Part shown: in pieces, positions 1 to 64,000 of the stretch
Numbering within the stretch: position 1 is the first letter of the stretch
How the letters are laid out: every line of letters starts with the position of its first letter
NCBI GenBank assembly: GCA_010093745.1
Contig: MU005979.1
Location: 124,001-188,000, forward strand
DNA from: Piedraia hortae CBS 480.64
Lineage: Eukaryota
Reading direction: 5' to 3'
DNA length: 64,000 nucleotides
Translations under genes and position numbers: made by a program
Notes under the pieces: generated by a model
Database searches by the model: none
Told to the model about the DNA's origin: nothing
What the model saw: only the letters and a program-made list of their open reading frames with translations

Positions 1-1222
1 CCAGCTCGTCCCGCGTGAGCAGTGCATAACCAACTCTAGGTATGATCCAAAGCGGAGCGATTCGACCATGATTCTTGAAATTGTACTTCTTTGGAATATC
101 CTCCCGCAGATAGATGTCAAACTTGTCTTTGTACCGAGCCAAACTTTTGCGAGCGAGCAGCTGGTTGTAAAGCTCAGTAAGAAAGTTGTTATCTTTGGGC
201 CAAATGCCACCCAGTGGCCAGGCATCCCGACGGTGAATCAAATCCATATCAATGAGGTCGTCAAGGATGACGAAACGTGAGGGTTCCACAGCAGCCATGC
301 CGTGGTCTGAAACAACGACGAGGTTTACAATGTCTGTCAGATTGCGTGCTTCGATTCCGAGAAGCACATCGTTGATCATTCCATCTACTCGAGCAACAGC
401 CGTGTTCGCCTCGGCCGAGTCTGGCCCGTAACGATGAGAAGCCGAGTCCACATCGGGTACATAACCTGCAATGAATTGGGGACGGATAGCAGCATCCGAT
501 CTTGCAGCCTGATCAAGCCAGGATAGCAAACGTTTGGCCTTTCGATCCAATGGCTCACGGGCCTTGTATTTGTCAACAATTGCGGGCTCCCAACCGCGAA
601 TCCCACCCGTAACATCGCTTCCAGGCCACATGTGGACAGCGGCATGCAACCCCTGACGGTGAGCAGTAGCCCACAACGGCTCAGCCCCATTCCACCAACG
701 GACTTGTAGTCTGCGAATGGGGTCGTAGTGCGAAAAGAAATCACCTTCGTCTGGGTCCCAAAACGAGTTGGCTACAATGCCGTGGTTCGAGGGATATCGT
801 CCAGTAACCAGAGTATAGTGGTTGGGAAAGGTCAGAGTGGGAAAAGATGGGCGCATATGAGGTGGAGATAAGCCCTGACTGGCAAGAGATAGCAAGGCGG
901 GCGTGATATTGCGTTGAAGGAAATCGGGACGGAATCCATCCAACGATATTAGAATGGTAGTTGGCAGAAACTCGTGTGTGCCATTTGTTCTTGTTGGCTG
1001 GGTTTTCCTCACAGGCTGCGCAGCATGTAAGCGGACAATGTAGTAGATGAGGCCGAGAATGAAAACGAATATCAAAAAGGAGCGGGGCCGGAGGTTTCTG
1101 AGCGAGTATCTACTGCGTCGAGAACGGCTCTGGTAAAAGGTGTGTCCGTAGTCGTCCATCTGAAGCTCTTCGTATTGATTGGCCTGTGGATCCGCATTGC
1201 GAATTGAGTAAGGTCTGTCCAT
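1..1222 (-). CDS. NPP1: Ectonucleotide pyrophosphatase/phosphodiesterase (type I phosphodiesterase family), 3' end outside window
   Basis: Not in the ORF track because it has no stop inside the window. Manual translation from ATG 1222 (alternative 1159) gives a TM segment FLIFVFILGLIYYIV, then PTTILISLDGFRPDFL, PSFPTLTFPNHYTLVTG, HGIVANSFWDP, AEPLW, HMWPGS and VVVSDHGM, the NPP catalytic and metal motifs. Confidence 0.92.
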   Translation of the reverse strand, partial: MDRPYSIRNADPQANQYEELQMDDYGHTFYQSRSRRSRYSLRNLRPRSFLIFVFILGLIYYIVRLHAAQPVRKTQPTRTNGTHEFLPTTILISLDGFRPDFLQRNITPALLSLASQGLSPPHMRPSFPTLTFPNHYTLVTGRYPSNHGIVANSFWDPDEGDFFSHYDPIRRLQVRWWNGAEPLWATAHRQGLHAAVHMWPGSDVTGGIRGWEPAIVDKYKAREPLDRKAKRLLSWLDQAARSDAAIRPQFIAGYVPDVDSASHRYGPDSAEANTAVARVDGMINDVLLGIEARNLTDIVNLVVVSDHGMAAVEPSRFVILDDLIDMDLIHRRDAWPLGGIWPKDNNFLTELYNQLLARKSLARYKDKFDIYLREDIPKKYNFKNHGRIAPLWIIPRVGYALLTRDEL

Positions 1223-1836
1223 CCAAGTCGTAATTTATGTTGTTTCGGATTCTATGAGCCTGACGTCTGATGCAGCGGAGCCTTGTTGGGTTGCTGGCTT
1301 AGATTGTGCAAAGTCAAGTGCTCTTTGTCCTAAACATATCTACGGACATTCATTACGGACAGTTTGTCAAATACCACGATTTTCCGGCTGCAAGCTCACT
1401 GATCACACCATTTCCACAGCATTACATTCTAATTGATACATTTACTGCTTAATGGCATCCTCTCTAACATACAGTTGCTTTTGTTTTCCATCCCCTTTGG
1501 CCACAAAACCTGCATAGAATCGAAAGCGGTACAACGCATCTGCACTACGATAAAATCGGAATTTCAAACAGTCACACAGCACCATTTCCCAAACACGGTT
1601 TGAAACGCGGCAAAGAGCCGTGTGTGGCACACTGTCGGTCTTGTGATGCTCCTCTGTCTCGGTTTTACATTACGTAGACGATGGTCATTAGAGATACAGT
1701 AAGCAGCCAAACAGTAAACAAGACATGTACACATGAGTGGCATGAAAACGTTGCAACCATTCGAGCCGAAACGTTTGGTAGTGGAGACCGCGATTGCTCG
1801 ACTAGTCTGCCATAGAACGATAGGGGGCGAAGGGTC

Positions 1837-3252
1837 TCATTTGCTGAAACCGTTGTATTCAACTCCTTGCATGGCGCTGCTGTTCAGAGGCGGAAGGGAA
1901 ATGGCGCCGCCATTGGCCTGAGACGACTGTTGGCTGAGCTGGGAGGTATAAGGGCCATAGACATGAGGAGAACCAGGATCCAGCCGGCGCAAGTGCTGAT
2001 ACGTGACGCCGAGTTCTGTTTGGAGTAGCTCGATTTCCTTTTGCGCGTCACGGAGAAACGTGTTTTCGCGCTGGAGCCGTTGAACTTCGTGGGCCAAGTG
2101 GCGATCGCTGTGCTGAGAATTTTTGATATGATCAATGGCTGAAAGGGTCAGCTAAGACGGTGCACAAGACAAGAATACAGTACCCTTGGTTAAGATTTCC
2201 CACTTGCTGGCCTTGGCGCCTCCGCTAGAAGGCACGGCTCTGTTTAGCTCTTCAAAAAGGTCTTTCATCTCGCTGCGGCGTTTGCGTTCGGCCAATTTGT
2301 GACTGATTCGCAGCTCCGGTGTACGACTGTAGTTGCCTCCGACCGAGGACATGGAATCATGGTGTAATGCTTGTATGCTGGGGTGCTGTAAGGTGTGATG
2401 ATGAGTTGTGACAGGCGCGTCATCGAGGTGCCGCTGACCTGGTGGCAGCTGAGCATGGGCTGACAGGATAGAGCTGCGCACCGAAGAGGCGGCAAGACTA
2501 TTGTGACGAGAGGGCTGGAGGCTAGTTGTAGAGTCGTAGCTGGCCGAGCGCCTGGAAGGGCCATCGTCCGGGCCCAAAGGGCCATCAGGAAAAGCCCACG
2601 GGTAGCCCTGAGTGGGTCTGGGGGCCGTTGGATCAGGCCCACCGGCGCTTCTGCCAACGGGGAGGATAGGTGGGGCTACCCTCGGCGGGTGAGCCGCGCG
2701 CAAGCTAGAGCGACAACTAGCTGGGGACATGGGGACGGGCCGTCGCTGGCTAGCTGCTAGCGATATTTGAGATGGATTAGCCGAGTCGTAGGGTGATGTG
2801 GGCGTGTGGATGTTGAGGCTACTGAGGTTGTGAACTCGACTGTCTATGCTACTCCGCCTGGAGTCGAAGGCGACATCACGAGACGTGCGATTGGAGGCCG
2901 CCCCGTTGACGTCAACATATAATGAGTGACTGAACGCTGGCAGCTTGGACTGTGCCCTGGCCGACAGCGGCGTATCGGGGCCGACGCTAGTGGAGTTCCG
3001 AGGCGGTGAGTCGTCAGGGTTGAGGAGGGTCCGCACCTGAAGGCTCTGTGGATTGGCTCCTTGACCAGGCCAGTGACCCGAATCACGGGCTGAGTCGGCC
3101 GTCGAGGCGCCGTCAGGCGACGGGCGGAAGAAGTTTGATGCAGAAGCTGAGGTTGGCGGACCATTCGTCACACCGGGAAAGTTGCTTGTGATGGCGCTGA
3201 TCGAGGGCAGCTGTGAGGCTCGCGTGGGGGACGAAAGATCCGGCGAGGCCAT
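1837..3252 (-). CDS. bHLH transcription factor with C-terminal coiled coil; join(2184..3252,1837..2138)
   Basis: Basic-HLH region YSRTPELRISHKLAERKRRSEMKDLFEELNRAVP...KASKWEILTK. A 45-nt intron (2139-2183; GTACTG...GCTGAC...CAG) restores AIDHIK and joins the 1837..2097 ORF. Confidence 0.88.
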
Positions 3253-4233
3253 TGGCAAAGAGTGGGAAAAAAAAGATGCGTGCACGTCGCAGATGTATGG
3301 GAAAACGGCGATGGGGAAGAGGAACATGGACCGGGCGGGGCTTTGTCTGCGTGTGCCTTGCATGAACTAGCTCTCGCTCTGTGTGACTGCCAAAGTATGG
3401 TTGCTTTGATTGATTTTCGGTCACGATTGGCCCCACATTGATTGACGAACGTGGTTGGACAGGCGTGTTCGGCCGTCCACGTGGGTCGCGTTTCACATTT
3501 GATTGACTTTGTTACTGGTTGCGCGTTCTATGCCTACACCAATTTGGTTAATCGCTTTCATTGATAGAAAAAACAAAGCTGCGGCCGGAGTTTGTTCGAG
3601 AAATATCGTCGATTTGGAGCTAAATAGGACTGTGGAAAACATTGGTCTGGAATCGAAAAGCTCCATCACCGGAAATAACAGCCGACGCTAGTCAGATCTT
3701 ATTGATAGGAATCGCCCGGGCCAAAGGCAACACGGCTTTTACAGGATCATGCAGCGCATATGGCCCAAGTGGGGCCTGATATTCGAAGAGTTCTGACAAC
3801 TCGATTGTCGAGTGCGACAAGCCCTCGTCAGACGAGTAATCAAATGTTTGGTCGAGGAATATGTCGAATCGGTCATGAGAATGAATGAACGTTGAGAGGT
3901 TGATGCAAGAGCCGAGTACATACATAAGAAGAATTGTGGTAGGCACAAGAGGTTATAGCTCGACTATTTCGAGACCTAAACAAAATGTCTGACAGGCACG
4001 AAGCGTGAGATAAGGCCATGTGACTAAGAACACCGAACAGAAGATGACATTGCACAGCTATGAAGTGGACACTAGAACGGAATTGATTAGCTGGAGAGAT
4101 GGTGCATGTTATGTACAGAACGTTGCTGGAGCATGTTCTGTGCAGCTTTCTGCATTGCATCTGCGCAGATATGATTTTGATTGATCGATTCATTAAACCC
4201 TCATTCCGAAGCTTCCCACGTGCTCGCTACGAA

Positions 4234-5281
4234 CTACCATCCGTACAAGCCGCCCCCGCCAAACACCAGTAGTGCACCTGTCATTAACAAACCTCCGATA
4301 TCGTGTCCAAACGCCACTGCGCTCAACACAAAAGACGCCAGTTTCCGCATGTTGAGCACCACAGTCACCGTTACGGCCGACGACTGGGCCGAGAGGACGT
4401 TGACCCCGGTGATGCATGCCAACTGCGTCACTGCATTGACCACCAGCCACGCTGTCCCGGCGGGTATCCCTCGTGTTGTGTTGCCTGTAATTGTAATCGG
4501 ATGCGTGGCCGCCAGCCGCCGCCACTGTCCCTGTAACACTGACGCCAGTGGCAGAAACAGTGGTAGCGACAGAGCGTGTGAATAAAAGAGGTTCTCCTTC
4601 CAACTTGCCTGATATTTGCTGTACGTTTCCTCAACGTACACGCCCATGTACGCACCAAGCAATTGGGCCACTAGTAGAAGCAGGAGCCCTTGGCTCGTTC
4701 CGCCGAGTTTCATCCGTTTGCCCTATTTCCCTTAGCTCTCAACAAACCTTTTTTTTTCCAAACGAAAAAACGATACCTTGGCTTCGGCATCTGCCCAGGC
4801 ACTGACAACAACCCCAACAGTCAGCACAACCACACCAGCGATTTGCGTGGGTTTAAATCTCTTCCCTCGCCAAACCCCAACAAGCATAGTAATAACACTC
4901 CCGAAACTTCGCAGGATGATATGCATGGGAACACTAATTCGGAACGCAAACGCCCAATTGTTAAGCATATTGATTGCAAAAAAGAGAAAAGCAATAGTCA
5001 TCCATCTTCTTTGGGGGACTCGTTCCTTTGCTCCTTTGGTCGTCTTGACACTTTTTGTCCTTCCCAGCACGGCTGGCGCAGCCGCCAGCGCGGCTACCAC
5101 AAACTGACAAAAGGTAATCAGTAACCCTGTTAATTTAATCGTCAATTGCTTTTGGAATCGTTTCGGAGACGAGTCCCATACCGCTATCAGACTCATGTTG
5201 AAGGACCGCCTCGAGTGCGAAAACGTTGGAACAACAGCCACCGAAGATTAGTCCTGACGTTGCCAACGTGTCCCAGGCCAT
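4234..5281 (-). CDS. YEA4: UDP-N-acetylglucosamine transporter (UAA / SLC35B4 family), 3 exons
   Basis: Exon 1 from ATG 5281 reads MAWDTLATSGLIFGGCCSNVFALE. Later exons contain GLLITFCQF, NNWAFAFRISVPMHIILRS, WKENLFYSHALSLPLF and VTVTVVLNMRKLASF, typical of YEA4/SLC35B4. Confidence 0.9.
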
Positions 5282-5674
5282 GCGGAGAGACGGTTGACAG
5301 CTACAGTTTAGGGAAGTAGGCTATCGAATTATGTAAGCTGACGCAAGGGTATTGAATGCGCGGATTATTACGTTGACTGACGCTTGGTAATTGGCAATTG
5401 GAGCCTTTTCTGACATGAGTCGCGTGGATTAAAGCTCCGAAGGGGTTACAAAGGTGTCGCGTGAGGCAACAGCTTCGTGACTCGTGGATACAGATTTGAG
5501 CATGCCGATGTCAAAGCTAAAACAAAGGGTTTGGTGAGACCGGCCCGAGCTCTCCCACAAAATCTTCTAGGCACTGGGCTCGCGGTTAGGGCAGAACCGG
5601 AACGAATCATGCCAAACCATTAAAGTTATAAGAACCTCTCACTGCTGCGGAAGAAACAAGACAAGTAATTTCCA

Positions 5675-7291
5675 CTATCGACTGAGAGCAATGTCATCGA
5701 TGCGTAGAATCATCTTGACAGTCTCGCTCGCCAACTCAATGGCGCTTGTTGAAACCAAAAGCGGCTGCATAACGCCTTCACCCGTGCTAGTTGTTGTGCC
5801 GTCGCCCGCTCCCATGACACCAACACCGCCACGTTTGATAGACACGCCGACGTTGTTTTCGCCCTTTGCGTGGCGAGCTCGGAGCTCTGTCACAACTTTG
5901 ATGGCGTTCAGACCCGCGTTCTCCGCCAGCGTCACCGGGACTACCTCAAGCGCATCGGCAAACGCTTTCCAGCATATGCTGTCCGGGTAGAGGGCAGTTG
6001 TTGCGTCTCGGGACAGCGCCGTAGCTACTGCCATTTCTGGAGCACCGCCACCGGGGAGAAGGGCGCGTTTCTTGACGAGACACCGCACCACGCACATGGC
6101 ATCGTGGAGTGAACGCGCTGCTTCATCGAGAATAAGACTATTTGCTCCTCGTGCAACAATTGACACGGTCCTGGGGCTGTTTTCCTTGGCATGTTTGACA
6201 CCGGTAACTTTGGTGTAGCGTGCGCCAAGAGAAGACACCTCCTCCACCAGGTCAGCTGATCCAAGCATATCTTCATGGAATGAGTCAATGTCAGCAACTG
6301 GTTTGCAGCCGGTTGACTTGCATATGAACTCGATTTCATCCCGCTCAATGTCCTTGACTACCAGAATGCCGAGTTTATAGAGGAAATGCAGAGAAAGATC
6401 GTTGACGGCGTCGCGAAGAATGCTCTTTTGGATCAGCAGGACGTTGCACTTGGCCTTTTTGATTTTTTTTGCCATGTTGAGCAGATAGGTGCGCTCTTCT
6501 TTGAGGATCTTGTCCATCTGTCTATAGTCGTTCACCACGATCTGATTCTCCATGTCTGGCTTTGGAGGGCTAAGCTGGAACTGGATGAGGCCGATCTTGG
6601 CCTTCTCGATTCGAGTAGGGCCACCAGCAGATTTGACAACCGGTTGGCCAAGCACGAGTCCATCGATCATCTCACTGTCGTCAATCACACCCCCGGGTTT
6701 TTTCAGAATTCGCACATTTTTCAGGTCAGCGTTGCTTGCGTATTTTGGGTCAATGATGCGTAGAACGGCATCAACAGCCATTGGTGCAAGTTTTGGTTCC
6801 TGACTGACAATTTTGGAACTCAAAGATGTCGATGCAGCCTTGAGCAGCGTCTGTCGGTCAGCGAGGTTGATGGGCACGCTGATCTCCTCCAGCACTTGGA
6901 CTGCACGGGTAGCAGCCCGCTGAAAAGACTCGGAAATGATTGTTGGGTGAATTCCCTTTCCCAAGAGCCTCTCTGCTGCTCCGAGAAGACTCCCAGCTAT
7001 TACCACGACCGAAGTCGTTCCATCTCCTGCTTCGATGTCCTGCGCATTTGCCAAGTCCACCAACATTTTTGCCGCAGGATGCATGACAGCCATATCTTTT
7101 AGCATTGTGTTCCCATCGTTTGTGATGATCGTTTCGCCCTTGCCCGTCTGAATCATCTTGTCCATTCCGCGGGGACCCAATGAGGTCCGTATGGCATCAG
7201 CTACCGCTCTGGCAGCAGTGATGTTGGCCATACGCACGGCCTGTGGCTTTTCTTTGTCACGAAAGGCATTATTACCTGCACCTTGGGCCAT
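5675..7291 (-). CDS. CCT4: T-complex protein 1 subunit delta (CCT/TRiC)
   Basis: Motifs [31 protein letters not shown] and [35 protein letters not shown] (delta-specific). Intronless; likely start MAQGAG at 7291. Confidence 0.97.
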
Positions 7292-7438
7292 GATGCTGCA
7301 GTGTTGAGCCGTTGGACAAAAAGTTTCCAGACAGGTGAGGTGGGGCAAGGACCGGACCGCCCCCGCTCGGCCCGCTCCTTGACGCAACGTCAAGCCAGAT
7401 TACCAATTCGATTCAAAGCACGCCTAGAACGACTCAAC

Positions 7439-8803
7439 ATGCCTTCTGCACGCGGGGAGAACTGGGAAAAGTACCAGAAGAAGTTTGTGGACGAAGAGGA
7501 GGAGGAGAAGAAGATCACGCCGCTGTCAGAAGCGTAAGTAGGGCTGCGACAAGGACGAGTCAAGGCTAATGACAGCAGTGACATCCAGGTGCTCCAGAGC
7601 TACAATGCTGCACCCTACGCACATGCGCTAAAGAATCTCGAGAAGCAAATCAAAGAGAAACAGGCGTCGGTGAACGAGAAGATAGGAGTCAAGGAGTCGG
7701 AAACGGGCCTGGCGCCGCCGAACTTATGGGACATCGCCAATGACCGTCAGCGAATGAGCGAAGAGCAGCCGCTACAGGTGGCGCGCTGCACCAAGATCAT
7801 TACGGACGAAAAGGACTCTGAGAAGAGCAAGTATGTCATCAATGTGAAGCAAATTGCAAAATTTGTTGTCAATCTGGGTGAACGAGTGTCACCGACTGAC
7901 ATTGAAGAGGGCATGCGCGTCGGCGTGGAGCGGAACAAATATCAGATCATGCTGCCGCTGCCGCCTAAGATCGATCCCAGCGTGACGATGATGCAGGTTG
8001 AGGAGAAGCCGGATGTGACTTATGGCGATGTTGGAGGCAAGAAGGAGGAAATTGAGAAGCTGCGGGAGGTAGTGGAGATGCCGCTGTTGTCGCCCGAGCG
8101 CTTTGTCAATCTGGGTATCGATCCACCCAAGGGTGCGCTGCTGTACGGCCCTCCTGGAACGGGAAAGACTCTGTGTGCGCGCGCCGTGGCAAACAGGACC
8201 GATGCAACCTTTATCCGTGTCATTGGATCTGAATTGGTGCAAAAGTACGTGGGTGAGGGAGCGCGAATGGTGCGAGAGTTGTTTGAAATGGCGCGCACGA
8301 AGAAGGCGTGCATCATTTTCTTTGACGAAATCGATGCAATTGGAGGCGCTCGGTTTGATGACGGCCAGGGCGGAGACAACGAAGTGCAACGGACCATGCT
8401 GGAGCTCATCACTCAACTCGATGGATTCGACAGCAGAGGCAATATCAAGGTCATGTTCGCCACCAACCGGCCTTCGACTCTTGATCCGGCGCTGATGAGA
8501 CCGGGCCGTATTGACCGCAAGATTGAATTTTCACTCCCCGATATGGAGGGTCGGGCACACATTCTGCGCATCCACGCAAAGTCCATGTCGGTGGAGCGTG
8601 ATATCCGCTGGGAACTTATCTCACGCATGTGTCCAAACTCGACGGGCGCTGAACTTAGGGCGGTGGCGACCGAAGCAGGAATGTTTGCAATCAGAGCACG
8701 ACGGAAGGTTGCAACGGAAAAGGATTTCCTCAGTGCAGTAGAAAAGGTCATCCGGGCCGGGATCAAGTTCAATTCGACGGCTGCCTATGCGCAGTACAAC
8801 TAG
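7439..8803 (+). CDS. RPT1: 26S proteasome AAA-ATPase subunit Rpt1 (PSMC2); intron ~7534-7578
   Basis: Exon 1 [12 protein letters not shown]..., then [21 protein letters not shown], Walker A GPPGTGKT, Walker B FFDEID and [13 protein letters not shown]. Confidence 0.97.
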
Positions 8804-9012
8804 GGTAATGTTTATACTACTGTGACAGTATTCGAGCAATAGAGTGAGAAGAAAATGCTAACGCGTGTATGTGTGTGCGTGAAAACTCTGACGAGCCAAG
8901 CCACGCGGGTCGGACCGTTCCGCCCAATCACACCTGCTCAACAGGGAAGTTTGCTGTGACGTACCCAACGAGGTTCGAACGTAAGCAGAGCAACAACAGT
9001 CAATCACACATC

Positions 9013-10464
9013 ATGGACAAAAATTCTCAGCAGAGACGAGGTTCTAGCGGCCGGAGTTCCAGTCGATCCAGTTATTACACATCACGCCCACGCTTTGACC
9101 GCTTGGGCAACCCAATGCCTGACCACAGCACAAAGTTTGCACTTCCAGGCGATTTGGGGCCCAGCGACCCGAGGTGGACTGACTCGCCTGCATCATTGCC
9201 AGGAGATCTTGGGCCGAACGATCCACGACGAAGCGGCAGTCCACACGTGACTATCACGAGTGAAGAGACACCCAAGGAAGGCGCTATTGAGGGTGCAGCG
9301 AGCGAAGGCGATGGTGACGGCGATACCGAAGGGGAGGAAGGAACGCGGGGCCGAGGCAGAGGCCGGAAGAGACCGGAACCGGGAGTCACAACCAGCGGCA
9401 AGGCAGTCAATGTGCAGAATGAAGACGATGATGAAAGTCCAAAAGTGAAGCCTGACCCTACAAAGGGCGAAAGTAAATTTACGGGGCTGCGGGTGCCTAA
9501 GATAAAGACTCCGGCTGCTGAAGGCAAGCGTGTGCACCCCAGTACCGCCTTTGATGCCGCTCCATCCGGCGCTAGTACGCCCTTTGGTTCGGATGATGAG
9601 CGGCGGTCGGAGCTGCGAGAGGCCCAGAAACTGACACTTACCATGTCGGCCATCCACAACACGCCTGCTGCCCACCGCGTTATTCGCCAAATAATTCGCG
9701 GGGACTATGTCCGTCTGCAGCAGGAAGCAGCGGCGGGCAAGCGGCGGCAGCGAATGTACCTCGTAGCCACAGATCTCTCTCCAGAGTCTGAATACGCACT
9801 TGAATGGACGATTGGAACGGTGCTGAGGGACGGAGACACTCTGTTTGCCGTCTATGCGAGCGATCTGGAGAGTCTTGCAGGCGGAGCGGACGAAGGCGGC
9901 GTAGAAATTGGCCACGGGGCGGAAATGGTCAAGGACACGGCACAGATTGTTAACGCGTTGCCAAATGCCAACGTTCCTCAGTCTCCCGGTCCGTCAAACC
10001 TCGCACCGCGGAGCCTTAGTCGCGGCCAGTTCAGCCCGGCAGTATCAGAACGATACCGTGCTATTGAGGATATTTCGCAGCGATGCATCCATCTCCTCCG
10101 CAAGACGCGGCTGCAGGTGCGGATCGTAGTCGAGGTTTTCCACTGCAAATCTCCGCGCCACATGATGACGGAACTCATCGACTATCTCTCGCCCACGCTG
10201 GTCATCATTGGCAGCCGCGGGCGGAGCGCAGTCAAAGGCGTTTTGCTTGGAAGCTTCTCCAACTATCTCGTCACCAAAAGCTCGGTGCCGGTTATGGTGG
10301 CACGAAAGAAGCTGCGGAAGCATTCTAAGAGCAAGCGAAACAAGGACGGCACTCTTAACCCCTACGCCGGCACTGGAAGGAGCGGTATGTTTACCAACGT
10401 CATCCAAGCACCCAAGAGAATGGGTCTTCGAGTCCAAGGCTGGGACCAGGTTGGCATCGACTAG
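9013..10464 (+). CDS. Universal stress protein (USP) domain protein with disordered N-terminus
   Basis: YLVATDLSPESEYALEWTIGTVLRDGDTL...LVIIGSRGRSAVKGVLLGSFSNYLVTKSSVPVMV matches the USP ATP-binding G-2x-G-9x-GS motif. Start is uncertain (9013 preferred, 8869 possible). Confidence 0.88.
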   Translation: MDKNSQQRRGSSGRSSSRSSYYTSRPRFDRLGNPMPDHSTKFALPGDLGPSDPRWTDSPASLPGDLGPNDPRRSGSPHVTITSEETPKEGAIEGAASEGDGDGDTEGEEGTRGRGRGRKRPEPGVTTSGKAVNVQNEDDDESPKVKPDPTKGESKFTGLRVPKIKTPAAEGKRVHPSTAFDAAPSGASTPFGSDDERRSELREAQKLTLTMSAIHNTPAAHRVIRQIIRGDYVRLQQEAAAGKRRQRMYLVATDLSPESEYALEWTIGTVLRDGDTLFAVYASDLESLAGGADEGGVEIGHGAEMVKDTAQIVNALPNANVPQSPGPSNLAPRSLSRGQFSPAVSERYRAIEDISQRCIHLLRKTRLQVRIVVEVFHCKSPRHMMTELIDYLSPTLVIIGSRGRSAVKGVLLGSFSNYLVTKSSVPVMVARKKLRKHSKSKRNKDGTLNPYAGTGRSGMFTNVIQAPKRMGLRVQGWDQVGID

Positions 10465-10607
10465 GTGTGGAGGGTGAAAAAAAATTATGATTTTAGCATG
10501 ATGACACAACTCCTTACGCCTTTTTTATCCATCCCATGAGGCAGATGATACACAAGCCAAAGCTCCGTGAAGTCTACAAAAGCAAAACAAAAGACCCCAT
10601 CACTCCC

Positions 10608-13196
10608 CTACCGTTTCAATTGCTTTGCCTATCACCGCGTTAGCATCCTTTCAACTCCCCCCCCCCCAATCTATGTAACAACAAAACTCACCTTCATCAA
10701 CTCAATCCTCGCCTTAAGGTTCTGCGTAACCTCAGCGGCACGTTTCCAGCTCTCCGTCTCCCCCGACGTCTGCTGCTGCGCAGCGGGCGCCTTCCCAATC
10801 CTCGAAGTCGATAACGTCGACGACGACGGAGGCGGCGAACGCACCCTATTCGCCCCAGCCAGCCTATCACTCCCCACCGAATTCGTCGCAGATGCGGACC
10901 GCGAATGCGGCTGCGACCTCGGCGCATGAAACCCTGCGATGTAGGGGGTGTTTTCCTTAAACTCGTCCCCTGCTCTCGCGTCGTAGTCTTCTTTTTCACT
11001 TCGTAAGGGAGGGCCTCCTTCTTGGCGATGAAGCATGGCTTCGAGACGAGCGGATTTCTCTTCGGCAGCTTCTGCTGCGCTTCGGGCTCGGACAAGTTGG
11101 GTTTCTTTGGCTTTGATTTGTAATACGTCCCGCGTGTGGTCTTCGATTAGCTGGGCGTTTTGGTTTTGGAGCTCCGTTATTGTCATGCCTAGACGGATTT
11201 TGTCGCTTCGAGAGTCAGCGAGTTGCGTGCGTAGGAGTTCGACTTCCGCGCGGAGGCTTTCGAGCTCTTCTCGTTCCACGTCGGATAGGGATGGTTCTCG
11301 CGCGGGGGGTGCGGGTGTTGTGCTCTGTGAAGAGGTTTGGCTGGGAGTTGGCTGGGCGAGGCCCAGAGAGCGGCCGGCGAGACCTTTGCCGATCCCAACG
11401 GGTTTGGGTTCATCGACGGCATTGCGTTTAGGAGAGGAGGAGATGGCTGAGGTGGCGGGTGTAGGGGGCTTTAGGCTTGGGATTGTCTTTGCTCCGGGAG
11501 GTTTTAGGCCTAGACGGGACTTGGGTATGGGTTTTGTGGTCTGTTGTGGCTCTTCTACCGGAGGGGGGCTCATTGGTTTGGCTACCGCTGCTGCTGAGGC
11601 TGGCGCTGCTGCTGGTTTCTTCGCAAGTGGTCTCTTCCCAGGCAGTGCCTTCTTCCCGGGAGGCCCCTTTGTTGCTGGAGGCGGAGCCACAGGCTTTGGT
11701 CTGTATTTCGCCTTGACCTCTGCAGCTTCGGAGAATTCTTTGATCTTCTTCTGCCGAATGTCGTCAAGGGTTTCAATATGCGGTAACATGACCTTTTCTC
11801 CCATGATCTTCAGCAAAACACCCAGCACTTCTGCTCCCGTGTCGCGCACACTGGCCACCGATTCCGCCAGTAACTTCTTGCTAATATCTGAAAGCTCCTT
11901 GGCCTGATCCAGGCTCGGGGCTTGTCTCGTGGCTTTCAAACATCGTACCAGGAACTTGCCTGTGCTGTCTTTTACTTGTGGATTCTTGTTCTGCAGCGCC
12001 TCCATTATATCTGCTTCGGTATCGTTGAGACCCGTCGACTTGAAGACAGCATCACAGGCGGCTGAGATTGCGTCTGTAACGTTCTGTTTCTTCTCCTTGA
12101 ACCGTTCCAACATTGGCGCCAGGATGGTGGATCTGTACCGTGCAAATGCCTTCTTCAATCCCTTGGCCAGGCACTCGACGCAGTTCGCAGCGACAATAAC
12201 GACCATGATATTGGCATCTTTCATGCATTTGGCTAGGCTCTTGACAATATCATCGAAGCGGCCGTCGACGATTGAAGGGATGTTGATAATTTCCATCGTC
12301 TCGTCCAACACTTCTTTCCGGTCTTTCCATTTCGCCGAGGCCAACCGCTCTTGGAAGTCCTTGGGGATCTTTGGCAGCACGTCTATGGCCAAGTCGAAGC
12401 CGGCAGCCTCTTCCTCTTCGGCTTCTGCCTCTTCTTCGGCCTTTTCTGCTGCCACCGCCTCGGCTTGTTCCTTGACTGCTTGCTGGGAAAGCAGTAGTCG
12501 GGTTGCTTCTGGCGTCGGCTCCTGGCTAATTGGCTCAAATAACTTGTCCAGATCTTTCTGCTGCACTTCTTTTAATTCGTCCCAGAAGAAAGGCTTCATG
12601 CCGGCGCGCAACCAGCGGTACATTTCCACTGCCAAGTTGCTCGCCTCTGCGCGGACATTTTTGTCGGCGTGGCCAAATGCTTTTGGCAGCGTTTTGAGAA
12701 TGGCTTTGGGTTCGATGGTTCGACATCCGTACGCATGGACAATTGCAGTGAGAGCTGCCAGGGTAGTCGCAATGATTTTGGGTTGTTTGTGCGCCAGGAG
12801 TGGGAAAAGTTCTTCGACGACTGGATCAGGCCTGTCTAGCTCGATTAGGAGCAATAGAGTCTCCTGCGCAGCCGCCTTTGCCGCCGGTCGCCCTGTTAAT
12901 CCCTTTTCTACGACGCCTTGTACTGTTTGGCTGCGCGTCTTGCGGGCGCCTTCGGTGCTGGCCTTTTCCAAGAACGCATTGTAAGCGCTGAGTCCCTCTT
13001 GCTGAGCGGCGACATTGCTGTCCGTCACGACGCCCTTCCAGACTGCCGAATCGGCGACAAACTCGCGCACAACAGCGGCTTCGGGCTTCGCCTCCTTGAA
13101 CTGCTGCGTCGCGGCCTCGTACCCTTGTTTGCGCACCTTCCAGTTCTTATGCTGGAACTTTTCCGACAGCGGTAGGTTCTCCCATTCTTCTTCCAT
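10608..13196 (-). CDS. STU2: XMAP215/Stu2/Alp14 TOG-domain microtubule polymerase; join(10692..13196,10608..10628)
   Basis: TOG1 (HKNWKVRKQGYE, DSNVAAQ), TOG2 (AKWKDRKEVL, DANIMVV), a basic Pro/Lys linker, a coiled coil and C-terminal ESWKRAAEVTQNLKARIELMK. Intron 10629-10691 adds AKQLKR*. Confidence 0.93.
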
Positions 13197-13569
13197 GGTG
13201 TAATGTCGCAATTGCCAAAGTGTGATGTCGGTCTGTTTTGGTGCGGGTCAACAAAGCCTCGACCGGGCAACGGCCCCGCGACGCGACAGGGAACGCGACG
13301 GCGCCACCCCGCAAACGCCACTCCAGGCGCCACGCTCGCGCCACGTCAGGGTCCAAGACGTCGGTACGCCAAGACCGGCGGGACCCTTGCCGGAGAACGC
13401 TAGACACAGGCTAAAGCACAAGCTAAGGCACAGTTGAGCATAGCGCGGGGCCACCGGGACGTTCAAGGTAGACACTGGCAGACTGACTGAGACACGGCTG
13501 GCCCCGAGAGACACGCACCAAGACATTGTTGAACATAGCCGTCCCTTCTGTTAACCCTACCGCCGGTCC

Positions 13570-13584
13570 ATGTCTGGCCGATAA
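13570..13584 (+). promoter_or_regulatory. 4-codon uORF (MSGR*) whose TAA overlaps the nudF ATG (TAATG)
   Basis: ATG TCT GGC CGA TAA at 13570-13584; the last A is the A of the main ATG. Confidence 0.45.
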
Positions 13585-14973
13585 TGGGACCGTTGCTCAC
13601 CCACCGCCAGGCCGACGAGCTGTAAGTGTCTGCTCTGTAGGGTCCACGCTCCGGTCGCTGATAACTCGGGTGCTGACAGCCACAAGTCCATCATCGCCTA
13701 CCTGACCGCCGGCGGCTTCACGTCCAGTGCGGAGACGTTGCGCGATGAAGTTGACCTGTCAGAGGCCGAATTTGATGCGGCGACAGCAAAGAAGTATGAG
13801 GGCCTGTTGGAGAAGAAATGGACGTCGGTGGTACGGCTGCAGAAGAAGATTATGGACCTGGAGGGCAAAGTGTCTCTGCTGCAGAGCGAACTTGACAGCG
13901 CAACGCCGGCCGCGCGGAAAAACCAGGACCCGGCTTCGTGGATACCACGCAGTCCGGCCAAACACACTCTTTCTGGCCACAGACAGCCAGTCACCAGCGT
14001 CGCTTTCCATCCGACCTTTAGCAGCCTCGCCAGCGGCAGCGAAGACTGCAGCATCAAAGTCTGGGACTACGAGCTGGGAGAGCTGGAACGCACTCTCAAA
14101 TCACACACAAAAGCTGTCTTGGACGTTGATTTTGGCGGCCCGAGAGGCAATACTCTGCTTGCCTCGTGCTCATCAGACCTCACAATTAAGCTCTGGGATC
14201 CCGCAGACGAATACAAGAACGTACGGACCCTTCCCGGCCACGACCACAGCGTCAGCTGCGTGAGATTCATCCCTAGCGGTGCGGCCGGGGCTCCTCTCTC
14301 TGGAAACCTGCTCGCCAGCGCGAGCAGAGACAAGACGATTCGCGTGTGGGACGTGACGACTGGCTACTGCCTACGCACTCTACGAGGCCATGGGGAGTGG
14401 GTACGTTCATTAGCTCCATCACCCGATGGGCGTTGGCTGCTCTCAACCTCTTCGGACCAAACCGCACGAACATGGGATCTGAGCCAGCCAGACGCCCACG
14501 CGCAGAAACTCGTTTTCGTAGGCCACGAACACGTAATCGAATGCTGTGCCTTTGCACCAGCTACATCATACACCCACCTTTCGGTCATTGCAGGGCTCAA
14601 AAAGCCCCCTCCAACCAGCAGCAGCGCGGAATATCTAGCCACCGGCGGGCGAGACAAGCTGATCAAGCTCTTCTCCGCCAACGGGGTGTGCATCAAAACG
14701 CTAACAGGCCACGATAATTGGGTCCGAGCTCTCGTCTTCCACCCATCAGGCCAATTTCTCCTCTCCGCCTCCGATGACAAAACGATCCGCTGCTGGGATC
14801 TTGCACAGGAAGGGAAATGCGTACGTGTAATCTCCGCTGCGGATCACTTTGTCACCAGCCTCCGCTGGGCACCGTCGACTCACCATGACGAGGCATCAGG
14901 TCCGAGAGAGCAAACCCGCTGCGTCGTAGCCTGCGGAAGCGTCGATCTTATTGTCCGTGTCTTTGCGCTGTAG
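13584..14973 (+). CDS. nudF: LIS1/NudF/Pac1 dynein regulator; join(13584..13621,13680..14973)
   Basis: Lis[19 protein letters not shown] after removing intron 13622-13679, coiled coil [21 protein letters not shown], then a WD40 propeller. Confidence 0.96.
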
Positions 14974-15136
14974 CCTATGTACGAGTCTATCGGTTGCATC
15001 AACCAGTGTGAAAAATAGACAAGATGGCACGCCAAGCCCGCGGGCCGTCCCTTGGACAAAGTCTTCGCAACTTAAAAAGTCATGCACGTAACTATGGATT
15101 TCTACCTTAACCCCCAGTATGTATATATGTACACCA

Positions 15137-17044
15137 TCACCGCGCAAGCGCTTTACCGAATGCAGGCCCCAACACTCTCAACGTAGTCACCATAGACGGG
15201 AAATTTTCACTCCTCCCTCCTCTCACCGGTCCCTTCCCCTCTTTGGGCGTAAGCCTCGTCATATCTAACAGGTGTTGCCATCTCGCGAGGTAAGCCCCGG
15301 GTCCACAATCCTCTGATTGATTTTTGGAGATGATGCTAGCTATCCGCTCCGCGGACGCGGATTGGATTTTTTCCATATATGTCGCGTAAGCGTCTAATTC
15401 ACTTGTCACGGAAGCTTGCTCCTCGGGGGGTAGGGCAGCGAACGCATCACGCAGCGCCGTAAGAATCCCTCCCGATACGTTTTTGTCGGATAGGAGGGAA
15501 GGCGAGGCAGGCGGCATGCGTCCCTGCTTGAAATGTGCGGCAGCATTATGCGCCCAAGCGCGCCACCAGTTGACCATTTCCTCGCCGTTGCGGGCTGCTT
15601 GGTGGAGAAACTTGTGGCAGCTGCTTTGGTGTCTGTGCAGGAGGCCGACGTAGTCTTCTACGCTTGGGGATGGTGCTGCTTGCGAGGTTTTGAGCATGTC
15701 GGTTAGGAATTGCTCGAAATCCCAGACTGTGTCGCTAAGGTTTACGGCGCGGTGGACGTGGCGGATCATGGGTGTGTAGGCATCGACGAGATCGCGGACG
15801 GCGAGGGTTAGGTGGTCTGGATGTCTGCGACAGATAATTTTGCTGATTTCTTGGCGGTCGCGAATGCTGAGTTGGAGACGGAGGTACTCGCTTGCTTTGG
15901 TGTGTTGGGTCTCGTTGAGGTCGGTGGGGTGATTTGATATTGAGAGGATGGTGCTCACCATGGACATGTTCTGCGCTTCGCTTTGGCGGCGGCATTCGGC
16001 GTGTTCTTCCCTTGGGCGGGAGATCCATTTGCGGATTTCCTCGCAGACTTTGGGAATTTCAGTCTCAATCTTCTCGCTTCGCTTCTTCAGGTCGCGTTTG
16101 TCCCAGTTGAGGACTTGCGTGAGAACTCTTCGAATTGTTAGCTTGTTTGCATTCGATCAACTGGTCTACCAACTGCTGTAATAAGTTCATCCCCTCGGGG
16201 GCTCCGGATGTGAGTCCCATCCAATTGGTTACGCTCGCTACGCTGGCTTTGGCTAGTATCACGCGCATTAATGCACTGATCATGGTTGCTACATTGCCAA
16301 TTTTTAGTGGTTGCCGAATGGCCGTGTAGGGCACATATGTGTGCACTGTCTGGATGAGCTTGACCAGCGCTGGGCCTTCCGGGGAAAGGACCAGGGCGTA
16401 ATGCATCAGGGATGCCAAGCTGCTGCGGTCAGTTTCGGACCGTTGAGTGCTCTTGATCCCTACTTTACAACGATGAATTCGTGAACCGCCTGGATGAGAC
16501 TGGAGTGCTGAGATAAATCTCCCGTTGCAGCCGTCCTGGCCAACGTCTCGTCAATTAGGTCATCGTAGACCACGAGCTGGAGAGCATCGTTCCAAGATTG
16601 CATTACATCCTCTGGATTCTGGAGATCGTAATTCTTGTATTTGTTCGGGAGGTGTTGTGGCATGCCCCCAAGAGATGCCCTAGCCGGTGACTCTAGCAAA
16701 GATGAAATAGCTGTAGCTAACGTCTTGCGTATTCCAAGCATGCCCTTATCATAGCTCTCACTCAGTTCTGCCTGAGACAATTCCTCGATCAAATCTTTGA
16801 CGCGTATCCGCCAGAATTCAGAACGTATACTGCTCAGACCCGGCAAAGGAAGAACAAATTTGGCAAGCAAAGCCTGTAGCATTGGCGTCTGCGAAGACTT
16901 GACATTATCCTGGAACGGTGGTCCGTACTTGCGAATGGCATCTGGTTGTTTGAATTGTTCGATTTCGTCATATGTCTGACGATGTATTAAAACATCAAAT
17001 AACGCATGCGTCTGCACCTCTGTCAAACGACCCGCACCGTCCAT
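15137..17044 (-). CDS. PX-associated (PXB) / DUF3818 protein, YPR097W-like, 3 exons
   Basis: N-terminus LTEVQTHALFDVL...EIEQFK...YGPPF and LSESYDKGMLGIRKTLATA. Middle VPYTAIRQPLKIGNVATMI...MNLLQ. Two short introns (16420-16463 and ~16129-16172) link the three ORFs. Confidence 0.78.
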
Positions 17045-17175
17045 TGTGAACTATTGTGAACTCTGTAAAACTTGATCCGGGAACGCGGGAGCCAGTGACG
17101 TAGCCATGACGTCACCAGTGCACGACCTCCTAATTTCCAATAAAATTCTCCGCCGCCCTCTAACCGTTTTCAGAT

Positions 17176-19050
17176 ATGGAAACTGCCAAGACGAAAGCTC
17201 TGACCGCTTGGTTACAGCAGCACGGTGGGTTTTTGCACAAAGATATCAAGTTATGCCACGACGAACAATCGGGTATGCATCTGCGTGCATTTGCAACCAT
17301 TGAACCGGATACCGTAATCACAAAAGTCCCGCTCACCCTCTCCCTTTCCAGTCTTAATGCCTTGGTGGACAAGCAATTTTCCGTGTTCTGGTCTCGGCGA
17401 AGTGAGTTGGATCCCGCAGCCGTCGGGTACTTTTACCTCGCCCTCCAGTGGATAAACCGGGAAACTTCGTTTTGGCAACCGTATCTAGAAGCATTACCCC
17501 AACCGGGAGAGGACTTCTCAACCGCTCTCTGGTTTGATCGTCCAGAGGATGTTGATTGGTTATTTGGGACAGATGTACTTGTCTCGATGCAGTGTGCCAA
17601 AGAGTTGCAAGAGGGATACTATCACAAAGGAATTCAATTCTTGAAGGAAGCCGGTGTCGATGTTGAGCCCATAACGTGGTATGTGTTTCGAATCTGTAGA
17701 CGTTTCTACTTCTAACAAGGCAGGGATCTCTACCGTTGGGCCTTTACGATATTTTCGTCTCGTGCGTTTTCCTCCCGCTTCGCTAAGCGTGAAGACTCGC
17801 AGTGGGTGGCCTTCGATCATGGTAAAGACGGCAATGGCCAAGCATCGGCCCTCAGTCTGGATAAAAGCTGGGCTGAATTCCCTGTCCTATTCCCAGTACA
17901 AGATATCACGAACCACAAACCGAATGCTCGCGTACTCTGGGAAATGGACTCCAAAGATTTCTGTTTTACCGTGGAAGAGAAAATTGACGCCAACTCGGAA
18001 ATATTCAACAATTACGCCACAAAGGGCAACGATGAGCTGTTGATGGGCTACGGCTTCTGCATACCTGATAACCCAAATGACGGAGTCTCACTTGCACTAA
18101 AACCCCCTGCTGCAGATCTACAGACGAGTTTGCGAGAGGCGCGTCCCAATCTTTTCACGCCATCAGGAACGTGGAATCAGGCAAAGATGACCTTCCGCGT
18201 CAGGAAGACAAGACCAAATGATGCAAACACTTTTGTCTGCGTTCCCGAGCTTCTGCTGGAGATTCTACTCTATGTTGCTCGTTACGAGCGTGAACTCCCC
18301 TTTAAGCCCCAAGACGATCCCCTTCGATATATAATTGAAGACTCGGATGGACGTCGTTATAAGCCGCGTATTGCCAGGATGCTTGTGGTCTCGCTTTCAC
18401 AAACATTACAGCCATTGATTGCAGGCAAACGGTCGGAACGACCCTCGAATTCAAAGCAAAAACATGCACAAATCTACAGAAATGGCCAGATCAGTATAAG
18501 AAAAGATCTCATCTTGAACTTTAAGACGGTCATAAGATCACTCTTCAAAACGCCCAAAGCGCCCTGTCCAACGTTCTTGACGCTAGAGCGGCTATACGCA
18601 TTTTGGCAATTGCGTGCTCGCAGCCACGCGAGACAATTTCTTGACGGCATCAGCCTCAGCGCACATACGCTCGATCTAAATCTCCTCCGCCGGTCCGGGT
18701 GGGAAGATGACGCTTTCGTCCTGCTGCTAGCCTACATGTTTCTCGACGCCGGTCCGGAAAATGTCGAAGCAAAGTTGCCACCCTATATGCCGGCCTTGCT
18801 GAGCGCACCTGAAGTCCCCAAGGACCTTCAGGAGCAGACCAAGGCGCTCATGAAAGTCGTCCGCATCGCGCACCAGAACTCAATCAACACGGTTTGGAAC
18901 GACCCTCGCTGGTCGGAAACGCTCATCATGGCGTTTGGAAAGATGTTTATGTTTGAGAGCATGGAAATTGTTGTGCCGCTTGAAAACAAGGATGAGAAGC
19001 GTCTTATTGTCTACTTGCATGACTGGATCGAGAATGTGCGAGTGGTGTGA
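17176..19050 (+). CDS. SET-domain protein-lysine methyltransferase (Rubisco-LSMT/Efm1/Rkm type); intron 17679-17723
   Basis: WLQQHGG, SFWQPYLEALP, spliced WDLYRWAFTIFSSRAF, VLFPVQDITNH and EIFNNYATKGNDELLMGYGF. Confidence 0.88.
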
Positions 19051-20299
19051 AGCACCGCAGCATATACCTTTGCACCAGCGTCGTTTTCAGTATATTAAGC
19101 CATGAATTTTACTCTAATCAGGGGGCCTTGCCCAGTCTGCAGAATCAACGCTGTTTCTTGCCCTTAATGAATGTACTATAGTCTCTCAACTGCGCTGGCA
19201 TGTCCAGAAATACCTGGGACTACTGTAAACCGGTGCTGGACGTGAAGTGTTTGTTCAAAAAAGAAGACTCGATGGGGCGCTCCACATTCCCAAACAGCAT
19301 GCATGATTGACTCTAATTCAGTATCAGCCGATCACAACGCAAGGCGGCTCCTTGGGTGGTTGGTAATCACCCCGCCTGTTCGGGCTTGGGCGCTTGTCCA
19401 TGTGCGGCTGCGCCATCACATACCATCTCTCACTGTTTGTGTCCCTGTGACGTACTACCAACCTTATACTTCTAACACCATCCAGTCTCAATCAAAGCTC
19501 CCCACTACGCTATTGGCCGTCGTCAACTGATGTCGCAGGTGGATCGAGCCGTTGCAGACGGGGAGGAGCAAACATCTCCCTGAGCTCGTCGCAAACTCCT
19601 TCGTAGCTGTACGCAATACAATCAACAACCTTGGCCTAAAAACATTATACACTTCAGCATGAGCATTCCATCAAAACGGACGCCCCCGCCTGCTTCACAA
19701 GGTACCACGTTATGCCCAATCCGAGCGTTAAAATGGCGACTTTTGCTCAAGGACCCTGTCCCTTTGTCCCACGTGTGCTAGCACTACCGTTGCCAACCCC
19801 AAGGAGAGGAGCTGTGTTGATAATCACAACCACAAGGCTGACCAACTTTGTTGAGAGTCTTTACTATGTATTAGACAGATGGAGTTGATAAAGGATTATT
19901 GTAGTCACATTCTATCAAGCAGATAAAACGAATTCAACGAACAACTCCGTTCCACCAAGAATCCACCAACTACAATGTTGGCATAGCGTTCCTAAATATT
20001 GAAACGGTTCAGCTTGACGTCCAAATTCTGATTATACAATACCAAAGACGTTCAGAGCACCCATTATCTCCCCCAACCAACGTTTTCCAAACGCCCCACG
20101 ATTAGACCGTTGAGTCTGAGCCTGCCAACGAGCTACCAGATCCCATTCTTCCTCTTAGCCCTTTCCTTTTTACAAACATCACCGTACAACTTAAAATCCT
20201 GCACACAAATCCTCTGTACCTAGACGCCCGCCACAAATGCCTGATAAGCTTTCGTTTGCGCCTGGTCAGGTTGTGATCTACTAAGACGTGAAGTCTGGG

Positions 20300-20480
20300 T
20301 CAAAAGTTGTGTGTAACTGTGTACGTCTCTACGTGCTCTGAGCTAACGCAACGTCCTCCACATACCTACAGTTGGCGAGACCGCATTTGCCGAGACCACG
20401 CGATGACGTGATCTCGTCACAGGGGAAAACTCCTCTATGAGGCAGAAAACCCTGCGAAGCCTCGGGCGTTCTAACTACCA
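20300..20480 (+). repeat. Diverged dispersed direct repeat, copy 1
   Basis: CTCCACATACCT...CCGCATTTGCC...AGGGGAAAACTCCTCTATGAGGCAGAAAACCCTGCGAAG aligns collinearly with 25270-25465. Confidence 0.65.
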
Positions 20481-22515
20481 CCGATCTAACTCATCTAACA
20501 CAGGGCTCACCATGCTATCTACACGGCCAACGGAGTGAGCGGAGGGTCAAATGTGTAACGGAGAGTCTGGGACGGACGGGACGGGACGTGGGCGGGTCTG
20601 TTGTGAATATGCGGTATATTACGCGCATTATTAGTAACCGTCGCTCGGCTCTCGACTTCACGCGTCAACTAGTTTTCCGTAGAGATTTGTATGCAGGTAC
20701 ACATCTGCTCACAATTATAATAGGGTCTACGCGGTACGGGCCGCATCACGCACTACATAGCTATCAATTCCGTGACGGCCTCCAGATCGTTACGTTCTAG
20801 TCAGTATAGAGGCTGTCTGAACCTATTCTGCATCATCTGTGACAACATGGTTTTGGGGCGACATATTCTTTCGCGCTGCTTTTTGCTGACTATATGTGCA
20901 TCCATCGAACTGGCATCCATCCTTTGAATATCATGGTTGAATTTAGATCGAACTGCAAGTGCTTGGTTGGCTGATGAGTGCATAAAGCTGAGATTACTAT
21001 GCGACTCTTCGCAAACAAACCGCCAACAGGTTCTAACCCCTAGGGCCCATTTCGTGAAGTAATTCAGCCTTGAAAGTCTGTAAAGACACAACGATAGGAC
21101 AGATGTTTTACATAAGCTTCGCCCGTCTGCCAGTCCATCAGACTGTCATGGTCCCGGACAAGGCAGTTTCAGACTTTCACGGCAATTGCGACCTTGTGGT
21201 TCGTAGGGTTGAGTTCCGGGAACGGGGCATACAGCTTTTGTAATGAGCTCCTGGCTTATGTAGATAGCTTAGATAGCCGCAGTGAGATATGTTACATCTG
21301 TGCATTCGCATGTTTCGTTTTCTGTTGGGATTTTCTGACTTGTTACAAGGGACGAGGTACAAGATGGTGGGGTTCAGATGTATTAATCCCGACCCAAGCA
21401 GCCTCATCCCCAACTTCGCTCCTACAGAACACCACCCCAAAAGCGTCCGGGCATGCAATGCTTGCCAAGCACACATGCATGCAACCCAAACCGCATTATA
21501 TAGCGTCTTTGTTGAGCGGCCAGTTACATTACAGTATCAGCTTGATTTGCAGACGAAGAGAAGTCTTGCAGTACAGAATCATATATTTACCAAAGGAAGG
21601 CATTCCATCCTGGACACCGTCAGCATAGAGTTGGCTGTGTTGATACAGAAACGTTGCTGTGCCTCCAACAACTGATCTCTCAACATGGTACGTAAGAAAT
21701 CTCAGGAAGGTTCTGACAAGGGCCATATAAGAAAGAAAAAAGGACAAAAAAGTAGCCTCCCAAGCCACTGTTTATCCATCCCCCCTGCCGCCGTCTTTGT
21801 TCCACAGGTAAAGTGCCTGTGTATGGCTCCAAGATGAATTACGAGAAGCGCGGCTAACGCAGTAGGATCAGGCAGCGTGGCTTGAGCATTGGCAGGCTGG
21901 CCTTACGGCATTCAAACCCGGGTTCTCACCACAGGCACTTGAATGCGCAGTGGTCCACCTACCCCGCCCGCGCTACTGGCCCAATGTGCTTCCAGCACGT
22001 CAAAAGCACGGCGGTATCTCGGCAGCAGAAAGAACCGCGTTGACACCGATCCGACTACTTTACAGCAAAGGAGCCGTGTAGGAGAGTCGGTATGCTATGT
22101 AGAGCGAAACGCTAGACAGTTGCAACTAGCGGGTAAGATCTTATTGTGTTCTTTATAGACTGTTCGAACTGAGGCTCGGGCCGCGGAAACACAACACACC
22201 AATATGATGTCGGGAAGTGGGGGTTTATATACACACAAGAGTGTACTGTGGTCAGTCGCGCATTAGCCGGATCACATGATCTCACCTGAAGGGGTGGAGG
22301 GAACTACTGAGGGAGATGAGATTCACGCTCACGTAAAAACTATTGCTCACACAACGTGTTTCATGTCAAATATGACCACAAACACGACTAGCCCAATTAC
22401 AAATGGAAAAATAAATTACTACGAAACAACAACGAAAACGATTAAACCAGCCCAGTAAACTCTCGGTACCCATTCGTCTGCGTGAGGAATACAACCACCA
22501 CGCCATTGTCCCTAC

Positions 22516-22926
22516 TCAAGCATCCTTCCTATCTTCCTCATCAGCCCAATACCCCTTATCCTTCTCAACAACCTCCTCAGAAACAGGATCGTCAGGCTCG
22601 ATACTCTCCATAACCGTCTGGCCCACTTAATCGGGCGGTAGAGTCAGCTCCCGACGCTTCGAAGGGGGAGGGGAGACAGTGGCGGAATGGGGACGCTTCC
22701 CGCCCTGGAGGGACGTCTTTTCGGTAGTGTCTGTCTCGTCGGTGGCAGGATTCGTGGAAGCACCGTTCTTCTGAGGCTGCGGGGCCACGTCTCCCTCCTT
22801 GTGGGCGTGCTCAGCCTGCTGAGGGGGGATAGGTTCCTGGTTCGCGGCGGGGTTTTTGTCGGGGGCAGTAGTCCCAGGGGCGATGCCCTGCATGTTGCCC
22901 TCCGAGGAGTGGGCGGGGGGTTGCAT
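22516..22926 (-). pseudogene. Low-complexity orphan ORF interrupted by one in-frame TAA (22627-22629)
   Basis: 99-aa ORF ending ...KRRELTLPPD*, followed in frame by VGQTVMESIEPDDPVSEEVVEKDKGYWADEEDRKDA*. It shows the same C/A-to-G/T skew as neighbouring real genes. Confidence 0.35.
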
Positions 22927-25269
22927 CGTTACCGTAGGGGTAGCCGATGCGAGGAAGTGCTGTTATGAGGTTATGAGGTTATGTGGTTTTTGGGGAGAGT
23001 GTGTGGAAGTATGCCTGAGTGCAGTGTTTGTGCAGTGCGGGTTGGAAGCAGGCGTATGTGCTGAGGGTTCCTGTTAGGGAACGCGGGGATCTAGACCGAG
23101 CGAGCATGCTAGTGAAAAATTGTTCAGGGAGTGCGGATTTGGAGCGAGCGTGGTGCTGGGGCTAAGGATTACGGGCGTACGGGCGTACCTGTGCTGTAGA
23201 GAGTGGGTATAACTTAAGCTTGGCCGCAGAATTTCAGCCGCCCGCCCTCCGCGATGTATGATACTGTAGTGCGTGTATGTGCCTATGTGGCCTTTGCTGC
23301 TAGTTTTCAACACACCATGACGAGGAAAAATATCTCAGGTGGCTTAGCATAAACAATGACGAGCGAGAGGCTGTTACGGGCCGTCTGGTATGCGAACGAA
23401 TTTTTCGCACAATGTTCTCTGAGGGTGGGGTTCTAGACGTGTCTGCATGGGACAGATTGGAGTCTGTACTGGAACGGTATGGCTGGCTCAATTTCTGTCT
23501 CTCATGTCGTGGAAAAGTGTCTAGGATCTTGCATCCTCTCATGAGTTGGATAAAGTAGATGTGGCCCTCTATGGCTTTGCGGGCCGTGGTAAATAGGCAG
23601 GGATTACGGATTGAGATGAGCTTTTGCTTGCCCCTTTAGAAACCAACCGGTCTGAGGAGTCGTTCAGAGAGAGAAAGCATGTGGAATCGAAGAGAATGAG
23701 GAGGCATATGGCTGTTCAGGGTTCCTGGTGGCCAAGAGCGATGTTCAGAGCCTTCTGCTGAACGGAGAAGGTTCATTGCCGACGGCGAGGGTGGAAAAAA
23801 GCTTGGAGTGGCTGGGAAAACACAACATGTATGCTCAACGCATGAAAAAGAGAGTGTGACAATTCTTTTCCGATTCATCATGGAAGCCTACATGAACAGT
23901 CATACTTGTCTGCTTATTCCAAGCAATCCTATTCCAAAGGCCGAAGTGCCGATCTCGATTGGTGCACTTTGTTTATCATTGAACAGCCTGCCCAGCACAC
24001 GAGATGATTGGAGAAGAAGATTAATGCGTACGTCTTCATCATTCCAATTGGCACTCAGCTCTGGGCAGATCTTTTTGGTGTGATTGTGTGTACCTATGAC
24101 ACTGTAGAATGAACCGTGGCAGAAATGGTCGTGCCGGGCCGTGGTGGAAAAGGCCGAGGACCAGACAAAGTTTAGGCGAAGGCGAGGAAGCTAACACACA
24201 TCAATTTCGAGAAGCTTTACATATTCACCGACCCAACCAAACAATAGGCAATGTCTCGGCGTTCAAAAAACTGGCCCTTTAGGAAACCAGGTGGCAGTTT
24301 CATTCAGAGTAAAATGCCATGTATAAACTTAATAACCTCTGTGGGCATCAGCTGGGCAGCAGCTTGGCTGCGTCGAACTAAAGGTTCAAGTTTTGCACTT
24401 GTTTCGCGCAGGGGGTTCAGAGTAACTCATCATTCCCACCCAGGCTAAAGATTTAGACGTGACCTCCATCATGACTGGATGGATTGAGACTGCCGTGATA
24501 AGCTTCGCCGTCCCTTCATTCATGTCAGGATTTTTGTTGTGACGTGCTAAACGGGCATCATTTTGCTCCCAAAGTCTTGATGTCTTTAAACGACCCTCGC
24601 AAAATCGGAACAAACTTTCGTTCGTGTCTGGACAAACTGGACTTTTTCATCAAAGCTTTCTGGTCCATAATGGCAGCCACATGAAAAGATTGGTAGCCTC
24701 ATTGAACCTAGTGTCAAACAACATACTCTCCTACATTATTTGTGTCCATGCCGCTAGCCCGGAACACTCATCCTTTAAACACCATCCAATATCAACTGAA
24801 GCCTTTCATTGTGTTTCAACAGGACAGCCCGATGAAAATGACACCCTAGCCGCTTCATCCTGTCAAATGTCCTAGACATCGTCTCAGTCGACCCGATAAG
24901 ATACATCATCATGGAGTACCTCAGCATTGAAGACGCATCAAGTGTCTGTGCCGCATATTCAGCTGTTAGACCATCTCATGATGTTGTGAAAAACACCAAT
25001 CCATTCCGGGTCATGTTTGCCAGCAGGGCAGTACAACTTCAATATTTGGGAAAAGGCATCAATTTCCAATCGGTCAAAGTTAGTTGGATCTGGGCATCCC
25101 ATCTCACTCCATCCACCTCATCCGACCCAATGAAAGAGAATCAACTTCGCAATTTTCAGTAACAAGATTATTAGCACAGATAGCACTACAATATGTGTCA
25201 GAGGGGTGAACCTCCGAGGACTAAAGGGGAGCGGATATCGACGACAAATGTTTCCACTCAACTTTGACT

Positions 25270-25465
25270 GAAAAAGTGAATGTAGATGTCTATGTCTATA
25301 TGAGATGAGGTTTGAAATCTTCTCCACACTACCTCAATCTAACCGCATTCGCCAGGACAACGTCAGCGAACCATGACCTTAAGCATGAACGAGACAATGA
25401 CCCGTCCCAGGGAAAACTTCCTCTATAGAGGTAAAAACCCTGAGAAGTTTCGACTTCTATCTAAA
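25270..25465 (+). repeat. Diverged dispersed direct repeat, copy 2
   Basis: CTCCACACTACCT...CCGCATTCGCC...AGGGAAAACTTCCTCTATAGAGGTAAAAACCCTGAGAAG. Confidence 0.65.
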
Positions 25466-25934
25466 GTTCTGGTCATGGTAGGTGCCACATCCTTCTGACA
25501 ATATGCTTCTTTGACATCTCCAAAGATTGTGACGACGGAGCGGTAACACTGTTCTCTAGAGCTGCCTACGGAATAAGTCTGAAAGGCGAGACGTCATATA
25601 TTGCCATGCGGATCCGGTCCTTCTCTCTCCTACGAAAATCTGTTCAAAATCTGCGCGTGGAGATTGCGACTTTTGTGCAGGGACCTTGCCCTTTTATTCC
25701 ACGCGTGTTAAGATAGGAGCGGCGACGTCCTAAAAATGGGACGGCGTTAATCTTCATATCGGATAACCCCTTCCCCCACCACCCCCTGGCCGGTGAAGCA
25801 TGATTTGTTATGTATAGAGGGACGAGTGTTGGCATGAAGTCTCGTTGCTATCAGTGTACGATGCCACTGCGCGACACCTCTTACACCAGCAGCTGCACCC
25901 TAGGTTTTGTCCTCACAGAGGTTTCCCTCAGGGT

Positions 25935-26049
25935 CATGTCGCATGCGACATGGTGAATGCGCCCTGCTACTGTTATGAGGTCAGTCATGGAGTAAGACTG
26001 CATGCTGACAGTCTTACTGCATGTATGACCACTTGCTTATGGTCATACA
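25935..26049. repeat. Palindrome/hairpin cluster
   Basis: Perfect 18-bp palindrome at 25935-25952; 10-bp perfect stem AGTAAGACTG/CAGTCTTACT inside a longer imperfect stem (25979-26030); 10-bp stem TGTATGACCA/TGGTCATACA (26022-26049). Confidence 0.8.
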
Positions 26050-26689
26050 ATTGATGACTCTTCATACGAGGCTACGCACGGGCCTTCCAGCCCAGAATAT
26101 ATTCTCTGATGTTCCCTCGAAGATATACTTGTATTCACTCATAAAACACATCTCTACTTTCCATCCATCGTTCTCACTCATACATACTATCTGTCTTTTT
26201 CAACGAGCAGAAGGCAGCAGAATTAGATATCGACGGACTGGTCTTCAGAAAGTTTCTGCTAACGAATGTATCAACCACAATGTAAATACCTATGGTAACG
26301 TTGTAAGTCTACGGTTCCTTATCAAAGAGGTTTTAGAGTGACTCATTGCTCTCATTCCACCTAAAGCTCTACAGACGACCCTTGACAGTACCAGCGTTTT
26401 ACAGTCAGTTGATACCGTATCTTCACGTTCTAATAAATGAAAAGTAACGGGTACAAAAATTGCTTACCAAGCCAACAAATCGCCTCAAGAATGGTTGCGT
26501 AACTGTTAATAAGGTCAGTCATCCAAGAACGAATCGAAGAAAAGAAACCTTCAAAAGTGAAACGTTCAAGAACGATTCAACAACGGTCCACTTGTGATTT
26601 GAACACGGCTCAAAACAGACCAAAAATATTCATTTTGGGTTACGTGATACCATGCTGACTCCGCTCGCTCCTCACTACACCGCTCGAAC

Positions 26690-27986
26690 TAGACTCGTTG
26701 TTGGGCATAAGATGATGATATCGCATTGGGTAAAACATATAGAAAGCTGGAGAACATATCCGCAATGGGTGGTGGCGGTCCCGCTGTTGAATATTGTCGA
26801 ATGACGTGCCAAACGGATCAGGCCGGTGCAGGCTGGGAGGTGACCAACCTTGCAGTTAGACACCAGCAGAGTCACACTACCACAGACATCACCCCCATAT
26901 TATCAATTATAACCCGCATCGTTGAAACTTTGACCATTTTCACGCCTGTACATTGCTCTGCCATTTGTATTCCTCCCCGTTGGTCATCTTGTTCACGGCC
27001 GCTTCCGTCTTGGCTTTTATCCTCATCGAGTGGTTTCCTAGACTTGTCGGACAAATGGCAGCATTGCAATGCTTGGGTCATTACATCATCTCACATTTGC
27101 TCTTCCACGTGGCCTCATCGCCGTGACTCTCTCAGTGTGCAACTGTCCAAACGAGAAGCTCGAACTCGACTGCGTACGCACTCTAGCCTGAGATTTCAAC
27201 TCTTGGGACGTGTCAAATGCCACGGAGGCATTTGAGACGTTGAGTACGACCATCGAAATGACGGAATCAGACCATTGCATCCTGCGCCACTGCGTTCCAG
27301 CGTATGAAGCTGTTCACCGCAGCTTTGCGAAGGCGTCGGAGCACCCGATATACAAACTGAACCCGTCGAGTAGTGCTTTCACGCACAAATCAGCGAATAC
27401 TATATACATAACAGCTTTCCTTCTCGACCCCAAGAATGTCCCAAGCATAAGGGCCTGGCGTTTAAGATGACTTTCCTGACCAAAGTATCCTGGCGCGCAA
27501 AGCTGCAGCTGATTCTTAATCAGCTGTTTTTTCGACCGTGCGGCGGCGATGAGGAGTTCAAACGACCGGTTGACCTTTGCCTCCACATTGGAGCTGGCTG
27601 CTATGCGCTGGCGGAGGTCGCCCAACGCCTCGCCATCACGCCAGCAAGCTCTGTGCCCTCCGAGCCGGCATTCTCCATACTCAGCCTAATACATAACAGC
27701 CTGAAAAACCTCCTGTTGACGCCAAAGTTTGACAAACTCTAGGCAATTTACATCAACGAGTGAGCTCTGTCGCCGAGCAGGAAGTGCCAAGTACCGCGAG
27801 CGGAGACGAGGGGAGCTCCTTGACCCGGAAGATTTGCTGCGACTAGAAGGGTTTTTGGAAGAGCTTACGCCTATCGTGGAGTCAAACCCTGAGAGCTCTG
27901 TGGAAGTCCTAAAAGCATCAAGGCACGGGAAATTGGGCGTCTCCGACGAAAGATGGAGCTGCTCCAAATCGATCTGGACGCCATGA
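26690..27986 (+). mobile_element. Degenerate hAT-superfamily transposase (pseudogene)
   Basis: Chain of frameshifted ORFs: BED-like finger (EYCRMTC...TNLAVRHQQSH), IYITAFLLDPKN, and the hAT dimerisation domain ALAEVAQRLAITPASSVPSEPAFSILSLIHNSLKNLL...DKL*AIYINE*AL. Confidence 0.8.
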
Positions 27987-29348
27987 TCCTTCCCGGTCCG
28001 AACGACGTCTGGTCGATGGATGCATACGGCAAGCTCGAGAAATGGGGCTTGCACATGTGTTGGAAGATAGACGTTGCGTAGCGTATTCGTTGTGAAGATT
28101 GAGGTTTTACGAAAATTATCTTTTCTACTGTTCAGCAGCGAGATTATATACAAGTAGCTTCTTTGTTCAAACAATCTCAAATATTACTCCATTGCCCCAC
28201 TGACGATGTTTAGCGACGGAAGTCAGACGAGGCTCGCGAGAAGCCAACGGCACTTCTCCCTGAGAATATTTTCCAAGAGTGAGTAGTTTCATCGAACTCT
28301 ACGCCCGCGCTTTATACTAACGATCATGCAAAAAGACATGCTCCAAGAAGACCTTAAGACATATTCTTGGACAGAGATCGGAGATCTTTGTCCCGCAGTA
28401 GGCACCCAAAAAGGAAAGGCCAATGAATCCGCCAACCGTCCCTTCGTCATGCGGGATACTGAGCTTCCCGGTCAACTTTTTAATTCTGGGCGAATGCCTT
28501 TCTCTCAGAGATCATCGAGAAAGCCGGGAAATGCAAAGGTGAATATGCCTTTCGCCCTTGGTGCGTGGTCCTGGCGAAGGATGGGCAGCCAAAGTCTTGC
28601 CATGTCACGGAGAGGAAAGTACAGACACGGTAATCGTACGATCGCCAATAGGAGCCAAGAGTTGCCTTGAAGCCAAGGGAGGCTGAGCCTTGTTACGATG
28701 ACCCCCTCCACCGTCGTCACGTGGAATCATATATTCCCTAATGACACCCGGTGGAATCAGACTATGAATAAATACAACCTTACCAACCTGTATTCAGCAA
28801 ACGTCAACGATGGTGCATTCTTTGTGATAAGCTAGTAAACGTATCGGCGAGTGGGAATTGGTGAGGGATCATGTATTTCGTACGGTTGAACTGGCAATTA
28901 TGAGACTAATTGTTGGAAGGGGGGAAGGGGTGTTGTAGAGTTTCTGGTTACTTGTATGTGACGTCTGGTAAAAGTTTCGTGAAGCAAGAATTTTGGTCTC
29001 TGCACATTAAAGCAGCTTCACGAGAGGCAGAGCGCGTTGCCAGGAATGAACATTTTGGGAGTTCAACGTCGTGGGGTTTTTCAAAATAGGTACCTATACC
29101 ACCGTTTGGCCGACCGTTTCTAAAACATGTAGGGAAGCGAAGCGCTTTTGACGAGACTTCATCTTGCATCCTCTCTGACTTGTACGTACAGCATGGTATC
29201 TCACCTCTCCATCCAGGCAAAGCTTCCGGTTATGCTTCCACGACGAATCCTCGAACACCGCATGCGTCCTGACTTGAACCTCATAAATCTACTTGCTATA
29301 TCGTTCCTCTAGAAAGTAGAATTACCTTTAACATATGCACGTCGTAAA

Positions 29349-31601
29349 TCAACCACGCGGTGAAGACTCTAAACCACGAGCATTGAGAGCGAGCCCGGAA
29401 CGCAAACATCTCACTTTTCTTGGGGGAGGTTTCCCAGCAGTGGAGCTGCGTGTAACGGGACTGTCCTCCAATACCCGCTTAGAACGGGTTGAAGTAAGAC
29501 TTGGTGTGTTGACCAGTGTCGAGCCGTCACGAGACGGCGTATGAGGAGCCGGACTGCGACATTCATTTTCATCCGAGGGTGGCTGAACAGCGGCTTGCAA
29601 AGTAGCCCAGTTTTCGGGAAGGATATAATGGTGTGCAATATGCAGCATTGGGTCAAAGAACTCTCGCTTAAGCTGCTCGTATGCTGGTCCTTCCCTTACA
29701 GCCATCCACTTCCTTTGTCCAGATATTCGCAGGATGAATTGGTTGGTTTTGGCGTGTTGGTATATCGCTGTGGCAACACGATTGCTGATTTCTGATTTCT
29801 GTCAATGATTGTCACGCGCTCGGGGGATGCTTACTTACGCAATTTTTCTACAAGTACTCGAATAGCGGGAAATCCGCGGGTGAATGCAATATACATCATG
29901 CGCCGACTGAGTGTCAGATTTTTCATCATTTCCAAAGTGGACTGTTCATCCTCTCCCAGCAGGCATTGGTAGCAGACGTGGGCAACTGGTAGGCGTGGAT
30001 CGCTGTCTCGCATGTAGCCATAACAGGGAAGATGCTGCCACATTCCACAGCTGGCGCATTCTACCATGTCCATGTCTTGGTCGATCAATCCACACTGGCA
30101 ATGAACAACCTCTCCCTGGAACGATGACTGGCCAGCTTGTCCCGTGAGTTTGCTTTCGTCCAACTTCAGTTCCGCAGCTTTGGCCGGTGTAATAACCGGT
30201 TTGGTGCTGGGCTCGGCGGCCGGTAGTCTGTTGGCAGGAGCCTGACTCATAAGCGAGCCCCAAGCAGCCGTCTGTGTTTGTGTATCGCCTTGCGTGACTT
30301 GCTCTGTCTGCATCATGTTCTTAAATGTGTCCCGTATGTCTCTGAGTTGTGCTGGCGTTTCACCAGCCTGAAGACTTGGCATTGTGTCTGTCTTGGTTAT
30401 AGTCTGCGCTTGTGGCATCGAATCTTCAATCTGAAGGCCAGAAACTCCAAAATCTTCGTAAGCCTTTTCTGGCGTGGTCATCTCCACGTCTACGGCCGTG
30501 GTCGGCGTGCCAGGCATATCAGGCTCGAGCTCAGGCTCAGGTTCAAGCTCAGTCTCATTCACTTCGGACTCCACTGCCCACAGCAAATCAGTATAGCTAT
30601 CGACGGGGCGGGATGACAAACCTGGTTGTGGTGTAGATGTATCGACATCTAGAGAGGTCAAGACGGTCAGGTTTGATCTGCAATGTAAGCATTGAACGAA
30701 AACAATGATCTGACCAACCTGTGGAATGCAGAGTCTACATCTTTGAGCATTTCGGTGCGCTTTATCTCACCGTCAAACGTGAATGCGTCTTCGCCTGTGA
30801 CAGGTTTAAACCCTTCCGGTACCGTCGATTCATCTGTCGGCTCGTTGTATACCAGGCCCATGGATATGTACCGATCGGCTGGATTGGTCAACAAATCAAA
30901 ACATGTGGAGTTAAGCTTTGGTACTTACCTGGAAGTTCCGGAAGCACCTCGCAAATGTGCATGGTCTGCCGAAGCATGGTCTGTAATGCGGAATTGGAGG
31001 CCTCCGCGCTGATTATTGGGATATCCGATCCACTCATTCGGATGCCGGATGGAGATCTGCCACGATTGGCATCGTTGATGTAGTTGATGCTGAACTCATA
31101 GCTCTCGATCACTGTCTGGTTGTCTGATTGATCCGGGTGCACTCCAATTTGCAGTGACTGGAGTCGCCCCTCTTTGATAGCAACAAACGCGACTTTCTCC
31201 TGTCGGAAATGAGTAAAGGCAATGGCAACCTAAGGAAAGACTCACCAACCAGTCAAGTAACTTGTCAACACGCCTGCTGCGTCCGCGGCGAAGGACTTTC
31301 ATAACAGTGCATGGTACTTGAGTCGATCCCGATTTTCGAGGCAATTTTCCAGAGGCATAATCTCTGTATGGATAAATGCGGTCACTCATCATGTACACTT
31401 GCTGATCGAAGAAACTTTCTGGGAAGAAGCTCCTACACTGGTCAGCTTCACAGTCCTATGGAGCTACTGTTTGTACCTCAAGTAGGCCACGCTGCTGAGC
31501 TTGATGCAACGTTAGCGTATGCACACGTTACTGATTACTTTGGGCCTTACACAGCCGTGAAGCATTGTCCGAACGATATCTAGGCTCTGCTGCTCGTCCA
31601 T
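29349..31601 (-). CDS. HOP1: Meiotic axis HORMA-domain protein Hop1 with PHD finger, multi-exon
   Basis: Spliced HORMA: MDEQQSLDIVRTMLHGC | LSSVAYLR (23-nt exon 31477-31499) | SFFPESFF...VDKLLDWL | ...IESYEFSINY | RYISMGLVY..PEGF. PHD: CQCG...CASCGMWQHLPCYGY...CYQC. An extra upstream exon is possible. Confidence 0.88.
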
Positions 31602-32378
31602 GATTTGGGACCCGAGCCAAACGAGTGTTGATGCGGGTCTTGCTGAGCGAGTGAATGTGACGTGTGACGATGGATTCTTGGCAGGTAAAATGGAAGTGGC
31701 GGTGACAACAGCCCCGCCATGTGATTCCACTCTTGAGCCATGTCGTATGTCACTGGGGTAGAGGTTAGGTCGCGAAGCTGGTTTTTTTTTTTTTTTTTCC
31801 CAACAGCATAGAGAGAAAAACACAAATGGAGGAGTTGAGGCTCAAACTGGCAGTGCCAAGTCTTACGCAGTTTTGAAATGGCCAATCTGTGCCCTGAACA
31901 TGTACAAGCAGTCAATATGGGCTTGTATCTTTTGGTCAATCTGATGAGGATAAATTCGGTTGCAAGTGCGATAAGACATATCTATAGCAAAGTGGTTGTC
32001 GTCTACCAGCATTTACTTGGTCTATATAGCTTGGGTAGATCATAGCTGCGTGTGATAACGTGGGAGTGGTCGCACGAATTCGTTAAGAACTCGGCAAAAG
32101 CCTGGACGCTTAATGCTGGATGTTCGTGTTTGCCGGACTACAGAAATTGTTTCAGGCCGTGAAATTAAGAGAAGTTGTCCAGCTAAACGATTTGGTACCG
32201 TGGCTATGAACGACTGTAGTCAACCCGTCATGCAATGCCATGCCACGGACCGAGCCGTTTACAACGTGACCGTTACCACTGAGGGGTGTTTTAAGCTTGC
32301 CGATGGAGCTGCCGATCACGATGATGGTGTTCACCCAATTTGTTTTCCTTTGAAGAAGAGGAAATCAAGCGCTAGAAG

Positions 32379-33842
32379 ATGAAAGGGCCAGGTTACCTTG
32401 CCGTTGCCATCCAGCCTGGCCCTGATACCGACCCCGAGTCATTCCATGACTGGTATAATACCGAGCATGGTCCTCTGAGACTTCGTTTACCTTTTATTAC
32501 AACGGGTTATAGATATCGTGCTGTAGATGGAGGGAAACCAGAGTGGATTGCAGTTTACAATGTCTCGGACCTCTCCTGGTTGGAAAGCCGCATCTACACA
32601 CGCCTGAGAGAGGAGCGTTCAGTGCGGGAGAAGAAGGTCATGGGCTCTTTTGACTCGTTGGACCGGAAAATCTATCAAACTTTCCTGACCGTGGGAAATG
32701 TTAAAGGCCCGGCGCCGGTGCAAATGATTGAGACTTTGATCATTGAAAAGTCAAACTTGGACGAGGTGCGTCAGTGGCTCGAGAAAGAATATATCCCCTT
32801 CATATCCGACGTCCCTGGATGGCGCCGCACGCGGTGCTTTCAGACACTTGTCGGGGGCCTGGAGGGATTACCGCCCGCTCATCAAGTTGAGATCATTCTC
32901 GTTCATGATTTTGAAAAGGACAGCGGGCTAAAGGACGTGTCATGGACGAGCAAGCCTCAATTGATCGTCTCACGACAGTGTCGAGAATGGCAGCACTATC
33001 TGACCTTTGATTCGCTCAAGGAGCCTCCGTCAACAGTCATTACCACGGACGGAGCAGAGCTCAAGTATCAGCTGGATGGCAACTCGTATGACCCAGTCGT
33101 TGTGTTCGTGAACCCGATCCTTACCACATACCACATCTGGGACGAGATCACCAAGATGCTGACCACAACGGGCATCGGTGGAAAGAGGTTTCGCGTTTTG
33201 CGTTACAACGCTCGTGGCTACTCTCAGCAAGCTGAGAGAAGCAATCCCACGAGCTTTGACATCCTGGCAGACGATCTGGAATATCTCCTCCAGCGGCTGA
33301 ACATTGCCAAGGCGTATGCCGTGGTAGGCTGCAGCATGGGAGGGGTGACCAGCATCAATTTTGCCATTAGACACCCTGCAATGGTGGACAGATTTGTGGC
33401 TTGTGATTGCAATGTCGCTTCATCGCCTGCCAACAACACAGCTTGGAATGAACGGGTCGAGCTTGCGAGGAGGGAAGGCATGGAGAAGCTGGCAGATGTG
33501 ACAGTAAAGCGCTGGTTTATGGAGCCTAATCACCAATCGGCCAATGCCAAGAAGGCGCAGGTCATGGTTACCAAGGCAAACTTCGACGGCTTTGTGCAGA
33601 ATGCTGGAGCACTTTGCAATTATGATCTCAAGGATCATCTGCCAAAGATCGAAACTCCAGGCCTTCTCCTTGCGGGCGAGTGCGATGGGAAGTTGCCCGA
33701 AGCCATGCAAAAGTTTGGCATCCCCAACACCATTTTCAAGAGCGTGCCTAAAGCAGGCCATTTGCCAATGATGGAGAACCCGGAAGCCTTTGAACAGCTG
33801 CTGAATGGGTTTCTTGGAGGAGCATTGAAGCATTCGTTGTAG
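32379..33842 (+). CDS. Fusion of EthD-like alpha+beta barrel region and PcaD-like (3-oxoadipate enol-lactonase-type) alpha/beta hydrolase
   Basis: N-terminus FHDWYNTEHGPLRLRLP...GYRYRA and EVRQWLEKEYIP..SDVPGWRRTR (two EthD-like repeats). C-terminus RVLRYNARG, nucleophile GCSMGG, GECDG and AGHLPMMENPE. Confidence 0.82.
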   Translation: MKGPGYLAVAIQPGPDTDPESFHDWYNTEHGPLRLRLPFITTGYRYRAVDGGKPEWIAVYNVSDLSWLESRIYTRLREERSVREKKVMGSFDSLDRKIYQTFLTVGNVKGPAPVQMIETLIIEKSNLDEVRQWLEKEYIPFISDVPGWRRTRCFQTLVGGLEGLPPAHQVEIILVHDFEKDSGLKDVSWTSKPQLIVSRQCREWQHYLTFDSLKEPPSTVITTDGAELKYQLDGNSYDPVVVFVNPILTTYHIWDEITKMLTTTGIGGKRFRVLRYNARGYSQQAERSNPTSFDILADDLEYLLQRLNIAKAYAVVGCSMGGVTSINFAIRHPAMVDRFVACDCNVASSPANNTAWNERVELARREGMEKLADVTVKRWFMEPNHQSANAKKAQVMVTKANFDGFVQNAGALCNYDLKDHLPKIETPGLLLAGECDGKLPEAMQKFGIPNTIFKSVPKAGHLPMMENPEAFEQLLNGFLGGALKHSL

Positions 33843-34168
33843 GTGGCTAATGAATGCTGATAGCTACCTAAGCCAGTCATGTGTCGACGGCAATAGTTGT
33901 CTGGAATTAGCTGTATGTGGTGGTGATGGATGCGGTCTACAGTCAGACAGCTGTGTTGGTAGCGCTCTACAAGTGGACCGGCAGACGTGTCTGTCCATGC
34001 TATCCAGATAGCTGTCAATGAGAGTCAGCTGCTGACGGGCAGCTGTCTACGAGGACTACTCCGGTGGACATTCACCATGGTGAGGTGCGGGCAGCTTCCG
34101 CGTTGGGCCTCGGGCGTCGGACTCCCGGCGGGGGGCAGCCGTCGACCAATTCTCTCCTCCACCACAAC

Positions 34169-36256
34169 ATGCTGACCAGCGTCGGCCGTTCGTTCACGCG
34201 CCAGTGCGCGGGCCGTCAGCTTCAGCGGCGAACTTTCAGCCGCTCCGCCCGCTCGCAGCGGATCATCACACCCAGTGGCCGGCTACGGGCGACAGAGGCA
34301 TCTCCCCATCTCTCGACCAAGTACCCCGTAATCGACCACGAGTACGATGCCATCGTTGTCGGAGCTGGTGGAGCAGGGCTGCGGGCGGCATTCGGTCTGG
34401 CCGAAGCCGGCTTCAACACAGCCTGTATCTCCAAGCTATTCCCGACTCGCAGCCACACGGTTGCTGCGCAGGGCGGTATCAACGCCGCCTTGGGTAACAT
34501 GCACCCTGACGATTGGCGCTGGCACATGTACGATACTGTCAAGGGCTCTGACTGGCTGGGTGATCAGGACGCCATCCACTACATGACGCGCGAAGCTCCC
34601 GCCAGCGTCATCGAGCTCGAAAACTACGGCTGCCCCTTCTCGCGTACCGACGACGGCCGCATTTACCAGCGCGCATTTGGTGGCCAGTCGCGCGACTACG
34701 GCAAGGGCGGCCAGGCCTACCGCTGCTGCGCGGCAGCCGACCGCACCGGCCACGCGTTGCTGCACACACTGTACGGCCAGTCCCTGCGCCACAACACAAA
34801 CTACTTTATCGAGTTTTTCGTCACTGACCTCATCATGGAGGACGGCAAGTGCAAGGGCGTCATCGCCTACAACCAGGAGGACGGCACGCTGCACCGCTTC
34901 CGCGCCCAGAACACGGTTCTCGCTACCGGTGGCTACGGGCGCGCCTACTTCTCTTGCACATCTGCTCATACGTGCACCGGTGACGGCAACGCCATGGTAG
35001 CCCGCGCAGGGCTTGCCAACCAGGACATGGAATTCATCCAGTTTCACCCCACGGGCATCTACGGCGCCGGCTGTCTCATCACCGAGGGCTCCCGCGGCGA
35101 AGGCGGTTACCTCCTCAACTCTGAGGGCGAACGCTTCATGGAGCGGTACGCGCCGACCGCCAAAGATCTGGCCTCGCGCGATGTTGTGTCGCGATCCATG
35201 ACGATGGAAATACGCGACGGCCGCGGAGTTGGCCCGGAGAAGGATCACATCTACCTCCAGCTCTCGCATTTGCCCGCCGAGGTCCTCCATGAGCGGCTGC
35301 CCGGGATCTCGGAGACCGCCTCTATCTTTGCAGGGGTTGATGTCACCCGTAAGTCTTTGTCCTGGTTCTTTCTTCTCATCTGAACTTCCCAACCCGCACT
35401 GCCCCATGCTTAAACCCTTCCCACACTCTGCTAACTGTCTAGGCGAGCCGATCCCCGTAATACCCACTTGTCACTACGCCATGGGTGGCATTCCTACCAG
35501 GTACACGGGCGAAGTTGTCACTATCGATGAACATGGCAAGGACAAAGTCGTCCCCGGCCTCTTTGCTTGCGGCGAAGCTGCGTGCGTCTCGGTCCATGGG
35601 GCCAATAGGCTTGGGGCCAACTCGCTTCTCGACCTGATCGTTTTTGGTCGCGCTGTTGGCCACACCATCCAAGAGAAGTGTACGCCGGGCCAGAAACTCG
35701 ATCCCATCGCGGCCGACGCGGGCGCCGAATCGATTGCCACCATCGACCGCGTACGCACGTCCAACGGCCCGAAGTCTCCGCACGAACTCCGGTTAGCCAT
35801 GCAGAAGACAATGCAGAGGGACGTTGCGGTCTTCCGCACCCAAGAGTCCCTGGATGACGGGGTGAAGAAGTAAGCTCTTTCCTTGGACAGATCTCACCTT
35901 TCTGTAGCAGGCTAACATTTACCAGAATTCACGAGGTCGATTCCCAGTTCGACCAAGTGGGCATCAAAGACCGGAGTATGATCTGGAACAGTGATCTGGT
36001 CGAGACCCTCGAATTGCGCAACCTGTTGACCTGTGCCGTTCAAACGGCGGAATCGGCCTCGGCGCGAAAGGAGTCCCGGGGTGCCCATGCTCGCGAAGAC
36101 TTTCCCGAGCGCGACGACAAAAACTGGATGAAACACTCCTTGTCGTGGCAGCGCGAGCCCCATGGCAAGGCCGAACTTGCCTATCGGCCTGTCATAATGA
36201 CCACTCTAGACGAGAATGAGTGTAAGACTGTGCCGCCTTTTAAGCGGCAGTATTAG
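34169..36256 (+). CDS. SDH1: Succinate dehydrogenase flavoprotein subunit; introns 35349-35442 and 35870-35925
   Basis: Mitochondrial presequence, [21 protein letters not shown] (FAD-His), [21 protein letters not shown] and [13 protein letters not shown]. Confidence 0.98.
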
Positions 36257-36879
36257 TGTAAGGATTGGTATAAATTCTGCAGCTATCGTGAACCCTCGCA
36301 AATCGCCTTTGTTTTTTCAGTGCTGAGATTATCACGCCAAGACCTATGCCAAGGTTTGCCTTACGATAATTTGTCATAAGGCCATTATTCATGAACAATC
36401 TTTTCAGAGATAACCCATCATTCGGTGGTAATTGTTTGGCCATAGCACTGCATTACGGTTTTCCGTTGAGGCCTGTTGAAAAAGTGATTCTCGCAACAGC
36501 TAACTAGAAAGGGTACCATCAGAGCAGTTGTGCGATCAGCACACATTAACCACTGGTATGATCTTGTTGCGACGGACTGATACAGCAAGTCTTACGTGTT
36601 ATTGGAAGGCAAGTATGCTGTTGAACGCCAAATTCCATGAATGCATATCTGATAGGCTTTTCCCCCAGTGTCAAAGTCCGAAGCATCCCTCTCTACCCTG
36701 GCCTCCTTCTGGTTAAGCTTCACTTGGAAAGTAGCACACCGCTCTCACTTTCACGGACGTTTCTTAGCATGATTTCTTGAGACAAAAGGCAATGGCAGTC
36801 CGTGAATCCTTTGTTCCATCTTCAATAGTTTAATAACGTCCAGCAATCCACTTTGTTGAGTGTGCAATTTGAGATGATC

Positions 36880-37649
36880 TACTGTAACCTCACTGCGAGT
36901 CTGCATAGAAGTCTTCCCGACTGCGTACACACTTTTCGATCACCACTTCACACTGTAATAACATCACACACAACCATGGTACGTAGCTATGGGTCGACTT
37001 TTCCGAAAGTGCATGTTCTAAGGATCCGTATGGTTTAGGTTTTGTACGTTCATGTTCCCTTCAGCGATCGGTATACTGCGATTCATGTCAAGTGGCACCA
37101 TTGCAGAAATGACGCCAGTACAGCACCAGCTAACATCTTTTACATACTTTGCACCCATGATTGCACTATTTAAGGTCTTGCGTTTCTAGTGCACTTTGTT
37201 TCAAGCATGCGCGAGGTCGGGTCGCTGTGTCTTAACCGTTAAAAGTTGGCTGGTCGAATTCGCGACGTCGCTTTCAGCTTTGATTCGACTTAACACAACG
37301 TATAATTGTCACAAACACTCGTTAGCGGTCTCATACGATAATGTCCTGTTTTGCTTGTTATCTAGTCGGTTTTTTTTTCTCGACCCTTAATGGCCCTAGA
37401 CACCTGCAAGATTTCGAGCCATGGCCCTTTGAATACCAACATGAAAAGTAGTGGAATGTAGATATAAAAGGTATGGACTTTCGTCTAAATCAATCATCAA
37501 GTGTTTGAGATGTTCAGGTGTTGCGCTACATCACTCGAAAGTCGGACTTTCGCTTGGGGGAGCGCGGGACGGACCTCCCCGCCCCCCTTCCCCCCCCTCC
37601 CCCCCAACGACACGCCAACTCGACGTTCAACCGCTTGTGCGCTACATGG
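36880..37649 (+). repeat. Left arm of long imperfect inverted repeat
   Basis: Reverse complement aligns block by block with 39197-39990, e.g. CTTAGAACATGCACTTT/CTTAGAGCATGCATTTT, TGGTTGTGTGTGATGTTATT/TGGTTGTGTGTGGTGCTATT and the identical CCATGTAGCGCACAAGCGG. Outer boundary is approximate. Confidence 0.85.
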
Positions 37650-37677
37650 TTAGGAATACATCAATACTGATACAAAT

Positions 37678-38852
37678 CTAGTTGTTCTTACCAATCGCCT
37701 GCCTCGTGGACCTCCTGGGTTGCCTCTCCTCAACGTAGTCGTCGTCGTCGTCGTCGTCATCGTCCTTGCGATGGGCGGCGGCTTTCCTCGCCGCGACTTC
37801 GGCCTCCTTCCGTGCCTTTGCTGCCATACGGGCGTCTTTAGCGGCTTGTCGCTCCTGTCGCTTCCGTAATGTCTCCGCAGCCTTCAACTCCCTGGCCTCC
37901 GCCCTTTCACGCGCCCTCTGCGCTTTCTCTTGTTCCTCCCGCTCCTTCGCACCTGCCTGCAGCTGCTCCAACTCCCGAACCTTTTGAAGGACCCCAGTAT
38001 CAACAAACAGCGCCTTTCCATACCCTTCCATACCTCTAACCTACTCCATTAATCTGGACTTGCGCTTCCTCTTCCTCCGCTCCAGTGCCAAAGATTTCTC
38101 AAGATTGGAGCATCTATGCTCCGCCAGCGTCAATCTTGCGACTGTGTTCAGAGCACTTTGGCTCGGTTCCTGTAGCACCTTCCGAGTTTCTGGATTTGGC
38201 CGTCGGGAAACCATTCCCACTTTTAAGCGTAGTTGTCTTGTGGATGTGCCTGGCTCTGCGCTGCTCTGGACCGCCACAGGTCGGGCAGCAGGCAGCTTGC
38301 CTAGTACCACTTCTGGATGGAAGGGGAAGTTCCCCGTTTCCTCCATGTCGACATGTCATTCTCCTTGGTGAAGGCCTTCCCAAAAAGCAGGCCAAAAGAT
38401 ACCAAAGAAACTCCTCTTCGTCATCATTGTTTGCCCCAGCGACATATTTGTGAAGCTATTCTACCTCTGGCTGTAGTAGTTCTCCAGAGGGGAGAACAAA
38501 CCCACATTCAGGGGCAGACGGTGTGTTGCGTGGGAGGGGGGGGAATAAAAAGCCACCAGAGTCTTGTGGGCGGTGCAATACTGGAGAAACTTGTGATTGG
38601 TGCTTGCCTCCCTCGCCAGCCACGGGTCGCACCTTAAACACACATAAAGCTGATGTACTTGACCAGCTTCTCCTCTTGCTCCCGTGATAGGCTCCTGCGC
38701 GCTTCCAACGCGGTGTCTCGACCAACCGTGAGGCCCTGGAACCGTTTGTACAAGGTTGTACGATTGACTAGATGCTCTTTGGCGGTAGCCGCGACATTTG
38801 GCTTGATGCCATTCTCGGTCAGAGCATACAGTTCACTAAGGGCAGCGTCCAT
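37678..38852 (-). mobile_element. Fot1/pogo-family (Tc1-mariner, DDE_1) transposase, internally deleted pseudogene
   Basis: HTH_psq/CENP-B region PNVAATAKEHLVNRTTLYKRFQG...LSREQEEKLVKYI. DDE_1 remnant NHKFLQYCTAHK...PPSHATHRLPLNVGLFSPLENYYS (consensus QPLDVG). Charged coiled-coil C-terminus; frameshifts and stops present. Confidence 0.9.
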
Positions 38853-39196
38853 GATGATAAGAGATGGGAAGCGGTATCAAAGAAATATAGAGTGGGAAAA
38901 GAAGAACAGACCGTCTGTACGGACCATGGACCGGCGGAAATGGCTTTATATGAACATCTACATTCATCTACGCATCCTGGCAATCTTATTCTCTGTTACA
39001 GATGTAGTTGTTTTTATGACAGACCCAGAGTAGACAATTTATCCCGTCCCCATGTTATGGTCGCCCTGGGCGCATCTTATGCTAGGGTATTAGGAGTTGC
39101 CATTCTACCAACTGCCTTCCGAAGGATGCTAGAGGCGCAGAAGTGACAAGATTGACGAATTTGAACTGCCTACAGTGTCGGAGAGACGACACTCGT

Positions 39197-39990
39197 CCAT
39201 GTAGCGCACAAGCGGTTTGACGTCGCGTTGGCATGGGTGTCGTTGGACGTGAGGGGCGAAAGCCGCCTCGAAATCGCTCAAACTCCCCGACTTCCGAGCG
39301 ATGTAGCGCGACACCTGGACGTCTCCAACACTAGTTGATTGATTGAGGCAGAAAACCATACCTTGAAGATCATACCCCACCGATTTTTATGTGGATTTTC
39401 GTAAGCTTATAGCCCAATTTTCCGCGAGTTTCGCGGACCATTTCGCGCATGATCAAACCTCGCAAAATAGCACAATAAGATGCGGATTCAATCTTTGCGG
39501 TGCATATCATTGGAATCTATGCATTGCTAGTGTTCATATGCATGTACTTATGATTGTTTGCGATAATTATGCGATCAGTTGTGTCGATTCAAAGTTGTCG
39601 TGTCGATATCGTGACGGCTTCATCTACTTTGAGTCGATGACCCACCGCGCCCAGACGTCGCGTGCGCCTCAAACAAGGTGAACAAGAAAGCCAGTATCTT
39701 CAAGAGTGTAACGGTTGGTGCCTCATAAGCCTTGGCCCAGAGATGGTGGCGTACGGGCGTCATGTGTGCGAGACCGCACTTTGGTATAAATCGCAACATT
39801 CTTGCTTCCGATGGAATCGCTAACCATGGAAAAACGGTACTATATGAAATCTTAGAGCATGCATTTTTGAAAGATATAGTGTATAGCTATGTAGAGTGGT
39901 TGTGTGTGGTGCTATTCATATTTGAGGTGGTGAACAAAGGTGTGCACGCAGTGGGGAAAACTACGCAAAACCTAAAGGTGTGGGAACAAC
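39197..39990 (-). repeat. Right arm of long imperfect inverted repeat
   Basis: Inverted partner of 36880-37649; indels between 39400 and 39550. Confidence 0.85.
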
Positions 39991-40259
39991 TGCGGTGTAG
40001 CAGAAAAATTCACAAATGCAAGCCCGACGTTGATCCTCAGCAGAATATGTGTTGAGCATTGGCAAAAAGTCTTTGAACTTGCATACAAAGTGTTTTCCTG
40101 CCAAATAGTCTCCAATATCTGGTATATATTTTATCTGTCTCATACGCGCTGCATGTTGATGGACTTTCCATTTATTTAACATTCGCGCATTGCATGTGAG
40201 CTCACGCCATGGTAAGAGTATACATGGATCATGGAGTGCAGAATTCAGGGCAAAGATGG

Positions 40260-40572
40260 GCATGAAATTATGTACAGTTACATTGAGTTTGATGACTGCC
40301 TCGCAGCTCTCGTTGTCATTGCAGGGTCGGTTGCAAGACGTTGTTCCGTCAATCACTCTTGCCACCGACTGACAGTTCGAGAGCCTTGGATTGTGGTATT
40401 CACCATTGCAACCTCTGTCATTGCAAGTAAGACATTGACGTCCCTCAGCACCAGCGAGCAATGCCATTCTCCTGATCCATACTCACAATGAAGGCCCATT
40501 GAGAGGCATGGTATTGTTCTCCCCAATGATCAGAGCCACCATCCACAATATGATTGTTTCAAGCAGCGTCAT
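40260..40572 (-). pseudogene. Possible disrupted small secreted cysteine-rich protein
   Basis: One frame reads MTLLETIILWMVALIIGENNTMPLNGPSL*VWIRRMALLAGAEG-RQCLTCNDRGCNGEYHNPRLSNCQSVARVIDGTTSCNRPCNDNESCEAV: a signal-like leader with a TGA, then 7 Cys. Confidence 0.35.
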
Positions 40573-40771
40573 TGTTTTCAACCAAACCATTTTCCTCTCC
40601 AATGAACATGGCCATGCACATGATCATTGTTCCAACTGGATTCATTGTTTTGATCAAGATTAAAGTTTCAACCCCAACAATCCATTATTCAACCAATCCA
40701 TTCAATCATACCATCCACCTCCAGAGATAAAATGTCCGAATCTTTCCTTCCAACGACCAGAAAAATTCAAC

Positions 40772-41716
40772 ATGACCAATTCTAACATCAAAATCCAAAA
40801 GCAAATCCAATCCCAGTACGAGGACAAATCCAGTGAGTACGACATCATCAAAACCTTCCAAACCATGACTGACAGGTCAGTCCACCTGGCCCTCCACACA
40901 CCCACATTAACAATGGTCGTTGTCAAAAACATATACCGTTTCAAAACAACCACCACCCCAATTGAAGTAAGACTCCTCACCCGTGAACTAAAAAACAGAC
41001 CCAACATAACGTTATGCCTCGACTCCTGGCGAGCGGGCACCATGTCCTGGGCTATCGCGATTTCATACTACCGTGACGGGGATCTACACGCGTACCTCAC
41101 CTCCCGCATCGCAAATAGCGGGACGCAGCCTCCAGAGCCCTTGTCCAAAAAACTCGCCATCGATATGGCCACTGCCCTTGGATTCATGCACCTCGGGATC
41201 GCGGACATCTCCCAAAAACCCGTCCTCGTGAAGGGTCACATCCCGATCCTACATAGGGATTTGAAACCGGAAAACGTCTTCGTGCGGATCGAGGACAGTG
41301 TTCCAAAGTTCGTGCTCGCCGATTTTGGACTCGCGAACTTCCTGCCCGAGGCGGTCGGAGTGACGGGCACGCCCGGGTATATAGCACCGGAGTGCCAGAA
41401 GGTTTCGGATGAGTTGGATGAGGAGGTTGCGGAGAGGGTTAGAGTTCATACGGCGAAGTCGGATGTGTACTCATTTGGTGCGATTCTTTGGTCCGCGGTG
41501 ACGGGGTTGCCGTTTGATAATCTCGAGACGAGGTATAGTTTGAAAAGGATGGGAAAGCATCTGAAGAAGATTGGGGTGGAGGCTACGGGGGGGACGGTTG
41601 GGGCGTTGGTTTTGGGATGTTTGGAGAAGGAACCTGCGGAGAGGTTGGGGACGGAACAGTTGGTGGGGTTTGCGAGGAGGTTCAAGGGTGAGCTTGGGCC
41701 GGGGGTGGTGTATTGA
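40772..41716 (+). CDS. Divergent Ser/Thr protein kinase, intronless
   Basis: VVVK, ILHRDLKPENVF, LADFGLA, GTPGYIAPE and KSDVYSFG present; no GxGxxG loop. Confidence 0.88.
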   Translation: MTNSNIKIQKQIQSQYEDKSSEYDIIKTFQTMTDRSVHLALHTPTLTMVVVKNIYRFKTTTTPIEVRLLTRELKNRPNITLCLDSWRAGTMSWAIAISYYRDGDLHAYLTSRIANSGTQPPEPLSKKLAIDMATALGFMHLGIADISQKPVLVKGHIPILHRDLKPENVFVRIEDSVPKFVLADFGLANFLPEAVGVTGTPGYIAPECQKVSDELDEEVAERVRVHTAKSDVYSFGAILWSAVTGLPFDNLETRYSLKRMGKHLKKIGVEATGGTVGALVLGCLEKEPAERLGTEQLVGFARRFKGELGPGVVY

Positions 41717-41855
41717 TATAGTTTTGAAGTCTTTTTTTGGTTTGCATAATCTGTACTGTGCCTACATGACCTTTTCCTCAGTGATGGAAGTATGGTCCTA
41801 TCAAGGAATGGTATTTGACTTCTTTATGTTCGTGAGAAATAGATTATGTGGATGG

Positions 41856-42614
41856 CTACTTTCTCAACTCTCTGATCGACCCCACGAGATTAACGCTGCC
41901 TGAATGCCCCCCAAACCCCCACTCGACTTCCTTGACCTTGAACTCTATCGGGACCTTTATCTTTTCACCGTCCTCGTCAACCCACTCCTCACCCGTGTAC
42001 TTCCACCCCTCGGGCAATTCGCTCTTCTCCACCGCCGCATTAAAGTAGTTGAAACAGACCAACCCGAGGAAACTTTCGTTTTGCAGAGCAGGAGCACCAG
42101 AAAGTACACAGCCCACAAAGGGGCGAAAGACGAGAAAGGTTGCTGTTAACCAGGCGTAAGAAGTGCAGTACTCGCTTGATTTTGTCAGGATGGGATCTGT
42201 ATGTCGGACGATCTCCGTCTGTTCGACATCGTTGATATTCTGTCCCGCTACCTCATCGAGCTGCTCGCTGATGCTAACGTTGGAGAAGGAGAGCACAACA
42301 CCCTGCAGAGGGGGGTAGTAGGTGAGCAAGAGGGGAGCGATGTGTTCTGCAATGAGGCCTTGAACGGGGAAGGCATACGCGCAAGGCGAGAGACCGAGGT
42401 AAAGGGATACGGTGCAGAGCTTAAAGGGCGACCGTTTGAGTTTCTTTCTGGATTCTTTGTGCGATTTGGCGGGGAGGTTGGTCTTGGCGCGATCTGGTGG
42501 GGGCTCTGAGTCCGTGTCGACTGTCGCAGCTGTGCGCCTTTTTTTGGATTTTTCCTTTCCGCTGTCCTTCTCCTTGCGCTTCCTCTTCTTCTCCTTGCCC
42601 GGCTCGTGCGACAT
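41856..42614 (-). CDS. RPA43: RNA polymerase I subunit A43
   Basis: SPF...VSLYLGLSP...EHIAPLLLTYYPPLQGVVLSFSNV, AWLTATFLVFRP and QNESFLGLVCFNYFNAAV. Confidence 0.9.
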   Translation of the reverse strand: MSHEPGKEKKRKRKEKDSGKEKSKKRRTAATVDTDSEPPPDRAKTNLPAKSHKESRKKLKRSPFKLCTVSLYLGLSPCAYAFPVQGLIAEHIAPLLLTYYPPLQGVVLSFSNVSISEQLDEVAGQNINDVEQTEIVRHTDPILTKSSEYCTSYAWLTATFLVFRPFVGCVLSGAPALQNESFLGLVCFNYFNAAVEKSELPEGWKYTGEEWVDEDGEKIKVPIEFKVKEVEWGFGGHSGSVNLVGSIRELRK

Positions 42615-42733
42615 ATTGCGTGTGGTGGAGTGAAGTCGCGGTTAAGGTTTGGGGTTTGCTGACATAAGCGGCTAGTCCCCGCACCATGCACTCCAGTTGG
42701 TCGACCAGATGCACACTTGTATCAACTTTGCTG

Positions 42734-43717
42734 ATGGAGGCCTTTGTTCCGCGGCTCGCATTTCCAGTATTAGAGTCATTGCCACGGTCCTACTACCTCG
42801 GCCATCATGCGGCGGGCCTGGCAAAGATGCGATCTCTCTTAGGCAGTATCAACCTGGTCATAGAATGTCGAGATTCTCGTGTGCCGTTAACGAGCCACAA
42901 CCCTCTATTTGAGCAGAGCCTTGGAGAACGCGAGCATATCATAGTCTACACCAAAAAGGATCTTTGCCCAGTCATCTCACCACAACTCCCCCTCCTACGT
43001 CGCTTCCATTTTCCCTCTGAACTCCTATGTTGTGACCACCGCAGCCCAGGCGACGTTCGCCGGGTCATGTCCCACATCAAGAGGGAGCGAACTGGGGATT
43101 TGGCGGGACTGAGGGTCATGGTCGTCGGCATGCCAAATGTGGGAAAGTCATCTTTGCTCAACGCTTTGAGAGCCCAAGGAATGGGGCGGGGCAAGGCTGC
43201 ACGGACTGGTGCGCAGCCGGGCATCACGAGGAAGATTGGGACGGGCGTCAAGATCCTGGACAGTAAAGACCGAAGTGAGACGGTCTACCTAATAGATACG
43301 CCCGGTGTCTTTATGCCCTATGTCCCCAACATGGAAGCCATGCTCAGATTAGCCCTTTGTGGATGCGTCAAGGATGCCGTCATTCAGCCTTTAACTCTGG
43401 CCGACTATCTACTTTTTCACATGAACAAGCATGATCCAAAGCTTTATGGGGATTATGCATCGCCGACAAATGACGTTGCGATGCTGTTGGATGGCGTGGC
43501 GAGGAGAGCGTTTCCACTTAAGAAAGGCGGCGAGCCGGACCTGAATGGAGCCGCCATGTGGATAATTCAGCGTTGGAGAAACGGTCTCCTCGGCTCATTC
43601 GGTCTCGATGAAGTCAGCGACGCTTCATGGCAGGCGTTGGTTGAATCGAGAGAAGCACAGAGCTTTTCCAAGTCGCGCAGGGAATGGATGAAGCGACGCA
43701 GACAGGGAGAGACGTAA
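42734..43717 (+). CDS. MTG1: Mitochondrial ribosome-assembly GTPase (YlqF/RbgA family)
   Basis: SYYLGHHAAGL, IECRDSRVPLTSHNP, TKKD (G4), GMPNVGKS (G1), PGITR (G2) and DTPG (G3), in circularly permuted order. Confidence 0.93.
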   Translation: MEAFVPRLAFPVLESLPRSYYLGHHAAGLAKMRSLLGSINLVIECRDSRVPLTSHNPLFEQSLGEREHIIVYTKKDLCPVISPQLPLLRRFHFPSELLCCDHRSPGDVRRVMSHIKRERTGDLAGLRVMVVGMPNVGKSSLLNALRAQGMGRGKAARTGAQPGITRKIGTGVKILDSKDRSETVYLIDTPGVFMPYVPNMEAMLRLALCGCVKDAVIQPLTLADYLLFHMNKHDPKLYGDYASPTNDVAMLLDGVARRAFPLKKGGEPDLNGAAMWIIQRWRNGLLGSFGLDEVSDASWQALVESREAQSFSKSRREWMKRRRQGET

Positions 43718-44782
43718 TTTTCATCTGCCATGTGATGATGAACGGCCTCGATTGATCAGAGTTTGCCTTTACCATGGTGGCAATAACAGAGATACCGACC
43801 TGAAACTGACAGCGATTGATCTTACCGCTCTCACGAAGGCTGTATCGTTCTCGACCTGGCTGGGTTGTTGTTTGAAACACACAGTGATCTACATGGCGTC
43901 CGGCCCGAAGACTCACAACTTACTAAACCTCCCATGAGCGCAAAGATCTCGCGGATCCGGAACCCGGCTGATCGGAGCCCTGGGACGATCAATCATCAGC
44001 AGGGGATCTTTGCCCCATGACATATTGGATAAACTGTTGCGCTTTCCAGGTAACTCTTCAGCCGAACTACTTGGGGCCAAGATTCGTTTTATCATGTTTG
44101 AGTGGGATGAACCCATGACAGCACTTTGCACACTCAGCGTACTCGGCAAATTCGTACACGCTACTAAGCAGAGCTCCTCAAGATAATTCTCATGAACAAC
44201 AGACGATGTTCATGAGGCCTGGATCAAGAGCGAGTACACCGCCTAGTGAAGCAGTTGTAGCTTCGTCCATGTGAGACGTCGCGGGGTCGATCCGAAGTTC
44301 ATCCGGCTGATCCCATCCACACGTCACTCCATGACCCCAGAGCCATCGTTCTACAAATTACACCCACTCATTTCCTTCTGACACAGGCTCATTGATTACA
44401 ATGGCAAAATATTCACATGGCGTACCGCTCCCTTGGGTTGAACTCGCGGATCTCACGGGTCGAAGGACAAGATGCTTGGCAATGATTCATTAAACATCAC
44501 TTGTCTGTTGCAAGCCTTGTCGATCGTCGACCCCGTGGATGATGTGTCCAGAACATCAATTGTCTTGACAGACCAGGATGGCCTCAACGAAAATTGTTTC
44601 GTCAGGTAAGGACACGGTTTCATCGTTGAACCTCTCCAGTATATAACAACACCGCTTTCTCGTCTTATTTTCCATCATCTTCCTTGCATTCACAGTCCTT
44701 CAGTCCTCTATTCGGTCTTTCTTTCTGTATCACCACCTTCATTTTTTAAGTCTTTATTCTTCCGAAGAACCAAGCCAGCAAA

Positions 44783-45723
44783 ATGACCAAGCTCATCTTC
44801 CTCACTGCTCTCCTTACATCGGCCGCGCTGGCGCGTCCTTGTGGTGGCAACAAGCCGTAAGTCCAAACGGTTCCCTTGGAACGAACTTTCCAAACTGACA
44901 TTTAAGAACCGGTGTCTCCATCCCCAGCATCCCTACCAAGAGTGTCGCCCCTTGCCCTTATGCGTCCGGCGTCCCAAAGATCAACTGTGGCGGATGCGGT
45001 GGTGCTGGCTGCCCCGGCTGCGGCGGATCTCCGGCCCCCATGGGTTCAGCCCCTGCGAAGTGTGGCGGATGTGGTGGTGCCGGCTGCCCCGGCTGCGGTG
45101 GTTCTGTCCCTACTGCCACCGCTGCCATCAAGTGCGGTTCCTGCGGCGGTGCTGGCTGTGGTAGCTGTGGCGGCTCTGCTCCCACTGGTACTGCTGCTAA
45201 GTGCGGTGGCTGCGGTGGTGCAGGTTGCCCTGGATGCGGCGGATCGGTCCCGACCGCTACTGGTATTGCGAAGCGCTGTGGAGGCTGCGGTGGCTCAGGC
45301 TGCCCTGGATGCGGTGGTGCCGTCCCAACTGCTACTGCTGCCAAGTGTGGTGGCTGCGGCGGTGCCGGCTGCCCCGGCTGTGGTGGTTCTGTCCCAACTG
45401 CCACCGCTGCCATGAAGTGCGGCTCTTGCGGTGGCGCTGGCTGCCCCGGATGTGGTGGTTTTGTCCCGACTGGCACGGCCGCTGTGAAGTGTGGAAGCTG
45501 TGGCGGTGCCGGCTGTGGTAGCTGTGGTGGCTCTGGATGCGGAGGCTCCGTCCCGACCGCTACCGCCGCTGCCAAGTGCGGTGGCTGTGGCGGTTCTGGT
45601 TGCCCGGGATGTGGAGGTGCTGCCCCAACTGCGACTGCTGCTGGCAAGTGTGGAGGCTGCGGTGGTGCTGGTTGCCCTGGCTGTGGTGGATCTATTCCGA
45701 CCGCCACTGCTCGCAGGTTCTAA
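44783..45723 (+). CDS. Secreted Cys/Gly-rich tandem-repeat protein, 296 aa; join(44783..44856,44907..45723)
   Basis: Signal peptide MTKLIFLTALLTSAALA-RP; 50-nt intron GTAAGT...CTGAC...AAG keeps the frame; ten modules of KCGGCGGAGCPGCGGSVPTATAA that vary mainly at synonymous sites; TATATAA at 44640. Confidence 0.9.
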
Positions 45724-46829
45724 GGTACTGGTTGCCTGGTAATTGTTCTTCGACGCTGAGCGTCTTCATTCGACTTATGCAAGGATAGACTTCTACATGT
45801 AACTAGACTCTTTATGCCAACGCTGTGCGTGTTATTGTTTATCTGCCTTTCTTAGTCTCCACCTTGATACAGGTTGATCAACTCTGCCACCTTGTGTCCT
45901 TCCTGTTTTGCTATTGTCTTTTCTTAACTTAGATTTTCACCGCGGTCTTATATTCCGTCCTCTCAGTTGTCTTAGTTTTCTGTGCCTGCGTGTAAAGTCA
46001 AGACTGACCTTTCAGTCATGGCGTAGACGATCCAATTGCTTCTCACTGTTCTACTCCATAGTAGGCTAGCGCCTCTAATTGTTTAGCCATATGAAATGGT
46101 AGCTGGCCGCGAGGCTCGTTCAACCGTTAAGCTGGCAGCAGTCATCCAAGCTTCGTGCGCAATTTTTGGACACCACGATCTCGATAAGAGAACAAATGCA
46201 ACAGATGTGGAGCTTTGAAAGACGAGAAACGAGGCCACCGAAGGGCCCGTAGATGTGTCCAATACGGAGAGGACACTAGAACACCTGATGTGGATTGGCT
46301 TGGGGCTCCGATCAGAATCGAGGAGGTGCTCTCCAAGGCGAGAACAAACTCGAGCTTCTTGCACCGATTGCCCGGGGAGAGTGGGTACATCCAAACTACA
46401 ATCCATAAAGCAGTAAATGCAGCAGTCGTTCAAAGTTTCAAAGAGCGAGAGCTCTCGGCCCTACTGTGACCAGAATGCAGTAGATTCAGGCAGTAGAAAG
46501 TCCACCCGTGATCAGGTGGGCCTTTAACATCGGGGCCTTCATACAACCCATCGGGTATCGAAGCCAGAGACTCGTTGTCTTGCAGAAAGCTGGGCACAGA
46601 TATCAGGCGAGCTGCAGGGAGGTTTATGTCAGCCGGGTTTCTACATACAGCAGTTCAGAGAAGCGAGGATGCCCCGGTCCCACAAGACCAACCCAGACCA
46701 ACCACATGTTACACGACATGCGACGTCAGACGGACCGGGCCGAACTGAGACCCGACGCCGACGTCAACCCCCCGATGGGGTTGGTAACGGAGAGTTTCGA
46801 GTTGGGCGGACAGTTCACATGTGCATCTA

Positions 46830-48206
46830 ATGTCGTCAAAGATGCTTCGGTCAGGGCAGCGTTCATGGGTAGAAAGGTGGAAAGGACGAGGACTGTGCAC
46901 CACGGGGAGGAGATACCGTGGCAAAGACGAGGAAGAGCCTGGGGCTCTGTCGAGACGGCTAATGCAATTGAGCGAAGAGGCGGTGGAGACTGGAGGCGGT
47001 GGAGCAGTAGAAGACACCGTCTCGGAGGATATGAAACAGCGTATCCGAGAGAGGATTGCGCAGGCGAGCTTCAGCAGCGAACACGCGGGGGCTCTGGCTC
47101 AGGCGAACCTGCCTCCAGGGGCTGGAAAGGCTGCGCAGGACATTGTGGGTGCGACGCCGTGGAGCGGTGAGGAAAGCGTGGCGGATGGAGCCCTGCGCAT
47201 GCTGACCGACAAGTACAAGCCCAAGCCGTCCGGGGTTCGCATGCCAACGCGCGTTGACACGGGGCGGCCGAGCAAGTCCGACAGCGGCTCACGACTGGCA
47301 AACGCCCGCGACAGCTCCTCGGCCTACGCGACGCTCAAGGATGGATCCATGAGCGACGAAGAACGGCATCGCTTCAGACAGGAAATGAAGGCGCGGTTTC
47401 AGTCCGACGCCCGCAGCATACCGGCCAGCATACAGGCCCTGGGCTCCCTGGCAAACGAGCGCATTGAAGACGCCATAGCACGCGGTCAGTTTCGCAACAT
47501 CTCGATACGTGGACAGCAGCTGCAGCGTGATCACAACGCCAGTAGCCCGTTCATCGACACGACCGAGTACCTGATGAACCGCATGATACAGAAGCAGGAC
47601 ATTGTGCCGCCGTGGATCGAGAAGCAGCAGGAGCTGGCCCAGGCTGTGGACCGCTTCCGCAGTCGTCTAAGAGCAGACTGGCGTCGCCACGTTGCGCGAT
47701 CGATATCCAGCGACGGTGGAGGGGTTGCGGCGCAGGTCAGGCGCGCAGAGGCCCATGCTGTGGCTGAGCGGCAAATGCAGTCGAAGGCAGGGGTAGCGTC
47801 TTCTGGAGCTCTAGAAGATCCGGAAGGGGCAAAAGGGGAGGATTGGGGGACCGTTGGGCCGTTCAGGGACCGGCAGTGGGAAGCCACCGAAGCGCGTTAT
47901 CTGTGCGCCGCCGTTGCCAACCTCAATGCGCTGACGCGCTCCTACAACTTGATGGCGCCCGATCTAGCGCGCAAGCCATATTTCCACGTCGAGCGCGAGC
48001 TGCGCAGCTGCTTTGCCGATGTGGCGCCCACCGTGGCCGAGGCGATCCGGCAACGGGCACGGGCGCCACCGACCAGGGACAGTGGTGCCGGACGGGCGGG
48101 CAATGGTGTGCTCGAGCGGTTTACGCTGGATGGCGCCGGCCACGTGCATGACGAGCGGCGGCCGCAGTACGGCTTCAGGGAATTTTGGCGCGATCTGTGG
48201 GCGTGA
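46830..48206 (+). CDS. DUF1992 (DNAJC28-like conserved domain) protein, probably mitochondrial
   Basis: LANERIEDAIARGQFRNI..RG...DTTEYLMNRMIQKQDIVPPWIE; Arg-rich N-terminus. Confidence 0.85.
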   Translation: MSSKMLRSGQRSWVERWKGRGLCTTGRRYRGKDEEEPGALSRRLMQLSEEAVETGGGGAVEDTVSEDMKQRIRERIAQASFSSEHAGALAQANLPPGAGKAAQDIVGATPWSGEESVADGALRMLTDKYKPKPSGVRMPTRVDTGRPSKSDSGSRLANARDSSSAYATLKDGSMSDEERHRFRQEMKARFQSDARSIPASIQALGSLANERIEDAIARGQFRNISIRGQQLQRDHNASSPFIDTTEYLMNRMIQKQDIVPPWIEKQQELAQAVDRFRSRLRADWRRHVARSISSDGGGVAAQVRRAEAHAVAERQMQSKAGVASSGALEDPEGAKGEDWGTVGPFRDRQWEATEARYLCAAVANLNALTRSYNLMAPDLARKPYFHVERELRSCFADVAPTVAEAIRQRARAPPTRDSGAGRAGNGVLERFTLDGAGHVHDERRPQYGFREFWRDLWA

Positions 48207-48500
48207 CTCCATCAACGTTATGCTTCCCCAGTTAATAAACTCTCCGCTGGTTGTCTGGCGGCAGGGATATGGATGCCAGATTTCCCCTGAAAGATGTGCG
48301 CTCCTGCTGCTCAATCTCTCCAATCAATCGCTGGGCCAATCCATGCACCGATAAATCTACAGATCTCACCGTCACCGGTGGCCCAATATTAACGCTATTA
48401 TACCTCTCCAGACGGTGGCGGTGTGACCCGAGCCTAATCCCATCGCTGCGTGGCCCCGAGCTTGTCAGATGGTGACAGGCAAACTGCCGACTCCCACGTG

Positions 48501-49152
48501 TCACCCGTTCCGAACGGGGTCCCAGTACCGACCGGGTGCATCTGCATCATGTCAGCCATGCCCGATTGAGAATGAGCCATACGCACACGATGAGTCTGAC
48601 GCTGACGTCGTCGCCGGCTTCTGCTCGGTCTCGGTCTCGGTCTCGGTCTCGGGCGATTTCTCGTTGCCGCTGACGTCTCCGCCCTTGCCCTTGGCCTGTC
48701 CGCGCCGGTGGCGGTTGCGGTTGTCGCGGTAGCGGAAGACGTGCCAGAGCAGCCACCGAATGACCCAGTTCTCGTCCTCTGACGCGTCGGCATCGCGGCC
48801 CAGGTCGTAGACGGCGCGCGTGTCGGCTTGGGCCAGTTGGTATATGCGTAGGATCTCCTGATAGATGGCCGACTCGCTGACGTGTGCGTGGCTGTACGGC
48901 GGCTCGATGCGCGAGTCTCGTAGCTTGACGAGAAGAGAGCTTTGGTCCTCGGTTAAGCGTTTCCGACCCTCGACGGCTTCTTCCTAAAAGCAGCTCGTCA
49001 GCCATCTAGCAGGACAGCGAGACAGCTTGGGAGTGCACCTTCATCTTGGCATACAGCCGTCTGTGACACTCATCGTTTTCCTGCAGGCCCAGCCGTTCAA
49101 ACAGCCGAGCCTTGGACTCGCTCTGGGCCAAAGGTGCTCGAGGCGGGGCCAT
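48501..49152 (-). CDS. Fungal hypothetical protein; join(49039..49152,48587..48983,48501..48541)
   Basis: Canonical introns give MAPPRAPLAQSESKARLFERLGL...RRLYAKMK|EEAVEGRKRL...ENWVIRWLLWHVFRYRDNRNR...|YAPGRYWDPVRNG*. The main exon frame is missing from the ORF track. A (GAGACC)n repeat encodes ETETETET. Confidence 0.8.
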
Positions 49153-50923
49153 GAACCAGGGCAGAGGGCAGCTTGTACAGCCAATTCTTTGAGGAAGAGT
49201 GGTCTTGTCCAGCGGGATGAAAGCGTTTGGGAAGAATTGACCGGGACAAATTTGCAAGTCTTGTCGAGAAGGTGGAGCTTAATTGGGAGAGGCCACCATG
49301 GGCTGTTGGCCGCTCTTATCCGGGTACTCTTTCCTCTAAGGTAGGGGTGTGTGCCAGCATCGGGAGGCAAAGGCTACAGCAGCCAGGCGAGCCCGAAGTT
49401 TGGCCAGATCTGCGCCAGGCCCGGCCATGTTGACTTTTGACCACTGTGCATGGCTAGAGGGGGTTCGTCCAGCATTCGGACACCAGCCAGGAGTCAGGAA
49501 CAGCCAGCAAGCGGCAGCCTCAGCCGTAAGCCAGCTCCATCTCCAGCCCCAGCGTCAGCCAACGGGCGCCTACAACAAACTCGCACTACCACACACGTGT
49601 AGTGCAACCGCCCGGCAGGACGCACATCCCGGCATTTGCTGACCCTGGTCCCCCAGTCGCCGCTCGTCATCTGTCCCCACACCAACCCGCAGCGGTCAAT
49701 CTACACGCCCCGGGGAAGGCGCGTCGGCCGCATGCAGCACGCCCGACACGTAGCATCGCCGTGGCGGGAAAGTCACTGCCTTTTGGGGATAAATGTCCGC
49801 TCTGGAAGCATCACCCACATGAGCGGGGCCAAGAAGAGGAGCCTGCCAACTTATCCGCGGCTCTGCCAAGTACGTTCCAATAGCCTTTGGGCCGTCTGCA
49901 CCGCCCGCCCGCTGACAGCTAATCCAACCCACCGCCACGTGATCCACTTCCATCGCGCCTGCCTATTGAGCAAAAAGCAAAAGGCCTAGAGCTGCGGCTG
50001 TGGACTGCGGAGTGCACTCCTCATGTCCAAGTCTCAGGCCATCCCCCAGGCCATTCATCTGGTCCCTGGCCGCAACTGTCTGTCTCTCGATGACGTCGTC
50101 AAGGCCCCGGCTTCGGATTAGTCGTCTGGAGCCGCATGGAGCAGCGACGGGCTCGGGTCCGCGCATCTGGACGGTCCCGCCGTACCTCCGTTTTCTGCGC
50201 CGCAACGTATCGTCACACCTCCGGGCCTGCCATCATACCCGGGCGAGCGGGAAGCGGCCAGGGCTGCAGCAGCCTTATCTCGGCCTGTTTCAAAGTGGAA
50301 GCGCTGGTTCCATAGACCACAAGGATCAACAACAACAACAATACCATCACCACCAGGATCTTCTCGTCAACCAGGGTTGTTTTCTTGTTGCGTCCGTCGC
50401 CAGGCTGTCCAGCCTGCATTCAATCAAACCGGTCTAGATGGAACACGCACAATGGCACAGCAATCCCTGCTGCAAGCGCTCGAGGATACATCTGTTCCTG
50501 CACGTCCATCAACACGTGCTGTGAGACAACCTCACCGTGTGGCCCGTCGACCGGCGGCGAGATCTAATGGAATTCGAGCGTATGGAGTGGACGGGACTAT
50601 ACAGAGCGACTGTCACGAGTAATATCCCGCAGTTCACCTAAATGACGACTAAACCCCGTAAACCTCGCACAACATGGTCAAAGTCGGATTATATAGAATA
50701 TCTTCTTCTACAAACCACTTTCTCCTAGGTGAATCTGATTACATCAAACCATCTTTTTTTTTTACAACGCAAACTCTTGCAGTGGGAGAAACACGTGCTT
50801 CAGCACCGTTGCGAACATATCCCGCTCGTACATGTTCGTGATCGAATGTGGGGCTGTATCTACGGCCATTGACAATTGACAACTTTTTTCCAATGCCTAC
50901 TAACTAGGAGGGAGTCAAGATTT

Positions 50924-50924
<1 letters not shown>

Positions 50925-50962
<38 letters not shown>
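50925..50962 (+). repeat. Poly(A) tract, 38 nt
   Basis: Uninterrupted A run. Confidence 0.95.
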
Positions 50963-50963
<1 letters not shown>

Positions 50964-52685
50964 CGCGCAGTCGCCGCGGCTAACAGTGCTGTTGTGATGT
51001 AATGGTCCTAAAACAATCTCCGAGTAGCCACCGTGTTCATAAAAAATCGGAAGAAATCTTGTGTTGCTTTACGGTGACAGCGTGATTGGAGTACAGCTTG
51101 AATGCGAGGAACCACGCAAAGCCAGAGCGACCCACTTTTTTCTTGTGCGTCCTTGGTCCCGATATTCTTCAGACTCGCGAGCGCGCAAATCTGATGAACA
51201 CCAAAGGTAGCAGCAGCCGGCTGGTAACGGCATTTGCTATGTAATGCAGCTATCTGAACGCTTTTACAATCTTCAGATGTCGTGTGTGACGCCATCTCAC
51301 ACTTTTGGCTACGACTGGAAGAACAAAGTTTGACGAAACAAAGAGTGTCAAAACTCAAACCGCAAAAGTTTTTTGCTCAAGCGTCTTGGCATCATGCCCG
51401 CAGCACACTTGCACGTCCCCATCGTATGCAAACAATACACCCACCCCAGGTGTCATGACCACGCAACTTAACGTGGCTTTCGTCCATTCCCACCTCTTTC
51501 ATGCCTTTTTCCGACCCGAACCCCAGGATCACAACGGCAGCTTGAATTCACTGTCTATCAGATCATCCTTGTCCCTAGCACGATACCTGTTCACTCTGTA
51601 ATATCGAGTGTATATCGCAAGACAGACATGTTCGGTAGCTGGGCCGGCGACGAGAGTGTTTCGATGGTTTGTTGTCAAGAGGCAAGTCTGAGACCTAACG
51701 AGCACCTGACGAGGATGCGGCGTTGGACCTGTGCATATGGACTTGGTACTTCTTCCGAAGCAGAAAAGCCAAATTTTGTTTAGCATCTCGAATTTTTATT
51801 GGGTGCAGAGAGGCTTGTAAGGGAGAAGCAGAAACTTTTGATGGGGTGATTGCAACACTCTCAAAGGATGACACCACTTTCCAACTTCTCTTTCCTTTCC
51901 AGGTCCTCGGCAGGCTCGACAGGCAGGTCTACGCGACAGTACGTGTCTGAAAGCATCCTGAGTGCAAACTTAATGGCCTCGTCCACACACGAGCACTGAT
52001 TTCCTTGCACTATTGGCTCCCGAAACGAGCCGGATTGTCGGTAGATGAGCACGCGCACAGCCACAGCGCTTTCTCTGCCACTCATTCTTCACCATTCAGA
52101 AGCTCATGGTGGGTAGCCGCAGAGCCTTCTGCAGCCGGCGACGATCCCCCGCGTGGTTGTCAGGGCACAAGGCTGAATTAATATCTGCGACCCGGGGGCA
52201 CCGTGTGGGTGGATAATATAAAGTGATTGACTCATTGGATGACCGCGGTGCAATGAGCACTTGTCGTTCTTGGAAAGCCTAGCGGAGCGGTCTGATCACT
52301 ATGCCGACTCCGCTCCTTCCATATTCGGAAAGAATTGTTTCGGGTCTTTTCAACCAATGAACCATATCGCTCGAGATTTGCGAGGTTGAACACGCGTCGT
52401 AGTACACGACTCTATCGATCTGATATGGGTCCAGCAATGGTGTTTGTACACCGAGCCCAGCTTTTTCACACTCTCACAGAATATTCCATCCACCCATGTC
52501 CGCTGACTCCATCCTTCCCTATACGGCAATACCCTTCCCAGTACTAACATACCCGCTCACTAATCCACCCACTAACCACTCCCACCAGAGCCCCTCAGAT
52601 CCAGAAAAAACATCCCACCACCCACCCTTCCTTCCAGAGAAACAAAACCTCACAACCCCCAAACCTATCCTCCAGCCCTAGAGAA

Positions 52686-53333
52686 ATGCTCAACGAACCT
52701 ACGCAACAAAACCCCAATACCTCAACCTTCCTCCAACGCGCAACAAAAGAATCCCTCCCTCCAATTCCCAGGGAACCAACCATCCACCCACTAGCAGAGA
52801 ACCCCGCTTCACTCTCCGAACCAACCGTCCAACCACCAACACACAAAATCAACGGAACACTCACCCTGGCCCTGCAAGTCTTCCACCCTGTCTCCGGATT
52901 TGACTTCACCTCCGGCTCTAACTCCAGCTCCGGCTCCGGCTCATCCTCAAGCGCAAACCAATTACCCTCTTCCTCCAGCTCCTCCAGCTCACGATACCTC
53001 ACCCCAAAGAGTTTCCAACACGTAGCGTCAAGTTCGTCGGGGACGGGGTCATTGCATTCGCATCTCAACCAGGTTTCGAGTTCGGTGGGGTCCGAGGGGG
53101 ATGGTGCTGGCGCACCAGCGCCGGTTGTGGAGACGACGCAGACAAGGGTTCTGGGCTGGGGGGTCGTGAAGAGATTCGCACTGCGGGTAGGGACTATACT
53201 CGCGATGAAGAAGGGTGGTGCAATGATTACTAACCAAGGGGATGGCGTTGGGAATCCCAAAGACGACGACTCCGTCTCTATAAACTCAGCAATAACAGTT
53301 CGGCGACCGGACGGGAAGTCGAGTTCTTCGTAG
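52686..53333 (+). CDS. Hypothetical Ser-rich low-complexity protein
   Basis: 215-aa ATG ORF with the gene-like C/A-to-G/T skew, convergent with YME1; no recognisable domain. Confidence 0.45.
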   Translation: MLNEPTQQNPNTSTFLQRATKESLPPIPREPTIHPLAENPASLSEPTVQPPTHKINGTLTLALQVFHPVSGFDFTSGSNSSSGSGSSSSANQLPSSSSSSSSRYLTPKSFQHVASSSSGTGSLHSHLNQVSSSVGSEGDGAGAPAPVVETTQTRVLGWGVVKRFALRVGTILAMKKGGAMITNQGDGVGNPKDDDSVSINSAITVRRPDGKSSSS

Positions 53334-53400
53334 AGGATAAATAGTACAGGAGGGCAATGCAGAATAAATCTTACATGAAAAAGAAAGATTCCTACTGTAA

Positions 53401-55497
53401 TTAAGCACCACTTTCACCCCCAAAAGGAGGTAGAGCAGCCAATCTACCCGGTAGGAGATCACCGCCTTCACTGTTCCCATCTTCGGGGACTTTGATTGGA
53501 GTTTTGGAATCGACGCTTATTCTATCAGGTAATTTTTCGCCGCGGACGACTTTTTCCATTTCGGCTTTGCTTAGGGTCTCGTATTCCACTAATGCGTGGG
53601 CTAGACGGTCGAGTTCTTCTCTTCGGGATGAGAGGAGTTTGCGGGCTCGTTCGCGGCCTTCTTCCACCAAACGTCGGACTTCGCTTTCGATTGCTTCTTT
53701 TGTTTGGGTGCTGAGTCGGTTGTAGTCGCTTGCGAGATCGATGTTGCCGAGTTTCTCGGACATGCCGGCTTTGGTGACCATTTGGAGGGCAATGCGTGTC
53801 GCGCCTTGGATGTCGGATGAGGCGCCCGTTGTGACGTTCTCGGGCCCGTAGACGAGCTCCTCGGCCACTTTTCCGCCCATGCAGACGTCTATCTGTGCGA
53901 GCATCTCCTTTTTGGTTTCGGATACTTTATCGAGTTCTGGTAGCATTTGCGTGAGGCCGAGGGCGTGGCCGCGCGGCATGATGGTGGCTTTGTATAGCGG
54001 TGTTGTGGCTTCCGTCAGCATGGCAACGAGAGCATGGCCACCCTCGTGGTACGCCGTCATCTCCTTGTCCTTGGGCTGGATCACGGCCGACCGACGCTCG
54101 GCACCCATCATTAGCCGGTCTTTTGCCCAGACAAGGTCGGCGATGCCAACGCGGGACGCCTTGTTTTTTGATGCGTGAACTGCGGCTTGATTGACAACAT
54201 TCTCCAGCTCGGCGCCCGAGAAGCCTGGGCAGCCGCGCGCGACTTCAGCTGCATCTACAGACGAATCGACCTTGATATTGCGCAGATGGTGCTTGAGAAT
54301 GGCGATGCGACCACGCACGTCGGGCAGCGGCACGGGGACGTTGCGGTCGAAGCGACCGGGCCTCGTAAGCGCCTTGTCCAATGACTGCGGGAAATTGGTC
54401 GCGCCCATGACGATGACACCAGAATTCTTCTCAAACCCGTCCATTTCCGTCAGCAACTGGTTCAGCGTCTGCTTTGCGTAGGCAGCATCGCGTTCGTGAC
54501 GCTTGGATCCAATGGCATCGAGCTCGTCGATGAAAATGATGGACGGCGCCTTCTCCTTGGCCGCCGCAAACAAATCGCGCACGCGCTTGGCGCCGACGCC
54601 GACGTAGACTTCGTCAAACTCTGAGCCCGACATATAGAAGAACGGCACCTGAGCCTCGCCGGCCACGGCACGCGCCAGTAGCGTCTTGCCCGTGCCCGGC
54701 GGGCCGACCAGCAACACTCCGCGCGGCAGTTTCCCGCCGAGTTTGTTGAACTGATCGGGCGAGCGCAGAAACTCTACAAGCTCCTGCAGCTCCTCCTTGG
54801 CCTCGTCGGCGCCGTGCACGTCCGAGAAGCGCGTTGTTTGCAGCTCCGGCTTGGCCTCACCATGCTGTGCCCCGCCAACTCGCTTCAGCACGCCAGTCGC
54901 CTCGATTAGCAGCGTGAAGAGCACCAGTGTGCAGTAGCCCATGAGGCCGAACACGAGCACGAAGCGCGTCCACTTGAAGATGGTACTACCGAGGCTCTCG
55001 TCGACGACGACATACAACGGCTCGTGCTTAGCGCCGCTACCCTGCTTGGACACGGCGACATTACCGCCGTGGCCTCGCGCTGCAATCGCCTGCCCGACCG
55101 CGTGTAACTTCTCGCCACTAGCCTCGGTCTGCTCAACAGCGCGCTGGAAAACCGACTCCACGGCGGGGCTTGTGGCGTAGCGGCCTGACTGATGCCGCTC
55201 TACAACGATCTCCGGCATGTTTGCGCGGAGGAGGCCTTGATAAAATGCATGCTGGGCGGCCGCCGACGACGGATTGCTGTTGGCTGCTTGCTCCAAATTT
55301 GCCAATGTGCGATTTATACTCTGCCCGGACAGCCGCCAGAAGCTCCGTTGTTGCGGCTGAAGACTTTTAAGGATGAGGGTGGTGGCGGATAGAGGACGAT
55401 GTTCTGGTGAGAAATTTCTGGACATCGGTCGCCGTAACAGCGGCGTCATCGTAGTCAACCGCCGCATCGCCATCAGACGCTGCGGATTGACCGCCAT
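53401..55497 (-). CDS. YME1: Mitochondrial i-AAA protease
   Basis: Single TM segment, Walker [30 protein letters not shown] and zinc motif HEGGH. Likely start MAVNPQ at 55497. Confidence 0.96.
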
Positions 55498-55873
55498 GAT
55501 AGTTTTGCGGGCTGTAGCGCCCTTATGGAGTGCCGTATCAATACGCTCTGGAGTTGCTGTCTTGGTCGGGCTGTGCAAATATGTTGGAGTGAAGTCAGCC
55601 TGCGACGCTAACCGCATTTGGAAGGAGACCACCTTGAGGAGCAAATGTGATGGGGTGAGATGTTTCTTGTTTGACATACAGACTCTGATGGCTACACCAC
55701 GTACATAGCGAATAAAGCTCTGGACTGCAGACGGCCTGAGCACAAACGGTCCAGCCATGCAGAGCGGTTTGCCCGTAACGTGACTCCCCCGCTGTCAACT
55801 CTAAAGCCCCCCCTCCACCCCCCACTTGAACCCGGCACCTCTCGATATACATATTCACAGCATATTTGCGAAC

Positions 55874-56410
55874 ATGTCCAGCCAGTTTAAGAATCTTACA
55901 CAAAATACTCCTTCACCTAAGCGCAAGCGGGACGACAACGCCCCCGCCCTGCACCTGGATATTTCCTCCAGCAGTGATATACGAGGTCCGGACAGTCCTC
56001 GATCCAAAGTGGCAGAGCGACTGCAGGCACTACAGCTACACACCGAAGAACAATATGAGAAACCCAAAACCAAGAAGAAAAAAGTCAAAAAGCGGGACGA
56101 CTCAAAAGACAGTCAGCGAGACCAAGACATGCTCGACCGCGCGGCTCTTTGTTGGCAAGAAGACGAAATTACTGGCCACGACATTGACACCCTTTCTGGG
56201 GACGATGGCCTCGGCATCAACGGAGTCGGATTCAAGCCTACGCCAGCCATCGCGCAAGAGCGATTGGCAAGAAGGAGAAGACAGATTTTCGAGTGGAAGG
56301 CGCGCGAGGCGCGCGAGGCAAGACAAAAGCGCATCGACCGGCGTTGTGGACGGGGCGGAGAGAAATCACATGAGGGGCCGCCCAAGCGGACGGTGAGATT
56401 TGCTGCGTGA
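55874..56410 (+). CDS. Fungal hypothetical basic, probably nuclear, protein
   Basis: NLS-like PKRKR and a conserved-looking block WQEDEITGH...DDGLGINGVGFKPTPAIA...QIFEWKAREAREARQKR. Confidence 0.7.
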   Translation: MSSQFKNLTQNTPSPKRKRDDNAPALHLDISSSSDIRGPDSPRSKVAERLQALQLHTEEQYEKPKTKKKKVKKRDDSKDSQRDQDMLDRAALCWQEDEITGHDIDTLSGDDGLGINGVGFKPTPAIAQERLARRRRQIFEWKAREAREARQKRIDRRCGRGGEKSHEGPPKRTVRFAA

Positions 56411-56463
56411 CTGTGACATGTGCCAAACCGGACGGTCGGTACTGGTTGGTGCTGTCGCCTGGT

Positions 56464-56626
56464 CACGTGCGTAAACATGACATCAGCTGTCTATCAATTC
56501 ACCGTCAGCCAGACTGCCCCCATAAGCCAACTTCGCACTGCAGGCGCAGTGTCAGTCAAGACGTTCTGCCGTGGACAAACAGAATCGCCCGTCTCCGAGC
56601 CAATCAGAGGCGCACGTGTATAAAAG
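56464..56626 (+). promoter_or_regulatory. Phosphatase promoter: two CACGTG E-boxes, CCAAT box, TATA box
   Basis: CACGTG at 56464 and 56613, CCAAT at 56600, TATAAAAG at 56619, ~140 bp upstream of the ATG. Confidence 0.6.
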
Positions 56627-56766
56627 AAAGTTGAACGGTTGAGATGGCTTCATCCACGCGGGGTTTGATCGCAATCTCATTCGTCTGTGGGTCGCCCCAG
56701 CCCTTGCATTAACTCCATGTATCTGCTTAATAGATCCTCGATGCCCGAGTGCATCGTTCACCTCTC

Positions 56767-58459
56767 ATGTTGCTCACCCTCGTTTGTCTGGCCGCCGTCG
56801 TGCGTGCTGCACCCGTATCGAGTAATCTTCCCGATTACTTCCAAACAAAGCCCGAGCTCTTCCCTGGTGCATGAACCCACAGTACTGGTTAATCCAGCGT
56901 CTAATACGTTGTAGGCCCTACTCCCACGGGTGACCCTGCCTTCTTGGCTCAGACAAATCCCGCTCCTTTTCCGTCAACAACTTATATACCCCCTCAACCT
57001 CTGGAGACCCAGATTCCTATTCGGGGAAACGATAAAAATGGAAACATTTTCCAATTGATGGCCCAGCTGAGCCATTACTTTCCCAATCCTGTAGGCCTAT
57101 CCATCCCGTTTCCGGTCCAGTCATTGATTGATTTACAAGGATGGCTTCGGCGTGGACGAGTATAAGCTGCCCGAAGAGGCCAAAATTGTGCAACTGAACA
57201 TGCTCTCGCGACATGGATCCCGCTACCCAACGTCTGACTCCGGTGCTCTAGTGCTAGCAGAGAAAATTGGTAATCACACATCAAAATTCACCGGCGAGCT
57301 CGAATTTTTGAACTCGTGGAAGTCGAAGCTCGGGGCCGATATTCTCGTGCCGGTGGGCAAGGAAGAGCTTTTCGAGAGCGGCACACTGCACCAATATCTC
57401 TACGGCCAATTGTATCCCAACGATGGAAGCAAGATTATCGTTCGATCCACCACACAGGACCGCATGACAAAATCTGCAGAGTACTTTCTTGCGGGTTTCT
57501 TTGGGCTGGACTGGACACAGAACGCGACTCTGGTCCTCGGCATCGAAACGTTTGACGGCGCATCATGGAACAACACACTCAGCGGCTCGGTGGGATGTAA
57601 CAACTCGTACTCTTTCCGGGCAAATGCTGGGAACAATGCATCAGCGGCATGGAACAAAATCTACCTTGCCGATGCTGTCACGCGGCTGAACAAACTGTCC
57701 CCGGGCTTCAACTGGACAACATCACAGGCATACAACGCGCAGCAGCTGTGTGCGTACGAGACCGTGGCACTCGGCTTCTCGTCCTTTTGCGATCTCTTCA
57801 CCTTCTCCGAATGGGAAGGGTTCGAATATAGCGCCGACCTCAGTTTCGCAGGCAACGATGCGTTCCAATCTCCCACCGGCCGCGCTGTCGGCATCGGCTA
57901 TGTGGCTGAAATACTCGCCAGGCTGCAGCACCATGTCATCAAGGCACCTTTTGCGCAGATCAACACGACGCTGTCCGGCTCCGAGACGACCTTCCCAACA
58001 AATCAGACTCTCTACTTTGATTTTAGCCACGATACAGACATTATGTCTATCCTCACCGCCTTTGGACTGAGGCAGTTTGCTCACGTCATGTCACAGGATC
58101 GGATCGATAAGAAGCGGTCCTTGATCGTCTCTCATCTCACGCCGTTTGCGGCGCGGTTGGACATGGAGATTATCCACACACCGCGACCGCTAAGCGGACA
58201 ACGCAAAGGGGGTGATAAGTACGAGTATGGTGGCGAGACAAAGTATATTCACTTTGTGCTCAATCAGAGGACTCTGCCGCTCGGCGTTTCCCTGCCAGAG
58301 TGTGGAATGAGAGATGATGGATGGTGTGAATTGAACACATTCATGAAGGTGCAGACGGAGAATCTGAAGAGGGCAAAGTTCGAGGAGAGCTGTTTTGGGC
58401 ATTATGAGCCGAGTCCGTTTGGGACTATTACGGATGGTGTGCCTTTGGAAAAGAAGTAA
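56767..58459 (+). CDS. Secreted histidine acid phosphatase / 3-phytase, 3 exons
   Basis: Signal peptide MLLTLVCLAAVVRA, DYFQTKPELFPG|PTPTG, catalytic RHGSRYP and FSHD. Confidence 0.93.
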
Positions 58460-58740
58460 ATTATCTCTGTGCGTCCAGGGCTATCAAAGGTGGATAAATT
58501 ACCGTCTTTCCAAGCACGCTCAAATCTCACATACACGCGTGTTAAATTAAGTTCTCATTTGACAGCTGCGTAGCCCGCTCACCACAACATTATATAGAAA
58601 AGACTAACATACAGCAACATTATGTTCTTACCAATAAAAAGCCCACACCCCCTTAAAAAGTGTACCAACAACGGTTGAAAGCGGCACAACATTCCCTTTC
58701 CCCCGAATCCTCTCCCCGAATCCTCAACCCCGGCACAACC

Positions 58741-59552
58741 ATGGACAAAGACACCATGACCTTCCAATCCCTAATCTCCGACCTCAACACCCTTCTAGGC
58801 CCAAGTAATGGAATCGACAAAGTCAGCATCTCATCCCTCAAATCCCTCATGAGATCCTACAACTCCCAGCGAAGCGAATGGACCCCATACGCTTTTGCAG
58901 ATTACTCACGGGCCTACACGCGCAACCTCGTCTCTCACGGCAACGGGGCAGCTAACATTCTCGTCCTCGTCTGGTCTCCCGGAAGACAAAGTTACATCCA
59001 CGACCACGCGAATAGCCATTGCGTGATGAAAGTCCTCCACGGAAGACTGACTGAGACGGTGTACTCGTGGCCTTGTGAGCGTGGTGAGCAGAATTCACCT
59101 ATACAAGCTTCGCCTATACAGGCATCGCCAATAGATACCTGCGAGACGGAACACAAATGCTCCTCCTCTGAGACGGAACACAAATGCTCCTCCTCTGAGA
59201 CGGGAACGTTGAGGGTTAAACGTGCGAAAACGTATGGAGAGGATGAGGTTACGTACATGTCTGATCGGCTTGGGTTGCATAGAATTAGGAATGAGGATCC
59301 TGATGATGTCGCGGTTAGTTTACATGTTTATACGGTGAGTTTGGGTTTTCTCTTTCCCCCTCTTCCCTCCCCCACCCCCCCTCCCCCCGAGGGCCCTCAC
59401 CACCCCCCCGAAGAAAGGATGCTGATGAGGTATTGCAGCCGCCGAATGCAGCGAGGCATGGATGTCATATTTTTGATGAAGAGACAGGACGGAAGAGTCA
59501 TGTGCTGCAGTGTAGTTTTTACTCGGAGTTGGGGGTTAAGGTGGAGGGGTGA
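58741..59552 (+). CDS. CDO1: Cysteine dioxygenase type I; join(58741..59334,59439..59552)
   Basis: YTRNLV, IHDHANSHCVMKVL (His ligands plus crosslink Cys), GLHRI and AVSLHVYT|PPNA (crosslink Tyr). Intron 59335-59438. Confidence 0.94.
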
Positions 59553-59906
59553 TTCATAGGAGGGGGGGGTGGATGGGTTAATTCTGGTATGATACACTGA
59601 CGAATTGATGCTTGTGCTAAGGCTATTCTAGGGCAGGAGTTGAAGGGAGCGACCAGTGATTGGAGAGGAAGAAGGGTTGGGTTTGTTCAAGGGAGCAGCT
59701 CTGCCTGCATCTGCATGGGTGGCGATAGGGCAAACGGAGCATGCTTCTATGGTCGTAGTTTAAGTCGACTATCATTATAGATGAGGTTCCCGGTCTACCT
59801 GCACACATGTGCGTCAATGAGCCTCACCCCAAAAGCGGAATAGCTCTACCTCAACAACAAAAAAATCCCATCAAATCACAAAACCACCCACCCACCCACA
59901 GTCAAA

Positions 59907-61010
59907 ATGGCAACTACAGTAGACAAGATCAAGGAAATCGAAGCCGAAATGGCGCGCACGCAGAAAAACAAAGCGACATCCTTCCACCTCGGCCAGCTGA
60001 AGGCGAAACTCGCCAAGCTCAAAAAAGAACTCCTAACCCCCCAAGGAAGTAGCGGCGGCGGCGGGGTCGGCTTCGATGTCGCACGCACAGGCGTAGCAAG
60101 CGTGGGATTCATCGGCTTCCCCTCCGTGGGCAAATCAACCCTCATGTCACGATTAACAGGCCAACACTCCGAAGCCGCCGCATACGAGTTCACAACTCTA
60201 ACCACCGTCCCAGGTCAAGTCATTTACAACGGCGCCAAGATCCAAATGCTAGACCTCCCTGGAATCATCCAGGGCGCGAAGGACGGGAAAGGACGAGGGA
60301 GACAAGTCATCGCAGTTGCGAAAACATGCCACCTCATCTTCATAGTCTTAGACGTCAACAAACCGTTGACAGATAAACGAATCATCGAACAAGAACTAGA
60401 AGGGTTCGGGATAAGAGTAAACAAATCCCCCCCGAACATCAAGATCACGAAGAAAGAAAAGGGGGGGATCTCAATCACATCGACGGTAGCGCTAACGCAT
60501 ATCGAGCCCGACGAGATCCGTGCTGTGATGAACGAGTACCGAATGGCGAACGCGGATATCGCTATCCGCTGCGACGCTACCGTCGACGATCTCATCGATG
60601 TGATCGAGGCGAAGAGTAGGGCTTACATCCCCGTCATATACGCTCTGAATAAAATCGATGCGATTTCGATCGAGGAGCTTGATCTACTGTACCGTATTCC
60701 GAACGCTTGTCCGATCAGTTCCGAGCACGGTTGGAATGTGGATGAGTTGATGGAGCAGATGTGGGAGAAGTTGAGATTGAAGAGGGTTTATACGAAACCG
60801 AAAGGGAAGTTGCCGGATTATACTGCCCCCGTGGTGTTGAAAAATGGGAGGGATACCGTCGAGGATTTCTGTAATTCGATTCATAAGTCAATTGTAGAAC
60901 AGTTTAGGGTGGCGGTTGTGTGGGGGAGGAGTGTAAAGCATCAGCCGCAGAGGGTTGGATTAAGTCATACGTTGGAGGATGAGGATATTATTACGATTAT
61001 TAAAAAGTAG
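59907..61010 (+). CDS. RBG1: DRG1-family ribosome-binding GTPase
   Basis: [46 protein letters not shown] and a C-terminal TGS domain; intronless. Confidence 0.95.
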
Positions 61011-61073
61011 TTGGGAGGATGGTTCGTTGTGTTTATCGTTAGACATGATCGTTATGGATGCTACATCATTGCG

Positions 61074-63882
61074 TTATGATTGCTCTCGAGGTGTAGCGCC
61101 AAGCATCCAGCCCAGCCCACTGGCCAATCCGCCGCTGACGGCGTTGGCCACCATGTCTCTCCTACGGACGTGGTGTTCTCCATCGGCCTCCGCTCGGAGG
61201 GGAAATGCGTTCCTCTTCAAGGCCTGTGCCGCGCTGCGAGTCAGCTCAAACATGCTGACGGGAACGTCTGCATCTGTATCGGTGACTGTGCCGACCCTTC
61301 CCATCTCGCGACGCGGCTGATTCAGCACCATCTCGGGCTGCTCGGAAGCAAACTGGCCCGGTAGAGTACCCGTACCAACATGCGTGGGTCGGCTATCAAA
61401 TGCCATCTCCGCCTCGCGTTGTTGGGCTTGCATGTTAGTCGTTTCCTCCTCGCATCTCCTCCATGCAGCCAGAATCTCATTCAGCGCTGGGGCAGGCGCC
61501 AGAAGCAAGGCCAGAGAGATCAAGTCTCCCCTCTGCTCTAGCCTACGGAGATTAGGCGCCGTGGATGAACGATAACTCCCCGCTAGGAAAGCCGCGCGCC
61601 ACGAAATGTCGTCGTTGCTGTCTTTGCTCGTGTTCAGTCGATTGACGACGTATGAGTAGGCTGTCTCGAAGTCATCTTCCTTTAACGCTGCTTCGACTGC
61701 CATAAACGTAACTCGACGTGTCGCTTCAGTCTGCTTCTCATCCATGGAGGCCCCCTCGGGCCCCGTCAGGCCAGCGAGCACAAAATTATCTGCTATGCTG
61801 ATCATGTCATCGAGCCTTGTGTAGCTGGCAGGGTTCTGGTCCAGCACCTTTTCGATCAGCCCGACTGGGTCGGAGCTGACGCGAATGCTGACCGGCTGAA
61901 ATGGCACATTGTGTTGCAGTTTCAGAGAGTAAAACGACAGGGAGTGGGTGCCAGCTATCAAGGCCAATGCCTGTTCGAATCGAGTGCTTTGGGGGAAAAA
62001 TGGCCGGAAAGCGGCGATTCTTGAGGGTCAGTCAACGATTACCAAGGGCTTAGATAACTCACATATCACTTGCTTTCTTCATCCCACCCCGAGTACGGTT
62101 GCCGTTGCTTGCGCTGTCGTACGCCTCCATGACCTTGTTGGAAACGACATTCTCCACTCGCTCCCTGCTCAGGACGTTGTGATCATCCAAATAGAGGCGA
62201 ACGGCTAAAGCGTAATCTGACGGCCGCCGTCAGCATTCCTAACGTGGCCTCAGCCAGCAACCACCGACGTCCCGACGCTACTTACAGTTGTAATCTAGAA
62301 ACACCTTGAGAAGTTCTTCCTCAAGCTGGCCGCGTCCGATCTTCCCCAACACGCCAAAACCGGTCGTGAACTCGTCATCGGTTTCAATGCCCCAGTTCCA
62401 TAGCCACAGCAGTCTGGCACGGTTGGCCTGCCAATCGTTGGCATTGCTCTTCGGTCCTGCATTGGCCAACTCTCGTAATATCTTCTTCAAAACCTCCATC
62501 TGCTCGGCCGGCTCGCCGTAAAAGTGCAGCAACGCAACATCACGAACCGAAGTTGCGTGACCCAGCCCTGTCAGAAGATAGGCACTGTACACCATCATCT
62601 GTAGCAGCATATATGTCTCGTATCGGGGAGTAGTCAGAGGATGTTCCGGCCGAAGCAGAGAATCCTGGGCCAAATCGGCCGTTGTTTGAGACTTCTCCAA
62701 CTGCACGGCATGACGTTGGATTTTGGGCAAGGAATCGACCGATGTTGCAAGATCAGGTGGCGGGATAAAGTCCAACAATTCTGATAAGCGAGCCAATATC
62801 GCATGCGCACACGACACCGACTCCAACGTCTTTTCAGACGTGATATAACACGAAGCAAACGCCGCCTGGGCGTACTGGAGTTTCAACTTCTCCAACACGT
62901 CCTCGTCAAGATAATGTTCACTATCCGGCGCCAAGTTTGCCAGGTCTATGTCGTTTGGGCCGTTCCAGTCTTCAATGCACTGAGCCGATAAAGGTAAATT
63001 GGTGCGTGCAGTATCGACTAGCCATAGGAACATCAGTTCCCATTGGTGGCCAGTCTTGGAGTCGATGTCGACGCCCTTTAGCGGAATCTTCTCAGGCTCA
63101 TCCTGGCCGTGATTGGACTCTTCAAACACCAAATGCTTCTTCTTCCGCTTGTATGTATGGCCATACATCCAAGGGCCAACCAAACCGCGAACGTCACGCC
63201 CGATCGTGCTACAGCTATGTTTGCTAGGACTTTCGACACCAGCCGCCGGCGTCTGTCCCGATTTTGCAAACTGCAGCAGCAGTTCAATCACTTCTGACCC
63301 CTTCATGCCTTCAAACTGGCGTAAACTCACGGGCATCGACAGTTCCCGATCGGAATAGTACTCGCCTTGCAGCCGCAGGATTGGCAGACACACGCTTATG
63401 TACCACGTCCGCAGCCAATTGCTCCTGTCCAGAAACGGCCTGGCTAGGGCCGGAATCAGACTGATGAGGCCAGTCTCGGCGTCTATTCGGTAGGTGCGGT
63501 GGCATACAAAGAGCGTAAAGGGGTCTGTAGGAGCATCAGGGGGAAAAGAGGGCGGAGTGAGAGTTGCAAGTTGCGATTTTATTTTCTTGGCCTTCTTATC
63601 CGCCTCCTTCTCTGAAAGTTCCTTTACCGGCCCAATATCAAGCTCCACATCCTTGCGCGCATGGTTGAGATACAAATGGCTTGCCACCTCTTCTACATAG
63701 CTCGTATATGCCTGCGGATCCGTCGTCTCAGGCAGGTAAGTGAGTAGAATGCGCAGGGCAAGTTCCGTGGGCAGCGCATCGGCTCTAGCGGCCGTGAGGG
63801 TGTGAAGAGCGGGAACATTGGCCTCGGAGGCATATTGAGCGGCCAGGACAGTGCATTGAGAGGCGCTCAGGGCCGCAGCCAT
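61074..63882 (-). CDS. SEC39: Sec39 (Dsl1 tethering complex subunit), 3 exons
   Basis: LRILLTYLPE, RDVRGLVGPWMYG, LLWLWNW; middle exon (~62063-62216) YDSASNGNRTRGGMKKASDI; last exon AALKEDDFETAYSY and GGLASGLGWMLGA. Confidence 0.9.
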
Positions 63883-64000
63883 GGTGTTTCTGGTGCAACT
63901 CCCCCACTCCCAGTTTTTCTCTGAACGACTGTGGTTGCCGTGCTTTACCGTGATTTACGTTTAACAGGGTAAGTAACGTTGCACTAACGGAATTTGCTAA

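Follow-up and report, generated by a model that had tools for sequence, protein, structure and literature searches.

A spliced Piedraia hortae gene for a putative secreted protein of ten four-cysteine modules, a candidate cross-linked matrix protein

Piedraia hortae CBS 480.64 carries a real and spliced, apparently unannotated gene for a presumably secreted protein in which ten small four-Cys modules follow each other in tandem. The gene lies on the plus strand of a 64,000-nucleotide stretch of contig MU005979.1 (GCA_010093745.1, positions 124,001 to 188,000), here called the window, in whose numbering all window positions are given (Table 1). The spliced product (44783-44856 joined to 44907-45723) has 296 aa, among them 43 Cys and 89 Gly, as a preliminary description of this DNA had stated for length and Cys content. 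We infer secretion, oxidation state, cross-linking and localisation of the product, and we put the chance at about even that it is a structural matrix or adhesive protein that is cross-linked through its cysteines.

Gene structure, selection and the module array

The clean intron that had been proposed for this gene is omitted exactly (44857-44906, GT..AG, 255 letters on the shorter side) in one contig of run X1. Since contigs of this run also omit two introns of a neighbouring gene, X1 behaves as RNA; the RNA label is a guess, and the splice evidence, one contig from one run of one study, speaks for splicing and not for level or stage. Without splicing, the reading frame ends at codon 26. One X1 contig spans window positions 42892-45648, from inside the Mtg1-like gene over a 1-kb intergenic stretch into the spliced target, and represents read-through, overlapping transcripts or an assembly join.

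Table 1. Features of the gene and its product (window positions, plus strand)
Feature	Position	Strand	Remark
TATA-like box, then C/T-rich leader	44640..44645	+	comparable box and leader before three paralogs
Exon 1	44783..44856	+	ATG at 44783, signal peptide, first mature residues and extra Cys C20
Signal peptide in exon 1	~ residues 1-17	+	putative cleavage site
Intron	44857..44906	+	phase-2, 50 nt, GT..AG, CTGAC branch-like site
Exon 2	44907..45723	+	through stop codon
Ser/Pro/Thr-rich N-terminal stretch	44907..44985	+	second extra Cys (C41)
Array of ten 12-residue four-Cys modules	44986..45684	+	Pro/Thr/Ala linkers of 11-17 residues
Module starts	44986, 45061, 45133, 45202, 45277, 45346, 45418, 45490, 45577, 45649	+	
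Sole internal Lys-Arg pair	45271..45276	+	residues 147-148, possible single Kex2 site
Extra half-module after module 8	45526..45546	+	one more Cys
Short basic C-terminal tail	45685..45723	+	not hydrophobic

The ten modules are under purifying selection, as the preliminary description had proposed for the peptide. Codon positions 1, 2 and 3 differ between cores at 0.113, 0.051 and 0.546, and 305 synonymous stand against 69 non-synonymous differences (630 codon pairs). Calculated from uncorrected proportions over pairs that are not independent, pN/pS is 0.115 in the gene frame, 2.41 and 1.66 in the two other plus frames and 0.216 in the antisense frame whose third positions are the same. The linkers have a pN/pS of 0.26 and are thus likewise under purifying selection, and the signal peptide has 0.144 across four paralogs. 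A tandem-core pattern finds six matches in the window and none in 100 shuffles. A Pro/Gln-rich antisense ORF (44958-45719, minus strand) was considered as the true gene and is ruled out by pN/pS, the plus-strand GT..AG splice and the signal peptide; the two other plus frames fail on pN/pS, splice and signal peptide.

All ten cores fit C..CGG.GC..CGG, and the module takes the form C-x2-C-G-G-x-G-C-x2-C. Ten units of about 23 aa had been described; their number stands, while their length is 23-25 aa with one unit of 29 aa that contains the extra half-module. Likewise, the Lys that had been placed before each core is found before eight of ten, with Arg before one and Asn before another. The four Cys are invariant across 22 aligned modules, and twenty CxxC motifs occur in 279 residues. 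Gly, Ala, Pro, Thr and Ser together make up ~69% of the composition and Cys 14.5%, with zero Asp, Glu and His. The mature chain has a predicted mass of ~23.6 kDa, a pI of 8.7 and net positive charge, and contains no N-glycosylation site. The signal peptide, also part of the preliminary description, is called from the best 11-residue hydropathy window (2.17, from residue 4) and from its conservation in four paralogs. The proposed check for a GPI anchor gave no sign of a GPI signal by tail hydropathy, which reaches at most 0.63 (best 11-residue window) within the last 30 residues. AlphaFold2 models from a 26-row module alignment and from the single sequence are of low confidence (pLDDT 41.5 and 42.9), the second with short hairpins at most cores, and Foldseek with the low-confidence predicted structure returned 0 matches.

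A four-gene family and its surroundings

A search of the own genome with the signal peptide gave four matches and none in the control, the target plus three more genes. All four have this signal peptide in common and are interrupted by a phase-2 intron at nt 71-74, the intron ends of the fourth gene being the best guess among several. One paralog (G000:C4:410323-411955, plus strand) has a product of 527 aa in which the module matches 23 times, once with Tyr replacing Cys, and which contains 12 KR sites arranged in six pairs. Its close sister (G000:C3:3239-5298, plus strand) has similar KR sites and 23 modules in its readable parts, with a run of N inside. The fourth paralog (L020, G000:C4 ~265860-266766, minus strand) has ~282 aa with 34% Gly and 26% Ser, two modules ~100 residues apart and zero KR or RR; it reads as a silk-like Gly/Ser chain, and its last eleven codons resemble a decayed third module. 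A half-module pattern matches the genome 75 times, 61 times inside the four genes; the 14 single matches elsewhere, compared with 18 in the control, are taken as background. Because linkers range from 4 to ~100 residues and some are cleavable, the 12-residue core would seem to be an independent unit. The target, with one internal KR, is probably not cut.

The neighbours of the target are housekeeping genes (Rpa43, an Mtg1-like GTPase, a kinase and a DJC28-domain protein) and show no sign of a cluster. Tailoring families of ustiloxin-type RiPP clusters (UstYa/DUF3328) were absent from the 30 long ORFs and one short ORF of the window that were scanned. Genome-wide searches for PF11807 and for hydrophobins were both blank, each with an equally silent control. 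The genome contains one Kex2-like P-domain gene and one SLAC1/SSU1-type gene. In the window, a cysteine dioxygenase gene (PF05995, 58657-59556, plus strand) lies 13 kb from the target. An intronless and divergent protein kinase frame (40664-41716, plus strand, Pkinase E 5e-20) lies under a low-depth contig, and the single start variant tried for it is absent from the protein collection described below. A small spliced gene with two CT..AC joints (48552-49038, minus strand) has no Pfam match in the scanned exon. The region 18000-32000 includes ~13 kb with one frame of at least 230 codons (29834-30766, no Pfam match), the rest of the window being gene-dense.

Database searches and the core in other organisms

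The preliminary description recognised no family for this protein, and the same holds for the databases searched. The target has no Pfam or NCBIfam family and no keratin Pfam match, its weak Pfam matches all being zinc-ribbon-like and below the cut-off; the PDB gave nothing below E 0.007 by sequence, and a PDB profile search yielded no PheS. A collection of 5.8 billion proteins was searched with the exon-2 product as query, scoring the 8000 best word-sharing candidates per length class. This gave no homologue at 150-480 aa, none at 481-2000 aa, where the evidence is weak, and at 30-149 aa a single non-significant look-alike of 116 aa (E 0.92). The cluster P0032 (22 members) has 116 aa, a signal-like N-terminus and three C-x-C-G-G-x-G-C-P-x-C units, one residue shorter than the module. 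With phmmer, 1.84 billion representatives gave 27 matches at E<=0.001 (best E 4e-15), and the exact core occurs in 0 of 27. As homologues these were rejected, since Cys/Gly periodicity or unrelated repeats account for them. The best ones lie in integrin-beta-like proteins of protists and consist of ADAMTS cysteine-rich-type repeats (PF19236). Controls keeping Cys and Gly alone in place reach or exceed their scores (for P0003, 113 bits for the control vs 68), whereas the true paralog has 223 bits vs 75 for its control. Judged by sequence, the best phmmer matches are pattern look-alikes.

Two neighbouring proteins are present in the collection by exact sequence (two of seven start variants tried), whereas the searches at 150-480 and 481-2000 aa and with phmmer brought up no match at the level of the target or its paralogs. 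Hence, it seems that the genes have not been annotated, although low-complexity filters might conceal them as well. No prior description of the target protein was found in the literature searched, and the supplementary tables of the KEP study could list a paralog.

The core pattern also occurs in other organisms. In prokaryotic genomes the exact-core DNA pattern has at least 120 loci, and flanking motifs identify 102 of the 120 matches listed as PheS. Among PheRS chains of solved structure, 2RHQ and 4P71 have the core as a self-contained 11-residue insert, which is absent from E. coli 3PCO. We take this Cys4 insert of bacterial PheS to be a zinc site. Viral contigs contained one single-module match.

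Two cores in tandem were found at 96 metagenome loci, which rough motif sorting divides into one bacterial family (24), plain Cys/Gly runs (16), small proteins or ABC-ATPase inserts (22) and others (34). The bacterial family (L181, L204, L205, L236, L246 and 19 more) is high-GC and has signal-like N-termini; its terminal domains are conserved, and 2-7 modules lie in a variable middle part rich in Gly and His. By one motif it is presumably planctomycete-like, and three of its members, as well as a related lipoprotein-like protein, have no Pfam or NCBIfam match. In four loci (L214, L224, L258, L260), all of them oligopeptide ABC ATPases, a Cys insert of two modules follows the Walker A motif. 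Seven proteins (L230, L248, L271, L197, L234, L255, L261) are eukaryotic, mostly of ciliate code, Gly/Tyr/Trp-rich and equipped with 5-18 tandem four-Cys modules. L230 and L248 have 18 modules each with linkers of 6-16 residues, L248 with a signal-like N-terminus, and L271 is a single frame of 17 modules under the ciliate code (table 6); several of the seven end in a Gly-Trp or Gly-Tyr tail, and the six that were scanned belong to no Pfam family. Proteins of the L230/L248/L271 type may represent a so far undescribed class of structural proteins that ciliates secrete. Tintinnid shell proteins were considered for their identity and ruled out, as these are nearly without Cys in the available part of that source (PMC13408134).

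A Pfam scan of 16 tandem-module proteins left 14 without match. L230 scores 143 against the target, and controls with fixed Cys and Gly have a mean of 123 and a maximum of 149. Because look-alike scores do not exceed these controls, separate expansion and common descent are equally likely. The tandem look-alikes are similar to the target at Cys and Gly positions alone and have no known function, and they therefore lend analogy and not annotation. A metagenome search for related loci gave 597 pattern stretches, of which 0 were confirmed.

Possible functions and comparison with known systems

As a cross-linked matrix protein, the target would be exported through the oxidising secretory pathway, where each 12-residue module could fold up as a small knuckle stapled by its Cys. 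These beads would be kept apart by the Pro/Thr/Ala linkers, which are probably O-mannosylated, and the spare Cys (C20, C41 and that of the extra half-module) together with reshuffled module Cys might link chains with one another and with the products of the paralogs. In this scheme the target would contribute a long bead chain that stays uncut, two paralogs short multi-Cys cross-linkers released by Kex2, and the fourth a soft Gly/Ser spacer that can be cross-linked at two points; together the four products could form an insoluble, reductant-sensitive fibrous glue. Colonies of P. hortae have a microfibrillar extracellular matrix that is poorly KOH-soluble and of composition not established (PMC11551259), and the products of the gene family are candidates for the cement in the black-piedra hair nodule. 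A matrix function is best supported by the fourth paralog, whose product looks like an elastomer that can be cross-linked at two places, a build that fits neither metal storage nor peptide release. By analogy, the bead-and-linker build of L248 and L271, with a signal peptide on L248, and of the 24-locus bacterial family also favours this reading. Further points in its favour are the composition rich in Gly, Ala, Pro, Thr, Ser and Cys, the basic chain free of acidic residues and of a hydrophobic C-terminus, the signal peptide and intron position common to the four genes, the selection on the linkers, and the disulfide-bonded ADAMTS-type pattern of the best database matches. Thus, among the functions raised in the preliminary description the matrix or adhesive option gains most, through the Gly/Ser-rich two-module paralog and the look-alike secreted Gly-rich architectures. 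Against it speak the PheS parallel and the resemblance of two of the four paralogs to classic peptide precursors. Moreover, since each module has an even number of Cys, all of these could pair within their own module, and three spare Cys would then be left for cross-links.

A metal-bound state is structurally plausible because the exact core equals the PheS Cys4 insert, a presumed zinc site. The chain could hence be a secreted metal sponge in which each module is a Cys4 knuckle for one Zn(II) or for Cu(I) clusters, about ten ions per chain, and which scavenges or detoxifies metal at the surface or hardens a matrix through metal bridging. This metal-chelating option was raised before with DnaJ fingers as model; the PheS insert, self-contained and behind 102 of 120 matches among those listed, is the better one. 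The invariance of the four Cys in the 22 aligned modules and the zinc-ribbon-like character of the sub-threshold Pfam matches point the same way. Nevertheless, we place it below the matrix function and consider it doubtful. Cys usually pair in the oxidising ER, which the signal peptide implies, so that the thiols would need to stay reduced; His, Asp and Glu are missing from the target, and the fourth paralog dilutes two modules in ~250 residues of Gly/Ser. Long modular fungal metallothioneins do exist, though in the available part of their description the unit of the Tremella and Cryptococcus proteins is a 7-Cys CxC block unlike the module (PMC4755600).

Cleavage at the basic residue before each core, by Kex2 at the one KR and elsewhere by a monobasic protease such as a yapsin, would instead release four-Cys antimicrobial or signal peptides. 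Cationic hairpins with two disulfides are common among antimicrobial peptides, Lys or Arg precedes nine of ten cores, and the C4 paralog (12 KR sites, six pairs), the C3 paralog and the Kex2-like gene of the genome would suit such a pathway. However, KR is found in one of nine inter-module linkers of the target, there is no acidic spacer and no XA/XP Ste13 run, and the linkers, rich in Thr, are conserved. A dibasic site is moreover absent from the fourth paralog, and the neighbours are housekeeping genes and not a RiPP cluster. The earlier proposal of a precursor cut at Lys is thus weak for the target, with its one internal KR and conserved linkers, and fits two paralogs; for the target we regard it as distinctly improbable. 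More improbable still is an extracellular thiol reagent with partly reduced CxxC pairs, either a sacrificial antioxidant or an agent that opens keratin disulfides and grafts the fungus covalently. The twenty CxxC motifs, the cysteine dioxygenase and SLAC1/SSU1-type genes and the cationic chain, which would adsorb to anionic hair, are in line with it. However, cysteine dioxygenase and SLAC1 genes are common in fungi and not distinctive, the module also occurs in organisms unrelated to hair, and the reduced state of the thiols is an assumption. Eight consecutive residues that occur twice in the target are the same as a segment of the exocuticle repeat epitope of sheep KAP5.1 in the portion of that study at hand (PMC3107965), which would also suit this reading. 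The octamer is held by 2 of 20000 composition shuffles, a figure that overstates the match because the shuffle ignores repeat structure.

Returning to the cross-linked matrix protein, its boldest version is unlikely. Here a four-part disulfide-cured glue, converged on the KAP5 chemistry of the hair cuticle and bonded covalently to KAP5 by thiol-disulfide exchange, would be the black piedra cement, and at the same time the 12-residue knuckle would be an extracellular building block without a name, expanded separately in fungi, in ciliates and in bacteria. Fungal matrices are viewed as polysaccharide, melanin, hydrophobin and GPI-anchored adhesins. If true, a cysteine-cross-linked secreted family of silk- or keratin-associated-like type would be a new class of fungal matrix material. 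The matrix reading predicts solubility in reductants and offers a lead for hair- or wool-binding materials. Since no Pfam or NCBIfam model covers it and it occurs in at least three lineages, the four-Cys micro-module is a small and cheap target for structure and metal-versus-disulfide work. The four genes would be the first concrete, testable candidates for the black-piedra cement, whose composition ultrastructure has not established (PMC11551259). What this analysis adds is the family member with an uncut bead chain, the one rich in Gly and Ser, a definition of the module, the PheS parallel and the tandem use in other lineages.

Several known systems share single features with the target. Like the KEPs, as far as an excerpt of their description goes (PMC6339444), it has a signal peptide and internal repeats, and its C4 and C3 paralogs have KR between repeats. 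In the target itself, KR sits in one of nine inter-module linkers, so that it falls outside the KEP definition of that excerpt, which calls for KR, RR or KK between repeats; its repeats are moreover Cys/Gly knuckles and the fourth paralog is site-free. The PheS Cys4 insert has the spacing C-x2-C-x-G-x-G-C-x2-C that all ten target modules match. It is, however, single, cytosolic and placed inside an enzyme, whereas the target repeats it ten times in tandem within a putatively secreted chain of low complexity, and homology is not implied. The DnaJ repeat CxxCxGxG, which the preliminary description brought up, fits the first half of ten of ten modules and the second half of one, the other nine being without the last Gly; the target pairs are four residues apart, and there is neither a J domain nor a PF00684 match. 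Its statement that the protein lacks the hydrophobin pattern is confirmed, as the eight-Cys pattern of hydrophobins contains two CC doublets and the target has 43 Cys, 0 CC doublets and no Pfam match. GPI-anchored cell-wall proteins have a hydrophobic C-terminal signal, whereas the target tail is basic. ADAMTS cysteine-rich-type repeats have a similar Cys/Gly pattern and are disulfide-bonded; like the presumably secreted target they are extracellular, with a period near 23 and a CGxCGG motif (PF19236). The matches of this type have 5-6 residues between the inner Cys compared with 4 in the target, are Asp-rich and contain 0 exact cores, and the target has no PF19236 profile match, Cys/Gly-fixed shuffles scoring as high. 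Tremella TmMT and Cryptococcus CnMT1/2 are also proteins of ~260-300 aa with tandem Cys blocks and spacers, yet their block, in the part of the source at hand, has seven Cys in CxC pairs (PMC4755600), while the target has four in CxxC pairs, the Cys content given above and a signal peptide. With KRTAP5, in the excerpts available (PMC3107965, PMC10029157), it has Cys/Gly-rich repeats and the eight-residue stretch in common; a matrix role through disulfide cross-links serves as working analogy. The KRTAP5 signature CCCKPVCC from the latter excerpt (PMC10029157) is absent from the target, which lacks CC doublets, is fungal and has a signal peptide. By the sequence features tested, the target is not a member of the KEPs, hydrophobins, DnaJ fingers, known fungal metallothioneins or KRTAP5; by analogy, its mode of action may resemble that of keratin-associated proteins that form cross-links.
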